A DNA stretch of 64,000 nucleotides from Clostridia bacterium (GTDB lineage: Bacteria > Bacillota > Clostridia > Oscillospirales > Oscillospiraceae), in contig CAWVKD010000056.1 in NCBI GenBank assembly GCA_963929765.1, positions 12,060 to 76,059 of the forward strand. Direction: 5' to 3'. Shown in pieces: positions 1 to 64,000 of this stretch. A program made the position numbers and the translations under genes. How positions within the stretch are numbered: position 1 is the stretch's first letter; every line of letters starts with the position of its first letter. The notes below the pieces were generated by a model, which worked only from the letters and a program-made list of their open reading frames with translations, made no database searches and was not told the origin of the DNA.

Positions 1-141
1 CTTTTTGTCTCCCAAATACAAGGGGATTTCTATGCTGTCATGGGGCTTCCTCTCTGCCGATTATCCCAATGGTTAACTCAATTTGGAATTTTTCCTTTTA
101 ATCGAACCCAGATGCAGGCAGATAAGGAGGAACTTATATGA
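1..141 (+). CDS. maf: Maf-like nucleotide pyrophosphatase, C-terminal fragment (gene begins upstream of the window)
   Basis: Frame 1 is open from base 1 to TGA at 139-141. It reads ...GDFYAVMGLPLCRLSQWL..., matching the conserved Maf C-terminal GD..NV(M/V)GLP motif. The stop overlaps the mreC ATG (ATGA). Confidence 0.6.
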   Translation, partial: LFVSQIQGDFYAVMGLPLCRLSQWLTQFGIFPFNRTQMQADKEELI

Positions 142-980
142 AACGATTTTTGCGTCGTCGAGGTCTTTTGATTTTTTTCATTGCCCTTCTTTTGGTGATT
201 GCATTAGGTGTTTGCTCTACGATTTTTCCCAGCCGCTTTCCCATATTATCCAATGCTTTTGGCACTGTCATTTCTCCTATTCAAAAAGGTATCACTGGTG
301 CAGTCAATTGGGTAGAACAGATCTCTGACTACATTACAGAATTTGATACTTTAAAGGCAGAAAATGAATCTTTAAAATTGGAACTTGCCAAAATGGAAGG
401 ACAACTTCGAGAAGCAGAAATGAGCGAACAAGAAAACAAACGTTTTCGTTCTTTGCTGAATCTACAGGAAAAGCGCAAAGATTTTGTTTTTGAAGCTGCC
501 ACCATCGTTTCCTGGGGATCTTCAAACTGGTCTTCCACAATGACTCTCAGCAAAGGGTCTGCTAATGGCGTTGCAGTGGATAACTGTGTCATTACAGAAT
601 CTGGTGCACTTGTAGGTATTGTAAAAGAAGTAGGGCTCAACTGGTGTACTGTTATTACCGTCATTGATACAGATCTAGAAATTGGTGGTCAAATATTCCG
701 AACAGGAGAAACAGCTGTTTTGGAAGGGGACTTCACTTTGATGACAGAAAATAGGCTAAAACTTTCCTATCTTCCAGAAGACAGCACCATTGCTTCTGGT
801 GATTTGATTTTAACCTCTGGCAGAGGAGGAAACTATCCTTCTGGTCTTTTGGTGGGCCAAGTGGAAGAATTGAAAACAGATGTTTCCGGCATTACACAAT
901 ATGCTATCATAACACCAGAAGTAAATTTAAATCAATTATCTCAAGTGTTTATTATTAAATCTTTTGAGATCAGTGAGTAA
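138..980 (+). CDS. mreC: rod shape-determining protein MreC
   Basis: 280-aa ORF with an N-terminal TM helix, a coiled-coil (ENESLKLELAKMEGQLREAE) and a C-terminal beta-barrel region (GDLILTSGRGGNYPSGLLVGQV). RBS AAGGAGG lies 7 nt upstream. mreD follows. Confidence 0.9.
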   Translation: MKRFLRRRGLLIFFIALLLVIALGVCSTIFPSRFPILSNAFGTVISPIQKGITGAVNWVEQISDYITEFDTLKAENESLKLELAKMEGQLREAEMSEQENKRFRSLLNLQEKRKDFVFEAATIVSWGSSNWSSTMTLSKGSANGVAVDNCVITESGALVGIVKEVGLNWCTVITVIDTDLEIGGQIFRTGETAVLEGDFTLMTENRLKLSYLPEDSTIASGDLILTSGRGGNYPSGLLVGQVEELKTDVSGITQYAIITPEVNLNQLSQVFIIKSFEISE

Positions 981-1012
981 AGATCCATTTCCCAGGAAAG
1001 GAATATGTAATT

Positions 1013-1519
1013 ATGGCAAAGCGAGACATCGTTTTTAAATGGATAACGTATGGAATTGTGCTACTTCTTGTTTGCCTACTTCAATTATTTATCGCAGATC
1101 GAATTTCTTTTTTCGGTGTACGTCCCATATTGCTGCCTTTGTGCGTTGTAACAATTGGCATCTTCGAAGGACCTCTAGGGGGTATTGGATTCGGTCTTGC
1201 CACAGGCATTCTCTCTCTGATCGCTATTTATCGCACTCCTATTCTTATTTTACTTTTTTTACCTTTGATGGGGATGATATCTGGTCTCATTTCTGAATAT
1301 GTGATTCAAAGCCGGTTTTTAGGGTCTTTGCTTTGTTCTATGATCTGCTTTGTTTGCATAGAAGGATATCATATTCTTCCACGTCTTTTGATTGGTATTC
1401 CAATAGAACCTTTGTTCCGAATTGCATTGCCAGAGCTAGTCTATTCCGTACTCTGTCTTATCCCTGTATACTTTTTCTTTCATCTGGCACATCGCCGAAT
1501 AGAACGGATTTATCATTGA
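1013..1519 (+). CDS. mreD: rod shape-determining protein MreD
   Basis: 168-aa polytopic membrane ORF immediately after mreC. Size and position are typical of MreD. Confidence 0.8.
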   Translation: MAKRDIVFKWITYGIVLLLVCLLQLFIADRISFFGVRPILLPLCVVTIGIFEGPLGGIGFGLATGILSLIAIYRTPILILLFLPLMGMISGLISEYVIQSRFLGSLLCSMICFVCIEGYHILPRLLIGIPIEPLFRIALPELVYSVLCLIPVYFFFHLAHRRIERIYH

Positions 1520-1547
1520 TACTGATTAACAACATTGAGGAATCATT

Positions 1548-3575
1548 ATGGAAAATAAAACCATTCGCCGCCGTACCTTTCTTCTTATACTGGTTCTTTT
1601 TCTCTTCTTGATCTTTTTTTGTGTTGTTCTTTACAACATGCAAATCATACACGGAGCAGAAGCCTTGGCACGTTCCAGTATAAAAATTACAAATGCAGAA
1701 ACAGTGGAAGCTGCCAGGGGTGAAATCAGAGACCGAAATGGCGTTCTTCTGGTCTCTGATGAAGCTCAATACAATGTTACTCTTACTCCTTCTTTGATGG
1801 GAGACGATCAGGAAAAAAACAAACAAATTCTCGATTTGGTTCAATTGTGTGAGACAAACGAATTATCCTATGATGACGGGCTTCCCCTTTCCTTCTCTGC
1901 TCCTTACGGAGATCGGAGCAGTACACTCACAACTGCTCAAAATACACGGTTTGAACAATATGCAAAAACCTTAGGTATGGACTCTATTCCCATTTCTATT
2001 GAACTTTTAGAGCGATTAAGAGAAGAATATCAGATTGACAGTTCCTACTCTAACGAAGAGGCACGAAAAATAGCAGGTATACGATATGAGCTAGACTTAC
2101 GGAATCGTGAAATCACCCAGATAGGATACGTATTTGCTGAAGACGTCAATACAGACTTTATTGTAGCTGTCAAAGAAGCAGGGTATTTCGGAGTCAATAT
2201 CAAAACCTCTTCTGTCCGAACATATCATACAACATACGCTGCCCACCTTCTTGGCAGGGTTGCCTCTATTGACAGTGACCAATGGCCAGAATACCAGGCT
2301 CTTGGATACCCTTTAAATGCTTTGGTTGGCAAGGATGGCGTGGAACTTGCTTTTGAATCTTATCTTCACGGCGTCAATGGCATCCGTTTAGCAGATACCA
2401 ATTCTTCAGGAAAAATTGTCAATGAATCTTATTCCGTCTTACCACAGCCAGGGAAAAATGTTTCTTTAACTGTGGATATCCGTTTACAACAAACAGTAGA
2501 AGATTCCCTAAAGGATTTCGTTTCCCAAAGGGAAAATGCAACTGGAGCTGCAGGTGTTGTAATTGATGTCAATAATGGGGATGTGCTTGCTTTGGCATCC
2601 TATCCCACATTTGATCCATCTCAATATGGGGAACAATATTCCACCCTCTCTCAAGATGAAACAAAGCCATTGTTTAATCGTGCAACTCTTGGCACATATG
2701 CACCAGGCTCCACATTCAAAATGGTTACAGCAGTCGGCGCTCTAGAAGAAAAAATCATTACACCAAGTACGTTGATTAAAGATACCGGACGTTACACGTA
2801 TTACCAAGATTATCAACCGATGTGTTGGATTTATCGCGAACGCCGTCAGACACATGGTACCATCAACGTATCCAAAGCTCTGGAAGTATCTTGTAACGTG
2901 TTCTTTTATGACATTGGACGCCGTCTCTCCATTGAAACCATCGATGAATATGCTCGTAAGTTTGGTCTTGGTCTATCTACTGGTATAGAAATCTCAGAAA
3001 AAAAGGGCATTCTAGCAGGACCAGAATATACAGAATCTTTAGGAAAAACTTGGATGCCTGGTTCTACACTAGCAGCTGCCATTGGCCAATCGGATCATTC
3101 TTTTACTCCGTTACAAATTTGCAATTATATTGCCACCCTTGCAAATGGTGGAACACGATATCAGGTTCATCTGCTTCATAAAGTCACATCCTATGATGAT
3201 ACTCAAATAGAGTACCAATATACACCGAAAGTAGAAGATGAACTTCATATTTCCGACAGTACCATGGAAGCAGTAAAAAAGGGCATGCTGGCCGTTACAC
3301 AAAATGGAAGTGCTGCAAAATATTTTTCCGATTTTGGAATTGCTGTGTGTGCCAAAACAGGGTCTGCTCAAGTGAGCGAATCCAGCCAAAGTAATGCTAT
3401 CTTTGTTTGCTTTGCTCCTTATGAAGACCCAGAAATTGCAGTGGCTCTGGTGGTAGAAAAAGGTGGCTCCGGATATGAACTGGGCGCAATTGCCAGAGAT
3501 ATTTTAGAAACATATTTCTATCCAGAAGAGACAGCTGATTCTTTACCATCAGAAGAAAATGTAACTTTGCCTTAA
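1548..3575 (+). CDS. mrdA: penicillin-binding protein 2 (elongation-specific transpeptidase)
   Basis: 675 aa with an N-terminal TM anchor. Transpeptidase motifs are SxxK (GSTFKMV), SxN (VSCNVF) and KTG (AKTGSAQ). It follows mreCD. Confidence 0.9.
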   Translation: MENKTIRRRTFLLILVLFLFLIFFCVVLYNMQIIHGAEALARSSIKITNAETVEAARGEIRDRNGVLLVSDEAQYNVTLTPSLMGDDQEKNKQILDLVQLCETNELSYDDGLPLSFSAPYGDRSSTLTTAQNTRFEQYAKTLGMDSIPISIELLERLREEYQIDSSYSNEEARKIAGIRYELDLRNREITQIGYVFAEDVNTDFIVAVKEAGYFGVNIKTSSVRTYHTTYAAHLLGRVASIDSDQWPEYQALGYPLNALVGKDGVELAFESYLHGVNGIRLADTNSSGKIVNESYSVLPQPGKNVSLTVDIRLQQTVEDSLKDFVSQRENATGAAGVVIDVNNGDVLALASYPTFDPSQYGEQYSTLSQDETKPLFNRATLGTYAPGSTFKMVTAVGALEEKIITPSTLIKDTGRYTYYQDYQPMCWIYRERRQTHGTINVSKALEVSCNVFFYDIGRRLSIETIDEYARKFGLGLSTGIEISEKKGILAGPEYTESLGKTWMPGSTLAAAIGQSDHSFTPLQICNYIATLANGGTRYQVHLLHKVTSYDDTQIEYQYTPKVEDELHISDSTMEAVKKGMLAVTQNGSAAKYFSDFGIAVCAKTGSAQVSESSQSNAIFVCFAPYEDPEIAVALVVEKGGSGYELGAIARDILETYFYPEETADSLPSEENVTLP

Positions 3576-3598
3576 CCCTATAAAAAAGGAGGATCTAT

Positions 3599-5470
3599 TT
3601 GATTCCTGTATTTGATTCCCGCGATTTGCGTTGTAAATCGCCTTTTGGCGCATTGCCCTCTGGGCAATGCGCTTCCCTTTCTGTTTTCCCACCACGATCT
3701 TTTGGTTTTTCTCGTGTTATTTGTATTGCTTTTTATGAAACAACAGGGAAAACACAAGAAATTTCATTTTCTTGGAAAGGTCTTTCAGGCGCGCAAGATA
3801 TTTTTTCTGGTGTCCTTCCTATCGACCAAACGTATATTGGCCTTATCTGGTATCATTTCCGCTTTGAAAAAATCAATGGTGATTCCATTTTTTATGGAGT
3901 CAATGGATTTTCTTATCAACCCACTTCCTATCAAATTACTGTGTATGAGCCCCTAAACGAAACGAGCGCATCCTGGTTTGGAGCAGGCGTTACTTATCAG
4001 ATTTTTCCAGATCGTTTTTTTAGAACACCTTTAGATCTCCCTTCTCTACCTCATCGGATTCTTCATGAAAATTGGTCTGATCTTCCAGACTTCTTACCAG
4101 ATGCAGAGGGAATCATTCGAAACTGTGACTTTTTTGGCGGTACCCTTTTAGGAATTCAGCGAAAATTACCTTATCTCAAATCCATCGGAATTGATACTAT
4201 CTACCTCTGTCCTATTTTTCAGGCAGCAGAAAATCATCGCTATGGAGTGGGAGATTATGAAACCATTGACCCTATGCTAGGCACAGAATCTGATTTTAAA
4301 CAGTTATGTCATGCTGTTCATGAAGCTGGTATGCACTTGATTTTAGATGGTGTATTTAGCCATACTGGTTTTGTCAGTCGGTACTTCAATGGCGATGGAA
4401 GCTATCACAGTTTAGGTGCTGCTCAGTCAAAGGATTCCCCCTATTATCCATGGTATCGCTTTTCCCACTATCCAGATCAATACGATTGCTGGTGGGGTAT
4501 TTCTTCTCTGCCAGAAGTCAACGAACTGGAACCATCCTATCTTCATTACATTGTTGAAGGCAAAGAGAGCATCGTTCGTCGATGGTTGGAAAAGGGCGCC
4601 GATGGCTGGCGATTGGATGTGGCAGATGAATTGCCCGATGCATTCATCAAGGCACTCTATCAAGCGGTCAAAGAAACAAAACCAGACGCCATCGTTTTAG
4701 GTGAAGTCTGGGAAGATGGCTCCAACAAGATCAGTTATGGTCAGCGGCGGCGTTACCTTTTAGGTGGCCATCTGGATGGACTCATGAATTATCCTTTTCG
4801 AACCGCTTTGCTCACTTATTTGAAAGAAGAAGATGGAGAAGCTTTTTTAAACACCATGGAATCATTACGGGAACACTATCCTCCCCACGTATTTTACTCA
4901 GCTATGAATTTCCTGGGAACTCACGATACACCCCGCATACTAACCCTCTTAGGGACAGAAGACGCTGTAAACCATCTTTCTCGGGTAGATAAGAGTCAAT
5001 ACCGTCTTCATAAAAAAGACCGAGAAATCGCCGTCTCGCGTCTGAAATTAGCAGCTCTTATTTTATTTACGTTTCCTGGCTCTCCCACCATTTATTACGG
5101 AGATGAAGCGGGAATGGAAGGGTTTGAAGATCCTTTTAACCGCGCCACATTTCCCTGGGGCAAAGAAGATCAAACCATCATTTCCCTCTTTTCTTTTCTT
5201 TCTCATTTGCGTCACACTTATCAATCACTTCAAACAGGAACTATTTCTTACCATATCGCCAAGGGACCTCTTCTTTGCTTTTCCCGAGAAATAGAAATGG
5301 AATGTTTGATAACAGTTATCAATTGCGGAACCTCTCCCCAAACATTAACTTTACCTTGTTCTTCATCTTCTGTTTCTGATCTTTTATCTGGTTCTTCCTT
5401 CGTAGCTGAAGAGGGTCAGCTAACCCTTTCTCTGCCTCCTATGAGTGGAATGCTCCTTACAAATTTATAA
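3599..5470 (+). CDS. GH13 alpha-amylase-family glycoside hydrolase, cytoplasmic (neopullulanase/maltodextrin glucosidase-like)
   Basis: 623 aa with a TTG start 7 nt after AGGAGG. GH13 catalytic regions are GADGWRLDVADELP, GEVWED and FLGTHDTPR. No signal peptide is present. Confidence 0.85.
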   Translation: MIPVFDSRDLRCKSPFGALPSGQCASLSVFPPRSFGFSRVICIAFYETTGKTQEISFSWKGLSGAQDIFSGVLPIDQTYIGLIWYHFRFEKINGDSIFYGVNGFSYQPTSYQITVYEPLNETSASWFGAGVTYQIFPDRFFRTPLDLPSLPHRILHENWSDLPDFLPDAEGIIRNCDFFGGTLLGIQRKLPYLKSIGIDTIYLCPIFQAAENHRYGVGDYETIDPMLGTESDFKQLCHAVHEAGMHLILDGVFSHTGFVSRYFNGDGSYHSLGAAQSKDSPYYPWYRFSHYPDQYDCWWGISSLPEVNELEPSYLHYIVEGKESIVRRWLEKGADGWRLDVADELPDAFIKALYQAVKETKPDAIVLGEVWEDGSNKISYGQRRRYLLGGHLDGLMNYPFRTALLTYLKEEDGEAFLNTMESLREHYPPHVFYSAMNFLGTHDTPRILTLLGTEDAVNHLSRVDKSQYRLHKKDREIAVSRLKLAALILFTFPGSPTIYYGDEAGMEGFEDPFNRATFPWGKEDQTIISLFSFLSHLRHTYQSLQTGTISYHIAKGPLLCFSREIEMECLITVINCGTSPQTLTLPCSSSSVSDLLSGSSFVAEEGQLTLSLPPMSGMLLTNL

Positions 5471-5473
5471 AAT

Positions 5474-5518
5474 AAAAAGAGATCATCTGCTTAATTGATG
5501 AGCAGATGATCTCTTTTT
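5474..5518. terminator. bidirectional intrinsic terminator between the convergent GH13 gene and rnhA
   Basis: Perfect stem aaaaagagatcatctgct / agcagatgatctcttttt with a 9-nt loop. A and T runs sit on both sides. Confidence 0.6.
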
Positions 5519-5960
5519 ATATACTGGCATATCGTTTGCTCTCTGCAACTGCCAACGCATCACATCGATTATTTTTTGGATTTTCTGCATGACCTTTCAC
5601 CCAATGGAAGGTGACCTGATGCTTTTGGAGCAAAGAAAGTAATCGTTCCCATAAATCAGGATTTAAAGCGCGCTCTTTCTTATTGCGCATCCAACCATTT
5701 TTCTGCCACCGTACAGCCCATCCTTTTTCAATGGCATTGATGACATATTGAGAATCGCTATACAGATCTACTTCACAGGGTGTTTTCAACGCTTCAAGGG
5801 CTGCAATAACCCCCATTAGCTCCATTCGATTATTTGTTGTTTCTTTTTCGCCGCCAGATAGTTCTTTTTCCAGACCACGATATTCTAAGATAGCACCCCA
5901 TCCACCAGGACCAGGATTTCCAGAACAAGCACCATCGGTATAGATCGTTACATGTTTCAT
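5517..5960 (-). CDS. rnhA: ribonuclease HI
   Basis: 147 aa reading [20 protein letters not shown] ... NNRMELMG ... SDSQYV ... [17 protein letters not shown]. This is a full RNase H1 motif set. Confidence 0.9.
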
Positions 5961-5984
5961 GTTTATCTCCTCCGGCTTACTGGA

Positions 5985-8504
5985 TTATGCTTTCTCTTCG
6001 TTGCCCTCTTCCTCTGTTTCTTCTCGTTCTGTTCTTGCCAAAGAAATAACTTTTGATCCTTCTGCTACTCGCATTAAAATAACACCTTTCGTATTTCTTC
6101 CATACAAATTAACGTCTTTTGCTGCCATGCGAATAATGGTACCATCATCAGAAATAATCATAATATCATCGTCTTCATCTACAACCTTAACAGCCGCTAC
6201 TTTTCCTGTCTTTTCTGTAATGGAATAATTTTGAAGGCCAAATCCACCTCTATGCTGAGGTTGACGATTTCCATCTGTCTCATCCTCTAAATTACCGCCT
6301 CTAAGATATTCTTCAATACTGGTCCGCTTTCCGTATCCGTTTTCTGTTACGGTAAGCAAAGCACCTTTCTTTCTTGCCCTGGCAGCGCCTATTACATAGT
6401 CTCCATCTCGCAAACGAATTCCTCGTACACCAACGGCATCACGGCCCATGACCCGGACATCCGTTTCTTTGAAACAGATAGCCATACCATCATGGGTTGC
6501 TAAAATAATATTTTGATTTCCATCTGTCTCACGAACAGAAATAAGCTCATCATTTTCTTCTAAATGAATGGCACGAATGCCTGACTTTCGAGCTGTATTG
6601 ATAGAAGCCAATGTAATTCGTTTCACAGTTCCTGCCTTTGTAATCATGGTAAGATACTGATTTTCTGGAAATTCCCGTACATGAATCATCGTATTGACTT
6701 TTTCTCCTGGTTCAAGAGGTAAAATATTGACTAAGTTGGTTCCCTTCGCTGTCCGTCCTGCCTCTGGAATGAGATATCCTTTTTTTCGATGTACTTTGCC
6801 ACGATTTGTAAAGAATAAAATATAGTCATGAGTCGACGCCACAAAGAGTGTTTCTACAAAATCTTCCTCTCTCGTCGTCATTGCTGTAATTCCCTTGCCA
6901 CCTCTTTTTTGTGTTCTATAAGTAGAGGCAGGCATACGCTTAATATAGCCAGCATCTGTTAATGTATAGACGCAATCTTCCTCTTCGATCAAATCTTCAA
7001 TGTCAATTTCATCTTCTACCGCTTCAATAACAGTCCGACGAGGATTGTTGTACTTTGCTTTGATTTCCAATAATTCTTCTTTTAATAATTCTTTCCGCAA
7101 CTCATCTGATGCAAGAAGAGATTGATACCACTTGATTTTTTCCAAAAGTTCTTTATACTCTTGTTCAATTTTATCTCGTTCTAAACCTTGCAAACGTCTC
7201 AGTTGCATTTCCAAAATAGCTTGAGCTTGGACTTCTGAAAGGGAAAAACGATCCATCAGCCGCTCTTTTGCATCATCATAGCTAGTACGAATAATTTGAA
7301 TCACTTCATCTATATGATCCACTGCAATACGCAGTCCTTCCAACAGATGAGCCCTTTCTTGCACTTTTCGTAGATCATATTTGGTACGCCGAACAATTAC
7401 TTCCTGCTGATAAGCAATATATTCATCTAAAATATCACGCAAAGATAAAATTTTTGGCTGACTCTGATTGTCTACTAGTGCCAATAATACAACTGCAAAT
7501 GTAATTTGCAGCTGTGTGGAATTAAACAAGCGATTCAAAACCACCTGTGGGTTGGCATCACGTTTTAATTCAATGACAATTCGCATACCTTCCCGGTCAG
7601 ACTCATCTCGTAATCCAGAGATCCCTTCTAGTCTTTTATCTCTTACCTGTTCTGCAATATTTTCAATCAGTCTTGCTTTATTTACCTGATATGGGAGTTC
7701 TGTTACAATAATCCTCGTTCTATTTTGTCCAAACTCTTCCATTTCTGTTTGAGCTCGAACTTTGATTCTCCCTTTCCCAGTAGCATAAGCGGCTCGAATT
7801 CCTGCTCGTCCCATAATTCTACCATATGTTGGAAAATCTGGGCCTTTGATATGTTCCATCAAGTCATCCAATGTGGCATCAGGATGATCCAATACACATA
7901 TGACAGCATCAATGGTCTCTCCCAGATTATGGGGTGGAATATTTGTCGTCATTCCCACTGCAATACCAGAAGAGCCATTCACTAATAAATTAGGGAATCG
8001 AGAAGGTAATACAATGGGTTCTTTTCGAGTTTCATCGAAGTTTGGCAAAAAGTCTACGGTTTCTTTGTCTATATCTCGCAACATTTCGTTGGAAATTTTT
8101 GCCATTCTTGCTTCTGTGTATCGGTATGCTGCTGCAGGATCGCCATCTACAGAACCAAAATTTCCCCGGCCTTCTACCAAGGGATATCGCATAGAAAAAT
8201 CTTGTGCCAAACGTACCATGGCATCATAAACAGACTGATCACCGTGAGGATGATATTTTTTTAAGGTATCGCCTACCGTAGCAACAGATTTGGAAAATTT
8301 ATTATTGGAAGTCAAGCCGCCTTCATACATGGTATAGAGAATACGGCGATGAACCGGTTTTAATCCATCTCGTACATCTGGCAAAGCACGCCCTACGATA
8401 ACAGACATTGCATAGTCGATGTAAGCCGTCTGCATTTCTTTTTCCAGGTTGATTTCTACAATCGTTTGATCTGGAAAGGAAATATCTTTTGATTTTTCTT
8501 TCAT
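5985..8504 (-). CDS. gyrA: DNA gyrase subunit A
   Basis: 839 aa with the active-site region [11 protein letters not shown], a QRDR-like [11 protein letters not shown]-terminal beta-pinwheel repeats and an acidic tail. Confidence 0.97.
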
Positions 8505-8516
8505 TTCTTACACCTC

Positions 8517-10734
<2,218 letters not shown>

Positions 10735-10762
10735 ACACACTACTCCTTTTCTTTTAAGACAG

Positions 10763-11872
10763 TCACACTGCATGAATCATACCGTGTTCAATCCGAAATT
10801 GTGAACCATTGATTTTTTCTGTTAAGGGTGTTGTTTGACAACTGGTAATGAAAACTTGCCCTTCTTTGATTTGGTGAAGTACAAACGATTGACGCTTTTC
10901 ATCTAATTCACTCATAACATCATCCAAAAACAGGACTGGATACTCACCCCGATCCAAAAAATGAATTTCTCGCTCTGCCAATTTCAGAGACAATGCAGCT
11001 GTACGAACTTGTCCTTGAGAACCATAGGACTTTAATGGTTGACCTGAAAGAAAAACGGTAAAATCATCTTTGTGAGGTCCGGATAAACATGACTTAGATG
11101 CCAATTCTCCATGATAATGGGTCTTTTGATGTTCCAAAAGCCAATGATAGATTTCTTCTACTGGAGCTGTGGGGTCTTGTACTGTGGAAACTGTTTTATA
11201 TTCCAGATGAGGCAATTCTACCCCACCAGAACAGGCATTGTGATAAGAGGAAAATAAAACTGCCAATTTTTTTAAATATTGAGCTCGATAAAAAATCAAA
11301 ACAGCTCCATGTCGGGCCATATCAAGATTAAACGTTTCCAATAAGGCGAGAAGAGAAGGTTTCTGTTCCCAATCTCTTAATATTCTTGTTTTGTGTTCAT
11401 AAAGTCGATGAAATTGTGACAATGCTTCTGCATATCTTGGACGAAGTTGACATAAACTTTGATCCAAAAACCGCCGCCGGGCAGAAGCTCCAGCCCAAAT
11501 GATGGATAGGTCTTCTGGTGAAAATAAAACCGTGCGTAGAACATCAGAAAGAAATGATGCTGTTTTTTGCTTAACACCACCAATTAAAATTTTCCGGCGG
11601 CCGTATCGAGATAAGATAATTTCAATAGAAAATAATCGATTTCTAGACCAAACTGTTGCATTGATTTCCGCCTTTTCCTGGCCAAATTGAATCAGTTCTT
11701 TATCTCCTCGGGTACGATGAGATTTTGCACAGGATAGATAAGAAGCTGCTTCTAAAAGATTTGTTTTTCCTTGAGCATTTTCTCCAAAAATAAGGTTACA
11801 ATGATTAGAAAAATGGGCATCAGCCTCATTATAATTTCGAAAATGAGAGAGAGAAATGGTTTGAATCTCCAT
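10763..11872 (-). CDS. recF: DNA replication and repair protein RecF
   Basis: 369 aa with Walker A GENAQGKTNLLEA and a C-terminal LFLDDVMSELD. It lies between dnaN and gyrB. Confidence 0.95.
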   Translation of the reverse strand: MEIQTISLSHFRNYNEADAHFSNHCNLIFGENAQGKTNLLEAASYLSCAKSHRTRGDKELIQFGQEKAEINATVWSRNRLFSIEIILSRYGRRKILIGGVKQKTASFLSDVLRTVLFSPEDLSIIWAGASARRRFLDQSLCQLRPRYAEALSQFHRLYEHKTRILRDWEQKPSLLALLETFNLDMARHGAVLIFYRAQYLKKLAVLFSSYHNACSGGVELPHLEYKTVSTVQDPTAPVEEIYHWLLEHQKTHYHGELASKSCLSGPHKDDFTVFLSGQPLKSYGSQGQVRTAALSLKLAEREIHFLDRGEYPVLFLDDVMSELDEKRQSFVLHQIKEGQVFITSCQTTPLTEKINGSQFRIEHGMIHAV

Positions 11873-11876
11873 TTCT

Positions 11877-12992
11877 TTAACCGCCCGCTTTTAACCGTAC
11901 TGGTAATACCATATAGAGAAAATGCTCATCATCCTCTTCTTCAGGAAGAATGAAACAAGGAGAAACGCTGGTGTTTAACTTAATTCTAATGGTATCTGCG
12001 GGTACAGACTTAAGAACGTCTAACAAAAATCGGTTGTTGAAACCAATTTCCAAATTTGTTCCATCTCCTTCTATGGGACAGATATCTGAAGCGCTTCCAA
12101 TGGCAGTGTTTGTTTTAATCAAAAGAGATTGATTGCCAAATGTGCAGCGTAGTGGACTTTTCAGTTTTTCATTGATGATTAAAGAAACACGATCTACACT
12201 TTTTAACAGTTCTTTTGCATCTGCCTTTAGAGAGATAGGATGATGGTTGGATATAGCTTGATGATAGTTGAGAAAATCACCTTCTAACCTTCGGGATAAA
12301 AGTGTGGTATCTCCTATTTGAAAGGTTACATGTCTGTTTCCTAATGAAATGATAACCATTTCTTCTTTATCTGAAGCAATTTTTTCAACTTCAGATAAGG
12401 CAGATCCAGGAACAACGAAAGAATAAGCAGAATCACTATCTTGCACTTTAACAGGTTCTTTCCGTAGAGCGAGACGATAACCATCTACAGAGACAAGCGT
12501 GAGTTGATTGTCTTTTATGTCAAAAAGGGATCCTGTATGGATAGGTTTGCTCTCATCATGGCTGACAGCAAATAAAGTTTCAGAAATCATATGTTTGAGT
12601 GTGGATTCAGGAATGGATAAAGTATGGAGCTGTTCAACGGCAGGTAATTCTGGAAAATCGTCTGGGGATATGCTGTTGATAGTAAAGTGAGCGGATAAGC
12701 AGGAAATGGTGATGATTTCATTTTCTAAGGAAAAGAAAACAGTATCATCGGGGAGACGGCGAATGATTTCAACAAAAAGGCGTGCGTTAACGACAGTAGT
12801 CCCGGGGTGGTCAATCAATGCGGGGCAGAAAGTTTGAATTCCGGTTTCTAGATTGTATCCTGTTATTTTTAAGGAATCAGTAGCTTGAATAAAAAGACCT
12901 TCAAGAGCAGGAATCGTGCTTTTTGTGGAAACTGCTCTGGAAGCAGTAAGAATGGAATTTAGAAGAATGGCTTTTTCACAGGAGAATTTCAT
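11877..12992 (-). CDS. dnaN: DNA polymerase III beta sliding clamp
   Basis: 371 aa from the ATG at 12992 (MKFSCEKAILLNSILTASRAV), with GGAGG upstream. The longer ORF-track version (to 13205) runs through the DnaA-box/AT-rich origin DNA and is not credible. Confidence 0.95.
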   Translation of the reverse strand: MKFSCEKAILLNSILTASRAVSTKSTIPALEGLFIQATDSLKITGYNLETGIQTFCPALIDHPGTTVVNARLFVEIIRRLPDDTVFFSLENEIITISCLSAHFTINSISPDDFPELPAVEQLHTLSIPESTLKHMISETLFAVSHDESKPIHTGSLFDIKDNQLTLVSVDGYRLALRKEPVKVQDSDSAYSFVVPGSALSEVEKIASDKEEMVIISLGNRHVTFQIGDTTLLSRRLEGDFLNYHQAISNHHPISLKADAKELLKSVDRVSLIINEKLKSPLRCTFGNQSLLIKTNTAIGSASDICPIEGDGTNLEIGFNNRFLLDVLKSVPADTIRIKLNTSVSPCFILPEEEDDEHFLYMVLPVRLKAGG

Positions 12993-13226
12993 AGGGGCCT
13001 CCTTAATTAAAGAGTAAAAGTGGGAGTATAAGAAAAAAGAAAGGATAAAATAGTAAAAGAAGTAGTAGGCAAAGTGGAATGTGGAAACATGGGAAAAAAG
13101 GTTGAAATGCAAGGGTAAATTTATCCACATGAGGATGAAAGCTTTTCCACAGAGAAGGATGTACTGCGGAGGGTAAGAGTGTTTTCCACATGAAGATGTC
13201 CACATGTTAATATAATGTGGAAGGAT
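12993..13226. other. oriC segment (dnaA-dnaN intergenic) with a DnaA-box cluster and an AT-rich unwinding region
   Basis: DnaA boxes by eye: perfect TTATCCACA 13121-13129; TTTTCCACA 13143-13151 and 13182-13190; ATGTCCACA 13196-13204; TGTGGAAAC 13080-13088 and TGTGGAAGG 13216-13224 in the opposite orientation. An AT-rich stretch spans 13003-13068. Confidence 0.8.
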
Positions 13227-14543
13227 TTAGTAGTTGTGGGCGTTGATATTTGCTGTAATATCTTTTACGACTTCTGAAATTTGAGAGTTTGTTTTGAGCA
13301 TTTCTTCTATGCGTGATATGGAATGCATTGCCGTGGTATGGTCTCTGCCATTGAATTCTTTTCCTATGTCAGAGAGAGATAGATTTGTCATTCGTCGAAT
13401 TAAATACATTGCAATTTGTCTGGCAAGGACAGTGGTTCGATTGCGTTGTTGACCACGTAAGTCTTTGTTTTCCAAATTGTAGAATTTACAGACTTCGTCG
13501 ATGATTAGAGAGGCAGATGGAAGAAGATCGGATTGATCTTTGAACATGTCTCTGACAGCGCGAGATACCGTATTAACATTGATGCTATCATCCATAAGAT
13601 CACGAAATGCTAATATTTTATTGACGGTTCCTTCAATTTGACGGACATTAGCCGTTACATTTTCTGCTATGTATTCTAGCACAGCATCAGGCAAGTCCAT
13701 TCCCAGTCGAATGGCTTTTGTTTTTATGATAGCAAGACGAGTTTCATAGTCAGGTGGCTGAACATCTGCCAACAGGCCCCACTCAAACCGAGTTTTTAGA
13801 CGATCTTCTAATCGTGTCATTTCTTTTGGGGGTCGATCCGAAGTGAGGACGATCTGTTTTTTTTCTTCATACAGACAATTGAAGGTGTGAAAAAATTCTT
13901 CTTGTGTTTGCACTTTGCCTGCAATGAACTGAATATCGTCTACCAAGAATAGATTTGCTTGTCGATATTTATCTCGAAATTCTGCATTTTTCCCTTCACG
14001 AATGGACTTGACCAATTCGTTGGTAAAATCGTCTCCTTTTACATAGACAATTTTATAGTCTGGATGATTTTTTTTAACAGTATGTGCGATAGCGTGAAGC
14101 AGGTGGGTTTTCCCGAGGCCTGATTCTCCATAGATAAACAATGGATTATAGGTTTGAGCAGGATGATCTGCCACGGAACGAGCAGCAGCATGGGCAAATT
14201 TATTGGAACTACCTACAATGAAATTTTCAAATGTATATTCATCTTTTACAATCATTGGTTGGGTGGATAGATGTTCTTCATTACGTTGTTGCATTTCTAG
14301 TTCACCCAGAACTTGCACTTCAAAATCTGCAGAAAACAACTCATGTAATGCGTCTTTTAAAAGGGGGATGTATCGTCTTGTAATGATTTCTCGTTTATAT
14401 TCTGAAGGGGTATACAAAAGGAGGGCCGTATCTGTTATATCCACTGGAACGGTATCATCAAACCAGGTGGTAATTGTAGTGGATGTCAACTGCGGCTCCA
14501 AAATTTCCATGATTTTTTTCCATACATCAAAAGATGAATTCAT
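13227..14543 (-). CDS. dnaA: chromosomal replication initiator DnaA
   Basis: 438 aa with AAA+ Walker A GESGLGKTHLLHAI, Walker B LFLVDDIQF, and the domain IV HTH GRDHTTAMHSISRI. Confidence 0.97.
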   Translation of the reverse strand: MNSSFDVWKKIMEILEPQLTSTTITTWFDDTVPVDITDTALLLYTPSEYKREIITRRYIPLLKDALHELFSADFEVQVLGELEMQQRNEEHLSTQPMIVKDEYTFENFIVGSSNKFAHAAARSVADHPAQTYNPLFIYGESGLGKTHLLHAIAHTVKKNHPDYKIVYVKGDDFTNELVKSIREGKNAEFRDKYRQANLFLVDDIQFIAGKVQTQEEFFHTFNCLYEEKKQIVLTSDRPPKEMTRLEDRLKTRFEWGLLADVQPPDYETRLAIIKTKAIRLGMDLPDAVLEYIAENVTANVRQIEGTVNKILAFRDLMDDSINVNTVSRAVRDMFKDQSDLLPSASLIIDEVCKFYNLENKDLRGQQRNRTTVLARQIAMYLIRRMTNLSLSDIGKEFNGRDHTTAMHSISRIEEMLKTNSQISEVVKDITANINAHNY

Positions 14544-14763
14544 AACATCAGACCTCGCCTTTATCCTTTTCCGTGATGATAATTTTACATTTCATTATAT
14601 CAAAATTTTGAATAAGACGCAACGATTTTTCCACATATCCACAGTTAAGACGGTGGAAAACCCAAAGAAAATTACCAGATCTTTCTTGAGTATTCCACCA
14701 TTTGACAAATATTTTTGATTTTTTCAATCTATGATTATTGTGGGTCTTTGCGTTTTTATCTTT
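14544..14763. other. dnaA upstream region with a second DnaA-box cluster
   Basis: TTTTCCACA 14627-14635, ATATCCACA 14635-14643, GGTGGAAAA 14652-14660 (opposite orientation) and TATTCCACC 14691-14699. Confidence 0.7.
14594..14622 (-). promoter_or_regulatory. candidate sigma-A promoter of dnaA
   Basis: On the minus strand: TTGCGT, 17 nt, TATAAT with a TGn extension (tttTGaTATAAT). The DnaA boxes begin 5 nt upstream of the -35. Confidence 0.45.
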
Positions 14764-15558
14764 TTATTGGTACCGACTTAAACAGACAAAGGTACGCCCT
14801 TTGCGAGATTGTCCTCCTATGTGTGAAACGATGCATTTTCCAATGCCTCGAATAGAGAAGATATCACCTTGTTTGATAGATTGTTCTGGTTTATTGCAGA
14901 TTTTATAATTGAGAGATACATTACCTGCAGTGATTTGTAGGGAAGCTTTGGTCCGGCTTATGGAAAATCCAAGAGCGCAAACAGCATCCAAACGTAAGCT
15001 GGAAACAGTGTCTGTTATTTCTTGTGTAAGTTGAATTGGTGGCGTAATATTGGATAGAGAACATGGGAAACACTGAATTTTAGCTCGTCCGACTTGATGC
15101 ATATTTTCCAGAAGAAAGAGTTGTAATTCTCTTTGTATCAATATCGTGCAATTGAAATCAGATATTAAAATATCTCCTACCTTTTCCCTGGAAATTCCCG
15201 TTCCCAAAATGGAACCTAAAAAGTCCCGGTGAGTTAAGGCAATCTCTTTGGGAAGCTTTATTTGAATTGCCCCAATGGGGCAATTTGTGTTGATTGGATC
15301 TATGATGTCTGTCTCATAGTCCGGAAGAAAAAAGAGCATTTTTCGTTCTGCTTCTGGATACCCTCCAAAAAAACAGTAATGATCATAGTCATGATAACCC
15401 TTCAAAAGCGTCTGGGCTAACATTTGTAACCTTGGGCTGAGAAAAGGTGTGTGTGTAGGTATATTACGTTTGCGACAGGCTTCTGCTTTATCTAGTATAT
15501 GGGAGAGCATGATTTGTTCGTCTTTTTCTTTTGTTAGATGAGAAATGGTAGTATTCAT
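14764..15558 (-). CDS. YlmH-family RNA-binding S4-domain protein
   Basis: 264 aa reading FLSP...FFGGYPEAERK...THRDFLGSILGTGISREKVGDI, with a C-terminal S4 domain (LRLDAVCALGFSISRTKASLQITAGNVSLN). The start overlaps the Nudix stop (ATGA). Confidence 0.8.
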   Translation of the reverse strand: MNTTISHLTKEKDEQIMLSHILDKAEACRKRNIPTHTPFLSPRLQMLAQTLLKGYHDYDHYCFFGGYPEAERKMLFFLPDYETDIIDPINTNCPIGAIQIKLPKEIALTHRDFLGSILGTGISREKVGDILISDFNCTILIQRELQLFLLENMHQVGRAKIQCFPCSLSNITPPIQLTQEITDTVSSLRLDAVCALGFSISRTKASLQITAGNVSLNYKICNKPEQSIKQGDIFSIRGIGKCIVSHIGGQSRKGRTFVCLSRYQ

Positions 15559-16175
15559 TGTTCAAACCCCATGGTCTGTAAAAGAGATCGGGTAATACGT
15601 CCTGTGATACCCCAAATAACATGTTCTTTATATTCATAAATAGGAACTTCTGCCCGACCAGGTGCAAACGAGTATCCCTCTGTGAATCGAATTTTTTCAT
15701 AGGGAAAATCATCTTTGACATCAGGGATCATTTGATATTCATATACAAAGGGAGGGTGATCAATGAGATACTCAAGAGGTACGAGAAATACCTCTTTTAC
15801 TTCTGATTTGTTACATACAATAGACTGATAAGAGTCTTGGGAGATAATGCCTAAAAAAGGATACATGACAAAAACACCTTGATGGTGCATATAATCCAGT
15901 GGTCCCAATAGCTGTATCTCTTTGGGAGAAATACCCAATTCTTCTTTTGTTTCTCGAAGAGCACCTTCTTCTGGTGTTTCCCCTGGTTCCAATTTTCCTC
16001 CTGGAAAACACACTTCTCCAGGCTGACGACGCAGACTTTCTGCTCGAACTTCATAGAGCAGATGAAGTTTTCCGTTTTGTTCAACCAAAGGAGCCAAAAC
16101 AGCATATGCATGACGAATACCGATCACTGAAGGACGTCGGTTTTTCATGAGTTGTTCCAATGTTTGAAGGTTCAT
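15555..16175 (-). CDS. Nudix hydrolase, CoA pyrophosphatase-like
   Basis: Nudix box GGKLEPGETPEEGALRETKEELGI, preceded by a CoAse-type LLYEVRAESLRRQPGEVCFPGG. Start placed at the ATG at 16175, with AGGAGG upstream. Confidence 0.85.
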   Translation of the reverse strand: MNLQTLEQLMKNRRPSVIGIRHAYAVLAPLVEQNGKLHLLYEVRAESLRRQPGEVCFPGGKLEPGETPEEGALRETKEELGISPKEIQLLGPLDYMHHQGVFVMYPFLGIISQDSYQSIVCNKSEVKEVFLVPLEYLIDHPPFVYEYQMIPDVKDDFPYEKIRFTEGYSFAPGRAEVPIYEYKEHVIWGITGRITRSLLQTMGFEQ

Positions 16176-16194
16176 AGATACATTTCCTCCTGAT

Positions 16195-17943
16195 TTATAT
16201 GAGCATCTGTTGTACTTCATATAGTTTGGCATAAATTCCACCGGCACGAATCAGTGTTTCGTGGTTTCCTTGCTCTGCGATTCCATCGTCTTCTATAACG
16301 ATAATTTCTTGGGCGCTACGAATGGTGGAAAGTCGATGGGCAATCATAATCGTAGTGCGGCCTTGGGATAGTTTTTCCAGTGCTGTTTGGATTCTCAATT
16401 CTGTAACACTATCCAAAGCAGATGTAGCTTCATCCAAAATCAAAATAGGCGGGTTTTTCAAAAAAACCCGGGCAATGGCAATTCGTTGTTTTTGTCCTCC
16501 AGATAGCATAATGCCCCGTTCACCTACATATGTTTCATATCCATTTGGCATTTTCATAATGTCATCGTGAATTTCGGCTCGTTTGGCTGCCTCGATTACT
16601 TCTTCCATAGAAGCATCCAGTTTACCATACCGAATGTTTTCTAAAATGGTATCAGCAAAGAGAAATACATCTTGCTGTACAATGCCAATATTTTGGCGAA
16701 GAGACAATTGGGTAACATCCCGTATGTCATAATCATCAACGTATATGGTACCTTCTGTTGCTTCATAAAATCTGGGAATTAATTGACACAGGGTGCTTTT
16801 ACCTCCTCCAGATGGTCCTACCACCGCTAAGGTTTCTCCTGCTGCAATTGTAAGATTTACGTGAGAAAGAACTTGATTGATTCCATCATAAGAAAAAGAC
16901 ACATTTTCAAATCGGATCTTTCCCTTTGCCCTTCCCATGGAAATGGCGTTTTCTTTGTCTGTAATTTGAGGATCTGTACGCATCAGTTCTAGAAATCGTT
17001 GAAATCCAGCGGTACCAGCAGTGAGCTGTTCGATCAAAGCCATAATCTGGCGAATCGGATTTAAAAATGCAGAGATATATAAAGTAAATGTAATCAATTC
17101 TACAGTATCAAATCTACCTTGCATAATCAAAAGCCCGCCAAACATGATGACCACGATATTGATGAAAGATAGGAAAAAATCCTGAGAAGCGTGGAATAAC
17201 CCCATGGCTTTATAAAATTCACCTTTTGCGCCAACATAAAGTTGATTGGAAGCATGGAATTTTTCTTGTTCTTTGTTTTCATTGGCAAAAGCTTTGGCTG
17301 TGCGCATCCCGGAAATAGAGGATTCCATTTCGTTGTTGATCCCTGCCAGCCGTTCTTTTACCCGAAGGGACGAACGGTTCATCCTTTTCCTCATCCGGAC
17401 AATTAGTGTTATGACGATAGGAAAGACCAAAGTGATAACAAGAGCCAACCGCCACTGAATGGCAAACATAACAGCGAGTCCACCTAAGATAGAGGCAGCG
17501 CTGGAGATCAACTGTTCTGGACCATGGTGAGATAGTTCGGAAATCTCGAATAAATCGCCAGTAACTCGGTTCATTAATTGACCAGTGCGGTTTTGATCAA
17601 AAAACCCAAAAGATAGCGTTTGCATGTGACGAAACAGGTCATCCCGGATATCAGCCTCAAATCGAACCCCTAGTACATGCCCCTTACAAGAAACAATATA
17701 CGAAAAGATCGATCTTAGAAATTGAATGAAAATCATGCTGCTCATAATAAGAAAAAAAGCAAGGAACAATCGACTGGGTAAGAGATTTTGCAGGGAGTAC
17801 CGAGTGACCAAAGGAAAAATCAAGTCCAGTAAAGCTGCCATGATAGCACAAAACAAATCAAGAGCCAGAAGTCGCTTGTGGGGAGCATAGTAAGATAAAA
17901 AAATGCGGATGGGTTTGGTGTGTTTCATTTGTTCTCGTGTCAT
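16195..17943 (-). CDS. ABC exporter, fused permease/ATPase (MsbA/LmrA-like)
   Basis: 582 aa with a 6-TM domain, then Walker A GPSGGGKST, signature LSGGQKQR and Walker B ILILDEATSALD. Confidence 0.9.
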   Translation of the reverse strand: MTREQMKHTKPIRIFLSYYAPHKRLLALDLFCAIMAALLDLIFPLVTRYSLQNLLPSRLFLAFFLIMSSMIFIQFLRSIFSYIVSCKGHVLGVRFEADIRDDLFRHMQTLSFGFFDQNRTGQLMNRVTGDLFEISELSHHGPEQLISSAASILGGLAVMFAIQWRLALVITLVFPIVITLIVRMRKRMNRSSLRVKERLAGINNEMESSISGMRTAKAFANENKEQEKFHASNQLYVGAKGEFYKAMGLFHASQDFFLSFINIVVIMFGGLLIMQGRFDTVELITFTLYISAFLNPIRQIMALIEQLTAGTAGFQRFLELMRTDPQITDKENAISMGRAKGKIRFENVSFSYDGINQVLSHVNLTIAAGETLAVVGPSGGGKSTLCQLIPRFYEATEGTIYVDDYDIRDVTQLSLRQNIGIVQQDVFLFADTILENIRYGKLDASMEEVIEAAKRAEIHDDIMKMPNGYETYVGERGIMLSGGQKQRIAIARVFLKNPPILILDEATSALDSVTELRIQTALEKLSQGRTTIMIAHRLSTIRSAQEIIVIEDDGIAEQGNHETLIRAGGIYAKLYEVQQMLI

Positions 17944-17988
17944 AAGATCCTCCTTTCTTTAAATGCAGGTTATACCCATTATGTCATT

Positions 17989-19011
17989 TTACGAAATCCA
18001 TCCACTACCTATGATACGATCTTCCTGATAAAATACAGCCATTTGTCCTGGTGTAGGTGCCCGTGCTGGACTCAAAAGAGAAAGACGTATTACATTGTTT
18101 TCGGGAAAGAGGACTGCGGAAAGCATCTGCTTTGTGTGCCGCAGTTTTACTTGTACATCCAAAGGATGATCAGGAGGGTCGATACCCAGCCAGTTGGGGT
18201 CTTTGCAAAATACTTCTGATGAGGTCAGTCCATCTCCATCCGAAAGGGTGATTTCATTGGTTTTGGGATCGATGCGAGAAACGAATACTCTCCGACCTAA
18301 GGAAATGTTCAATCCTCGCCGTTGCCCCAAAGTATACCGATGGATACCTTTGTGAATACCTAAAATATGACCTTGAGCATCGATGAAATTTCCAGGAGGA
18401 GGCGTGACGCCTTGGCGCTCGATCCAAGCGGCATAATCTCCATCAGGAATGAAGCAAATATCCATACTGTCTGGCTTTTGCGCTATAGAGAAACCAAGAG
18501 TCTTTGCGATAGAACGAACCTGACTTTTTTCATAAGAACCCAATGGAAAAAGAATGCGGGACAGCATGGATTCAGGTAAACGTGCCAAAAGATAGGCTTG
18601 GTCATTTTTTGTTTTACCTTGGCGCAATGCATATCGATGATTGGGTTCTTGGGTGATTCTGGCATAGTGACCTGTTGCAACAAAAGAAGCACCTATTTCA
18701 TCAGCCAAAGAAAAAAGAGCAGGAAATTTGACAAGGGGATTGCATAGAGCACAGGGAATGGGTGTACGTCCTGTTTGGTATGCCTCGATAAAAGGCCTGC
18801 ATACCAAAGCGTTTAGCGGTTCTTCAATAGATCGAACCATAAAGGGGAGATGAAGAGCTTGGGCAATAGCTTCTGCATCCTTCTGTGAGTTTTCTTCTTC
18901 TCCACCAATATCCAAATAAAGACAGTGAACATCATATTCTTTTTGCAGCAGAGCAGCTGCTACTGCAGAATCCACTCCACCGGAAAGTCCTAAAACCACG
19001 CGTTGCTTCAT
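17989..19011 (-). CDS. mnmA: tRNA-specific 2-thiouridylase MnmA
   Basis: 340 aa with the PP-loop GLSGGVDSAVAA, catalytic-Cys regions (PCALCN, DICF), and ATGHYAR. Confidence 0.95.
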   Translation of the reverse strand: MKQRVVLGLSGGVDSAVAAALLQKEYDVHCLYLDIGGEEENSQKDAEAIAQALHLPFMVRSIEEPLNALVCRPFIEAYQTGRTPIPCALCNPLVKFPALFSLADEIGASFVATGHYARITQEPNHRYALRQGKTKNDQAYLLARLPESMLSRILFPLGSYEKSQVRSIAKTLGFSIAQKPDSMDICFIPDGDYAAWIERQGVTPPPGNFIDAQGHILGIHKGIHRYTLGQRRGLNISLGRRVFVSRIDPKTNEITLSDGDGLTSSEVFCKDPNWLGIDPPDHPLDVQVKLRHTKQMLSAVLFPENNVIRLSLLSPARAPTPGQMAVFYQEDRIIGSGWIS

Positions 19012-19658
19012 AGATCATCCTCCACCATAGCAATAGCCCGTACTGGCGCACCGTCTGATTTTTCAAACAGAAGGGGAAGGGCATAAAATAGGCAATGCTG
19101 CCCAATATGATCCAAGCCAGTCAAATTTTCCACAATGACAAGACCTGCTTCCAACAAAATCCGATGATTTGGATATGTTGTTGTTTCAAAGGAATCGATA
19201 GATAGAGTATCAATTCCAACACCTTTGATTCCCATTTCTATCAATTGTTTTAAAACATCTGAATCTGGGACAGGAAAGTGATGAAAATAGGCATCATTTC
19301 CAAAAAAACGATCCCATCCGGTGTGAAATAACACAAAGTCGACTTTTTTTATTTCCTTCAGATAAGGAAAAAGATGAGAAAGAGAAATGACATTTCCTGT
19401 AGGAATATTTGTGCAATCAATCACAACCGCATGACCCCAAAATCGATTCACTGATAAAGAATCAAGAGATGGGGCATTTTTAAAAAAATGAAAAGGTGCA
19501 TCCATGTGTGTCCCTGCATGGGAGGTAAATTGAAGAAAAGTTTCCCGAAAACCATCCTTTTCCCATGTGGCAACAGGGGAAAAGGATGGTTTTTCACATC
19601 CAGGATAGATAGAAATGTGAGGGGTAAGGGTATGTGTCAAATCAATGGCTTTCATCAT
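19008..19658 (-). CDS. cyclase-family metal-dependent hydrolase (PF04199, kynurenine formamidase-like)
   Basis: 216 aa with [13 protein letters not shown] (HxGTHxDxPxH) and a C-terminal [10 protein letters not shown]. Its start overlaps the mnmG stop and its stop overlaps the mnmA start. Confidence 0.85.
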
Positions 19659-21535
19659 CGTTTTCCTTCTGATTGATGCTCTAAAAAGATCATCAATGCT
19701 GTAATATCCGCAGGAGAGACGCCGGAGATGCGGGATGCCTGTCCTAAATTGAGAGGACGAATTTTCTGTAATTTCTGGCGTGCTTCCAAACGCAATCCTT
19801 GCATATTCAAATAGTCCAAATCATTGGGAAGGAGATGGGACTCCATCCGTTGAAATTCTTCCAATTGTCGGGTCTGTCGTTTGATATACCCTTCGTATTT
19901 TACCGTAATTTCCACCTGTTCGGTTATATCTTGAGGTAAGTCAACCCGTGTTTTGTCAAATGGTTTCAGATCTTGATACGTTACTCTCGGCCTACGCAGC
20001 AAATCGATCAATCGGGCACTGGTTTTTACAGGAGGTTCTCCCCGTGTGTTTAACAGAGAATTCAATGCTGAAGAAGATGAAACTCCTGTTTTTTCTAATC
20101 GGCGAATTTCTTCGTCTACTGCTTTATATTTTTTTAAAACGGCATCATATCGTTCTTTGGGAACAAGGCCAATTTCATAACCGATAGGAACCATTCGGAT
20201 ATCGGCATTGTCCTGACGGTGCAATAACCGATATTCTGTTCGAGCAGTCATCATTCGGTAAGGCTCATTGGTACCTTTTGTGACCAGGTCGTCAATCAGT
20301 GCTCCAATATATCCTTGACTCCGGTCAATGATCATAGGTGGACGACCCAAAAGTTGAAGAGCTGCATTAACGCCTGCTACAAAACCCTGTACTGCAGCTT
20401 CTTCGTAACCGGAAGATCCATTGAACTGGCCCGCGCCATACAGCCTTTTCACTTGTTTATGTTCCAAAGTAGGAAGCAGTTCCAACGGATCGACACAGTC
20501 ATATTCAATAGCATAGGCAGGCCGAGTCATTTCTGCATGTTCCAGTCCCGGAAGGGTATGGAGCATTTGAATTTGGACATCTTCTGGGAGAGAAGAGGAA
20601 AATCCTTGAATATATAATTCCTCTGTTTCCAAACCCATCGGTTCTACAAAGAGCTGATGGCGGGGTTTATCAGAAAACCGAACCACTTTATCTTCAATGG
20701 AAGGACAGTATCGAGGACCGATACCATCAATCAAACCGGAGAAAAGAGGGGAGCGGTCCAAATTGGCTCGAATGACACGATGGGTTTCTTCATTGGTATA
20801 AATCAAATAACAAATGGCCTGATTTTTTAAAGGTGTCTTTGTTTCAAAAGAAAAAGGAATAGGCTGTTCATCTCCTGGTTGAGGTTCCATTTTAGAAAAA
20901 TCCACGGAACGAGCATTCACTCTGGGTGGTGTGCCGGTTTTGAACCGACGCAAAGTGAGACCAAGATTTTTCAAACAAGAAGAAAGACCAACAGAGGCAA
21001 ACATACCATCTGGTCCACCTTCTCGGGTAACTTCTCCTATGATAGTTCGTCCTTTTAAATAGGTGCCGGAACAGACGATAGCTGCCTTTACTTGATATGT
21101 TGCGCCTGTCTGTGTTCGAACACCGGAAACAACACCATTTTCTGTTAAAATTTCCGTTACTTCTGCCTGCTTGACATCCAAATGAGGCTGCAGTTCTAAG
21201 GTGTGCTTCATGATTTTTTGATATTCTCGTCGGTCTGCCTGTGCGCGAAGAGAATGAACAGCAGGACCTTTTCCACGGTTTAGTACGCGGTATTGAATAC
21301 AGGCTCGGTCAGCTGCTTTTCCCATTTCACCCCCCAAAGCGTCCAGTTCTCGTACCAGATGGCCTTTCCCAGTACCGCCGATGGCGGGGTTACATGGCAT
21401 GTTGCCTACAGCGTCTAAATTAATCGTAAAACATACAGTTTTAAGGCCTAGGCGGGCAGAGGCCAAAGCTGCTTCAATACCAGCATGCCCGGCACCAATG
21501 ACTGCTACGTCATACGTTCCTGCATGAAATTCCAT
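19655..21535 (-). CDS. mnmG: tRNA uridine 5-carboxymethylaminomethyl modification enzyme MnmG (GidA)
   Basis: 626 aa with the FAD motif [16 protein letters not shown] and a full-length GidA-like sequence. Confidence 0.97.
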
Positions 21536-21594
21536 GTGATGAGCATCCTCCCTTTGTATCTAAATTACAGTCAAATAACAATTTGCATGAAACA

Positions 21595-22446
21595 TTATGA
21601 TGGGTTTAACACAATAACCGGTATATGGGGGCGGTTGAACAGGCGAAATGAATTTCCTACATTGCCAAGACCACGAGATACCACCAGCTGGCTATTGTCT
21701 AAGGAATAGAGGCCATTGGTATAGGTTGGAAACCAATTTTGCTCTGTTCCCACCAGACCATCTGTAAAAGGAAGACGAATGATTCCGCCATGACCATGGC
21801 CAGATAGAACAAGGTCAAAACCGCAGGAAGCATATTCTGGGAACCGATTGTTTCGATGTGCTAACAAAATTGAAAATCCATCCTCTTCCTGCTCTATGAG
21901 TTCCTGGTAAAGTTCTTCCGGTGTCTTTTGATCGGCAGGTCCATTGGGATCGTCTACGCCACAGAGGAAGATAGAGGATCCGTTCTGTTCAATAGTAACA
22001 TACGTATTGCGCAGTGGGGAAACGCCATTTTCCTCTAATAGAGAAAATAATTTGTTCATTTCTCGTACAGCCCATTCATGATTCCCTGTTACATAATAAG
22101 TAGGTGCAATTTGAGATAAGCCTCTTGCCAGAGAAGTGAGGCTGGAAAGCTGTTCCTTATCATCAATGATATCCCCAGTATAAACAATGAGATCCGGTTT
22201 GGCTTGTTGCACTGCCTGAATGAGAGTTTCATTGTTTTTTCCAAATTCTTTTCCGTGTCCATCTGAAAGTAAAACAATACGATATCCGGAAAAAGCCTCT
22301 GGGATGCGAGAAGAAGAAACAGAAATTTCTGAAGTATCCAATCGATTATTTTGATCCAGCATAAACCAGGTGAGAGCTAGAGCCACAAAGAAAAGCAGTA
22401 GGACTGTACGAAGAGGATGACGTTTCCTTTTTTTGATAGAACTCAT
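21595..22446 (-). CDS. membrane-anchored metallophosphoesterase (YkuE-like)
   Basis: 283 aa with an N-terminal TM helix. Calcineurin-like motifs are SDGHG, TGDIID, GNHE and SGHGHGG. Confidence 0.85.
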   Translation of the reverse strand: MSSIKKRKRHPLRTVLLLFFVALALTWFMLDQNNRLDTSEISVSSSRIPEAFSGYRIVLLSDGHGKEFGKNNETLIQAVQQAKPDLIVYTGDIIDDKEQLSSLTSLARGLSQIAPTYYVTGNHEWAVREMNKLFSLLEENGVSPLRNTYVTIEQNGSSIFLCGVDDPNGPADQKTPEELYQELIEQEEDGFSILLAHRNNRFPEYASCGFDLVLSGHGHGGIIRLPFTDGLVGTEQNWFPTYTNGLYSLDNSQLVVSRGLGNVGNSFRLFNRPHIPVIVLNPS

Positions 22447-22487
22447 AATATAAATCCTTTCTATGAAATTTTTTTAGTATATCATAA

Positions 22488-22528
22488 AAAAGATAAAAAG
22501 AAAAGAACCCCACGACTTTGTCGTGGGG
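22488..22528 (-). terminator. intrinsic terminator after the NYN-domain gene
   Basis: On the minus strand: CCCCACGAC-aaa-GTCGTGGGG followed by ttcttttctttttat. Confidence 0.6.
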
Positions 22529-22537
22529 GCACTTGTT

Positions 22538-23344
22538 TTATTCTGGTTTGACTTGTTTATCTCGAAGAAAGATATGTTTGATATGAGGAGAGTTGGTTTG
22601 ACGGACATCAATTTCAAATCGATCCAATGATTTCATTAATTGGGTAAGCTTTTGAAAACCATAATTACGGGGGTCAAAATCAGGTTGTTTTTTCAAAAGA
22701 AGATTACCCAGCTCTCCCATAAATGCATATCCATCTTCATCTGCAATGTCTGCAACAGAAGAGGCAATCAGCTGTACCATTTCATCTGGTATATGAAATG
22801 GGGCATCTAATTCACTGTGGCTATGATTGGCCTCTGATGTTTGCTCTGTTTTCTTTTTGGATTTGGATTTGGTTCTGGTTTGCAAAAGATCTTTTTCTGC
22901 TGCTGCTCGAATAATTTCTACATAAATAAATTTATCACATGCGACAATAAAGGGCATAGGGGTCTTTTTTTCACCGATACCGATGACTTTCATTCCCGCT
23001 TCTCGTAATCGAGTAGCTAATCTGGTAAAATCACTGTCGCTGGAGACAATGCAAAACCCATCGGTTTTGCTGGTATACAAAATATCCATAGCGTCAATGA
23101 TCATAGCAGAGTCTGTGGCATTTTTTCCAGTAGTATATGCGTATTGCTGAATGGGTGTAATGGCATTTTCTAAAAGAATATTTTTCCAACTTGCTAGATT
23201 GGGTGTGGTCCAATCGCCATATATTCGTTTGATGGTGGGTGTACCATAAACCGCGATTTCAGCCATAACATCTTTAATGCTGTTTCGAGGTGCATTGTCA
23301 GCATCGATAAGAACAGCAAGACGCAGATTGGTAAGTTGAGACAT
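22538..23344 (-). CDS. NYN-domain (LabA-like) protein with a C-terminal OST-HTH/LOTUS domain
   Basis: 268 aa. The N-terminus is LAVLIDADNA...IKRIYGDW...SDSDFTRLATRLREAG (NYN). A K/S-rich linker follows, then a C-terminal LOTUS-like region (DEDGYAFMGELGNLLLKKQPDFDPRNYGFQKLTQLM). Confidence 0.85.
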   Translation of the reverse strand: MSQLTNLRLAVLIDADNAPRNSIKDVMAEIAVYGTPTIKRIYGDWTTPNLASWKNILLENAITPIQQYAYTTGKNATDSAMIIDAMDILYTSKTDGFCIVSSDSDFTRLATRLREAGMKVIGIGEKKTPMPFIVACDKFIYVEIIRAAAEKDLLQTRTKSKSKKKTEQTSEANHSHSELDAPFHIPDEMVQLIASSVADIADEDGYAFMGELGNLLLKKQPDFDPRNYGFQKLTQLMKSLDRFEIDVRQTNSPHIKHIFLRDKQVKPE

Positions 23345-23523
23345 AAATCATATCTCCTCCTTATCCTATTCATCATGGTTTCATAGGACGAAGTCGCATT
23401 TATCTTCCATCCTAAACCGTTTCAAACCATCTTTGCACAGGCAAAGTTCCCCCAAATGGTTAGTTATCATAGTTAAACAGACAGACACAGAATAAGGTTA
23501 GAAGACAAATTCATTTTAATACT

Positions 23524-23552
23524 ATTGTATAAAATGGAATGCTATTTGTCAA
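23524..23552 (-). promoter_or_regulatory. candidate sigma-A promoter of the NYN-domain gene
   Basis: On the minus strand: TTGACA, 17 nt, TACAAT. It lies about 175 nt upstream of the start codon. Confidence 0.45.
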
Positions 23553-23624
23553 TCAAAGCCTAGGGAGAGTCTGTTTTTTCTTTCTTTTTAGGCAAAGAGT
23601 CCTTGTTTCTTTCCAAGATTGTGG

Positions 23625-23654
23625 TTGACATGGGTAAAAAATATACTGTATAAT
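23625..23654 (+). promoter_or_regulatory. candidate sigma-A promoter of rpmH-rnpA
   Basis: TTGACA (23625-23630), 18 nt, TATAAT (23649-23654). It lies about 140 nt upstream of the rpmH ATG. Confidence 0.5.
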
Positions 23655-23793
23655 AACCTTTGCACTTGCAATAGCCGGAGATGCTTTGCTATCTGTATGA
23701 TTTTAAGAAAATGTTCCTATTTTCGGTTCAAATGCGGTTTTATCCGGGTTTGCCACAATAGTGCATACGATTTTAAAATGGGAGGTGTGACAG

Positions 23794-23928
23794 ATGCTGC
23801 GCACATATCAACCGAAGAAACGCCAGCGCTCCAAAGAGCATGGTTTCCGCAAGAGAATGGCCACTAGAAATGGACGCCGGGTTTTAGCCCGTAGACGTTC
23901 TAAAGGAAGAGCTCGTCTGACCCACTAA
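23794..23928 (+). CDS. rpmH: 50S ribosomal protein L34
   Basis: This 44-aa ORF is absent from the ORF track because it is under 60 aa. It reads [54 protein letters not shown] lies 6 nt upstream. Confidence 0.95.
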
Positions 23929-23942
23929 TCCTTTTCGGTTGC

Positions 23943-23990
23943 CGGCGGGGCAGCGTACCGCCGCCCCGCCGAGCGAGCGTTTTTTGATTT
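23943..23990 (+). terminator. GC-rich hairpin plus T-tract between rpmH and rnpA (partial terminator or attenuator)
   Basis: 9-bp stem (ccggcgggg c / g ccccgccg region, 23943-23971) followed 8 nt later by TTTTTTGATTTTTG. Confidence 0.4.
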
Positions 23991-24383
23991 TTGTTGGGCA
24001 GCGTAGCTGTAACAAAGAAAAACGAGGTCTTGTATTTGGAGTATTCACAGTCTCTCAAAAAAAACCATGAATTTCGTAGGCTATATAGCAAAGGGAAAAG
24101 CGCAGTCTCTCCTATTTTGGTCCTTTATTGTAAAAAAAATGGGCGCGGTGTGAACCGAATTGGAATCACAGTGGGTGGTAAAATAGGAAATGCTGTAAAG
24201 CGAAATTGGATTCGCCGCCGCTTGCGAGAGTGTTATCGGGTTAACGAAGCGCGTTTTGCTGTGGGATACGATTTGATTTTGGTAGCGCGGGTGCGTACAG
24301 GGTTTGCAAAATACAAACAGATGGAAGACCATCTCATCCGTTTGGCAGGGCGCCTGGGCCTTTTGAAACAGGAGGGTATATGA
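23991..24383 (+). CDS. rnpA: ribonuclease P protein component
   Basis: Reads [16 protein letters not shown] ... [15 protein letters not shown] (RNR motif). The start is uncertain: TTG at 23991 per the track, or an in-frame TTG at 24036 after GAGG. The stop overlaps the yidD ATG. Confidence 0.9.
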
Positions 24384-24589
24384 AAAAGATTTTAATGGAA
24401 CTTATTTCATTTTACCGAAAACAGATTTCACCTTTTCGGCCTCCCTGTTGCCGGTTTATTCCCACTTGTTCAGCATATGCATTGGAAGCTATTGAACGGT
24501 ATGGCGCTATAAAAGGAGGATTTCTTGCGTTGAAACGCGTTTTGAAATGCCATCCATTTCATGAAGGAGGATATGATCCGGTACCATGA
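24380..24589 (+). CDS. yidD: membrane protein insertion efficiency factor YidD
   Basis: 69 aa containing [27 protein letters not shown]. Confidence 0.9.
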
Positions 24590-24610
24590 TGATCAGTTTG
24601 GAGGCTGTCT

Positions 24611-25756
24611 ATGGGTATATTTAATACGATTATCACAACGCCGTTTTCCTGGGTTCTTTTAACTTTATATAATTTTTGCCATAGTTACGGATTAGCTTTG
24701 ATTTTATTTTCTCTTATTGTTAAACTGATCCTATTGCCTTTTTCTGTTAAAAGTAAAAAAAATATGGTTAAAATGGGGCGGCTTTCCCCAAAGCTAAAGG
24801 CTTTGGAAAAACAATACAAAAATGATCGAAACAAGTATGCAGAAGAGACGCAGAAATTATACCGGCAATATGGTATTAACCCTATGAGCGGTTGCTTATG
24901 GAGTATTTTACCTTTGCCTATTATGTTAGGTCTCTATGGCGTTGTTCGTCGGCCACTCACCAATTTGATGAAGCTAACAGCAGAACAGATCAGCACAGTA
25001 GTGGCTACATTAACGTCTTTGGGTGTTACAGTTGGAGATAGTACATCCACATATGGTGAAATTGCTTTGGCACAGCAAATTTCCAATCATTTACCGGAAG
25101 TACAAGCTGTTGTTCCAAATGTGTTTGCGATTAACTATAATTTCCTGGGAATTGATCTGTCTGCACAGCCTAGTTTTGATTTTTTCTCTACAGGAGTATG
25201 GACCTGGGCGTCAATTGGTTTGTTTCTATTGCCGTTTATTTCAGGCCTTGCGTCCTTTTTTTCCATGCGAGTAGCAACAAAAACCAATGCCAATCCTAAT
25301 GATAACGGAGAAAAGTCAGTTGCAGATAAGACAAGTCAAAAAATGAGTTGGTTTATGCCGCTGATTTCTATTTACATTGGCTTTGTCATGCCAGCTGGCC
25401 TTTGTGTTTACTGGATTATGAACAGTGTCTTCGGGATTATCCAGGAACTGGTTTTGGGAAAAATTATTGGCAAAAAGTTGGACAAAGAAGAGGAAGAGAG
25501 GAAGAAGCAAGAGGCTATTTTGGCAGCAGAAGAAAAGAAAAAGAGAGCAGAAGCTGCTGCTCGGAAATACTCTGGAAAAGGACAAAAGCACAAGCCAAAA
25601 CGGGAAGCAACGCATGAAAAAGGTCAAATTGGAGATAGGCCGTATGCCAGAGGACGATCTTATAATGCAGAACGATTTGGAGGAGAAGCATCGTCCGACT
25701 CGTCATCAGAACAAAAGACAGAGCCAGACGAAGAGCAACCTCTGCAAAACGAATAG
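24611..25756 (+). CDS. yidC: YidC/Oxa1-family membrane insertase with a long charged C-terminal tail
   Basis: 381 aa with a polytopic core (LALILFSLIVKLILLPFSVKS..., GLCVYWIMNSVFGIIQ) followed by a K/E-rich tail of about 100 aa. Confidence 0.92.
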   Translation: MGIFNTIITTPFSWVLLTLYNFCHSYGLALILFSLIVKLILLPFSVKSKKNMVKMGRLSPKLKALEKQYKNDRNKYAEETQKLYRQYGINPMSGCLWSILPLPIMLGLYGVVRRPLTNLMKLTAEQISTVVATLTSLGVTVGDSTSTYGEIALAQQISNHLPEVQAVVPNVFAINYNFLGIDLSAQPSFDFFSTGVWTWASIGLFLLPFISGLASFFSMRVATKTNANPNDNGEKSVADKTSQKMSWFMPLISIYIGFVMPAGLCVYWIMNSVFGIIQELVLGKIIGKKLDKEEEERKKQEAILAAEEKKKRAEAAARKYSGKGQKHKPKREATHEKGQIGDRPYARGRSYNAERFGGEASSDSSSEQKTEPDEEQPLQNE

Positions 25757-25769
25757 ATAGGAGAGCGTT

Positions 25770-26414
25770 ATGAACCACTGGATCGAAGTGACCGGTAAAA
25801 CAGAAGAGGAAGCCATAGCTACTGCTCTTAAACAGTTGGGACTGGAACGAGATGAAGTCTCTGTAGAGCTTTTGGAGCGGGCAAAGTCTGGGTTTCTTGG
25901 CATTGGGGGTTCACCTGCAAAGATCCGTGTGACATATATGGTGGAACAAAGCCGAAAAGAAAAAATTGAAACATTTTTAAAAGGACTTTTAGAGAGGCTC
26001 CATTCTGAAGCAGTTCCTCGTGTAGAAGAAACTCCAGAAGGAAATTTCAAAGTTGTTTTGGAGGGGCCTCATCTAGGTGCATTGATTGGCCGTCGTGGAG
26101 AAACGTTGGATGCTATTCAGCAGATTACCAATTACACTGTAAATCGTGGAGAAGAAAAACGAGTTAAAATCCACATTGATGCAGAAAATTACAGAAAGAA
26201 ACGAGAGGAATCTCTGCAACGTCTGGCTGTAAAAGTAGCAGAAAAAGTTTTGAAGTATCGAAAAAATGTAATGCTGGAACCTATGAATGCATATGAGCGC
26301 CATGTCATTCATACAGCACTTCAAGACTGGGACGATATTACTACGTATTCCACGGGGACAGAGCCAAACCGCCGTATTGTTGTAGCTATGAGTAAAGGTG
26401 GTTCAAAAAAATAA
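25770..26414 (+). CDS. jag: Jag/KhpB RNA-binding protein (Jag_N, KH, R3H)
   Basis: 214 aa with a KH-like GALIGRRGETLDAIQ and an R3H region MNAYERHVIHTAL. It sits in the conserved position after yidC. Confidence 0.9.
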   Translation: MNHWIEVTGKTEEEAIATALKQLGLERDEVSVELLERAKSGFLGIGGSPAKIRVTYMVEQSRKEKIETFLKGLLERLHSEAVPRVEETPEGNFKVVLEGPHLGALIGRRGETLDAIQQITNYTVNRGEEKRVKIHIDAENYRKKREESLQRLAVKVAEKVLKYRKNVMLEPMNAYERHVIHTALQDWDDITTYSTGTEPNRRIVVAMSKGGSKK

Positions 26415-26420
26415 AGCAAA

Positions 26421-26466
26421 AAAAGAGAGAGCGTCAAGAAGAAAGGCCATGACGCTCTCTTTTTAT
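26421..26466 (+). terminator. intrinsic terminator after jag
   Basis: Stem agagagcgtca / tgacgctctct (26426-26460) followed by TTTT. Confidence 0.6.
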
Positions 26467-26594
26467 TGCTTTTATTTTGATGAGGCATCATATAAAAATT
26501 CCAATTATTTCAAAAATAAAAAGATATTCTATTGGAAAAAATTTGATCCTTTGCTATACTGATGAAAAATGGAATAAGGAGGAAATGGTGGTTT

Positions 26595-27767
26595 ATGAAA
26601 AAAAGGATCGTCAATATAGGATTGGTATTTATGATGTGCTTATCTTTGCTCCAAATAACAGCATTTGGGGAAGATCAAATACCTACTTTTTCTGATGTCA
26701 GAGAAGGGGATTGGTTCGTTGAGGATGTGGCATATACTTATCAAAATGGATTGATGAACGGCATTGGAAACAGCCTGTTTGCGCCCGATGCTTCTGCAAC
26801 ACGAGGAACTATTGTGACCATTTTATATCGGATGGAAAAAGAACCTGCTGCTGCGGGAAACCTTATCTTTGACGATGTGCAGGCAGGAGCTTATTATGTA
26901 CAAGCAGTCAAATGGGCATCCAATAACGGCATTATGAACGGTTATGGCAACGGGAAGTTTGGCCCAGATGATTTGGTGACGCGGGAACAATTAGCTGTAG
27001 TCTTATATCGTTATGCCCGGTATAAAGGATACGATACTATGGCACGAGGAAATTTGTCTGAATTCGTGGATCAAAAAGAAATAAGCGATTATGCGGTAGA
27101 TGCCATATCTTGGGCAAAAGCCGAAGGTCTGATCAATGGTACCTCCTCCTATACATTGTCTCCTCGGGGAAAAGCTGCACGAGCACAGGTTGCAGCCATG
27201 TTACACCGCTTTTGCGACACAATCGCAACATGGGTTCCAAATCCAAATCCACCAGCCTTTGTACCTGCACCTGCTGCATCTGCTATTTTTGAAGAATTGA
27301 CTGGAAAAACATTTTATTTTACTTCTGGTGCAGGTGCTTGGCTCACAAGCCTTCATATCAGTGCGGATGGGAGTTTTACAGGTGAGTTCCATGACAGTGA
27401 TATGGGCGATACTGGGCCTGGTTACCCTGGTGGAACGGTATATCTTTGCCCATTTAGCGGAACATTCGGTTTTATTTCTAAAGTCAACGATTATGAATAT
27501 GTTATGAAGCTAACATCTCTTCAAACAGATGAATCTCCAGGAATGATAATAGAAGACGGGGTCAGATACATCATACAGAAAGAACCATATGGCTTGAATG
27601 ATGCAGATGAATTCCGAATCTACTTGCCTGGTAGATCCACGAAAGATCTACCCAAGCCATTTTTGGAATGGGTTAGTATGCCTCATGCCTGGGGAAACCA
27701 AATCCCTGCTACACTGCCTTTTTGGGGATTATATAATGTAGGTGGAGAAATGGGATTCACCTCTTAA
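26595..27767 (+). CDS. secreted SLH-domain cell-wall-anchored protein with an uncharacterised C-terminal domain
   Basis: Signal peptide MKKRIVNIGLVFMMCLSLLQITAFG. Three SLH repeats follow (FSDV..GDWF..NGLMNG, FDDV..GAYY..NGIMNGYG, FVDQKEISDYA..GLINGT). The remaining roughly 175 aa have no motif I recognise. Confidence 0.85.
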   Translation: MKKRIVNIGLVFMMCLSLLQITAFGEDQIPTFSDVREGDWFVEDVAYTYQNGLMNGIGNSLFAPDASATRGTIVTILYRMEKEPAAAGNLIFDDVQAGAYYVQAVKWASNNGIMNGYGNGKFGPDDLVTREQLAVVLYRYARYKGYDTMARGNLSEFVDQKEISDYAVDAISWAKAEGLINGTSSYTLSPRGKAARAQVAAMLHRFCDTIATWVPNPNPPAFVPAPAASAIFEELTGKTFYFTSGAGAWLTSLHISADGSFTGEFHDSDMGDTGPGYPGGTVYLCPFSGTFGFISKVNDYEYVMKLTSLQTDESPGMIIEDGVRYIIQKEPYGLNDADEFRIYLPGRSTKDLPKPFLEWVSMPHAWGNQIPATLPFWGLYNVGGEMGFTS

Positions 27768-27855
27768 AACTTATGTGTTGCATGCAATGGATAATTAGGT
27801 AAAAATGTGAAATAAAATAACACAAAAAACCTACATAGAAACAGAAGTATTTCGA

Positions 27856-27895
27856 AAAGGAGAGGGAGAGCATAAAATTTTCCCTCTCCATTTTA
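27856..27895 (+). terminator. intrinsic terminator after the SLH gene
   Basis: Stem ggagaggga / tccctctcc with a 13-nt loop, followed by ATTTTA. Confidence 0.5.
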
Positions 27896-27913
27896 GAAAA
27901 ACAAGAAAAAAGG

Positions 27914-27942
27914 TTGACAAATCTGACTTTTTCCGCTATGAT
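27914..27942 (+). promoter_or_regulatory. candidate sigma-A promoter of tRNA-Val
   Basis: TTGACA, 17 nt, TATGAT. It ends 18 nt before the tRNA 5' end. Confidence 0.5.
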
Positions 27943-27959
27943 AAAGAACAGTCTTGTTA

Positions 27960-28035
27960 GGACGATTAGCTCAGCTGGTAGAGCATCCGCTTGACGTGCG
28001 GAGGGTCAGCGGTTCAAGTCCGTTATCGTCCACCA
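27960..28035 (+). tRNA. tRNA-Val (anticodon GAC)
   Basis: Manual cloverleaf, 76 nt: acceptor GGACGAT/ATCGTCC, D arm GCTC-AGCTGGTA-GAGC, anticodon arm TCCGC-TTGACGT-GCGGA, T arm AGCGG-TTCAAGT-CCGTT, encoded CCA. Confidence 0.93.
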
Positions 28036-28039
28036 AAAA

Positions 28040-28071
28040 GCCTCGGATGGCATTAAATCCGAGGTTTTTTT
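28040..28071 (+). terminator. intrinsic terminator after tRNA-Val
   Basis: Stem cctcgga / tccgagg followed by TTTTTTT. Confidence 0.65.
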
Positions 28072-28171
28072 ATCCACAGATTTGTTTATTCACTTGTGAG
28101 TAACGGCAATATAAACTTACCCTTATAGGATATGGTGCCGAGAAGAAAGACAGAAAACTTTTTTCAATTGG

Positions 28172-28200
28172 TTGAAATTCTATTAAAAACAGTGTATACT
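28172..28200 (+). promoter_or_regulatory. candidate sigma-A promoter of the small-protein cluster
   Basis: TTGAAA, 17 nt, TATACT. It lies about 45 nt upstream of the ATG at 28247. Confidence 0.4.
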
Positions 28201-28246
28201 ACAAAGTATAAAATAGAGATTTCAGATTTAGACAGGAGGCCAAACT

Positions 28247-28447
28247 ATGAAAGCGCTAAAAGTAATTTTGTCTTTGGCTGCAGTGACGTTGGCGATCGGT
28301 GCAATTGCCTGTGCGGTCACAGCGTATTGGGACAATCTAACCGAGTTGTATGCCTGTGCGAAAGAAAAACTAGTGAAACGAGGAAACTCCTGTGGAGTCT
28401 GTGCAGATGATGACGATGGATTTTCTGACTTTGTAGATGTAGAATAA
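28247..28447 (+). CDS. hypothetical small membrane protein (one TM helix, CxxC, acidic tail)
   Basis: 66 aa with AGGAGG 7 nt upstream. It has an N-terminal TM helix (VILSLAAVTLAIGAIACAVTAYW) and a C-terminal NSCGVCADDDDGFSDFVDVE. I recognise no family. Confidence 0.55.
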   Translation: MKALKVILSLAAVTLAIGAIACAVTAYWDNLTELYACAKEKLVKRGNSCGVCADDDDGFSDFVDVE

Positions 28448-28521
28448 GATTGCAATAACATGTGGACAAAGGCGTTCATTCTTTTAAGAATGGACGCCTT
28501 TGTCTCAAAGGAGGCGACGTT

Positions 28522-28734
28522 ATGGAACAAAAACAATATGTTTGTCCCAAATGTGGATGTCAGAGTTTTATACATGACCAGTTTCAAGCCACTGGTGGAA
28601 ACTTTGCAAAGATTTTCGATGTTCAAAATAAAAAGTTTATTACGATTTCATGCGCAGCTTGTGGATATACGGAATTATACAAAGCCCAAACATCCAGCGG
28701 ATGGAATGTATTGGACTTTTTAATTGGAGGTTAA
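28522..28734 (+). CDS. small zinc-ribbon protein (Zn-ribbon DUF2082-like)
   Basis: 70 aa from the ATG at 28522, with AAGGAGG upstream. Reads MEQKQYVCPKCGCQSF...ISCAACGYTELY, giving two CxxC pairs. Confidence 0.7.
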   Translation: MEQKQYVCPKCGCQSFIHDQFQATGGNFAKIFDVQNKKFITISCAACGYTELYKAQTSSGWNVLDFLIGG

Positions 28735-28752
28735 TAGAGGGGGAAACAGAAC

Positions 28753-29124
28753 GTGGGGAAAGCCATCCTTCGAGTGGTTGGGCGCATTGTGGGGCTTTGT
28801 CTTATTCTAGTTGCTCTACTCTATGGACTTACCAAAGCAAATGAATTGCAAAATAGTGGTACAGTAAGAGCTTTGCTGACGGATGCATTGTGGCTATTTT
28901 TTGGTGTGTTACTTCCATTTATAACAGCGCGGCGACAGATACGATTTACATTTTCTTTGGAAAGTCTTCTTTGCTGCATTCTTTGTATTGTATTGGTAAT
29001 GCTACTTTCCCAATTTGCATGGCTTCTTCCAGAAATGATTCGAAGTCAAAGCTCTCTGCTACGGAAATTGTTGTTGTTTGTAAGTGGCGTGTTTTTCAAC
29101 CATACATGGTTTCATATTCGTTAA
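28753..29124 (+). CDS. hypothetical membrane protein
   Basis: 123 aa with a GTG start after GAGGGGG and 3-4 predicted TM helices. I recognise no family. Confidence 0.5.
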   Translation: MGKAILRVVGRIVGLCLILVALLYGLTKANELQNSGTVRALLTDALWLFFGVLLPFITARRQIRFTFSLESLLCCILCIVLVMLLSQFAWLLPEMIRSQSSLLRKLLLFVSGVFFNHTWFHIR

Positions 29125-29164
29125 AAAGAAGGTATCATCTCCATGGAGATGATACCTTCTTTTT
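29123..29164. terminator. bidirectional intrinsic terminator between convergent genes
   Basis: Near-perfect palindrome aaaaagaaggtatcatctcc at ggagatgataccttcttttt. Confidence 0.65.
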
Positions 29165-29190
29165 AACTTTTTCTTTTAATTTGATAGATG

Positions 29191-30363
29191 TCAATCAGAT
29201 AGAGTAGGAATCTGATCCACTTCGATTACTGCTTCATAAGAAGGATCCAATGCTTGAATCGCTTTTTGGATGGATGTGATAATTTGTTTGTCTGTTTGGT
29301 GAATGGAGAAAGGGACTGAAACTTCAAAAATCAACTTCGTATGGGAGGCGCCATGGGTCATTCGAAAATCGTGAATAGAGACAGCAGGATCAATGAGCTG
29401 AACAAGTGCAGAGATTTTTTTCTGCATATCGTTGGTTTCTTGATCATTGGTTACAATAGGGTCCATGTGAATGACAGCCTCACAGCCAAATTGCTTTTTT
29501 AGAGCTCGTTCTGCTTGATCAATACCCCCGTGGAGATCCACAATATTTCCTTTGTCCGACACTTCGGCATGAAGAGATACCATTGTACGACCGGGACCGT
29601 AATCATGAACAACAATATCATGTACACCACAGATATCAGGCTGCTGCAATACAACATTCTCTATTTGACGAATCAATTCTGGATCAGGTGGCTGCCCTAA
29701 CAATGGATTTAAAGTATCTTTTGCAGATGTAATCCCAGTATATAAGATAAAGAGAGCGATGACGATGCCAAAATAGCCGTCCAAGTAGATATGGGTGAAG
29801 TGTTCCAATATAGAAGCAATGAGTACCGTACTAGTGGCTAAGGTGTCACTTAAACTGTCTTTAGAAACAGCCAAAAGGGCAGTAGAAGCAGCCTGTTTAC
29901 CTAGAGCTCGGTTAAAAGCAAACATCCAGAGCTTAACACAGATGGAGACTGCTAAGATGATAGTGGAAATCAGACTAAATTCAGGAAGAGTAGGAGAAAG
30001 TACTTTTTCAATAGAAGTTTTCATCAACTCTATGCCCATGAGTAGAATGGCTAGAGAGACAAAAAGTCCCGATAAATACTCAATGCGTCCATGACCAAAT
30101 GGATGTGATGCATCTGGCTTTTGCCCTGCCATGCGGAATCCAATAAATGTGACAACAGAGGAACCAGCATCGGATAAGTTATTGAAAGCGTCAGCGGTAA
30201 TAGAAACAGAGCCTGTTAGACTCCCAGCTAAACATTTTCCACCAAAGAGTAGTAAATTCAAAATTATACCCATCACGCCGCTAACTAATCCAAGGCGCTG
30301 ACGTGCCTTGGGGCTTTTGTCTGATGCATGAGGGAAAAGACGATTCACAAGTTTTGTGATCAT
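29191..30363 (-). CDS. cation diffusion facilitator (CDF) family metal efflux transporter
   Basis: 390 aa from the ATG at 30363. It has six TM helices, SDAGSSVV...HPFGHGRIEY, and a C-terminal cytoplasmic domain. Confidence 0.9.
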   Translation of the reverse strand: MITKLVNRLFPHASDKSPKARQRLGLVSGVMGIILNLLLFGGKCLAGSLTGSVSITADAFNNLSDAGSSVVTFIGFRMAGQKPDASHPFGHGRIEYLSGLFVSLAILLMGIELMKTSIEKVLSPTLPEFSLISTIILAVSICVKLWMFAFNRALGKQAASTALLAVSKDSLSDTLATSTVLIASILEHFTHIYLDGYFGIVIALFILYTGITSAKDTLNPLLGQPPDPELIRQIENVVLQQPDICGVHDIVVHDYGPGRTMVSLHAEVSDKGNIVDLHGGIDQAERALKKQFGCEAVIHMDPIVTNDQETNDMQKKISALVQLIDPAVSIHDFRMTHGASHTKLIFEVSVPFSIHQTDKQIITSIQKAIQALDPSYEAVIEVDQIPTLSD

Positions 30364-30667
30364 AATAGCCTCATAACCTCGCAATACGTATAAATTCAGA
30401 TGTTGCTTGTTGTGACGTACCAATATGCAAATACCAACGTTAGTGATTATGCCCATAGTTGGAAAATCTAGGTTCAAAATGATTTTTCATGGTTTTCTTC
30501 CGGCGATTTTCCAAATAAATTTAATAATTAGGACATTATTGTAACATGTTTTCTTTCCTCTGTAAACGAACCTGCAAATGAAATAGGGATAAAATAAAAA
30601 TTTAAGGATGGTATCAAGCTGTGTTTTATGGTACAATATCGTTTAATTGACAAGAGGTGGATGGTGT

Positions 30668-31195
30668 ATGGAGCAAGGGTTGGTCCATTTATACTGGGGT
30701 GATGGTAAAGGAAAGACGACTTGTGCCATCGGACTTGGGCTTCGCGTGATTGGATGTGGTGGAACTGTCCTACTGACCCAATTTCTAAAGAGCAATGGAA
30801 GTAGCGAACGGAAAGCGATTGCCAGCATCCGTGGCTTTGATTGTATTGAAGGACCAGAACGGATTTCTTTTTCTTTTCAGATGCATGAAAAAGAGCGGGA
30901 ACAGGCAAGAAAATGTTGTGTCCAAATGTTTTCTCAGGCCGTTCGACGCTCTAAGGAAAAAAATTATCGTCTTCTCATTTTAGATGAATTGTGTGAGGCA
31001 ATTTCAGAAGGATTTTTAAAGGAAGAGAGGGTGCTTCATTTTTTAGAGCAAAAACCCAAAGAATTGGAAGTGGTAATTACAGGACATCAGCCATCTGAAA
31101 ATATTATGAATCGAGCAGAATATATTACTCATTTCCAAAATCAAAAACATCCGTACCAAAGAGGAATTTGTGCCCGACTTGGAATTGAATATTAA
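30668..31195 (+). CDS. cobO: cob(I)yrinic acid a,c-diamide adenosyltransferase (CobO/BtuR family)
   Basis: 175 aa from the ATG at 30668, with GAGGTGG upstream. P-loop GDGKGKTT, LLILDEL, and a C-terminal KHPYQRGICARLGIEY. Confidence 0.85.
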   Translation: MEQGLVHLYWGDGKGKTTCAIGLGLRVIGCGGTVLLTQFLKSNGSSERKAIASIRGFDCIEGPERISFSFQMHEKEREQARKCCVQMFSQAVRRSKEKNYRLLILDELCEAISEGFLKEERVLHFLEQKPKELEVVITGHQPSENIMNRAEYITHFQNQKHPYQRGICARLGIEY

Positions 31196-31211
31196 TCAAT
31201 GGGAGGAAAAC

Positions 31212-32201
31212 ATGGAACATTGGATGGAAGTTGCCATTGACACGAAGCCGGGAGGAATAGATCTGGTTTGTAGCGTGTTAACAGCACAGGATCTATCTGG
31301 ATTTGTGATTGAAGATGAAACAGATTTTCTCACATTTTTGGAAGAAAATAAAGCCACTTGGGACTATATAGATGAAGATTTGATGGCACAAAAAAGAGGA
31401 ATCAGTCGCATTATACTCTATTTGCCAGAAGACGAAACAGGATGGGAAATGCTTAAAACAGTACGTCAAACAATGGCACATCTGGCCAAGGAAACCCCGG
31501 AGTCGGTTTGTGGTACGTTGCAGATTACGCTCAAAAATGTGAAAAATGAAGATTGGGAAAACAACTGGAAAGCATATTATAAACCGATTTCTGTCGGGAG
31601 ACGTTTTTATATTGTACCAGAATGGGAGCGGGATACTCCAATACCGGAGAATAGAGTGCCTATTTATTTAAATCCTGGTCTGATCTTCGGCACTGGTAGT
31701 CATGCTTCCACCAGGCTTTGCTTGGAAGCCGCGGAATCTATTTTGCATCCAGGCGATCAAGTATTAGATCTTGGCAGCGGAAGTGGAATATTATCAATTG
31801 CAGCTCTAAAATTAGGAGCAAAAGCCGCGGTAGCGTGCGACATTGATCCAAAAGCGGAAAAAGTTGCAAGAGAAAATGCAAGGCGCAACGACATTGAAGA
31901 GGAACGATATCAAGTGGAAACGGGAAATCTTTTGAAAGATATCTCTCTAGGTGGGAGAGTGTCTCCCAAAACGTATCAAGTGATTTTTTCTAATATTGTA
32001 GCAGATGTCATCATTGCACTTGCACCCCAAATTGCTGATTTTTTGGTGCCAAGAGGGGTATGGATTGGTTCTGGTATTATTGACAGTAGAAAAAAAGATG
32101 TGGAAGAAGCACTTTTAAAAAATAAATTTATCCTTTTACAAGAGTGGGAGCAAGACGGCTGGATCTGTTTTGCTGCCGTTCAAAAGGAGGATAATGGATG
32201 A
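31212..32201 (+). CDS. prmA: ribosomal protein L11 methyltransferase
   Basis: 329 aa from the ATG at 31212, with GGGAGG upstream. Contains FGTGSHASTRLCLE and the SAM motif VLDLGSGSGILSIAA. Confidence 0.92.
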   Translation: MEHWMEVAIDTKPGGIDLVCSVLTAQDLSGFVIEDETDFLTFLEENKATWDYIDEDLMAQKRGISRIILYLPEDETGWEMLKTVRQTMAHLAKETPESVCGTLQITLKNVKNEDWENNWKAYYKPISVGRRFYIVPEWERDTPIPENRVPIYLNPGLIFGTGSHASTRLCLEAAESILHPGDQVLDLGSGSGILSIAALKLGAKAAVACDIDPKAEKVARENARRNDIEEERYQVETGNLLKDISLGGRVSPKTYQVIFSNIVADVIIALAPQIADFLVPRGVWIGSGIIDSRKKDVEEALLKNKFILLQEWEQDGWICFAAVQKEDNG

Positions 32202-32776
32202 ATTCTTGTGGCTTTTTTGCCTATCTTTCTAGAATGCGATATATCGGTCGATGGGGATTGATGCGCAATACCTTTGAGGAAAACGTTCAGGAGCATTCTC
32301 ATATGGTAGCGGTTTTAGCCCATGCTTTAGCTGTGATCCGGCGGGATATTATTGGACAGGACATTGACCCAGGAATGGTGGCTGCTGTTGCTCTTTACCA
32401 TGATGCGCCGGAAATTTTGACGGGAGACCTCCCAACTCCTGTGAAATACTACAATCCAGCAATTCAAAAGGCATATCAAGAGATTGAAGAAGTATCTGCC
32501 AAAAAGTTACTTTCCATGCTTCCTGCTGTGTTACAATCTTCATATGAACCCTTGCTTTTACCTGAAGATCCGGATGTTTTGCTATTGGTAAAAGCTGCTG
32601 ACAAACTGTCGGCTTATGTCAAATGTGTAGAAGAGCTCAAAGGGGGAAATTTGGAATTCAAACAAGCAGCAGAGCAGATTTTAGAAACGCTGAAGGAATA
32701 TGAACTTCCTGAACTTTCTTATTTTATGAAAGAATGTCTGCCTGCGTTCTCCCTTACGCTGGATGAACTAGGTTGA
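32198..32776 (+). CDS. HD-domain 5'-deoxynucleotidase, YfbR-like
   Basis: 192 aa reading RWGLMRNTFEENVQEHSHMVA ... LYHDAPEILTGDLPTPVK. Its ATG overlaps the prmA stop. Confidence 0.85.
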   Translation: MNSCGFFAYLSRMRYIGRWGLMRNTFEENVQEHSHMVAVLAHALAVIRRDIIGQDIDPGMVAAVALYHDAPEILTGDLPTPVKYYNPAIQKAYQEIEEVSAKKLLSMLPAVLQSSYEPLLLPEDPDVLLLVKAADKLSAYVKCVEELKGGNLEFKQAAEQILETLKEYELPELSYFMKECLPAFSLTLDELG

Positions 32777-32834
32777 AGTCATAAAGTGAAAAGGCAAACG
32801 ATTCAAAGGAATGGAAAAGAAAGAGAGGAATAGG

Positions 32835-33104
32835 ATGCGTGCAATTATTACGGTGATTGGAAATGATCAGAAGGGCATCATTGCAAAGGTGTGCACTTGC
32901 TTGTATGAAAGGGATGTCAATGTTTTGGACATTACCCAAACACTACTTCAAGAATATTTTACTATGGTAATGTTGGTAGATATTACAGATTGTATCTGTT
33001 CATTTGAATCCCTTCAAGAAGCGCTTCATCAGGTGGGAACACAAATGGAGTTGTCTATTCGCATTCAAAGTGAAGAAATTTTCAACGCAATGCATCGTGT
33101 GTAG
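32835..33104 (+). CDS. ACT-domain protein (UPF0237 family)
   Basis: 89 aa reading [36 protein letters not shown]. It precedes a UPF0210 gene, which is the usual pairing. Confidence 0.85.
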
Positions 33105-33118
33105 GGAGGCGGGGTTTT

Positions 33119-34477
33119 ATGCTCAATCAACGAGATATTCTACAGACTATCCGTATGATCGATCAGCAGCATCTGGATATCCGTACCATTACCATGGGAA
33201 TTTCCCTCCGGGACTGTGCTCATCCGGACCCAGAAATATGCTGTGAAAAAATATATCAAAAGATCACGAAACATGCCAAAGATTTGGTATCTACTGGAGA
33301 AGCAATCGAACGAGAATTGGGGATTCCTATCGTAAATAAACGTATTTCTGTAACACCCATTGCCATAGTAGCAGAAAGCTGTGAAACAGAAGACTATGTT
33401 CCTTTTGCAAAAGCATTGGATAGAGCGGCAAAAGCATGTGGTGTGAATTTTATTGGTGGGTTTTCTGCATTGGTACACAAAGGATTTACCCTGGGCGACA
33501 GGCGCTTAATCGATGCGATTCCAGAAGCCCTGTCACAAACAGAGCGCGTTTGCGCTTCAGTAAATGTAGCGACGACCAAGGCCGGTATTAATATGGATGC
33601 TGTAGGGTTGATGGGTCATATTATCAAAGAGACAGCAGCCCGAACAGCTGATCAGGGAGGGCTAGGTTGCGCCAAATTGGTGGTTTTTGCCAACGCAGTC
33701 GAAGACAATCCCTTTATGGCAGGAGCATTTCACGGTGTAGGCGAGCCAGAGTGTGTAATCAACGTAGGGGTATCTGGACCGGGAGTGGTCCATCACGCTT
33801 TGAAAAAAGCAAAGGGTGAGCCTTTTGATGTGGTAGCAGAGACGATCAAGAAAACGGCATTTCAAATTACCCGAATGGGCCAGTTGGTAGCACGGGAAGC
33901 CAGTGCCCGATTGGGAGTACCCTTTGGTGTTGTGGATCTGTCTTTAGCACCAACTCCTGCAGTTGGTGACAGTGTGGCTCGAATTTTAGAAGAGATGGGA
34001 CTGGAGACTTGTGGTACTCATGGTACCACAGCAGCATTAGCGTTGCTTAATGACGCAGTGAAAAAGGGTGGCGTGATGGCTTCTGGTCATGTAGGGGGCC
34101 TTTCTGGCGCTTTTATCCCAGTATCGGAAGATGAAGGAATGATTGCAGCAGCAGAACAAGGTGCTTTGTCATTGGAAAAGCTAGAGGCCATGACTTGTGT
34201 TTGTTCAGTCGGACTGGATATGATTGCGATTCCGGGAGATACATCACCAGAAACCATTTCTGCCATTATTGCAGATGAGTCGGCTATTGGCGTGGTGAAC
34301 CAAAAGACAACGGCAGTACGCCTCATCCCTGCACCAGGCAAGACCGTAGGAGACCGAGTAGAATTTGGCGGACTTCTAGGCAGCGCACCGGTGATGGAGG
34401 TTCATAAGCCGTCTAGCAAAGTATTCATCCAAAGAGGTGGTCGGATTCCTGCACCGCTTCACAGCTTGCGCAATTGA
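33119..34477 (+). CDS. UPF0210/DUF711 (PFL-like) protein of unknown function
   Basis: 452 aa. Reads [24 protein letters not shown] ... and the family resemblance holds over the full length. Confidence 0.9.
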
Positions 34478-34490
34478 ATTAATTAAAGAA

Positions 34491-34530
34491 AAAGAGAGTT
34501 GTTGCTTCTTTGCAACAGCTCTCTTTTTAC
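34491..34530. terminator. bidirectional intrinsic terminator
   Basis: Stem aaagagagttgttgc / gcaacagctctcttt (one G-U pair) with a 6-nt loop and flanking A and T runs. Confidence 0.6.
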
Positions 34531-34552
34531 ATAACTTATAATCAGATAGTTA

Positions 34553-35116
34553 TTATTTGTGGAAAACAACAGGTGGATTACGTTTCGGCGGAGTGAGTGT
34601 TCCATTCATATACCCACAACTCAAAGTAGAGACCAGTTCAAACTGCTCGGGAACATGATATTTTTTCTTAAATTCTGGGGTATTGCAGTATTGTTCACAA
34701 TAACCAATCCAACAGGTTCCGATGCCCATCTCATGTGCAGCCAGCATAATATTACAAGCTGCTAGGGAACAGTCGTATACATACCAATGAGAGTCGGAAT
34801 TTCCATAAATGAGAATCAATGTAGTGGCATGATTAAGAACATGGTATGATTCATTTTTCAGTGCAGATTCATAGGAGGCAAAATGAGGGAATTCTGCCAA
34901 ATGTTCTAAAAGGTATGATTTGACTTCCTGTGCCAATGTGTCAATCTCGTTTTGGTCTTGAATTACCACAAAGCCCCAGGGCTGCAGATTGGACCCCGTG
35001 GAAGCCTTTGTTCCCAAAGTGAGAAGTTCTTCTATGGTTTCGTAGGGAATCTGCTTTCCGGTGAATGACCGGACACTTCGTTTATTGTTGATGCATTCAA
35101 TAACGTTATTACTCAT
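34553..35116 (-). CDS. nitroreductase-family protein
   Basis: 187 aa from the ATG at 35116, with AAGGAAG upstream. Contains NKRSVRSFTGKQIP and NLQPWGFVVI. Confidence 0.85.
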   Translation of the reverse strand: MSNNVIECINNKRSVRSFTGKQIPYETIEELLTLGTKASTGSNLQPWGFVVIQDQNEIDTLAQEVKSYLLEHLAEFPHFASYESALKNESYHVLNHATTLILIYGNSDSHWYVYDCSLAACNIMLAAHEMGIGTCWIGYCEQYCNTPEFKKKYHVPEQFELVSTLSCGYMNGTLTPPKRNPPVVFHK

Positions 35117-35605
35117 GTAGTATCTTCCTTTCCAATTAACCAAGTGTTTCGATTCATTGCTTTTACAAACCGGCACCCCACCTCTTTCTCCTCTTCTGGA
35201 ATTCCTTTCAATATTTGTTATCTCGCTTTTCAAATAGTATGTTGTTATTTATGGACAATATAAATAAGTTCTGTAATGGTATCATAGTTCTAATCGGTGA
35301 CTGGCCACACCGTTCTGTATAAGTAGATGTTTGGTGATTTTGAAGAAGAGTGCTATAGATAAGATCTGAAAAAGAAAAGTGATGTTGGGTACTGAAAGGA
35401 TAATCTAGTTACGTGGATATAGTATAGTTTTAAATATCCATGAATAAAAGGTATCGCGGTTTGTTTTTTGTACAATATCTTGATTTTTTTCTTTTTTCTT
35501 TGGAAACAAAATAGCAAATTGGCCTTGCCTTGTCAAGGGGAACATTGGAAATAATGAGCTTGTTTGATACCAATCGTTCTCGTTTCTAGCAATATTTTTA
35601 TTTGT

Positions 35606-35640
35606 AAAAATCCGGCTCGTATCTTGTATACGAGCCGGAT
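35606..35640 (-). terminator. intrinsic terminator after spoVT
   Basis: On the minus strand: ATCCGGCTCGTA-loop-TACGAGCCGGAT followed by TTTTT. Confidence 0.65.
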
Positions 35641-35669
35641 GCTTGACGAGTTGACTGCCTCTGCAGAGA

Positions 35670-36206
35670 TTATGATTCCATATGTTTCCCCAAGAAACCT
35701 GCGACGGTTTGCGCCAATTTGTATTCTGTTTCTCCATAAGGAAGAGAGCCAGTGACAAAAATGACGCTACCCAAGACATCGCCTTCCGATAAAATGGGTG
35801 CTGCTACGTCAATGGTAAACCGATCGCTGTCGGAAGAAAGTGGAATGGGCGTTTCATCCCCGCGGCGAAGGTAAATTTGTCGCTTTTCCATCATCTGCTC
35901 TAAAAGATCGGAAATTCGTCTTCCGTTTAATTCTCGCTTAGAGACTCCAGCAGATGCAATAACGATATCTCGATCTGTTACGGCAACTACATGGCCTGTG
36001 GTTTTGTTTAATGTTTCACAAAGTTGGAAGGCAAAATCGGATAGACCTCCCATGAGAGAATATTTTTTAAAGATGACTTCACCATCTTTGTCGGTGTAAA
36101 TTTCCAATGGATCGCCTTCGCGGATCCGCATGGTCTTGCGAATTTCCTTTGGAATTACAACACGACCTAAGTCATCGATTCTTCGGACAATGCCCGTTGC
36201 TTTCAT
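35670..36206 (-). CDS. spoVT: stage V sporulation protein T (AbrB-family regulator with a GAF-like C-terminus)
   Basis: 178 aa. The N-terminal SpoVT/AbrB swapped-hairpin reads MKATGIVRRIDDLGRVVIPKEIRKTMRIREGDPLEIY. GAGGAG RBS upstream. Confidence 0.9.
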   Translation of the reverse strand: MKATGIVRRIDDLGRVVIPKEIRKTMRIREGDPLEIYTDKDGEVIFKKYSLMGGLSDFAFQLCETLNKTTGHVVAVTDRDIVIASAGVSKRELNGRRISDLLEQMMEKRQIYLRRGDETPIPLSSDSDRFTIDVAAPILSEGDVLGSVIFVTGSLPYGETEYKLAQTVAGFLGKHMES

Positions 36207-36265
36207 TTTTTGCCACTCCTCTATATTAGAAAGGTTACAGGTTGTGAGTTTACCTGTTTACCAAT

Positions 36266-36294
36266 TATTATAAGCAGTTGCAGAGGAGTTATGC
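36266..36294 (-). promoter_or_regulatory. possible forespore (sigma-G/F-type) promoter of spoVT
   Basis: On the minus strand: GCATA, 18 nt, ATAATA, about 60 nt upstream of the ATG. This is a loose match to GHATR-N17/18-CATnnTA. Confidence 0.3.
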
Positions 36295-36497
36295 AGACAT
36301 ATAAAAATAGGTCTTTTCGATTGTTGTGAGAACCGATGAAAATGGATTCAAATTATAAACATAACACTAAGTTATATTTTCTATTATACCGAAGTAAATT
36401 TCATTCCTTTGCATAAGTGAGTGCTCTATTTGGACACGATCCTATATTGGTTGGTCGTATTCCGTATTATCTTTATTATTATCGGGATAGAATTTTA

Positions 36498-37154
36498 CTA
36501 TCCTCCATAGAAATCTAAAAAATTTCTAGTTTCTGGATGTTTCGGGTGGTACAGAACTATATCAATAGATCCGTATTCCACTAAGATGCCTTTACGAAAG
36601 AACAATGCTTCGTGGGCTAAACGTCTAGCTTGCTGCAAAGAGTGGGTAACCAAGAGCACAGTAGCTCCAGTTTTTTGAACATATTGACGGATTTGTTCTT
36701 CTGCAATAGCGGTTGTTTCCATGTCCATTGCTGATGTTGGTTCATCTAAGATCAACACATCATACGACTTCATCAGTAATCTGGCCAGTGCCATTCTAGC
36801 TGTTTCACCACCGGATAGCTTATTTGCCCGTTTTTTTGCTAGGTGGGTTAGCTGAAGTGCCTCCATTAATGCTTTCATTTTCTGGGCATCTCTACCACCA
36901 AGAGCGATGTTGGCTTGGACACTCATTCGATAAGCGTAACTTTTTTGAGGCATATATCCAACTGCTATATCTGGAGAAAAACCCGCTTTCCTTTGATCTG
37001 CTGGGAATATACCGGCAAGTATTTTACAAAAGGTGGACTTTCCACTTCCATTTGCCCCAATGACAGCATAAATTTTTCCTTTTTCCAGATTCATTCCAGG
37101 GAAGTTCAATACAGTTACTTTGTCATATGTCTTTTGAAAGGCTGACAATTTCAT
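36498..37154 (-). CDS. tupC: ABC transporter ATP-binding protein (tungstate TupC-like)
   Basis: 218 aa from the ATG at 37154, with AAGGAGG 8 nt upstream and an ATGA overlap with tupB. Contains GANGSGKST, LSGGETAR and VLILDEPTSAMD. Confidence 0.8.
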   Translation of the reverse strand: MKLSAFQKTYDKVTVLNFPGMNLEKGKIYAVIGANGSGKSTFCKILAGIFPADQRKAGFSPDIAVGYMPQKSYAYRMSVQANIALGGRDAQKMKALMEALQLTHLAKKRANKLSGGETARMALARLLMKSYDVLILDEPTSAMDMETTAIAEEQIRQYVQKTGATVLLVTHSLQQARRLAHEALFFRKGILVEYGSIDIVLYHPKHPETRNFLDFYGG

Positions 37155-37837
37155 CGACTCAGCCTCCTTTGCAGCAGAGAAATCCCAATATTCACCATCA
37201 GAGAGAGGAGTAAGAGGATGATTCCCAAGGCAATTCCTAGGGAAAAATTTCCTTGGTTGGTGTACTGCATAATGGCTGTAGTCATGACATTTGTCTTCCA
37301 AGAAATTGCCCCACCTACCATAGAAACCGCACCAACTTCTGCAATTGCTCTAGAAAAAGCCAGAAGATAAGCAGAAAAAATTTGATAGATACACTCATTT
37401 CCCAGAAGTGCCGCTGTCTTGATTCGTCCCAGCCTCAGCCCCTTTGCAGTTTCTCTAACTGATGGCGCAATAGAAGAGACATAGCCTTCCATATTTCCTA
37501 TTACAATAGGAGTAATCAAAACTACTTGGGCTAAGATCATAATTTCCACAGTAAACAAAAGACTCATATGCCGCAACGGACCTACTCCAGAAAATAGCAT
37601 ATAGAAAACCAGCCCACACACCACCGGCGGCATACCCATGAGAGTCCGATTTATTACCAGTAGTGCATGACGTCCTCGAAACTGCCCGATTCCCAATAAG
37701 ATACCTAGTGGGACTCCCAATAGCAGCGCCAAAACAGAACTAGATATGCTTGTTTTTGCTGTTACAAGGAGAATATTACACAGCTCTTTATCTGCTGTTA
37801 AAATCAATTGAATGGCTTTTTCCAGAGACTCAACCAT
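37151..37837 (-). CDS. tupB: ABC transporter permease (tungstate TupB-like)
   Basis: 228 aa with 5-6 TM helices and an EAA-like loop (SVRETAKGLRLGRIKTA). Confidence 0.8.
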   Translation of the reverse strand: MVESLEKAIQLILTADKELCNILLVTAKTSISSSVLALLLGVPLGILLGIGQFRGRHALLVINRTLMGMPPVVCGLVFYMLFSGVGPLRHMSLLFTVEIMILAQVVLITPIVIGNMEGYVSSIAPSVRETAKGLRLGRIKTAALLGNECIYQIFSAYLLAFSRAIAEVGAVSMVGGAISWKTNVMTTAIMQYTNQGNFSLGIALGIILLLLSLMVNIGISLLQRRLSR

Positions 37838-37863
37838 ATTTTTGCCTCTTTTCTTACGAAATG

Positions 37864-37896
37864 ATACCCTTGAGCAGATCTACTGCCCAAGGGTAT
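37864..37896 (-). other. intercistronic stem-loop between tupA and tupB
   Basis: 14-bp stem (ATACCCTTGGGCAG / CTGCTCAAGGGTAT, one G-U pair) with a 5-nt loop. No U-tract follows on the sense strand. Confidence 0.5.
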
Positions 37897-37926
37897 TTTT
37901 GTTTTATCTCTCGAAAAGGTCGAGTG

Positions 37927-38934
37927 TTACATAACACCGTCATTAGCAACGAAAGTCAAAAATGTAGCCTTGTCTGTTAAGATGTATGCGTGCATTTGTT
38001 CGGCCATTACCAAACATACTCCCATACCGGCGTTGGCAGAAGTATACCAATCACTATAGTTTGCAAAGGACTCCGGGTCAGCAGTAATACCTAATTCTTC
38101 TGGCCACAGGCTTAGTTCCTTCGTGTGGGTACCTGAGGAGTCACCACGCGATATAAATTTGTACTTGCCATTGGCAATCGCTGCAAATGCATCCAGTACA
38201 CTTTCACAATTGGCAACGTCAGCCGGATCATCAGAGGGTCCGCATAAAACAAAATAATTGTACAGAAAAGATATTCTTTCATTTTCAAAACCGTCTACAA
38301 CACGCGCAAAGCCATCTGCAATAAAGGCCTCCTCTTGACTCTTGGAGTGTACCAAAATTAGGTCGGCATTGCCGTACTGGGCAGCAGCAATGGCTTTGCC
38401 GGTACCAGCAGATTGGATTTCTACAGTGTAACCATATGTCGACTCAAATGTTGGGAGCAGATAGGCTAGTAGGCCAGAGTCGTAAACAGAGGTAGTGGTA
38501 GACAAGCGGATAACTTTGGTTTCCTCTGTGGCAGGTTCGATTTCACCGGTGTAGACAGGCACGTTATCTTGGACATAAAACAGATGCTCTTTGTATTCAT
38601 CTACACCATAGGAATCTGCTAAATCCAGTGCCTCTTGGCTTAGCAGCCAGTGGATAAGAGCATCAGCACCTGCAGTATTGATAGCGACATCTGTAACGGC
38701 ATTTCCTCCTGCGTCGGTAAAAGGAGCATCAGGGTTGACTGCAATAACAGAGTAGGTGTTGAGCATTTGGTCATCTACTTCTTTCAGAATGACAGTGTCA
38801 ACAGCGCTAGCTTCGGAAGTGGGGGCTGCAGAACTGTCCCCATCAGGTGTGGTTTGGGTTTTTTGGTCGGCACCGCAAGAAGCTAAACCCAAAGCCATAA
38901 CCAGTGCTAAGAGTAGTGCTGCCAATTTTTTCAT
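37927..38934 (-). CDS. tupA: tungstate-binding lipoprotein TupA, apparently circularly permuted
   Basis: 335 aa with lipobox LASC. TupA motifs are LSTTTSVYDSGLL and ISRGDSSGTHTKE. See the finding on segment order. Confidence 0.8.
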   Translation of the reverse strand: MKKLAALLLALVMALGLASCGADQKTQTTPDGDSSAAPTSEASAVDTVILKEVDDQMLNTYSVIAVNPDAPFTDAGGNAVTDVAINTAGADALIHWLLSQEALDLADSYGVDEYKEHLFYVQDNVPVYTGEIEPATEETKVIRLSTTTSVYDSGLLAYLLPTFESTYGYTVEIQSAGTGKAIAAAQYGNADLILVHSKSQEEAFIADGFARVVDGFENERISFLYNYFVLCGPSDDPADVANCESVLDAFAAIANGKYKFISRGDSSGTHTKELSLWPEELGITADPESFANYSDWYTSANAGMGVCLVMAEQMHAYILTDKATFLTFVANDGVM

Positions 38935-38954
38935 TTTTTATCATCCTCCATTTT

Positions 38955-39041
38955 GTAAAATAAAATAGGACAAGCCCTCCAAAACCTAATGAATATAGTT
39001 AACCTATATTGACCCGTTAGGATTTGGAAAGAGGCTCGTCC
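38955..39041 (-). promoter_or_regulatory. structured leader element: long hairpin plus U-tract directly upstream of the tupA RBS
   Basis: On the minus strand GGACGAGCC...GGCTTGTCC encloses nested helices AAATCCTAA/TTAGGTTTT and AATATAG/CTATATT. It is followed by TATTTTATTTT, then GGAGGA and the ATG. Confidence 0.45.
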
Positions 39042-39098
39042 ACCAACTTTCTCAAACTTCCAATATGTAGATTTTGATGGGATAGTCCAGTTTCGTTC

Positions 39099-39127
39099 AT
39101 TTTACTACAGTTTTTTACAGAATGCAA
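39099..39127 (-). promoter_or_regulatory. candidate sigma-A promoter of tupABC
   Basis: On the minus strand: TTGCAT, 17 nt, TAAAAT. It implies a leader of about 155 nt. Confidence 0.45.
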
Positions 39128-39216
39128 TATGGTAATTTTGACTTCATACCGTAACTTCTCATTTTTTCCATCTTCTGATATCCAACTATAAGGTGAGAGA
39201 AAGGGAGGGTTTTCTA

Positions 39217-39245
39217 TTGCAAAGAGAAAGAAGTTCTGATAAAAT
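39217..39245 (+). promoter_or_regulatory. candidate sigma-A promoter of the membrane-protein gene
   Basis: TTGCAA, 17 nt, TAAAAT with a TGn extension (cTGaTAAAAT). Confidence 0.45.
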
Positions 39246-39320
39246 ATAAGGCTAGATGTCAGAAAATTGTCCGTTTGGCATAGAAAATAGACGGAAATGG
39301 GAAAGGACGGAAAGGATTAC

Positions 39321-40082
39321 ATGAAGAAACAATCCACAGCCGTAAAAAAAGACGACCTCGTATTCCATAGAATATTGATATTATTTCTGGCTTCCTTTTT
39401 ATTGGAAATTGCGTTTTTGGTCTTAAATCGGCTTTATTTACATGTGGGCACGTTTATGACTGCACATGCCATTGTGCACATTGTACAGTATATTGCCATT
39501 GGAATAGCTGCTCTTGGCATTATCCTTGCCATTGCATTGTGGAAAAAGAAAAAAGTACGTTATGGTGTATCTGTTTTCATTGCTGGCGTATTGGCGTTTG
39601 CAGCTTGCTGGTTTATGGAGTTTTTCTATCCTCATGGAGCCAAGTATCTTTGTTACATTGTTCCTATTATATTGGTATGGGGCTTGATTTATTATATTTA
39701 TCAAAGAGAGTTCCTTGTTTCAGTCGTGATTGGTACAGTAGTTTTAATCGATTTGTGGTTGATTCGTCGAGTGGTGGGGAACAACAATTGGACAGGAGTT
39801 CTTTGGGGGATTACCATTGTGATTGCTGTTTTGCTTATTGCATGTGCGGTTTCAGCATGGCAGCTTAGTAAAACATATGGAAGAGCAAAGTTATTTGGAA
39901 AACCTTGCATATTGCTCTCAAAGACTACAAAATATCAACCGATTTATGCTTCTTGTGTGATTGGGTTGATATCTGTGCTTGCGGGACTGTTATTGGGTGC
40001 TACAGCAGCATATTTTCTCATGTTCTTTATTGGTGTGTATTTGCTGGTTTTGGCGGTATATTATACGACAAAATTAATGTAA
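39321..40082 (+). CDS. hypothetical polytopic membrane protein
   Basis: About 253 aa with 6-7 TM helices. The start may be 39297 or 39321. I recognise no family. Confidence 0.6.
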   Translation: MKKQSTAVKKDDLVFHRILILFLASFLLEIAFLVLNRLYLHVGTFMTAHAIVHIVQYIAIGIAALGIILAIALWKKKKVRYGVSVFIAGVLAFAACWFMEFFYPHGAKYLCYIVPIILVWGLIYYIYQREFLVSVVIGTVVLIDLWLIRRVVGNNNWTGVLWGITIVIAVLLIACAVSAWQLSKTYGRAKLFGKPCILLSKTTKYQPIYASCVIGLISVLAGLLLGATAAYFLMFFIGVYLLVLAVYYTTKLM

Positions 40083-40086
40083 AGAT

Positions 40087-40127
40087 AAAAAGTGTCTTGC
40101 CCATCGGGCAAGACACTTTTTTGTTTG
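40087..40127 (+). terminator. intrinsic terminator
   Basis: Stem aaaagtgtcttgccc / gggcaagacactttt followed by TTGTTTG. Confidence 0.7.
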
Positions 40128-40182
40128 ATTTTGGGAAAAGATGTCCCATATATTTGCGATGTTTATAATGGAAAAGCAATTT

Positions 40183-41211
40183 TTAGCTGAATTTATACAC
40201 CCTTCTTGCCAACCGATAGACAGAAATACATAATTTTCGACCCGGAGGTCCAGGTAATCGCATAGGAGCGTTTAAACTCCAATAGCGCAACTTTCGATAT
40301 AGGGAAGTATCCCGTTCTTTCACATAGTTCCAGAGTTCTTTCCTTGTTTGCAATGCCTCTCGGCTTCCATCCAACATGAGGAGAATAGAAGAAATTGCCA
40401 TCATCATAGAAATATACCGGAACATATATTTGGCTAACTTGGGATATTTCTTTTCTACTTCATGTAAGTCTTGGCAATCCAGAATAATTTTCGTTACTCT
40501 AAGTTGCTGGTCAATTCGGGTTAACATCACCTTCTCGTTGACCGATTGATCTGATCGACCAATAAAATACCGATAAAGGTCTACGTTCATGTAGTAGATG
40601 CTCTCTACATGGGGAAGAGGTTGATAAACGAAAATATTGTCAACATAGAAAGTATGTTTGGGTAATTCTAGATTGCAATCTCGCAATAGCTGAGTGCGGT
40701 AGATGACAGAGTGCATCAGGATGTACTGAGAGATTTTAAAATGGCCTACGTCATTCCAAGTAAATACTTGATTTTCTGGCAGCACATTTTTATACTGCAT
40801 GGTAAAATGTGTGTTATCTTCCATGTGTTCATATACATAATTGCAAAGCATTAGATCCAGTGGTTTTTCACCCTGAGATAAGATAGAAAGCTGGTGGAGC
40901 ACCTGTTTCATTGCGGTTACATCCACCCAATCGTCAGAGTCTACAACTTTGTAATACATACCTTGAGCGTTTCGGATACCTTGATTAACACCTTCTCCGT
41001 GACCGCCGTTTTCCTGATGAATGACCCGGACAATATTGGGGTATTTGCGGGCATATTCGTCAGCGATTTCTCCTGTATTATCCTTCGAACCGTCGTTTAC
41101 TAAAATGATTTCAATATCTTCATCTGATCCGCCTTCTAGCAGCGTGTCGATGCAATGTCTCATGTAAGCTGCAGAATTATAGCAGGGCACTGTGAATGTA
41201 ATAAGTTTCAT
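40183..41211 (-). CDS. family 2 glycosyltransferase
   Basis: 342 aa reading FTVPCYNSAAYMRHCIDTLL...ILVNDGSKDNTGEIADEY...VVDSDDW. Its start overlaps the glf stop. Confidence 0.9.
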   Translation of the reverse strand: MKLITFTVPCYNSAAYMRHCIDTLLEGGSDEDIEIILVNDGSKDNTGEIADEYARKYPNIVRVIHQENGGHGEGVNQGIRNAQGMYYKVVDSDDWVDVTAMKQVLHQLSILSQGEKPLDLMLCNYVYEHMEDNTHFTMQYKNVLPENQVFTWNDVGHFKISQYILMHSVIYRTQLLRDCNLELPKHTFYVDNIFVYQPLPHVESIYYMNVDLYRYFIGRSDQSVNEKVMLTRIDQQLRVTKIILDCQDLHEVEKKYPKLAKYMFRYISMMMAISSILLMLDGSREALQTRKELWNYVKERDTSLYRKLRYWSLNAPMRLPGPPGRKLCISVYRLARRVYKFS

Positions 41212-42392
41212 ATCGTCCTGGTCTCCTGTTCTTTTAGCAGGCGATCAGAGAGAGAGAGCGCCTGCGCTACAATGGCGTCCATGTTGTAATACCGATACTC
41301 AGCCAATCGGCCCAACAGATAGAGGTTTGGGATTTTTGAGGCGAGAGCTTGGTACTGTTCGTATAGAGCCAGATTTTTAGGGTTTAAAATAGCATAGTAA
41401 GGAATTTCCGTACTTTTTCCAGTATACGCTCTGGAGTACTCTTTGACAATGGTAGTTTTTCCCTCCATAATTTGTCCTGTGAGGTGCTTAAATTCGGTGA
41501 TTCGGGTATATGGCTCACTGACGGTGTAATTAACGGTCCCATGGGTTTGGTAGAATGTTTGGTAATATGTTTCAAAAACGAAATCTAAGGTTCTATAGGG
41601 CAATTGACCAAATACGTGATTAAATAGAGCATCTACAGCACCTGTGTAAATAACAGTACCGTAAAAAGGCTTTCCATCCAGCAGGACGGATTCTCCATCA
41701 ATGGTCAAACGGGTTTTGGCATCGACTCCTGTTTCCACGGTGATGTTGGGATGATTTAACATAGCCTCAAACAATTTTGTATAGCCTGCCTCCGGCATAC
41801 CTTGATAGGTATCCTGAAAATATCGGTCATCTCGAGAGAGCAGGACGGGTACTCGAGCTGTAACAGATGGATCTATTTCATCTGGTGCTGTACCCCATTG
41901 CTTTTGGGTATAATATACAAAAACATTTTGATATACATATTCTGCGAGTGCTTTGAGATCCGGATCAGAACTGTTGCGCAACTCTAAAATGGTTACTTTT
42001 TGACCTGCACCATATGTATGGATTAACTTCTGTTCCAGTAGAGTGGCTTGTGCTGCAGGAAATGCGGCATAGAGAGAGTTGAAGTTAAATGGAATGGGGA
42101 GAAGCATGCCGTGTATGGCGCCTACTACTTTATGCTGGTAGTTGCGCCAACGGGTGAATTGAGACAAGTAATCGTACACCCGTTTGTTATTGGTGTGAAA
42201 AATATGGGGGCCGTATTGGTGGACGAACAGGCCGTCTTTATGATAGCAATCGTATGCATTGCCGCCGACGTGATCTCGTTGTTCCAAAATGAGTACCTGC
42301 TGACCGCCGCGCGAAGCAAGTTCACGCGCAGCGACGGCGCCTGCAAAGCCGGCGCCGACAACGAGACAGTCAAAGCTGCCTTGATGTTTCAT
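41208..42392 (-). CDS. glf: UDP-galactopyranose mutase
   Basis: 394 aa from the ATG at 42392, with GGAAAGGAA upstream. FAD motif CLVVGAGFAGAVAARELA. The Glf-like resemblance holds over the full length. Confidence 0.93.
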   Translation of the reverse strand: MKHQGSFDCLVVGAGFAGAVAARELASRGGQQVLILEQRDHVGGNAYDCYHKDGLFVHQYGPHIFHTNNKRVYDYLSQFTRWRNYQHKVVGAIHGMLLPIPFNFNSLYAAFPAAQATLLEQKLIHTYGAGQKVTILELRNSSDPDLKALAEYVYQNVFVYYTQKQWGTAPDEIDPSVTARVPVLLSRDDRYFQDTYQGMPEAGYTKLFEAMLNHPNITVETGVDAKTRLTIDGESVLLDGKPFYGTVIYTGAVDALFNHVFGQLPYRTLDFVFETYYQTFYQTHGTVNYTVSEPYTRITEFKHLTGQIMEGKTTIVKEYSRAYTGKSTEIPYYAILNPKNLALYEQYQALASKIPNLYLLGRLAEYRYYNMDAIVAQALSLSDRLLKEQETRTI

Positions 42393-42942
42393 AAGTATTC
42401 GTTCCTTTCCCTTTTTGGGTATGTTCCCCTTCATTATAGACGATATATCTTCAGATTACAAAACAATTCTTGTTTTTTTATAAAAGATTTGTCACAATAT
42501 GGGCCAATGATTGAAAAGCAAGAAAGTTAATGTTGTTATGCTTAGTCTGAGAAACAGCTATAGAACAGAATCTTTGCACCTCATTTTTGCTTTTTAGCTT
42601 ATTTTTGCGTTTTACATCTTGGAACAAAGCTTTGTAATATTACATGGATTCATCTCCAAGAAGTAGTATAGACACTTTCATCAGGTTCCAGGAAAAATAT
42701 GGAAGAGATGGGTAACTTTGTTTATGGAGGAGAGCCAAAAGATTTTTGTCATTAAGAAGGAATGTGAATAACCATAGGAAATGATGAGAAAACAGGGCAA
42801 AAGCAGACATTATTCTATAAAAAAGATAATGCACAAACCGGTTGTTAAACAAAAAAAGAACGCTTTGTAAAAAACTTGGGTATATTATAGTATTTAAGTA
42901 CCAGAACAGGAAGTAATTTTGTTAGCAATTCCAAAAAAGGTC

Positions 42943-42971
42943 TGGACAGAAAATAGAATTAGATGTATAAT
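42943..42971 (+). promoter_or_regulatory. candidate sigma-A promoter of nfnAB
   Basis: TGGACA, 17 nt, TATAAT, 36 nt upstream of the ATG. Confidence 0.4.
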
Positions 42972-43006
42972 AATCGCCATAACAGGGAAAGGGGAGAACC
43001 TACCGC

Positions 43007-43852
43007 ATGTATCAAATCGTGACAAAGCGCCGCTTAAACGATATCGAAACGCTGATGGAGATCAAAGCTCCGGCAGTAGCGGCCAAAGCAAGGGCGGGGC
43101 AGTTTATTATGTTCCGCCTGGATGAGTATGGTGAGCGTGTACCGCTAACAATCGCTGGATATGACCGTGAAAAAGGTACAGTAACCATTATTTTTCAGCA
43201 TATGGGAAAATCCACAAAAATGCTGGCACAAATGGAACAAGGCGATTATATCGCAGACTTCGTAGGCCCCATGGGGAAACCCACCAACATGGAAGGTGTC
43301 AAAAAAGTGATGATTGTTGGTGGTGGTGTGGGCTGCGCCATTGGATATCCAATCGCAAAAGAGATGCACGATAAAGGCATTGAAGTCGAAATGATTGCCG
43401 GTTTTAAAAACAAAGATATTGTTATCTTGGAAGATGAAATGAAGGCTGCAACAGACAAGCTGTATCTCATGACCGATGATGGCAGTTATGGAGAAAAAGG
43501 CTTTGTAACAGTAAAGCTTCAGGAATTGCTGGAGTCTGGTGCAAAATACGATGCAGTCTATGCCATTGGTCCGCCAATCATGATGAAGTTTACCTGTGCT
43601 ACAACAAAACCTTTTGGTGTGAAAACCATTGTAAGTCTCAATCCCATTATGGTTGATGCCACTGGCATGTGTGGCGGATGCCGTGTTACTGTAGGCGGGG
43701 AAGTGAAATTTGCTTGCGTAGATGGACCGGAATTCGATGGACATCAGGTCGACTTTGATGAATTAATGCGCAGAAATGCGTTCTATAAACCAGATGAAGC
43801 GAAAGCAAATGAACATATTTGCCGTTTAACAGGAGGTGTGCGCCATGGCTAA
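43007..43852 (+). CDS. nfnA: NfnA-like ferredoxin-NADP reductase subunit (FAD/NAD-binding, 2Fe-2S)
   Basis: 281 aa with FNR-like folds and a C-terminal cluster motif MCGGCRV...FACVDGPEF. Confidence 0.85.
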   Translation: MYQIVTKRRLNDIETLMEIKAPAVAAKARAGQFIMFRLDEYGERVPLTIAGYDREKGTVTIIFQHMGKSTKMLAQMEQGDYIADFVGPMGKPTNMEGVKKVMIVGGGVGCAIGYPIAKEMHDKGIEVEMIAGFKNKDIVILEDEMKAATDKLYLMTDDGSYGEKGFVTVKLQELLESGAKYDAVYAIGPPIMMKFTCATTKPFGVKTIVSLNPIMVDATGMCGGCRVTVGGEVKFACVDGPEFDGHQVDFDELMRRNAFYKPDEAKANEHICRLTGGVRHG

Positions 43853-45230
43853 TATGTCTCCCAAAAAGAATCCGATGCCGGAACAGGAGCCGCTGGTTCG
43901 CAATAGAAATTTTGATGAAGTTGCAAAGGGTTATACCAAAGAAATGGCTATAGATGAAGCGACTCGTTGTTTGAACTGCAAGGCAAAGCCATGCGTATCT
44001 GGTTGCCCTGTGAATGTTCGTATTCCAGAATTTATTGAACAAGTTGCTCAAGGTAACTTTGAAGAAGCATACAAAATCATTACATCTACGAATTCTTTGC
44101 CAGCAGTTTGTGGCCGTGTATGTCCACAAGAGAATCAGTGTGAAGGACAATGTGTGCGTGGCAAAAACGGTGAACCGGTAGGAATTGGCCGGTTAGAGCG
44201 GTTTGTTGCCGATTGGCATATGGCAAACGGTAACGATCAGATTGAGGCACCAAAGAGTAATGGACACAAAGTGGCTGTGATAGGTTCTGGACCGGCAGGT
44301 CTCACATGCGCAGGAGATTTGGCAAAAGAAGGGTACGAAGTCACTATTTTCGAAACATTACATACTGCAGGTGGCGTACTGGTCTATGGTATTCCAGAAT
44401 TCCGTCTGCCGAAAGCCATTGTTGCCCGGGAAATTGAAAATTTGAAGGCAATGGGTGTAAAAGTAGAAACCAATATGGTGGTTGGCAGAACCATTTCTGT
44501 GGACGAGCTATTTGAACAAGGGTTTGAAGCTATCTTTATTGGTTCTGGTGCAGGTTTGCCCCAGTTCTTGCACATTCCTGGTGAGAACTTATTGGGAGTA
44601 TATTCTGCTAATGAGTACCTTACTAGAATCAATTTGATGAAAGCATATAAAGAAGAGTACGATACCCCGATTGCAAAGAGCAAGGCAGTTGCTGTCGTAG
44701 GCGGCGGCAACGTGGCAATGGATGCTGCTCGTTGTGCGATGCGTCTGGGTGCAGAGAAGGTATACATTGTATACCGTCGTTCTATAGAAGAACTGCCTGC
44801 CAGAGCAGAAGAAGTTCATCATGCCAAGGAAGAGCAGATCGATTTCCGCCTGTTGAATAATCCGGTGGCAATTCACGGTGATGAAGATGGCAGAGTCTGC
44901 TCTATTGAATGTGTTGAAATGGAATTGGGCGAGCCAGATGCATCAGGACGTCGTCGACCCATCGAAAAGAAGGGCTCTAACTTTAAACTGGATGTAGACA
45001 CTGTCATTATTGCCATTGGTACCAGTCCCAACCCATTGATCAAATCTACAACAGAGGGTTTGGAAACAAACAAGAAGGGGTGCATTGTGGCAGACGATGA
45101 AATGGCAACTTCCCGTCCAGGCGTATTTGCAGGTGGCGATGCAGTAACGGGTGCAGCTACTGTTATCAAGGCAATGGGCGCTGGTAAAAAGGCAGCAGCT
45201 TCTATCCGGGAGTACCTGGCTAAGAAATAA
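43845..45230 (+). CDS. nfnB: NfnB / GltD-like NADPH-dependent oxidoreductase subunit
   Basis: 461 aa from the ATG at 43845, with GGAGGTG upstream. 4Fe-4S motifs CLNC..KPC..GCPV, dinucleotide motifs VIGSGPAGLTCAGDLA and VVGGGNVAMD. Confidence 0.88.
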   Translation: MANMSPKKNPMPEQEPLVRNRNFDEVAKGYTKEMAIDEATRCLNCKAKPCVSGCPVNVRIPEFIEQVAQGNFEEAYKIITSTNSLPAVCGRVCPQENQCEGQCVRGKNGEPVGIGRLERFVADWHMANGNDQIEAPKSNGHKVAVIGSGPAGLTCAGDLAKEGYEVTIFETLHTAGGVLVYGIPEFRLPKAIVAREIENLKAMGVKVETNMVVGRTISVDELFEQGFEAIFIGSGAGLPQFLHIPGENLLGVYSANEYLTRINLMKAYKEEYDTPIAKSKAVAVVGGGNVAMDAARCAMRLGAEKVYIVYRRSIEELPARAEEVHHAKEEQIDFRLLNNPVAIHGDEDGRVCSIECVEMELGEPDASGRRRPIEKKGSNFKLDVDTVIIAIGTSPNPLIKSTTEGLETNKKGCIVADDEMATSRPGVFAGGDAVTGAATVIKAMGAGKKAAASIREYLAKK

Positions 45231-45241
45231 AGGAGTAAGAT

Positions 45242-45493
45242 ATGATTCTTCATTTTAAACCAAGAGGCGTGTGTTCCAGAGAGATGACTGTAGAATGGGA
45301 AGACGATACCATTTTATCCGTAGAGATAGAGGGTGGTTGTTCTGGTAATTTGCAGGGAATTTCCCGCTTGGTTGCAGGAATGAAGATAGATGATGCCATT
45401 CAAAAATTAGAAGGAATTCGCTGCGGGGTAAAAAAAACATCATGCCCAGACCAGCTTTCCAAAGCGCTGCGAGAAGCGAAAAACCTTAAATGA
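45242..45493 (+). CDS. stand-alone TSCPD-domain protein (TIGR03905-like)
   Basis: 83 aa reading GGCSGNLQGISRL...KKTSCPDQLSKAL. AAGGAG RBS upstream. It starts 12 nt after nfnB. Confidence 0.8.
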   Translation: MILHFKPRGVCSREMTVEWEDDTILSVEIEGGCSGNLQGISRLVAGMKIDDAIQKLEGIRCGVKKTSCPDQLSKALREAKNLK

Positions 45494-45515
45494 TGGATCT
45501 TATTTTAACACGGAT

Positions 45516-45564
45516 GGGCAATTTCGCCTGTGAAGAATACACAGGCGAAATTGCCCCTCTTTTA
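45516..45564 (+). terminator. intrinsic terminator after the TSCPD gene
   Basis: Perfect 17-bp stem gggcaatttcgcctgtg / cacaggcgaaattgccc with a 7-nt loop, followed by CTCTTTT. Confidence 0.7.
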
Positions 45565-45580
45565 CAAATGTGAAGGAGTA

Positions 45581-45628
45581 CGTCTGATTGTCAAAGCAGT
45601 TTTGTAAAACTGCTTTGACAATCAGACG
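45581..45628. repeat. 48-nt inverted repeat (23-bp perfect arms, 2-nt centre)
   Basis: cgtctgattgtcaaagcagtttt gt aaaactgctttgacaatcagacg. I checked complementarity base by base. Confidence 0.9.
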
Positions 45629-45635
45629 ATGGAGA

Positions 45636-46268
45636 ATGCAAAAAAGGGGGGACAAGCATTTGGATCTGGACCAAGTAAAGAAAACTATAGGGTATTTTTG
45701 CCCTTCATGCAGACAGCCGGTGACATCAACAAAAACGTTGTTTACACTGATGGCATCTCCTACAAAAATTTCCTGTGATTGTGGCCGCTCCCAGGGAGAA
45801 CTCACGATAATGGAAGATAAATTTCAATTAACAGTACCATGTCTCTTTTGTGGAAAAACCCATACAGTTGTAGGCCCTATGGATCATTTTTTAGAAGAGA
45901 CTTTGGCATTTTCCTGCAAAGCATCTGGTCTTGCATGTTGTTTTATTGGAGAGGAAAAGAAAGTTTTGACTGCGATGACGCGTTTGCGAGAGACAGTGGA
46001 GAAAATGGGGGAGAGACCGAAAGAAAAGGACGCTGCATTTTTAGATGCTCTGGTGATGGAAGAGGTGCTGGGAGAGCTGAAGGAAATTGCAAAACGAGAT
46101 GGAATTTCCTGCACTTGCGGTTCCCATCAGTGGAGGATAGATGTGAAGTATAGCTCAATCGATCTTATTTGTGCAAATTGTGGAGGAGCTGTGCGGATTC
46201 CAGCCGCAACACAAGACGATATTGACGACATTTGTTGTAAGAACCGAATTTTAATCAAAAAGGTGTAG
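45636..46268 (+). CDS. hypothetical Cys-rich protein (repeated zinc-ribbon-like modules)
   Basis: The frame is open from 45588. Candidate starts are TTG 45588 (AGGAG 9 nt upstream, but inside the palindrome), ATG 45636, and TTG 45660 (GGGGGG 7 nt upstream). Motifs are CPSC, ISCDCG, CLFCG, ISCTCG and CANCGG. Confidence 0.6.
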   Translation: MQKRGDKHLDLDQVKKTIGYFCPSCRQPVTSTKTLFTLMASPTKISCDCGRSQGELTIMEDKFQLTVPCLFCGKTHTVVGPMDHFLEETLAFSCKASGLACCFIGEEKKVLTAMTRLRETVEKMGERPKEKDAAFLDALVMEEVLGELKEIAKRDGISCTCGSHQWRIDVKYSSIDLICANCGGAVRIPAATQDDIDDICCKNRILIKKV

Positions 46269-46306
46269 ACAATTTTCAGGGATTGTGATAGGCTTGCGGA
46301 TAATAA

Positions 46307-47809
<1,503 letters not shown>

Positions 47810-47812
47810 AAT

Positions 47813-47857
47813 ATTCCGCCCTGTGCTATCAATCAGCACAGGGCGGAATGTTTTTTA
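47813..47857. terminator. bidirectional intrinsic terminator (guaB / cobB convergent)
   Basis: Stem attccgccctgtgct / agcacagggcggaat followed by GTTTTTT. Confidence 0.7.
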
Positions 47858-47880
47858 TTTATAGAAGAGCCTCTGAGTTA

Positions 47881-48603
47881 TTAAACCACGATTTGAGAGA
47901 GTACTTCCCCGATGGGTTGGTTGATAGAAAGAGCTGCACTTTTATCATAATCGGTAGCCGCTTTATTGATGACAACAAGTTTATCACCAGTAAAATACCG
48001 AACCAGACCAGCGGCAGGGTAGACAACCAGAGATGTTCCACCGATAATAAGCATATCAGCGTTGGCGATAGCTTCGGCAGATGCATTCATAACGCTCATA
48101 TCAAGAGGCTCTTCATACAGAACCACATCTGGTTTCACAATGCCGGAACAGGCTGTACAATGGGGCACACCTTCTTGCGACATAACAAAGTCCAAATCAT
48201 AAAAACGACCACAGTCCATGCAATGATTACGATAAACAGAACCATGAAGTTCCAGTACGTGTTTGGCACCACCCATTTGATGGAGATTGTCAATATTCTG
48301 CGTGATAATGGCTTGTAATTTGCCTGCTTGTTCCAGTTCAGCTAATTTTAAATGGGCAGCATTTGGTTTTGCCGTCCGGCAAACCATCTTTTGACGATAA
48401 AAATCAAAAAATTCCTGTGTATGTTTCAAGAAAAAGGTGTGGCTTAGCATTGTTTCCGGTGGATATTGAAATTGCTGGTGGTAAAGGCCATCAACGCTGC
48501 GAAAATCGGGGATGCCGCTTTCGGTTGAGACACCGGCACCGCCAAAAAAAACAATATTTTTACTTTCATTGATCATCTGCTGTAAAGCTGCGATCTGGTC
48601 CAT
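47881..48603 (-). CDS. cobB: NAD-dependent protein deacylase (Sir2 family)
   Basis: 240 aa with GAGVSTESGIPDFRS, QNIDNLH, and the zinc motif CMDCG...CTACSG. Confidence 0.9.
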   Translation of the reverse strand: MDQIAALQQMINESKNIVFFGGAGVSTESGIPDFRSVDGLYHQQFQYPPETMLSHTFFLKHTQEFFDFYRQKMVCRTAKPNAAHLKLAELEQAGKLQAIITQNIDNLHQMGGAKHVLELHGSVYRNHCMDCGRFYDLDFVMSQEGVPHCTACSGIVKPDVVLYEEPLDMSVMNASAEAIANADMLIIGGTSLVVYPAAGLVRYFTGDKLVVINKAATDYDKSAALSINQPIGEVLSQIVV

Positions 48604-48711
48604 GAAAATCCTCCTTCACCTTTTTTCTTCAGTATATCACAAAAGATAAAACAGTGAAAAGAAATTTGTTCATTGTTACTGGACGTAGTTTTGGAGTTGA
48701 ATATCTTTTTG

Positions 48712-48746
48712 CAAAAAAAATCTCCGCCAGAAACCTGGCGGAGATT
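48712..48746 (-). terminator. intrinsic terminator after tRNA-Thr
   Basis: On the minus strand: ATCTCCGCCAG-gttt-CTGGCGGAGAT followed by TTTTTTTT. Confidence 0.65.
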
Positions 48747-48747
48747 T

Positions 48748-48823
48748 TGGAGCTGGAAACGTGACTTGAACACGCGACCTGCTGATTACGAATCAGCTGC
48801 TCTACCGACTGAGCTATTCCAGC
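48748..48823 (-). tRNA. tRNA-Thr (anticodon CGU)
   Basis: Manual cloverleaf, 76 nt: acceptor GCTGGAA/TTCCAGC, D arm GCTC-AGTCGGTA-GAGC, anticodon arm GCTGA-TTCGTAA-TCAGC, T arm GCGTG-TTCAAGT-CACGT, encoded CCA. Confidence 0.93.
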
Positions 48824-48867
48824 GAAAAAATAATACCAATCTCTACATTATATCAAACGTACTCCTT

Positions 48868-48897
48868 ATTATACTTGAATCTGTGTAGATTTGTCAA
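48868..48897 (-). promoter_or_regulatory. candidate sigma-A promoter of tRNA-Thr
   Basis: On the minus strand: TTGACA, 18 nt, TATAAT, about 45 nt upstream of the tRNA 5' end. Confidence 0.45.
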
Positions 48898-49124
48898 CCA
48901 CTTCATCATGATGCTTGACTTACTTTGTGAATGTTGGTTTCGATGATTTTTTTGCGGCAGTTATGAGGTGATAAGCAGAAAACGTTTGGTGCTTTTCTAA
49001 ATGGGAATTTTATCGAAAAAGAGACCCTTGAATGTCCCCAGAAAGAATTGGTATTAAAATCCTTTCCGGGGATAAGGGAGTTCATTTGTTTATAATTGTT
49101 CCTAACAGCAAAAGACCATTTTTA

Positions 49125-49997
49125 TCAGCCCTTAACATGCAACAGAGAAGAGATACTTTCGCTGATTTTTTTTGCAATATAAGGATTGTTCATGGTATAT
49201 AAGTGGATTCCATCTACGTTATGGGCAATGAGATCCACAATTTGGTTAATGGCGTAGGCGATTCCAGCATCTCGGAGTGCCTCTGGGTGATGCTCGTATT
49301 TTTGCATCATTTTTGTAAATTTGGGTGGAAGACTAGCACCGCATAATACGACCATTTTCTCAATTTGTTTTTTATTGGTGACAGGCATGATACCTGCTTC
49401 AATAGGGACGGTGATACCTGCAATTCTTGCTCGTTCCAAAAAGGAGTAAAAATAACTATTGTCGAAAAAGAGTTGAGAAACAAGATGATCAGCGCCAGCA
49501 TCAACTTTTTTTCGCAGATACAATATGTCATCTACCAGTGTGGGAGAATCCTGGTGGCCTTCCGGGTAACAGGCGCCAGAAACGCTGAATGAACTATGTT
49601 CTTTGATATAAGATACCAATTCGTTGGCGTGGAGAAACTCATTTTTCGGAGGGATGTCAGGGTTGATATCGCCACGCAAAGCCAAAATGTTTTCGATTCC
49701 GTTGTCTTGTAGTCTCTTTAAATTGATGTCAATATCTTCTTTGGAACTATTGATACAGGTTAGGTGGGCCAGTGGTTCGATTTGGTATTTGTGCTTGATG
49801 ATAGATGCAATATCGCAAGTAGAGGTATCTGCTGCGTTACCACCTGCGCCATAAGTGACACTGATAAAGTCAGGATGCAGATCGTGTAATGCGTCTAGAG
49901 TTTGATAGATTGTTTCCACAGGACTTGTCTTCTTTGGTGGAAATACTTCGAAAGAAAAAACTGTTTTGTCAGATGAAAACATAGTTGGAATTTTCAT
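49125..49997 (-). CDS. metF: 5,10-methylenetetrahydrofolate reductase
   Basis: 290 aa reading FSFEVFPPKK...ISVTYGAGG...HLTC...ALRGD. This is MetF-like over the full length. GGGAGGG RBS upstream. Confidence 0.92.
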   Translation of the reverse strand: MKIPTMFSSDKTVFSFEVFPPKKTSPVETIYQTLDALHDLHPDFISVTYGAGGNAADTSTCDIASIIKHKYQIEPLAHLTCINSSKEDIDINLKRLQDNGIENILALRGDINPDIPPKNEFLHANELVSYIKEHSSFSVSGACYPEGHQDSPTLVDDILYLRKKVDAGADHLVSQLFFDNSYFYSFLERARIAGITVPIEAGIMPVTNKKQIEKMVVLCGASLPPKFTKMMQKYEHHPEALRDAGIAYAINQIVDLIAHNVDGIHLYTMNNPYIAKKISESISSLLHVKG

Positions 49998-50068
49998 GGA
50001 AAGCCCTCCCTTTGATGTGTTGGTTGCTCTTCATTATATACGATGTCAAGACAGAAAACAAGGAAATG

Positions 50069-50950
50069 TTACACGCCTGTACCATCAAAAGAAGGAATGT
50101 AGGATGACCTTGCCGCCTCCAATTCTTGAATATATCCATCTTGAATACCACAAGCGAAGAGATACTCTGTGGCAGCTCGATATTCCCCTTTTGTAATGGT
50201 TCGTCCCAGTCCCATTTGAGCGGATTCACCCATGGGAGTGTATTGACTCATGAGAGAAAACAAAACTGTTTTGGGTGGAAAGGTTTTGGCGACCCAGTCG
50301 ATCACTTTTTTTGTGTTGGGCAGCTGCCCCGGTAGCATAAGATGTCGAATGATTACTCCACGTTTTAGAAGGCCATCTTCAGATAAACGATATGGACCAA
50401 CCTGACGCACCATTTCCAGAATAGCTGCTTTTGCCGTCTCCGTGTAGTGTGGTGCACAGGAAATACGAGATGCAAGAGAATCATCCATATATTTGAGGTC
50501 CGGTAAATAAATTTGAATAGCGCCCTCTAAAGAACGCAGTGTAGTTACGGTTTCATACCCGTTGGAGTTCCAAACTACAGGAACCGAAAGTGGAGTTTCC
50601 AAAGCAGAAAGGATTGCATGGGTAAAATGAGAGGGGGTAACAAGGTTAATGTTATGTACACCTTCGCAAATCAAAGCAGCAAAGATTTCTTTCAAATGAG
50701 AGATAGAAATGATCTGCCCTACACCTCTCTGACTAATTTCTGCATTTTGACAAAATCCACATCGTAATGTGCATCCGCTGAAAAAAACAGCTCCAGATCC
50801 TCTTTCACCGCTGATACATGGTTCTTCCCATAGGTGCGGGGCAGCTCGTGCCACTACAGGCAAAGCCGGCATTTGACAAAATCCACTGCCCTGTGTTTCT
50901 GTGCGACTTGCTCCGCAAGCTCTTGGACAAAGGGTACATATCATGATCAT
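50069..50950 (-). CDS. radical SAM protein, PflX-like (COG1313)
   Basis: 293 aa. An N-terminal CxxCxxxC (CTLCPRAC) is followed by the radical-SAM motif CTLRCGFCQN. Confidence 0.85.
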   Translation of the reverse strand: MIMICTLCPRACGASRTETQGSGFCQMPALPVVARAAPHLWEEPCISGERGSGAVFFSGCTLRCGFCQNAEISQRGVGQIISISHLKEIFAALICEGVHNINLVTPSHFTHAILSALETPLSVPVVWNSNGYETVTTLRSLEGAIQIYLPDLKYMDDSLASRISCAPHYTETAKAAILEMVRQVGPYRLSEDGLLKRGVIIRHLMLPGQLPNTKKVIDWVAKTFPPKTVLFSLMSQYTPMGESAQMGLGRTITKGEYRAATEYLFACGIQDGYIQELEAARSSYIPSFDGTGV

Positions 50951-50974
50951 TGGCTCCTTTTCCTTTGTTTTTGG

Positions 50975-51004
50975 ACTATATCACAGAAAAAACAGAATTG
51001 TCAA
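50975..51004 (-). promoter_or_regulatory. candidate sigma-A promoter of pflX-metF
   Basis: On the minus strand: TTGACA, 18 nt, TATAGT with a TGn extension. Confidence 0.4.
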
Positions 51005-51205
51005 CAATCGCATTATATAAAATGTCCAAAAAGAGGAAGTACATGAAATAAACCAGGAATATAAATTACAATATCTGTGTTTTTAAGAAATGGCAAACAC
51101 TAAATATCGGGGAGCGGGGTCAATATTTTATCTGAATGCCAAAGAGAAAACAGTATTCTTTCATAAAATCCCTGTCAATAGAGTGAAAATATTTTCAAAT
51201 TTGTA

Positions 51206-51234
51206 TTGACAAGAATTTGGCAGAATGATATACT
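51206..51234 (+). promoter_or_regulatory. candidate sigma-A promoter of the thiolase gene
   Basis: TTGACA, 17 nt, TATACT with a TGn extension (aTGaTATACT). The implied 5' UTR is about 117 nt. Confidence 0.5.
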
Positions 51235-51357
51235 GCAAATTGCGATTTAGTTAGTATACAAGATATTTGCGAGTGAATAGTTTGTATCTTGTATGATATG
51301 TAAGCCGGTTCTTATCAAAACCAAATTTTTAATGAATTGTTTGGAGGATCACAAAAC

Positions 51358-52539
51358 ATGAAAGACGTATACGTAGTTGGCGCATGCAGAACTGCTGTCG
51401 GTGGATTTGGCGGTTCCTTGAAAGACACCTCTGCCGTTGAACTGGGTACCATTGTTATCAAAGAAGCTCTAAAGAGAGCAAATGTTGCACCTGAACTGGT
51501 AGAAGAAGTTATGATGGGTAACGTTGTTTCTGCTAACCTGGGTCAGAACATGGCTCGTCAGTGCCTGATTCATGCTGGTATTCCCAAAGAAGTCACCGCT
51601 ACTTCTATGAATATGGTGTGTGGATCTGGTATGAAGACTATCATTGAAGGTTCCCGTGCAATCCGCTCTGGCGATCTGGATATCGTCGTAGTTGGCGGTG
51701 CTGAGAATATGTCTGCTGCTCCTTACTACCTGCCTACCACTCGTTTTGGCCAGAGAATGAATGACGGTATTATTGTTGACGGTTTTGTCAAAGATGGCCT
51801 GTGGGACGCTTTTTACAACTATCACATGGGTATCACTGCTGAAAACGTAGCAGAGCAGTTTGGTGTGTCCCGTGAAGAGCAGGATCAATTTGCTTTGATT
51901 AGCCAGCAGAATTTGGCAAGAGCTAAAGAAACCAACAGAATGGCAGATGAAATTGTTCCTGTTATGGTAAAGAAGAAAAAAGAAGTGATTGAGTTCAAAG
52001 AAGATGAACACGGCAGACCTGGTACCACCATGGAAGGCCTTGCAAAACTGAAGCCAGCATTTAAGAAAGATGGCACAGGTACTGTTACCGCAGGTAACGC
52101 TTCTGGCGTTAACGATGGTGCTGCTGCTCTCGTTTTGGCTTCTGGTGAAGCTGTGAAAAAGCATGGTTTGAAGCCCCTGGCAAAGCTCATCGGTTGGGGT
52201 GAAGCTGGCGTTGATCCTTCCATCATGGGTGTTGCTCCTATCTATTCTTCCCGCAAGGCACTGGCAAAGGCTGGCCTGGAAGTAAAGGATCTGGACCTTG
52301 TTGAATGCAATGAAGCATTTGCTTCCCAGTCTTGCGCAGTAGCAAAAGAGTTGGGCCTGAGCCGCGATATTATCAATGTAAATGGTGGCGCAATTGCAAT
52401 TGGCCATCCTATTGGATGCTCCGGTGCTCGTATTGTTGTCACTTTGCTGTACGAAATGAAACGTAGAGGCGCTCATAAGGGCCTTGCTACTCTGTGCATT
52501 GGTGGCGGTCAGAGCACAGCTACCGTTTGGGAAATGTAA
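51358..52539 (+). CDS. thlA: acetyl-CoA C-acetyltransferase (thiolase II)
   Basis: 393 aa from the ATG at 51358, with GGAGGA upstream. Contains NMVCGSGMK (nucleophilic Cys), GHPIGCSGARI and CIGGGQ. Confidence 0.95.
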   Translation: MKDVYVVGACRTAVGGFGGSLKDTSAVELGTIVIKEALKRANVAPELVEEVMMGNVVSANLGQNMARQCLIHAGIPKEVTATSMNMVCGSGMKTIIEGSRAIRSGDLDIVVVGGAENMSAAPYYLPTTRFGQRMNDGIIVDGFVKDGLWDAFYNYHMGITAENVAEQFGVSREEQDQFALISQQNLARAKETNRMADEIVPVMVKKKKEVIEFKEDEHGRPGTTMEGLAKLKPAFKKDGTGTVTAGNASGVNDGAAALVLASGEAVKKHGLKPLAKLIGWGEAGVDPSIMGVAPIYSSRKALAKAGLEVKDLDLVECNEAFASQSCAVAKELGLSRDIINVNGGAIAIGHPIGCSGARIVVTLLYEMKRRGAHKGLATLCIGGGQSTATVWEM

Positions 52540-52564
52540 TCTTCCATACAACCACTAAAATATA

Positions 52565-52603
52565 AAAAAGGCACTGTCTTTTCTCAAAAGACAGTGCCTT
52601 TTT
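52565..52603 (+). terminator. intrinsic terminator after the thiolase gene
   Basis: Stem aaaaaggcactgtctttt / aaaagacagtgccttttt with a 3-nt loop. Confidence 0.7.
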
Positions 52604-52809
52604 AGATTTTATTCGAATCATGTTGTAAAATATAACGTAAAATATTTCCTTCAAAAAATGTACGATTTTCTACGATATTCTTTCCTTTGCATATCGTAGA
52701 ATTGTGTTTCTTAGAATTGACAAAGTAATTTTTTTGTGGCAGGATTAAAGCAAATGTAAATAGACGACAATAGAGTTTGATTGTTTAATATAAAGAAAGG
52801 GCGAATGAA

Positions 52810-53835
52810 ATGAGACATTTATTTGAAACATTGGAGGAGTGTATCCAAAAGAAAGAAGATGCTGTTTTGGTGACAATTATTGCAAGTTCTGGTTCTACTC
52901 CCAGAGAAGCAGGATCTCGGATGGTCATATCTCAACGTGGGCTACTTTTTGGCACCATTGGCGGTGGCGAAGTGGAGTATCGATCTCAAAAAATGGCAGC
53001 AGATATTTTAAAAGAAAAAAAATCTCATGTAAAAGGATTTAAATTAGCTCCAAACCAAGTGGAAGATCTGGGAATGATCTGTGGTGGTGATGTAGTAGTA
53101 TACTTTCAATTTATTCCCTGGGAAAATAAGGAAATGCTGCCTTTTTTGGAAAAAGCACTCGCTTTGTTTGAAAAAGATGAAGATGCATGGATTATAACAG
53201 ATATTACGGAGGAATCTGCCTGGAGCATGGCGGTTTATAGCAAGAGTGCTGGCCTTGTTACCATGGGCCATATGGCTCTTACTGATGCAACGCCTCTGCT
53301 GAAATCAAGAGCGATTCAGATGGAAGTGGATGGTAAGAAGTATTATTCTGAACCTCTTATCCGAAGCGGTACAGTATATGTGTTTGGTGGTGGACATGTC
53401 GCTCAGGAGCTGGTCCCTGTCTTGTCTCATGTGGGCTTCCGCTGTGTGGTGATGGACGACCGAAAAGAGTTTGTATCGAGAGAATTGTTCCCTACAGCAG
53501 CAGAGACTATTTTGGTGGATTTCTCTAAAATTTCGGATTATATTACAATTACAGAAAAAGACTATATTGTCGTGATGACCAGGGGACATGCCCATGACTA
53601 TACGGTAGAAGCACAGGTGCTTCATACCAATGCCTGCTACATTGGCGTTATTGGCAGCAAAAATAAGATTCGAGCCGTTTCAGAACGGTTGAGAGCTGCC
53701 GGTGTATCCGAAGAGGACATTGAAAAAGTATATTCTCCTATAGGTTTGAGTATAAAGGCGGAGACACCTGCAGAAATCGCTATCAGTATTGCCGGTGAAA
53801 TGATCCTTGTTCGGGCAGAACGGAATGGAAAATAA
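52810..53835 (+). CDS. XdhC/CoxI-family molybdoenzyme maturation factor
   Basis: 341 aa. The N-terminal XdhC_CoxI region reads VTIIASSGSTPREAGSRMVI...GTIGGGEVE. The Rossmann half reads VYVFGGGHVAQELVPVL...VMTRGHAHD. Confidence 0.85.
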   Translation: MRHLFETLEECIQKKEDAVLVTIIASSGSTPREAGSRMVISQRGLLFGTIGGGEVEYRSQKMAADILKEKKSHVKGFKLAPNQVEDLGMICGGDVVVYFQFIPWENKEMLPFLEKALALFEKDEDAWIITDITEESAWSMAVYSKSAGLVTMGHMALTDATPLLKSRAIQMEVDGKKYYSEPLIRSGTVYVFGGGHVAQELVPVLSHVGFRCVVMDDRKEFVSRELFPTAAETILVDFSKISDYITITEKDYIVVMTRGHAHDYTVEAQVLHTNACYIGVIGSKNKIRAVSERLRAAGVSEEDIEKVYSPIGLSIKAETPAEIAISIAGEMILVRAERNGK

Positions 53836-53837
53836 GG

Positions 53838-53873
53838 AAAAGCCGAAAGACTACTTGTCTTTCGGCTTTTTTT
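53838..53873. terminator. bidirectional intrinsic terminator overlapping the MATE gene 3' end
   Basis: Stem aaaagccgaaagac / gtctttcggctttt followed by TTT. Confidence 0.6.
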
Positions 53874-55143
53874 GCATAAACAGTAAAACGATTGCTAGAA
53901 AAGATAAGATCAAGGAAGTTACCAAACAGGCTAGCCAAACACCCAGAAGTCCCCAAACCAATGGTAGACAAAAGAGCAATAGGAGGGTTAAAACAATGGG
54001 CTCTCCGTAAATAAGAGGGTAAGCAAATGTGTTTCGCTTGATGGCATAAAAATAAGATGTTGTGATTCGTAAAAAGCCATATAGGGGAAAACTCCAAATC
54101 CAAATAGGCAAAATAGCTATGACTTCTTGGGACACTGAGAAGGAAGCTCCAAACAGTCCGACGATGGGAACGCGCCATATGAAAAAGATGACCATGCTTA
54201 ATAATGCGACAATGAGGGAAGAAAGATAAGCAAGTTTCAACACATGCTTGACTGTCGTTTGGTCTCCTGCTCCATAGTATTGGCTGATCAAAGGCTGACA
54301 TCCATCTCCTACTCCCTGCAACAAAAGTTGCACAATGCAAATGAGGTAACTGATGACTGCATATACTGCCACAGCTTCACTTCCGCCATAAAGGAGGGCG
54401 GCTTTATTCATGACCACAATCACCAAATTAGGAGAAAGTGTAAGTCCAAAGGGGGAGAGAGCAACGGCTAAAATAGAGCCGATGGAATGGACAGAGATTT
54501 GTTTTGAAAGCCGTTTGGGAGCGTGCCGGAGCAGGAAAAATACGCATGGAAATAGAGTAACTGCTTGCCCGATAACAGTAGCTACAGCGGCGCCTGTCAT
54601 TCCATAAGAGAAGACAACGATCAATAAGTAATCCAATAAAACGTTGGTAAGAAATCCTCCGATCATAGAAACCATTGCGATAAAAGCGCCATTATAATTA
54701 CGGACAATAGGTACAAGCCCAGTGGCTAAGATTTGAAAGGATGCACCAAATACAATAGGTTTGATATAAGCTTGGGCTAAAGGAAGAAGCTCTCCTTGAG
54801 CGCCAAAAAAGGACAATAGAGGATTTGCTATTAGAAGTAGGACTGCTGTTGTTAATCCACAAGATACGAAGAGAAGAAGAATGGTATGAAAATAATATTG
54901 TTTTTCTCTTACTTTGTCTTTTCTTCCAATAGAAATGGAGATTTGCACGGCACCGCCCATCCCAATCCCTGTGCCTAGTGACAATAAAAATGCTGTAATA
55001 GGAAATGCCAAATTAATGGCAGCAAGGCCATTGTCTCCAACGGAACGGCCAATAAATAAGCCGTCTACAATGGCATAAACACCAGAAAAGGCAAACGCCA
55101 ACAAAGAGGGTAAGACATATTTGAAAAACTGTTTTTGAACCAT
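53851..55143 (-). CDS. MATE-family efflux transporter
   Basis: 430 aa with 12 predicted TM helices and a typical MATE N-terminus (FKYVLPSLLAFAFSGVYAIVDGLFIGRSVG). Confidence 0.9.
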   Translation of the reverse strand: MVQKQFFKYVLPSLLAFAFSGVYAIVDGLFIGRSVGDNGLAAINLAFPITAFLLSLGTGIGMGGAVQISISIGRKDKVREKQYYFHTILLLFVSCGLTTAVLLLIANPLLSFFGAQGELLPLAQAYIKPIVFGASFQILATGLVPIVRNYNGAFIAMVSMIGGFLTNVLLDYLLIVVFSYGMTGAAVATVIGQAVTLFPCVFFLLRHAPKRLSKQISVHSIGSILAVALSPFGLTLSPNLVIVVMNKAALLYGGSEAVAVYAVISYLICIVQLLLQGVGDGCQPLISQYYGAGDQTTVKHVLKLAYLSSLIVALLSMVIFFIWRVPIVGLFGASFSVSQEVIAILPIWIWSFPLYGFLRITTSYFYAIKRNTFAYPLIYGEPIVLTLLLLFCLPLVWGLLGVWLACLVTSLILSFLAIVLLFMQKKPKDK

Positions 55144-55478
55144 GGTATACTCCCTGAAGCCAATTTTCTGTATTCATTCACAATGATTCAGTATGGCGAA
55201 GGGATGGCTGTTTGTCAAGAAAAAGAGAGAAAGAACATTTTATGCAGCAAGAAAGACTGGAACTTTTTATCAGCCAGGCTCTTTCGGACTATGGAAAACT
55301 GAAATTTCCTCCGTATCATTCTTGCATTGTACATCACATTGTGGCTCCGTTTATCGGGGATATGATAAAGCGGCTCTGCCTGTGTTGCAGGCGAAGCCTT
55401 TTGGTCTCTTTTCTTGTTTTCCTGCCTGTATTGAAAAATCCTCAGAGGGGGAAGAGACTAACGGACTAGGGCTGGCCA

Positions 55479-56087
55479 CTACCTTTTTATGATGTGGTGT
55501 CTACACATCCCTGTCTTGCCGCATTTGGGACAGGTCAGCCTGCGCTTTGTGAAGGTATGGTAACCTTTGATATATTCGCTCATAGTGGGAACAAAATCTT
55601 TTTTGCAGTATGGACATTCGAAATACCCCGCTTTGATCTCAAGCATTGCGGACGCAATAAGTCCTGCTGCTGCTGTTGCAATGGCAAAGGCAATTAATCC
55701 AACTCTGGCTGCTGTTGGCAGTTCAAGAAACGATGCAATTACGATCAGTGCGCAGACCGCGATGATGGTAATCGACCCGCAAATAACAGAGAGCGCCATT
55801 CTTTTCTTGTTTTCTTGATTTTCTTTCATTAAATCCACCATATTTTCCTCTGCTTTCTTTTGATAATCGACTTTAGAAACCTTTTCTCCTGAAAGTAAAT
55901 CATTGACAGTAATATGCAATATATCACATAATGGCAGCATAAGAGAAACTTCAGGAAGCCCTTTTCCACACTCCCATTTAGAAATGGTTTTGTCGCTGAT
56001 AGATAGTGCGTCGGCAAGCTGCTTTTGGGTGAGATTCTGTGCCTTTCTTGTTTTTGCTATAAATTTGCCGATTTGGATTTGTTCCAT
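55479..56087 (-). CDS. membrane-anchored XRE-family HTH regulator with a C-terminal zinc ribbon
   Basis: 202 aa with the HTH_3 region IGKFIAKTRKAQNLTQKQLADALSISDKTISKWECGKGLP, two TM helices, then CPYC...CPKC. GGAGGG RBS upstream. Confidence 0.85.
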   Translation of the reverse strand: MEQIQIGKFIAKTRKAQNLTQKQLADALSISDKTISKWECGKGLPEVSLMLPLCDILHITVNDLLSGEKVSKVDYQKKAEENMVDLMKENQENKKRMALSVICGSITIIAVCALIVIASFLELPTAARVGLIAFAIATAAAGLIASAMLEIKAGYFECPYCKKDFVPTMSEYIKGYHTFTKRRLTCPKCGKTGMCRHHIIKR

Positions 56088-56565
56088 TCTCTTTCCCTCC
56101 TTCTACCTACATTTTATACGATGGATATTTGGGTAAAACACATATGAAGCGTGGAGTTTTGCATATCTACGGAGCGTAGAGCCGGCTTTTGTATTATATA
56201 TGGATTCTATTTCGCGGCCGCCTGGCCTTTTGAGGGCGGGTGATGCTTTCTGAAAGGCCACCATCCAATCTGGGTATTCAACTCTATTGCCCATCCAGTC
56301 AAAATAAGGATTGGTTACTAGTATCAATTTCCAGAAAAGTCAATCTGCTTTCTAGTATCTTTTTATGATACCCTGAGTTCTGATCTCATAACAAATACAA
56401 AATTTCTGTACTATCTTGATATGATGTTTACCACTATAGAAGAAAAACCTATCTTTTGCAAGGCATGGAAGATAGCAAAAGTTTCCCTTGGCTCTTGCCT
56501 GATGCAAAGCTGGTGGAAATTGTCCTTTCATTATTTGAAGTAAACAGGAACGGGAGAGTTCCTAC

Positions 56566-56594
56566 TTGAAATTCATGCTCAAATGCGATACAAT
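56566..56594 (+). promoter_or_regulatory. candidate sigma-A promoter of asp23-yloV
   Basis: TTGAAA, 17 nt, TACAAT, 34 nt upstream of the ATG at 56628. Confidence 0.45.
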
Positions 56595-56627
56595 AAAAAA
56601 CATTCACCAGCGAAAGGAGCTGCTAAA

Positions 56628-56981
56628 ATGAAGCTGCAAACAGAGAAGGGTGAAATTCGGATCAGTAATGAGGTGTTTACCACTGTCACTGGTGCCGCAG
56701 CCACCAATTGTTTTGGTGTAAAAGGCATGGCATTTCGGTCAAAAAAAGATGGGTTGGTTCACCTTTTGCGCCGAGAGGCAATGTCCAAAGGTGTGCATCT
56801 TACATTTCATGAGGAAGATGCTACCGTTTCGATTGAATTGCATATTATTGTTGAACATGGCGTGAATCTGATGGCGGTGAGCCGTGCGATTATGGAAGAA
56901 GTCCGATACGTTGTCAATAAAATTACAGGCGTGGAAGTGCGGGAAGTCAATGTTTTTATTGACTCTATGATGGCGCACTGA
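56628..56981 (+). CDS. Asp23/Gls24-family envelope stress protein (YloU-like)
   Basis: 117 aa from the ATG at 56628, with AAAGGAG upstream. Reads IRISNEVFTTVTGAAATNCFGVKGMA. It precedes yloV, as in other Firmicutes. Confidence 0.88.
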   Translation: MKLQTEKGEIRISNEVFTTVTGAAATNCFGVKGMAFRSKKDGLVHLLRREAMSKGVHLTFHEEDATVSIELHIIVEHGVNLMAVSRAIMEEVRYVVNKITGVEVREVNVFIDSMMAH

Positions 56982-57025
56982 GCGCCGCCCTCTTTTGATT
57001 CCTCGTTTCAGAAAGGAAAGGCGAA

Positions 57026-58675
57026 ATGAAAGAATTTATTGACGGAGTGCTATATTGCCAGATGATCCAATATGCCGCATCCTCAATCAATCTCCACAAA
57101 CAAGTGATCAACGACTTGAACGTATTCCCTGTTCCAGATGGGGATACAGGGACCAATATGAGTCTTACCATAGGTGCTGCAGCGACCGAATTAAAGAAGC
57201 ATGCTCCCACTGATGTGGGAAAAGCGGCCGAGATTACAGCCAATGCATTGTTGCGTGGCGCACGAGGAAATTCTGGTGTCATTTTATCTCTTTTATTCCG
57301 TGGTATATCCAAGTCCCTCAAAGGGAAGGTGTCGATTGATGGAAAAATATTTGCTGAAGCATTGAATGCCGGTGTTGCTGCCGCATACAATGCAGTTATG
57401 AAGCCTGCAGAAGGCACAATTCTGACTGTTTCTCGCCTTTGCGCCAAAAGAGCAGAAGAAGCGGCAGAGGAGAATAACGCAGCGGAATTTGTGTTGGAGG
57501 CTGCGATTGAAGCAGGTGAAACGGCTCTTGCAGAGACCATCCATCAAAATCCTGTGCTGGAAAAAGCGGGTGTTATTGATGCGGGAGGCAAAGGATATCT
57601 TGTCATTTTGAAGGGGATGCTCTCCGCATTACGAGGGGAATCCCCCCTGAAAATGCCGGAGGAAGAACCGCAAGCACCTTCCGTTCCAAGGGAGAAGGCA
57701 GATTTTCGGCAATTCGACCAAGGAGAAATTGTATTTGGCTATTGTACAGAATTTATTGCATCCAAAGCGGAGCCCAAGTCAGTAGAAGCGTTGCGCGCAT
57801 TTTTAAATGAGCAAGGAGACAGTCTGGTTCTGGTGGACGATGATGAGATGATCAAAGTACACGTACACACCAACCATCCGGGCAAAGTATTGGAAGAGGC
57901 ATTGAAATATGGCCCTTTGATTACAGTAAAAGTAGAAAATATGCGGGAACAGCATTCCGAAATTCTAGATGAAGTGGCATCAACATCGGAGGAAGAGTGG
58001 AACGTTGCACCAGCAGAGAAACAGTATGGTTTTGTAGCGGTATGTGCTGGGGATGGGCTTGAAGCGGTGTTTGCTGACTTAGGATGTGATGGTATCATCA
58101 ATGGTGGCCAGACCATGAATCCTTCAACAGAAGATATTTTAAAAGAAATAGACAGGACTCCTGCCGAAGTGGTTTATGTACTACCTAATAACAAGAACAT
58201 CATTATGGCCGCAGAGCAATGTAAGCCAATTGCGAAAAAGAAAGTAATTGTTATTCCCACTCGTACAGTACCCCAGGGAATTGCGGCCATGCTGGCTGTG
58301 GATCCCGATGCGGAAGAAGAAATGAATACCAGCGAGATGCTACAGGCGATGGAACAAGTAAAGACCATCCAGATCACATATGCAGCGCGGGATTCCGTAT
58401 TTGATGGATTTAACATCTCGGAACATGATTATTTGGCTTTGTTTGATGATGCCTTATTTGGCACAAATAAGGATCTAACGGTACTGGTTTCTCAACTTAC
58501 TGAGCGGGTTCTTCAGGAAAATGCTCAATTTATCACTGTGTATTATGGGGAAGATGTATCAGAAAAAGATGCACAGACGGTGGCAGACCAATTTGTAGCT
58601 GCATGCCCTGAAGCGGAGGTAACTGTGCTCAGAGGTGGCCAGCCAGTTTATTATTACATGATTGCGGTGGAATAA
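57026..58675 (+). CDS. yloV: DAK2-domain fusion protein YloV
   Basis: 549 aa with the DAK2 motif VPDGDTGTNM and a C-terminal DegV-like half. Confidence 0.9.
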   Translation: MKEFIDGVLYCQMIQYAASSINLHKQVINDLNVFPVPDGDTGTNMSLTIGAAATELKKHAPTDVGKAAEITANALLRGARGNSGVILSLLFRGISKSLKGKVSIDGKIFAEALNAGVAAAYNAVMKPAEGTILTVSRLCAKRAEEAAEENNAAEFVLEAAIEAGETALAETIHQNPVLEKAGVIDAGGKGYLVILKGMLSALRGESPLKMPEEEPQAPSVPREKADFRQFDQGEIVFGYCTEFIASKAEPKSVEALRAFLNEQGDSLVLVDDDEMIKVHVHTNHPGKVLEEALKYGPLITVKVENMREQHSEILDEVASTSEEEWNVAPAEKQYGFVAVCAGDGLEAVFADLGCDGIINGGQTMNPSTEDILKEIDRTPAEVVYVLPNNKNIIMAAEQCKPIAKKKVIVIPTRTVPQGIAAMLAVDPDAEEEMNTSEMLQAMEQVKTIQITYAARDSVFDGFNISEHDYLALFDDALFGTNKDLTVLVSQLTERVLQENAQFITVYYGEDVSEKDAQTVADQFVAACPEAEVTVLRGGQPVYYYMIAVE

Positions 58676-58685
58676 AATAGAAAAG

Positions 58686-58714
58686 TCCGGCTGCTTGATG
58701 CGGCCGGATTTTTT
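58686..58714 (+). terminator. intrinsic terminator after yloV
   Basis: 9-bp stem tccggctgc / gcggccgga with a 5-nt loop, followed by TTTTTT. Confidence 0.6.
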
Positions 58715-58732
58715 GGAATGGAGAGAATGAAA

Positions 58733-59911
58733 ATGTATGATTTTGAAACCTTGCGGCAGCGTCGCGGGGGAGGAGCAGAGAAATGGGCAGCGCTTTCTGT
58801 GTCATCTTATACAGACCCAGATATCATCCCCTTTTCTGTGGCAGATATGGAGTTTCTGGTTGCGCCTGAAATCCGGGATGCACTACACCAAAAAGTGGAG
58901 TTTGGTGTGTTTGGGTATACGGTTGCAGATGATGCCTACCAGTCCGCTGTGTGTCAGTGGATGAAAAGCCGGCACGACTGGGACGTATTACCTGAATGGT
59001 TGGTGCAAACTGGCGGAGTGGTAGCGGCTATGGGTCACGCTATTCGGGGCTTGACAGAACCAGGAGATGGTATTTTAATTCAACCTCCTGTTTATCCACC
59101 GTTTCGACATCTGGTGCGCAGAAGCGGTAGGACTCTGGTCACGAATCCATTAAAGTGGGAAAATGGCAGATACACCATGGATTTTGACGACTTGGAAGAA
59201 AAAGCAAAACAGGCAAAACTGATGTTGCTTTGCAGTCCTCATAATCCAGTGGGCAGGGTCTGGACCCGAGATGAATTACTCAAAGTGGCAGATATTTGCA
59301 ATCGCCACCATGTTTTGGTATTTTCAGACGAAATTCATTTTGATTTTATTTATCCAGGGCATCATCATACTGTATATGCAACGTTGAATGAAACCTGTCG
59401 AGAGCATTGTATCATTGGTACAGCTGCAAGTAAATCTTTTAACCTAGCTGGCCTTGCGACCAGCAATATTGTGATTCCCAATGAAGAGCTGAGAAAGCGG
59501 TTTTTCAAACAGATGTTTCTAGAAGCCGGAGAACTGAATCAGTATTTTGGTTTTGCCGCGACTCGGGCCGCCTATGAAAAAGGGACGGATTGGCTGGAGG
59601 AACTTTTGGTCTATTTGAAGGAAAACGAAGTATTTTGTCGCACGTTTTTACAAGAAAATTTTCCAGATGTTATCGTGTCTCCTTTAGAGGGGACGTATTT
59701 GTTATGGGCTGATTTTCGCAGTTTTAACTTGGAGCCAAAGGCGCTAGAACAATTCATGATTCAAGAAGCGGCTCTTTTTTTAGATGAGGGATACATTTTT
59801 GGCCCAGAGGGAGCCGGGTTTGAAAGAATTAATTTAGCTTGCCCCCGGCGTTATCTGGAAGCGGCTCTTGTCCGTTTGAGAAATGCAGCGAAACGCAAAG
59901 GCTTGATCTGA
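58733..59911 (+). CDS. patB: PatB/MalY-family C-S lyase (class I/II aminotransferase fold)
   Basis: Reads MYDFETLRQRRGGGAEKW... with CSPHNPVGRVW and the PLP lysine motif ASKSFNLAG. The start is 58718, 58727 or 58733. I favour 58733 because of GGAGAG spacing. Confidence 0.88.
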   Translation: MYDFETLRQRRGGGAEKWAALSVSSYTDPDIIPFSVADMEFLVAPEIRDALHQKVEFGVFGYTVADDAYQSAVCQWMKSRHDWDVLPEWLVQTGGVVAAMGHAIRGLTEPGDGILIQPPVYPPFRHLVRRSGRTLVTNPLKWENGRYTMDFDDLEEKAKQAKLMLLCSPHNPVGRVWTRDELLKVADICNRHHVLVFSDEIHFDFIYPGHHHTVYATLNETCREHCIIGTAASKSFNLAGLATSNIVIPNEELRKRFFKQMFLEAGELNQYFGFAATRAAYEKGTDWLEELLVYLKENEVFCRTFLQENFPDVIVSPLEGTYLLWADFRSFNLEPKALEQFMIQEAALFLDEGYIFGPEGAGFERINLACPRRYLEAALVRLRNAAKRKGLI

Positions 59912-59935
59912 ATAGAACAGAAAGTGGAATCAAAT

Positions 59936-59975
59936 AAAAGAACCTGTACAGTAATTGCTGTACAGGTTCTTTTTC
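59936..59975. terminator. bidirectional intrinsic terminator
   Basis: Stem aaaagaacctgtacag / ctgtacaggttctttt with a 6-nt loop. Confidence 0.7.
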
Positions 59976-59992
59976 GCTTTAATCATTTATGG

Positions 59993-60616
59993 TTAAAACT
60001 CTTTTTTTCCGTATATATGAAGAGAGATCCAAAAAGAAAGACCAAAAAGAAGACCAATGAGGCATGGCGAGAGAGAAAAAAATAAGGAAAAATGAGAAAG
60101 TGCAGGGAAGGAAATTCCTGATTTTTCCATTAAGAGTACGATGATAAATGGAAGAAAAACAATACCTGCCATAAGGATACGCCCTTTTTCTACACCAAAG
60201 CGAAATAAAATGGGGAAGAGAATAGAGAGAAAAAGCAGTCCTGCTTCTAACGCTAAAAAAGACGTAAGCATTATTTCTGAAAAAGAAGCTAGATGTTGAG
60301 GAAGGGAAACAATACAATGAAGAAAAATAGAAAATACAGTGCCTACAAACCCCGCAAGAAAGCCCAAAAGATATTTGCTGCCAACCAACTGTTTTCTGGT
60401 GATTGGCATGGACAAAGCGTATTTTTCCCAGCTGGAAGTTTCGTCATAGGCTTGAGCGGTAATGGGAAGCATGACTGATAATAATGTGATCATAGCAGTG
60501 AGAAAACCAATGTTTTTTTGTAAAATGGAGAGAAAAGTATAGAGGCCAATGATACATAACAAAACCCGAAATTGCCTTCTGAGACTAAAAATATCCTTAA
60601 GCAATAAGGCTTTCAT
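59993..60616 (-). CDS. ABC-2-type transporter permease
   Basis: 207 aa with 6 TM helices, downstream of the cognate ATPase. Confidence 0.7.
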   Translation of the reverse strand: MKALLLKDIFSLRRQFRVLLCIIGLYTFLSILQKNIGFLTAMITLLSVMLPITAQAYDETSSWEKYALSMPITRKQLVGSKYLLGFLAGFVGTVFSIFLHCIVSLPQHLASFSEIMLTSFLALEAGLLFLSILFPILFRFGVEKGRILMAGIVFLPFIIVLLMEKSGISFPALSHFSLFFSLSPCLIGLLFGLSFWISLHIYGKKEF

Positions 60617-60636
60617 CTTTTTATTTTCTCCTTTCC

Positions 60637-61476
60637 TTATTCTTCTTTCATGAAGAATAGCATGATCTCTTCTAAACTGGGTTGTTCCAGAAGAAGTGGT
60701 TTGTGCAACTGTTTGCGGTTGACAAGGGCTTCCGCACCGTATTCATGGTATCGAATGCCGACGATACTATCTTTTGATAGTTCTGACAAATCTTGCTTGC
60801 TACAGTGTAATAAACCATATTCCTCCAGTAATTCGTCTTTTGGTTGATTGAAAACAAGCTTACCTTGATGGATAAATACAATATAGTCTGCTACTTTCGA
60901 AAGGTCACTGATGATGTGGGTAGAAATCAAAATAGAATGTCGCTCATCTTGGATGAATTCTAAGAAAATGTCTAACAGTTCATCTCTGGCCATAGGGTCA
61001 AGTCCGCTGGTGGCTTCGTCCAACAGTAACAGGTGGGCATTGTGCGATAGGGCCACTGCCATTGATAGCTTCATTTTCATACCGCGAGAGAACTCTTTAA
61101 CCATCTGTTTGTGGGGCAATTCAAATGTTTGCACATAAAAATCAAATAGATGGGAATCCCATTGAGAATACATCAATCGCATAACGGCTTTTACATCTGC
61201 AATGCGAAAATTTTCGGGGAAATTGGATTCATCAAATACCACTCCGATTTTCTCTCGAATGGATGTTGCCGCTTGATGGAGTTCCTTTCCAAAAAGTTGG
61301 ATTTCCCCTGCGTCACGACGAAGCAAATTCAGAATAAGTTTTATGATGGTACTTTTCCCTGCACCGTTTTCTCCTACAAGTCCTACGATACATCCTGGTG
61401 GAACAGAAAACGAAATATCATCTAAACAAAAAGAAGGGAAGGATTTGCAGACGTGTTGTAATTCCAAGATATTCAT
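60637..61476 (-). CDS. ABC transporter ATP-binding protein
   Basis: 279 aa with GENGAGKST, the signature FSRGMKMKL and LLLLDEATSGLD. Confidence 0.92.
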   Translation of the reverse strand: MNILELQHVCKSFPSFCLDDISFSVPPGCIVGLVGENGAGKSTIIKLILNLLRRDAGEIQLFGKELHQAATSIREKIGVVFDESNFPENFRIADVKAVMRLMYSQWDSHLFDFYVQTFELPHKQMVKEFSRGMKMKLSMAVALSHNAHLLLLDEATSGLDPMARDELLDIFLEFIQDERHSILISTHIISDLSKVADYIVFIHQGKLVFNQPKDELLEEYGLLHCSKQDLSELSKDSIVGIRYHEYGAEALVNRKQLHKPLLLEQPSLEEIMLFFMKEE

Positions 61477-61478
61477 TT

Positions 61479-61862
61479 TTAAGATTCCTCCTGGTATAAA
61501 ATGGACAGGCTTTCCACAAGTTCAGCCAAAGAAATACCAGCAGCTCGAGCAATGTCTGCGGCTTCTTGTAAATGACCTTCTGCTTGACGGAAATGTTCCT
61601 CTCGGATCAATGCAGGATCTTGGCAAGAGACAAAACTACCTTTTCCAATGACGGATTGAGTAAAGCCTTGACGTTCCAGTTCCTCATAAGCCCGTTTTGT
61701 TGTAATAACGCTGATGCGTAGTTCCTTTGCCAAATGACGCATGGAGGGAAGTGGATCCCCTTCTTTTAGTGCACCTGTCAAGATCAGCTGCTTGATCTGA
61801 GAGACAATTTGCTCATAAATTGGTTTTTCTCCCGTATTTCGAATAATAATATCCACAAGCAT
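61479..61862 (-). CDS. GntR-family (YtrA subfamily) transcriptional regulator
   Basis: 127 aa reading PIYEQIVSQIKQLILTGALKEGDPLPSMRHLAKELRISVITTKRAYEELE. An alternative GTG start at 61856 has better RBS spacing. Confidence 0.9.
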   Translation of the reverse strand: MLVDIIIRNTGEKPIYEQIVSQIKQLILTGALKEGDPLPSMRHLAKELRISVITTKRAYEELERQGFTQSVIGKGSFVSCQDPALIREEHFRQAEGHLQEAADIARAAGISLAELVESLSILYQEES

Positions 61863-61884
61863 CCCTCATTACTGCCTAACAAAT

Positions 61885-61909
61885 ATTGTATATATAGATT
61901 ATATACAAT
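61885..61909. promoter_or_regulatory. candidate YtrA-type operator: 10-bp inverted repeat overlapping the operon promoter
   Basis: ATTGTATATA tagat TATATACAAT. It overlaps the minus-strand -10 (TATAAT, 61898-61903) of a TTGACA (61920-61925) N16 promoter. Confidence 0.5.
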
Positions 61910-62048
61910 ATGAGCAATATGTCAAGGGCGTGAGCAAAAAAGTTTACAGTTCATTTCTTGCGGCATAAAGCGGAGTTTGTTACAATAATAAAAACTTGAA
62001 AATAGGGAAATGGGGGATGGAACAAGGACTCCCCAGAGGAAGGCGATT

Positions 62049-62738
62049 ATGAAACAAGAAAAACATGAGCTTTTACATAAACTGATTCAACAGCATCCGG
62101 ATGATTCGTTGGAACAATTTCAAGCATTTCGGGAAATGTCCATGATGTATCAATCAGCCATTCGGGAGATCACAACGAAGTTAGAGATTTTGAATGACGA
62201 ATTGTCATTACGGCATAACCAAAATCCTATCGAATCGATTAAATCCAGAGTAAAAACTCCCCTGAGCATTATGAAAAAATTAGAACGCAAGGGGAAAGAA
62301 ATTTCAATTGAATCAGTTGCCGATTGCATCTACGATGTAGCGGGAGTTCGGGTGATCTGCTCGTTTATTGATGATATCTATCGAGTAGCAGATATGTTAA
62401 GAGCGCAAGACGATGTAACAGTGATTGCAATCAAAGATTACATCAAGAATCCGAAGCCAAATGGGTATCGAAGTTATCATATGATTGTAGAAATTCCAGT
62501 TTTCTTTTCCGATAGGAAACAGAATCTAAACGTTGAAATACAAATTCGGACAGTGGCGATGGATTTTTGGGCAAGTCTGGAACACCAGCTTAAATACAAA
62601 ACGGAGATAGAACATGCAGAAAAAATTACGGAGGAACTAAAAAAATGCGCAGATGTGGTGGCGGCTGCCGATGAGCATATGATGGTGATCCGAAAAATGG
62701 TAGAACAGCAAAAAACAAAAGAGCGGCTGGATGAGTAA
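62049..62738 (+). CDS. relQ: small alarmone synthetase (RelQ/RelP-type GTP pyrophosphokinase)
   Basis: 229 aa from the ATG at 62049, with GAGGAAGG upstream. Contains DVAGVRVICSF, GYRSYHMIV and EIQIRTVAMDFWASLEHQLKYK. Confidence 0.9.
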   Translation: MKQEKHELLHKLIQQHPDDSLEQFQAFREMSMMYQSAIREITTKLEILNDELSLRHNQNPIESIKSRVKTPLSIMKKLERKGKEISIESVADCIYDVAGVRVICSFIDDIYRVADMLRAQDDVTVIAIKDYIKNPKPNGYRSYHMIVEIPVFFSDRKQNLNVEIQIRTVAMDFWASLEHQLKYKTEIEHAEKITEELKKCADVVAAADEHMMVIRKMVEQQKTKERLDE

Positions 62739-62760
62739 GGACTCATCCAGCCGCTCTTTT
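62721..62760 (+). terminator. intrinsic terminator overlapping the relQ stop
   Basis: Stem gagcggctggatgagt / actcatccagccgctc followed by TTTT. Confidence 0.6.
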
Positions 62761-62775
62761 AAAAATTACGTATTT

Positions 62776-63714
62776 TTACATGCGTTTACGTTGTTCCGGG
62801 GTGAGGGTACGCAAATCGTAAGGAGTGGACTGATAAACGTAATAGTTCAGCCAATTAGTGTATAGGAGTTGACCGTGAGAACGCCAGGAAACAATGGGAG
62901 GCAAAGATGGATTATCTCCCGGGAAATAATGTTCCGGGAGGGCGATGGACTTTCCAGCTGCTAGATCACGGTGATATTCCAATGCCAAAGTGTCTGGGTC
63001 GTATTCAGGATGGCCCATAATGAAAAAGTGACGACTATCCTTGGATTTTACAGCAAACACACCCGCCTCTTTGGAAACAGATAACAGTTCTAGAGCATCC
63101 ACTGCCAGAATATCTTCTTTCCAAACTTCTGTATATCGGCTGTGGGGAACGGAGAATACATCATCGAATCCACGAAAAAAAGGAGAGGTTTTTTTGAGCA
63201 CTGTATGTTCGTAGATGCCAAACAGCTTTTTAGGTAAACTCCGTTTGGGAATGCCATAGTGAAAATACAATCCTGCTTGGGCACCCCAACAGATATGAAG
63301 AGTGCAATATACGTTGGTGCGAGACCAGGCCATAATATCACATAGCTCATCCCAGTAATCCACAGCTTCAAATTCCATATTTTCTACTGGTGCACCTGTA
63401 ATGATCATGCCATCATATTGCTGGTCTCGGATTTGGCTGAAGGAAGTATAAAACGATTCCAAATGAGACTTATCTACATTTTTGGCAATATGACTTACCG
63501 TTTGTAAAAGGTCCACTTCAATTTGAAGAGGAGTATTGGAAAGCTTTCGCAAAAGCTGGGTTTCCGTTGTGATTTTTGTCGGCATTAAATTGAGGATCAA
63601 GAGTTTTAACGGTCGAATATCCTGATGCATGGCACGATATTCTGTCATAACGAAAATATTTTCGCTTTCCAGTGTAGCACGTGCAGGCAACGAGTCAGCA
63701 ATTTTGATTGGCAT
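62776..63714 (-). CDS. metA: homoserine O-acyltransferase MetA
   Basis: 312 aa reading [11 protein letters not shown]...[15 protein letters not shown]...HICWGAQAG. This is MetA-like over the full length. AAGGAGG RBS upstream. Confidence 0.93.
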
Positions 63715-63837
63715 AAGGATCCTCCTTTGTTTGGGGCAAGTCGGTTTGTGTATACACAGACAGCCGGCATTTCTTGGAATAACAGCATGTTATGAACAAA
63801 ACTGAGGGGAAAAGATTCACTTTGCAAACTATTTTTC

Positions 63838-63866
63838 ATTATAACATAGGGAAAAGTTCCTTTCAA
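63838..63866 (-). promoter_or_regulatory. candidate sigma-A promoter of metA
   Basis: On the minus strand: TTGAAA, 17 nt, TATAAT with a TGn extension (aTGtTATAAT). The implied leader is about 115 nt. Confidence 0.45.
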
Positions 63867-64000
63867 GTAAAAGCCATCGGGTTTCTCTGCCGGGTATACA
63901 TAATAAAAATAAAAGAACAGACAAAAAGATGCAGGCATGCTGATTGCATTATAAAATATTTTTTATTGATTTGATTGGCGGAAATCTTCTTATAAGCCCT

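Follow-up and report, generated by a model that had tools for sequence, protein, structure and literature searches.

Organisation of the locus

The stretch of DNA investigated here, hereafter the window, comprises 64,000 nucleotides and contains on its minus strand, at positions 37927-38934, an open reading frame of 335 amino acids, which starts with ATG, stops after ...VANDGVM and is the first gene of a tupA-tupB-tupC operon (Table 1). Its product begins with a lipoprotein signal, in which the lipobox reads L17-A-S-C20; lipoprotein-signal models match this N-terminus weakly, and the AlphaFold2 (AF2) model places a helix at residues 2-18. The tether that follows differs in sequence and length between orthologues and is modelled with a pLDDT below 50 over residues 20-31. 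The largest part of the protein, the core, carries strand 1 with T146-T-T-S149, further His196, the central crossover strand (220-233), S262-R-G-D, S267-G-T-H and L319-T-D-K. Judging from the canonical junctions (FLSYKNDSDGDKLPNLKILYE in P0130 and FLSMKDSLPNLTILKE in P0135), the short tail ANDGVM is the remnant of the canonical loop leading into the strand that has been transposed to the front of the chain.

Table 1. Features of the permuted tupA operon and of the encoded protein, in the direction of transcription
Feature	Position	Strand	Basis
Conserved leader element	38957..39056	-	Comparison of loci; no Rfam match
Signal peptide and lipobox, residues 1-20, MKKLAALLLALVMALGLAS-C20	38875..38934	-	Read from the translation
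Low-complexity T/S/P/A-rich tether, residues 21-43	38806..38874	-	AF2 and orthologue comparison
Transposed module, residues 44-124, corresponding to the C-terminal ~70 residues of canonical TupA	38563..38805	-	Canonical-HMM mapping
New linker, residues 125-140, VPVYTGEIEPATEETK, from the old C-terminus to the old N-terminus	38515..38562	-	No canonical TupA counterpart
Core, residues 141-329, corresponding to canonical TupA positions ~28-209	37948..38514	-	Matches to 3MUQ, 3LR1, Pfam and NCBIfam
C-terminal tail, residues 330-335 (ANDGVM), and stop codon	37927..37947	-	Comparison with canonical junctions
tupB-like ABC permease, 228 aa	37151..37837	-	Pfam BPD_transp_1; NCBIfam
tupC-like ABC ATPase, 218 aa from the ATG at 37154	36498..37154	-	Pfam ABC_tran

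The permease scores 170.6 bits with the NCBIfam model ABC_perm1, which is over its cut-off, and 146.9 bits with TupB. The TTG-initiated frame listed for the ATPase begins too early: its first residues are MKLSAFQK, encoded immediately next to the stop codon of tupB. The succession of tupB and tupC is the same in nearly all of the related loci (L001-L080) that reach far enough downstream.

About 20 nt 5' of the ribosome binding site (38949-38942) lies a conserved leader. An invariant block of about 32 nt (39056-39023), whose core GGTGGACGAGCCTCTT occupies 39044-39029, is followed in it by a variable hairpin, then by a pairing arm (38984-38968) and finally by a T-run (38967-38957). RNAalifold, applied to leaders aligned with MAFFT, gave only three invariant pairs, and the hairpin was identified by eye. 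A promoter scan revealed no promoter-like site in the leader on the strand of the gene, and terminator-like sites occur at background level. The same conserved leader precedes an operon of Peripla_BP_2, FecCD and XdhC genes.

Rfam searches, both at the gathering threshold and at E<=10, detected no riboswitch upstream of the operon, and neither a Moco riboswitch nor a tungsten enzyme, a cofactor gene or a second TupA-like gene was found in the window. The context of the permuted gene in relatives is richer: it lies 3' of a Moco/W riboswitch in one locus (L044), within a riboswitch-moaA-moaC-mog operon in two (L039, L050), and 5' of fdhD and mobA in some others. This context supports a role in tungsten or molybdenum metabolism, as does a sister permutant residing beside an aldehyde:ferredoxin oxidoreductase-family gene.

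Evidence for a rotated domain order

The open reading frame encodes a circular permutant of canonical TupA, in which the last ~70-80 residues of the canonical protein now lead the chain. The sequence-only reading had proposed this from the order of motifs, and its positions for the frame, the lipobox LASC, LSTTTS (144-149) and ISRGDSSGTH (261-270) are all exact; the motif it noted near the end of the protein is LTDKATFLTF at 319-328, a helix soon after which the chain ends. For comparison, we used four structures of canonical TupA, namely 3LR1 (Geobacter sulfurreducens), 5MY5 (Desulfovibrio alaskensis), 3MUQ (Vibrio) and 3KN3 (Wolinella). In a search of PDB sequences, residues 141-328 align to residues 6-178 of 3MUQ (E 1e-42) and likewise to 3LR1 (E 4e-40), and in the same matches residues 43/44-92 fall on 181-231 of 3MUQ and residues 43-69 on 181-207 of 3LR1. 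Chain residues from 181 onward in these two structures come directly after 178, where the core alignment ends, and 5MY5 and 3KN3 give an identical register of both segments. A canonical TupA HMM built here maps residues 44-123 to model positions 211-279 and residues 133-329 to positions 28-209, so that the break is seamless give or take some two positions, much as the sequence-only reading had described it. The linker that joins the moved part to the old N-terminus, put there at about 20 amino acids, is present with 16 residues.

One could argue that residues 21-140 constitute an unrelated N-terminal add-on domain and that the remainder is no more than a TupA lacking its C-terminus. Indeed, Pfam PBP_like_2 (PF12849) matches the native protein (E 6e-26) only over residues 136-328, and the N-terminal fragment alone has no Pfam match. 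The same fragment, however, matches positions 198-250 of the 266 in the NCBIfam TupA model (E 4e-4), and in a phmmer search segment 43-130 matches canonical clostridial TupAs at their C-terminal ends (P0130, residues 203-278, E 1e-18; P0135, residues 231-300, E 5e-19), far above chance and in a register that fits the truncation point exactly. Moreover, a head-to-tail re-ordered construct regains a full-length profile match as a single stretch: with NCBIfam TupA it scores 137.8 bits over model positions 17-248 (native protein: 126.6 bits in two stretches), and with PBP_like_2 it scores 99 bits over 13-267 of 267 (native: 92.2 bits). The PDB, NCBIfam, Pfam, phmmer and canonical-HMM results refute the add-on domain, to which we assign a negligible probability, and the homology of residues 45-124 (nucleotides 38802-38563) to the canonical C-terminal module, which the sequence-only reading had suspected, is established. 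Both the native (126.6 bits) and the re-ordered (137.8 bits) protein miss the 400-bit cut-off of the NCBIfam TupA equivalog NF041772, which is uninformative here, since canonical clostridial TupAs themselves score 170-175 bits and the cut-off thus excludes the whole clade. Identity of the de-permuted protein to clostridial canonical TupAs is 55-58%.

Predicted structure

An AF2 model based on an 81-row alignment, in which the 55 canonical rows span no more than residues ~136-335, has a mean pLDDT of 90.8 and a pTM of 0.80, with a pLDDT of 84-99 in the transposed module as over residues 45-335 altogether, and contains the secondary-structure elements of TupA in rotated order. It supersedes a model from 25 close homologues (pLDDT 64.7, lobe B unresolved, poor Foldseek scores). 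The top Foldseek matches are 3MUQ, 3LR1, 5MY5 and 3KN3; the TM-score per target is 0.63-0.64 (3LR1, 5MY5) and reflects just the ~192-196 collinear columns, which is what a permutant should give. Confidence scores and homology suggest that residues 44-124 pack as they do in TupA. By homology to 5MY5, the transposed module would contribute the final strand (47-51) to lobe B and, beyond the second crossover between the lobes, the strand 58-66 (NTYSVIAVN) and three helices (87-114) to lobe A, which they would complete. By the same homology, the lipid tether and both chain ends should now be situated on lobe B.

Ligand site and function

We consider the protein to be the lipid-anchored substrate-binding component of a TupABC-type oxyanion importer, with a chain that is a circular permutant of canonical TupA, and place the probability of this reading at roughly 0.88. 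For D. alaskensis TupA, the TTTS loop, His59, Arg118, Thr124 and Asp170 have been proposed to bind tungstate (PMC5517513). All of the corresponding residues (T146-T-T-S149, H196, R263, T269 and D321) are kept and do not vary in an alignment of 81 sequences, permuted and canonical. The two lobes and the two hinge crossovers would likewise be retained, so that the protein should close on its oxyanion and engage TupB/TupC as other TupAs do; it would differ from them only in that the chain ends, and hence the lipid tether, are on lobe B. The permuted TupA looks fully functional, and its ligand is most likely tungstate.

A TupA-like fold could also serve a shifted function, for example as a molybdate or other oxyanion-binding protein or as a sensor, with the permutation marking a neofunctional paralogue. 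Tungsten and molybdenum are indistinguishable from sequence, the leader is shared with the Peripla_BP_2/FecCD/XdhC operon mentioned above, and a long-branch clade of type-1 permutants (P0131, P0136, P0154, P0176 and others) has degenerate TTTS, His and SGTH motifs. The protein of the window and its ~75%-identical orthologues, on the other hand, retain every proposed ligand residue, its gene leads an operon with tupBC and has no TupA-like companion elsewhere in the window, and in one species a permuted allele stands in place of the canonical allele at the same locus, beside an aldehyde:ferredoxin oxidoreductase-family gene. We therefore regard a shifted function as unlikely.

Distribution and selection

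The sequence-only reading had suggested looking for relatives with the same permuted order, and they proved abundant. A total of 181 loci were confirmed by tblastn; the 80 best of them each represent a species and match collinearly as far as residue 333-335, and in 58 of these 80 the match begins at residue 1-3. The same permuted form thus occurs in at least 80 species of Oscillospiraceae and Lachnospiraceae, including the cultured Hominiventricola and Marseille-Q4145, and the same collinear order is found in thousands of metagenome proteins. In the survey of the family, 150 of ~4200 representative matches and about 440 other proteins were inspected; a profile search with a diverse alignment recovered the same dominant clade again and added little diversity.

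The permuted form is under purifying selection in all of its segments. In each of the three segments dS is saturated and dN lies at 0.10-0.26; for the new linker, dN is 0.06-0.26 and dN/dS, where computable, 0.1-0.2. The saturation of dS in most comparisons leaves only dN and a few dN/dS values usable. A decaying duplicate was considered and rejected. For the protein of the window itself, only two contigs are recorded, of which the one located is 1 kb long, and one might therefore suspect an artefact of assembly or gene calling, such as adjacent tupA copies collapsed or mis-joined. An artefact would, however, hardly produce the same order in 80 or more species genomes that were assembled independently, isolates among them, and in thousands of metagenome proteins, nor an intact frame with lipobox, ribosome binding site, conserved leader and tupBC downstream, nor purifying selection across all segments; we consider it extremely improbable.

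Origin of the permuted forms

The permuted order would have arisen when tupA was duplicated in tandem, or fused, in frame, and copy 1 then lost its 5' part except for the signal peptide and copy 2 its 3' part. We infer the order of these events, and an origin by duplication, fusion and trimming, as the sequence-only reading had envisaged, fits what is found among relatives and draws support from fusions and alternative breakpoints. Two in-frame TupA-TupA fusions, the intermediates it proposed, were found, each on one contig only: P0141 covers model positions 1-279 and 33-123 and has a frameshift-like tail, and P0158 covers 31-280 and 35-278. The relatives further fall into at least six breakpoint classes (model positions ~100, ~140, ~170, ~193, ~210 and ~238), all breakpoints lying between predicted secondary-structure elements of the model of the window protein; types 2, 3 and 5 are each present on at least two contigs. 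P0125 (type 3) and P0429 (type 5) still have the canonical junction at which the window type is broken, and P0125 combines it with the new linker of the window type. The motif of this linker, AP.Y.G.I..AT..TK.IR, is found again in type-1, 1b and 3 permutants.

In one species, a single locus carries either canonical P0378 or the type-2 permutant P0403, divergently transcribed from the aldehyde:ferredoxin oxidoreductase-family gene; flanks are 97-99% identical and the signal peptide is identical, while the gene body is 77-86% identical in swapped order. In a neighbour-joining tree, P0249 groups with canonical P0243 and P0239 (99.5% bootstrap) and P0152 with P0148 (80%). Several permutants thus appear to be of independent origin; as the deep nodes of the tree are weakly supported, we make no claim on the number of origins. 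Because relatives are cut at several other positions, the family may show permutation in progress. We give about even odds to the notion that TupA of gut Clostridia constitutes a living series of permutation by duplication, with canonical, fused and at least six permuted forms and with alleles recombining at one locus. If this is true, recombination at the locus would itself create partial duplications and new breakpoints, and permutation would be an ongoing polymorphism at the population level. Permutation may be favoured, as it moves the lipid tether off the N-terminal TTTS anion loop.

Comparison with known binding proteins

With canonical TupA, the protein of the window shares the two-lobed type II fold, the proposed ligand residues (TTTS, His, Arg-x5-Thr, Asp) and the tupABC operon, but in its chain positions ~211-279 precede ~28-209, the two parts are connected by a new linker of 16 residues, and the termini and lipid tether, on lobe A in the canonical protein, are on lobe B by homology. 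ModA and WtpA are also oxyanion-binding type II proteins of ABC importers; they belong to other families with other binding-site residues, whereas the best profile and structure matches of the window protein are to TupA.

The sequence-only reading knew of no permuted type II binding protein for an oxyanion transporter. Its claim of novelty holds in so far as our literature search found no description of a permuted TupA, which is apparently new, but natural permutation of transporter binding proteins has precedents (TpMglB-2, OpuAC/ProX). TpMglB-2 (Tp0684) of Treponema pallidum is a circularly permuted glucose-binding lipoprotein of 'Type Ic / Cluster Bc', whose topology occurs in treponemes and gut Gram-positive bacteria and has been suggested by the authors to be linked to tethering (PMC4990184). 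Like the window protein, it is a natural permutant of a lipid-tethered ABC-transporter binding protein, and it still binds its ligand. It differs in its type I fold, its sugar ligand and a fourth hinge crossing, the hinge count of the window protein being unchanged; its moved part is ~13% identical to the counterpart, whereas that of the window protein is clearly homologous; and no intermediates have been reported for it, whereas in TupA fusions and several breakpoints are visible. Within the type II superfamily, to which TupA belongs, CPSARST revealed structural circular-permutation relations among glycine-betaine-binding (OpuAC/ProX) and molybdate-binding proteins and CysB (PMC2395249), and permutation is recognised there as a mode of fold variation. 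These proteins share less than 24% identity and their relation is detectable by structure only, whereas permuted and canonical TupA are more than 55% identical, form one orthologous family and are in one case alleles of one locus.

Implications

A canonical form, a fused intermediate and many permuted products at more than 50% identity are rare among natural families. The TupA family would offer a direct test bed for the duplication-fusion-trimming model and would show where in the loops of a type II binding protein new termini are tolerated; the natural breakpoints are validated sites for permuted or insertion-based biosensors of tungstate or molybdate. Permuted forms are annotated only as 'substrate-binding domain-containing protein' or as fragments (192-aa calls), and tungstate uptake is therefore under-counted in the abundant gut Oscillospiraceae and Lachnospiraceae, which matters as tungsten enzymes are now being tied to short-chain fatty-acid metabolism in the gut.

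Chain order of the window protein

The open reading frame that the sequence-only reading had assigned to a TupA lipoprotein does exist at 38934-37927 (minus strand): it starts with ATG, encodes 335 amino acids and stops after VANDGVM, with LSTTTS at residues 144-149, ISRGDSSGTH at 261-270 and, near the end, LTDKATFLTF at 319-328; a tether rich in T, S, P and A follows C20. That reading had further held the protein to be circularly permuted, the C-terminal segment of canonical TupA (unrotated order) standing in front of the core, and four independent sequence tests all agree with it. In phmmer searches against PDB sequences, residues 141-328 align with residues 6-178 of the TupA structures 3MUQ (E 1e-42) and 3LR1 (E 4e-40), while a second domain pairs residues 43/44-92 with 3MUQ 181-231 and residues 43-69 with 3LR1 181-207, the stretch directly after 178; the same swapped register is found in the TupA structures 5MY5 and 3KN3. 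With the NCBIfam TupA model, the native protein gives a two-part match (126.6 bits), its N-terminal fragment by itself hitting model positions 198-250 of 266 (E 4e-4), and a re-ordered construct (residues 136-335 followed by 43-137) gives an undivided one (17-248, 137.8 bits); the coverage of Pfam PBP_like_2 extends likewise from 3-207 to 13-267 of 267 positions (92.2 and 99 bits). On an HMM built from 45 canonical representatives, residues 44-123 map to model positions 211-279 and residues 133-329 to 28-209, with zero core positions lost or doubled at the break point, which is thus seamless to within about 2 positions. Finally, phmmer bears out the homology of the moved segment to the canonical C-terminus, as residues 43-130 match residues 203-278 of the relative P0130 (E 1e-18) and 231-300 of P0135 (E 5e-19). 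An unrelated N-terminal domain in front of an ordinary core, the alternative that had been named as fatal to the permutation, is excluded by the agreement of these tests.

AlphaFold gave a poor model from a shallow alignment (pLDDT 64.7). With 26 permutants of the same order (type 1; 49-79% identity) and 55 canonical relatives in the alignment, it reached a mean pLDDT of 90.8 (84-99 across residues 45-335) and a pTM of 0.80, and the predicted strands and helices reproduce those of TupA, rotated along the chain (see table). Top Foldseek matches in the PDB were 3MUQ, 3LR1, 5MY5 and 3KN3 (E 5e-13 to 2e-10), in alignments spanning ~192-196 columns and with TM-scores per target of 0.63-0.64 for 3LR1 and 5MY5; such partial coverage should be expected of a sequential aligner when the last ~50 target residues sit elsewhere in the query. 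In Desulfovibrio alaskensis TupA, lobe A comprises residues 2-76 and 201-251 and lobe B residues 91-200 (PMC5517513). By homology, window residues 44-60 would belong to lobe B and 61-124 to lobe A, so that both inter-lobe crossovers would be kept, and the two new termini would be neighbours on lobe B, flanked by the LTDKATFL helix and the next strand.

Features of the tupA operon, structural elements of the predicted window protein and breakpoint classes of permuted TupA (nt, position in the window; aa, residue of the window protein; model, position on the canonical TupA HMM)
Feature	Position	Strand	Remarks
Conserved leader	39056-38957 nt	-	Upstream of the tupA operon
16-mer leader core	39044-39029 nt	-	GGTGGACGAGCCTCTT
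Invariant leader block, ~32 nt		-	TTTGaAAAG[C/T]GGTGGACGAGCCTCTTTCCAaA
Lipoprotein signal of window protein	N-terminal start of ORF	-	MKKLAALLLALVMALGLAS-C20
TupB-like permease	37837-37151 nt	-	Downstream of tupA, same strand
ABC ATPase (tupC)	36498-37154 nt	-	From the probable start, ATG 37154 (MKLSAFQK...), abutting the tupB stop codon
Strand	47-51 aa		AlphaFold model
Strand	58-66 aa		AlphaFold model
Helices	87-114 aa		AlphaFold model
Linker	between helices 87-114 and strand 141-147		AlphaFold model
Strand with TTTS	141-147 aa		AlphaFold model
Long central strand	220-233 aa		AlphaFold model
Last lobe B elements, strand and helix	317-321 and 322-330 aa		AlphaFold model
Breakpoint type 1	~205-220 model		Window protein
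Breakpoint type 1b	~191-195 model		P0145, P0147, P0160
Breakpoint type 2	~164-174 model		P0152, P0272, P0365, P0403 (90% cluster, 890 member sequences)
Breakpoint type 3	~96-105 model		P0125; just before central crossover strand
Breakpoint type 4	~136-146 model		P0249; additionally fused to TupB permease
Breakpoint type 5	~235-239 model		P0150, P0429

Distribution and annotation

A protein search returned thousands of relatives, the best 120 of which all have 331-350 amino acids and 73-82% identity over the full length. A search among relatives for the same permuted order had been proposed; when one genome was scanned for each species, 181 loci were confirmed. In every one of the best 80, the match runs collinearly as far as residue 333-335, and in 58 it begins at residue 1-3; identities are 65-82%. 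These 80 loci belong to Faecousia, Limivicinus, Lawsonibacter, Angelakisella and other Oscillospiraceae, to Lachnospiraceae and to MAGs labelled Peptococcaceae; the cultured Hominiventricola aquisgranensis and H. filiformis are among the sources, as is 'Clostridiaceae bacterium Marseille-Q4145'. Permutation was seen in at least 27 near-complete clusters among the 150 best representatives at 50% identity. The annotation gap around these proteins is a practical matter: NCBI names full-length permutants merely 'substrate-binding domain-containing protein'. Two NCBI entries, MBQ3086657.1 and MBR6779882.1 (P0321, P0323), are annotated 192-aa pieces of a 322-aa type-2 permutant.

Breakpoints and origin

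Mapping of representatives on the canonical HMM revealed six breakpoint classes in the family, five beyond that of the window protein (see table), and every breakpoint falls between secondary-structure elements of the window model. In all permutants a new linker connects the old C-terminus (~model 278-280) with the old N-terminus (~model 25-29); most of those inspected carry a lipobox signal peptide, and types 2, 3 and 5 each occur on two or more contigs. The tandem duplication suspected to precede the permutation has counterparts in two in-frame TupA-TupA fusions, each on one contig only: P0141 (466 aa) joins model positions 1-279 to 33-123, its two copies sharing ~90% identity, and ends in a frameshift-like tail, and P0158 (827 aa) carries two complete TupA copies behind an N-terminal ModA/WtpA-like domain. 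The type-3 protein P0125 and the type-5 protein P0429 keep the canonical junction (…ATFLTFKSNQPDADLEILIE… and …ATYLTYKKDSLANLSILYE…) at which type 1 is cut, and P0125 also has the window-type linker, which argues that a fused ancestor, not a type-1 protein, gave rise to both. P0429 and the type-1 P0439 are sisters (80% identity, bootstrap 99.5%) with near-identical signal peptides. In the same tree, whose deeper nodes are weak, P0249 clusters with the canonical P0243/P0239 (99.5%) and P0152 with the canonical P0148 (80%), groupings that suggest independent permutation events.

Both chain orders were also found at one locus of a gut Clostridiales species, where the canonical P0378 (332 aa; 6001-6999 of contigs L083, L084 and L085) and the type-2 P0403 (340 aa; L082, 6001-7023) share an identical 26-residue signal peptide. 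Gene order is common to these contigs, with ferredoxin, an aldehyde:ferredoxin oxidoreductase-family gene, ThiS, ThiF, MoCF and two MoeA on one side; tupB lies on the other, followed on the canonical contigs by tupC, in whose place the permuted contig ends in an uncharacterised partial gene. At the DNA level, identity is 98.9% in the upstream flank, as far as gene nucleotide 77, and 97.4% in the downstream flank, from the stop codon onward; the gene body is in swapped order (85.6% and 77.2% identity). P0378 and P0403 are therefore alternative cassettes that occupy a single locus in one species. The shared locus argues strongly that they would be functionally interchangeable, and recombination between the two chain orders there could yield partial duplications and new breakpoints.

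Operon context, leader and ligand

For the ATPase gene, the mechanically called frame (36498-37301, minus strand) begins with TTG 150 nt inside tupB; the true start most likely is the ATG at 37154. Neighbours in the window are SpoVT (35670-36206, minus strand), a sporulation regulator that marks the host as a spore-forming Firmicute, and a DUF711 protein (33119-34477, plus strand). No Mo/W-metabolism gene was found within ~9 kb either side of the operon, and the 64-kb window as a whole yielded neither a tungsten enzyme nor a cofactor gene nor any recognised riboswitch.

Upstream of the operon lies a conserved leader with a variable hairpin, both arms of which, as judged by eye, change in concert between species, an arm pairing back to GACGAGCC and CCAAA, and a T-run ~20 nt ahead of the ribosome-binding site. 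Its 16-mer core, of which the window has one copy (expected number, 0.03), occurs in single copy in 63 of 80 type-1 loci, always on the coding strand and 90-110 nt 5' of the start. The leader matched no family in Rfam 15; in one locus (L044) a true Moco riboswitch takes the equivalent place. In a metagenome scan, permuted tupA followed the motif in 80 of 104 evaluable matches, and at least three matches (L108, L117, L204) precede a Peripla_BP_2 lipoprotein gene, which in L204 heads a FecCD/ATPase/XdhC operon, a second motif copy standing before permuted tupA, tupB and tupC on the same contig. The leader looks like a cis-regulatory RNA, so far undescribed, of a Mo/W-related regulon, a candidate new riboswitch or attenuator.

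The oxyanion contacts proposed for TupA, TTTS, His59, Arg118, Thr124 and Asp170 (PMC5517513), correspond to T146-S149, H196, R263, T269 and D321 of the window protein and are invariant across 81 aligned permuted and canonical sequences. Of the 80 loci fetched, almost all that reach far enough downstream have tupB and tupC 3' of the permuted gene. In L044 the permuted gene stands between a Moco/tungsten riboswitch (RF01055, 73.7 bits) and fdhD with a mobA-like gene, and in L039 and L050 permuted tupA, tupB and tupC end an operon of riboswitch, unannotated ORF, moaA, moaC and mog/MOSC. Against eight orthologues dN is 0.10-0.26, with synonymous sites saturated, and the rate of evolution is similar in the moved segment, the new linker and the core. 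That the window protein misses the NCBIfam TupA cut-off (400 bits) is uninformative on function, because canonical clostridial TupAs (170-175 bits) miss it too. Family membership and context point to tungstate rather than molybdate as the probable ligand. A long-branch type-1 clade (P0128, P0129, P0131, P0134, P0136, P0140, P0142, P0154, P0156, P0164, P0176, P0180) has kept the fold signature and lost the ligand motifs (TTTS, His and SGTH); its ligand may be another one.

Relation to known permuted binding proteins

In the literature, we found no circular permutation linked with TupA or tungstate-binding proteins. The glucose-binding protein TpMglB-2 of Treponema pallidum, lipid-tethered and of the type I fold, is circularly permuted and has homologues in gut Gram-positive bacteria; its authors proposed a tie to tethering (PMC4990184). 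Permutation relations at the level of structure were described for glycine-betaine binding proteins, molybdate-binding proteins and CysB (PMC2395249). What is new here against these precedents is permutation among members of a single orthologous oxyanion-binding family that share >55% identity; new as well are a hinge count unaltered by the permutation, and a family in which fused intermediates can be seen together with several breakpoints and with alleles that co-exist. The biochemical function of the protein is ordinary; the evolutionary series to which it belongs is unusual and useful.
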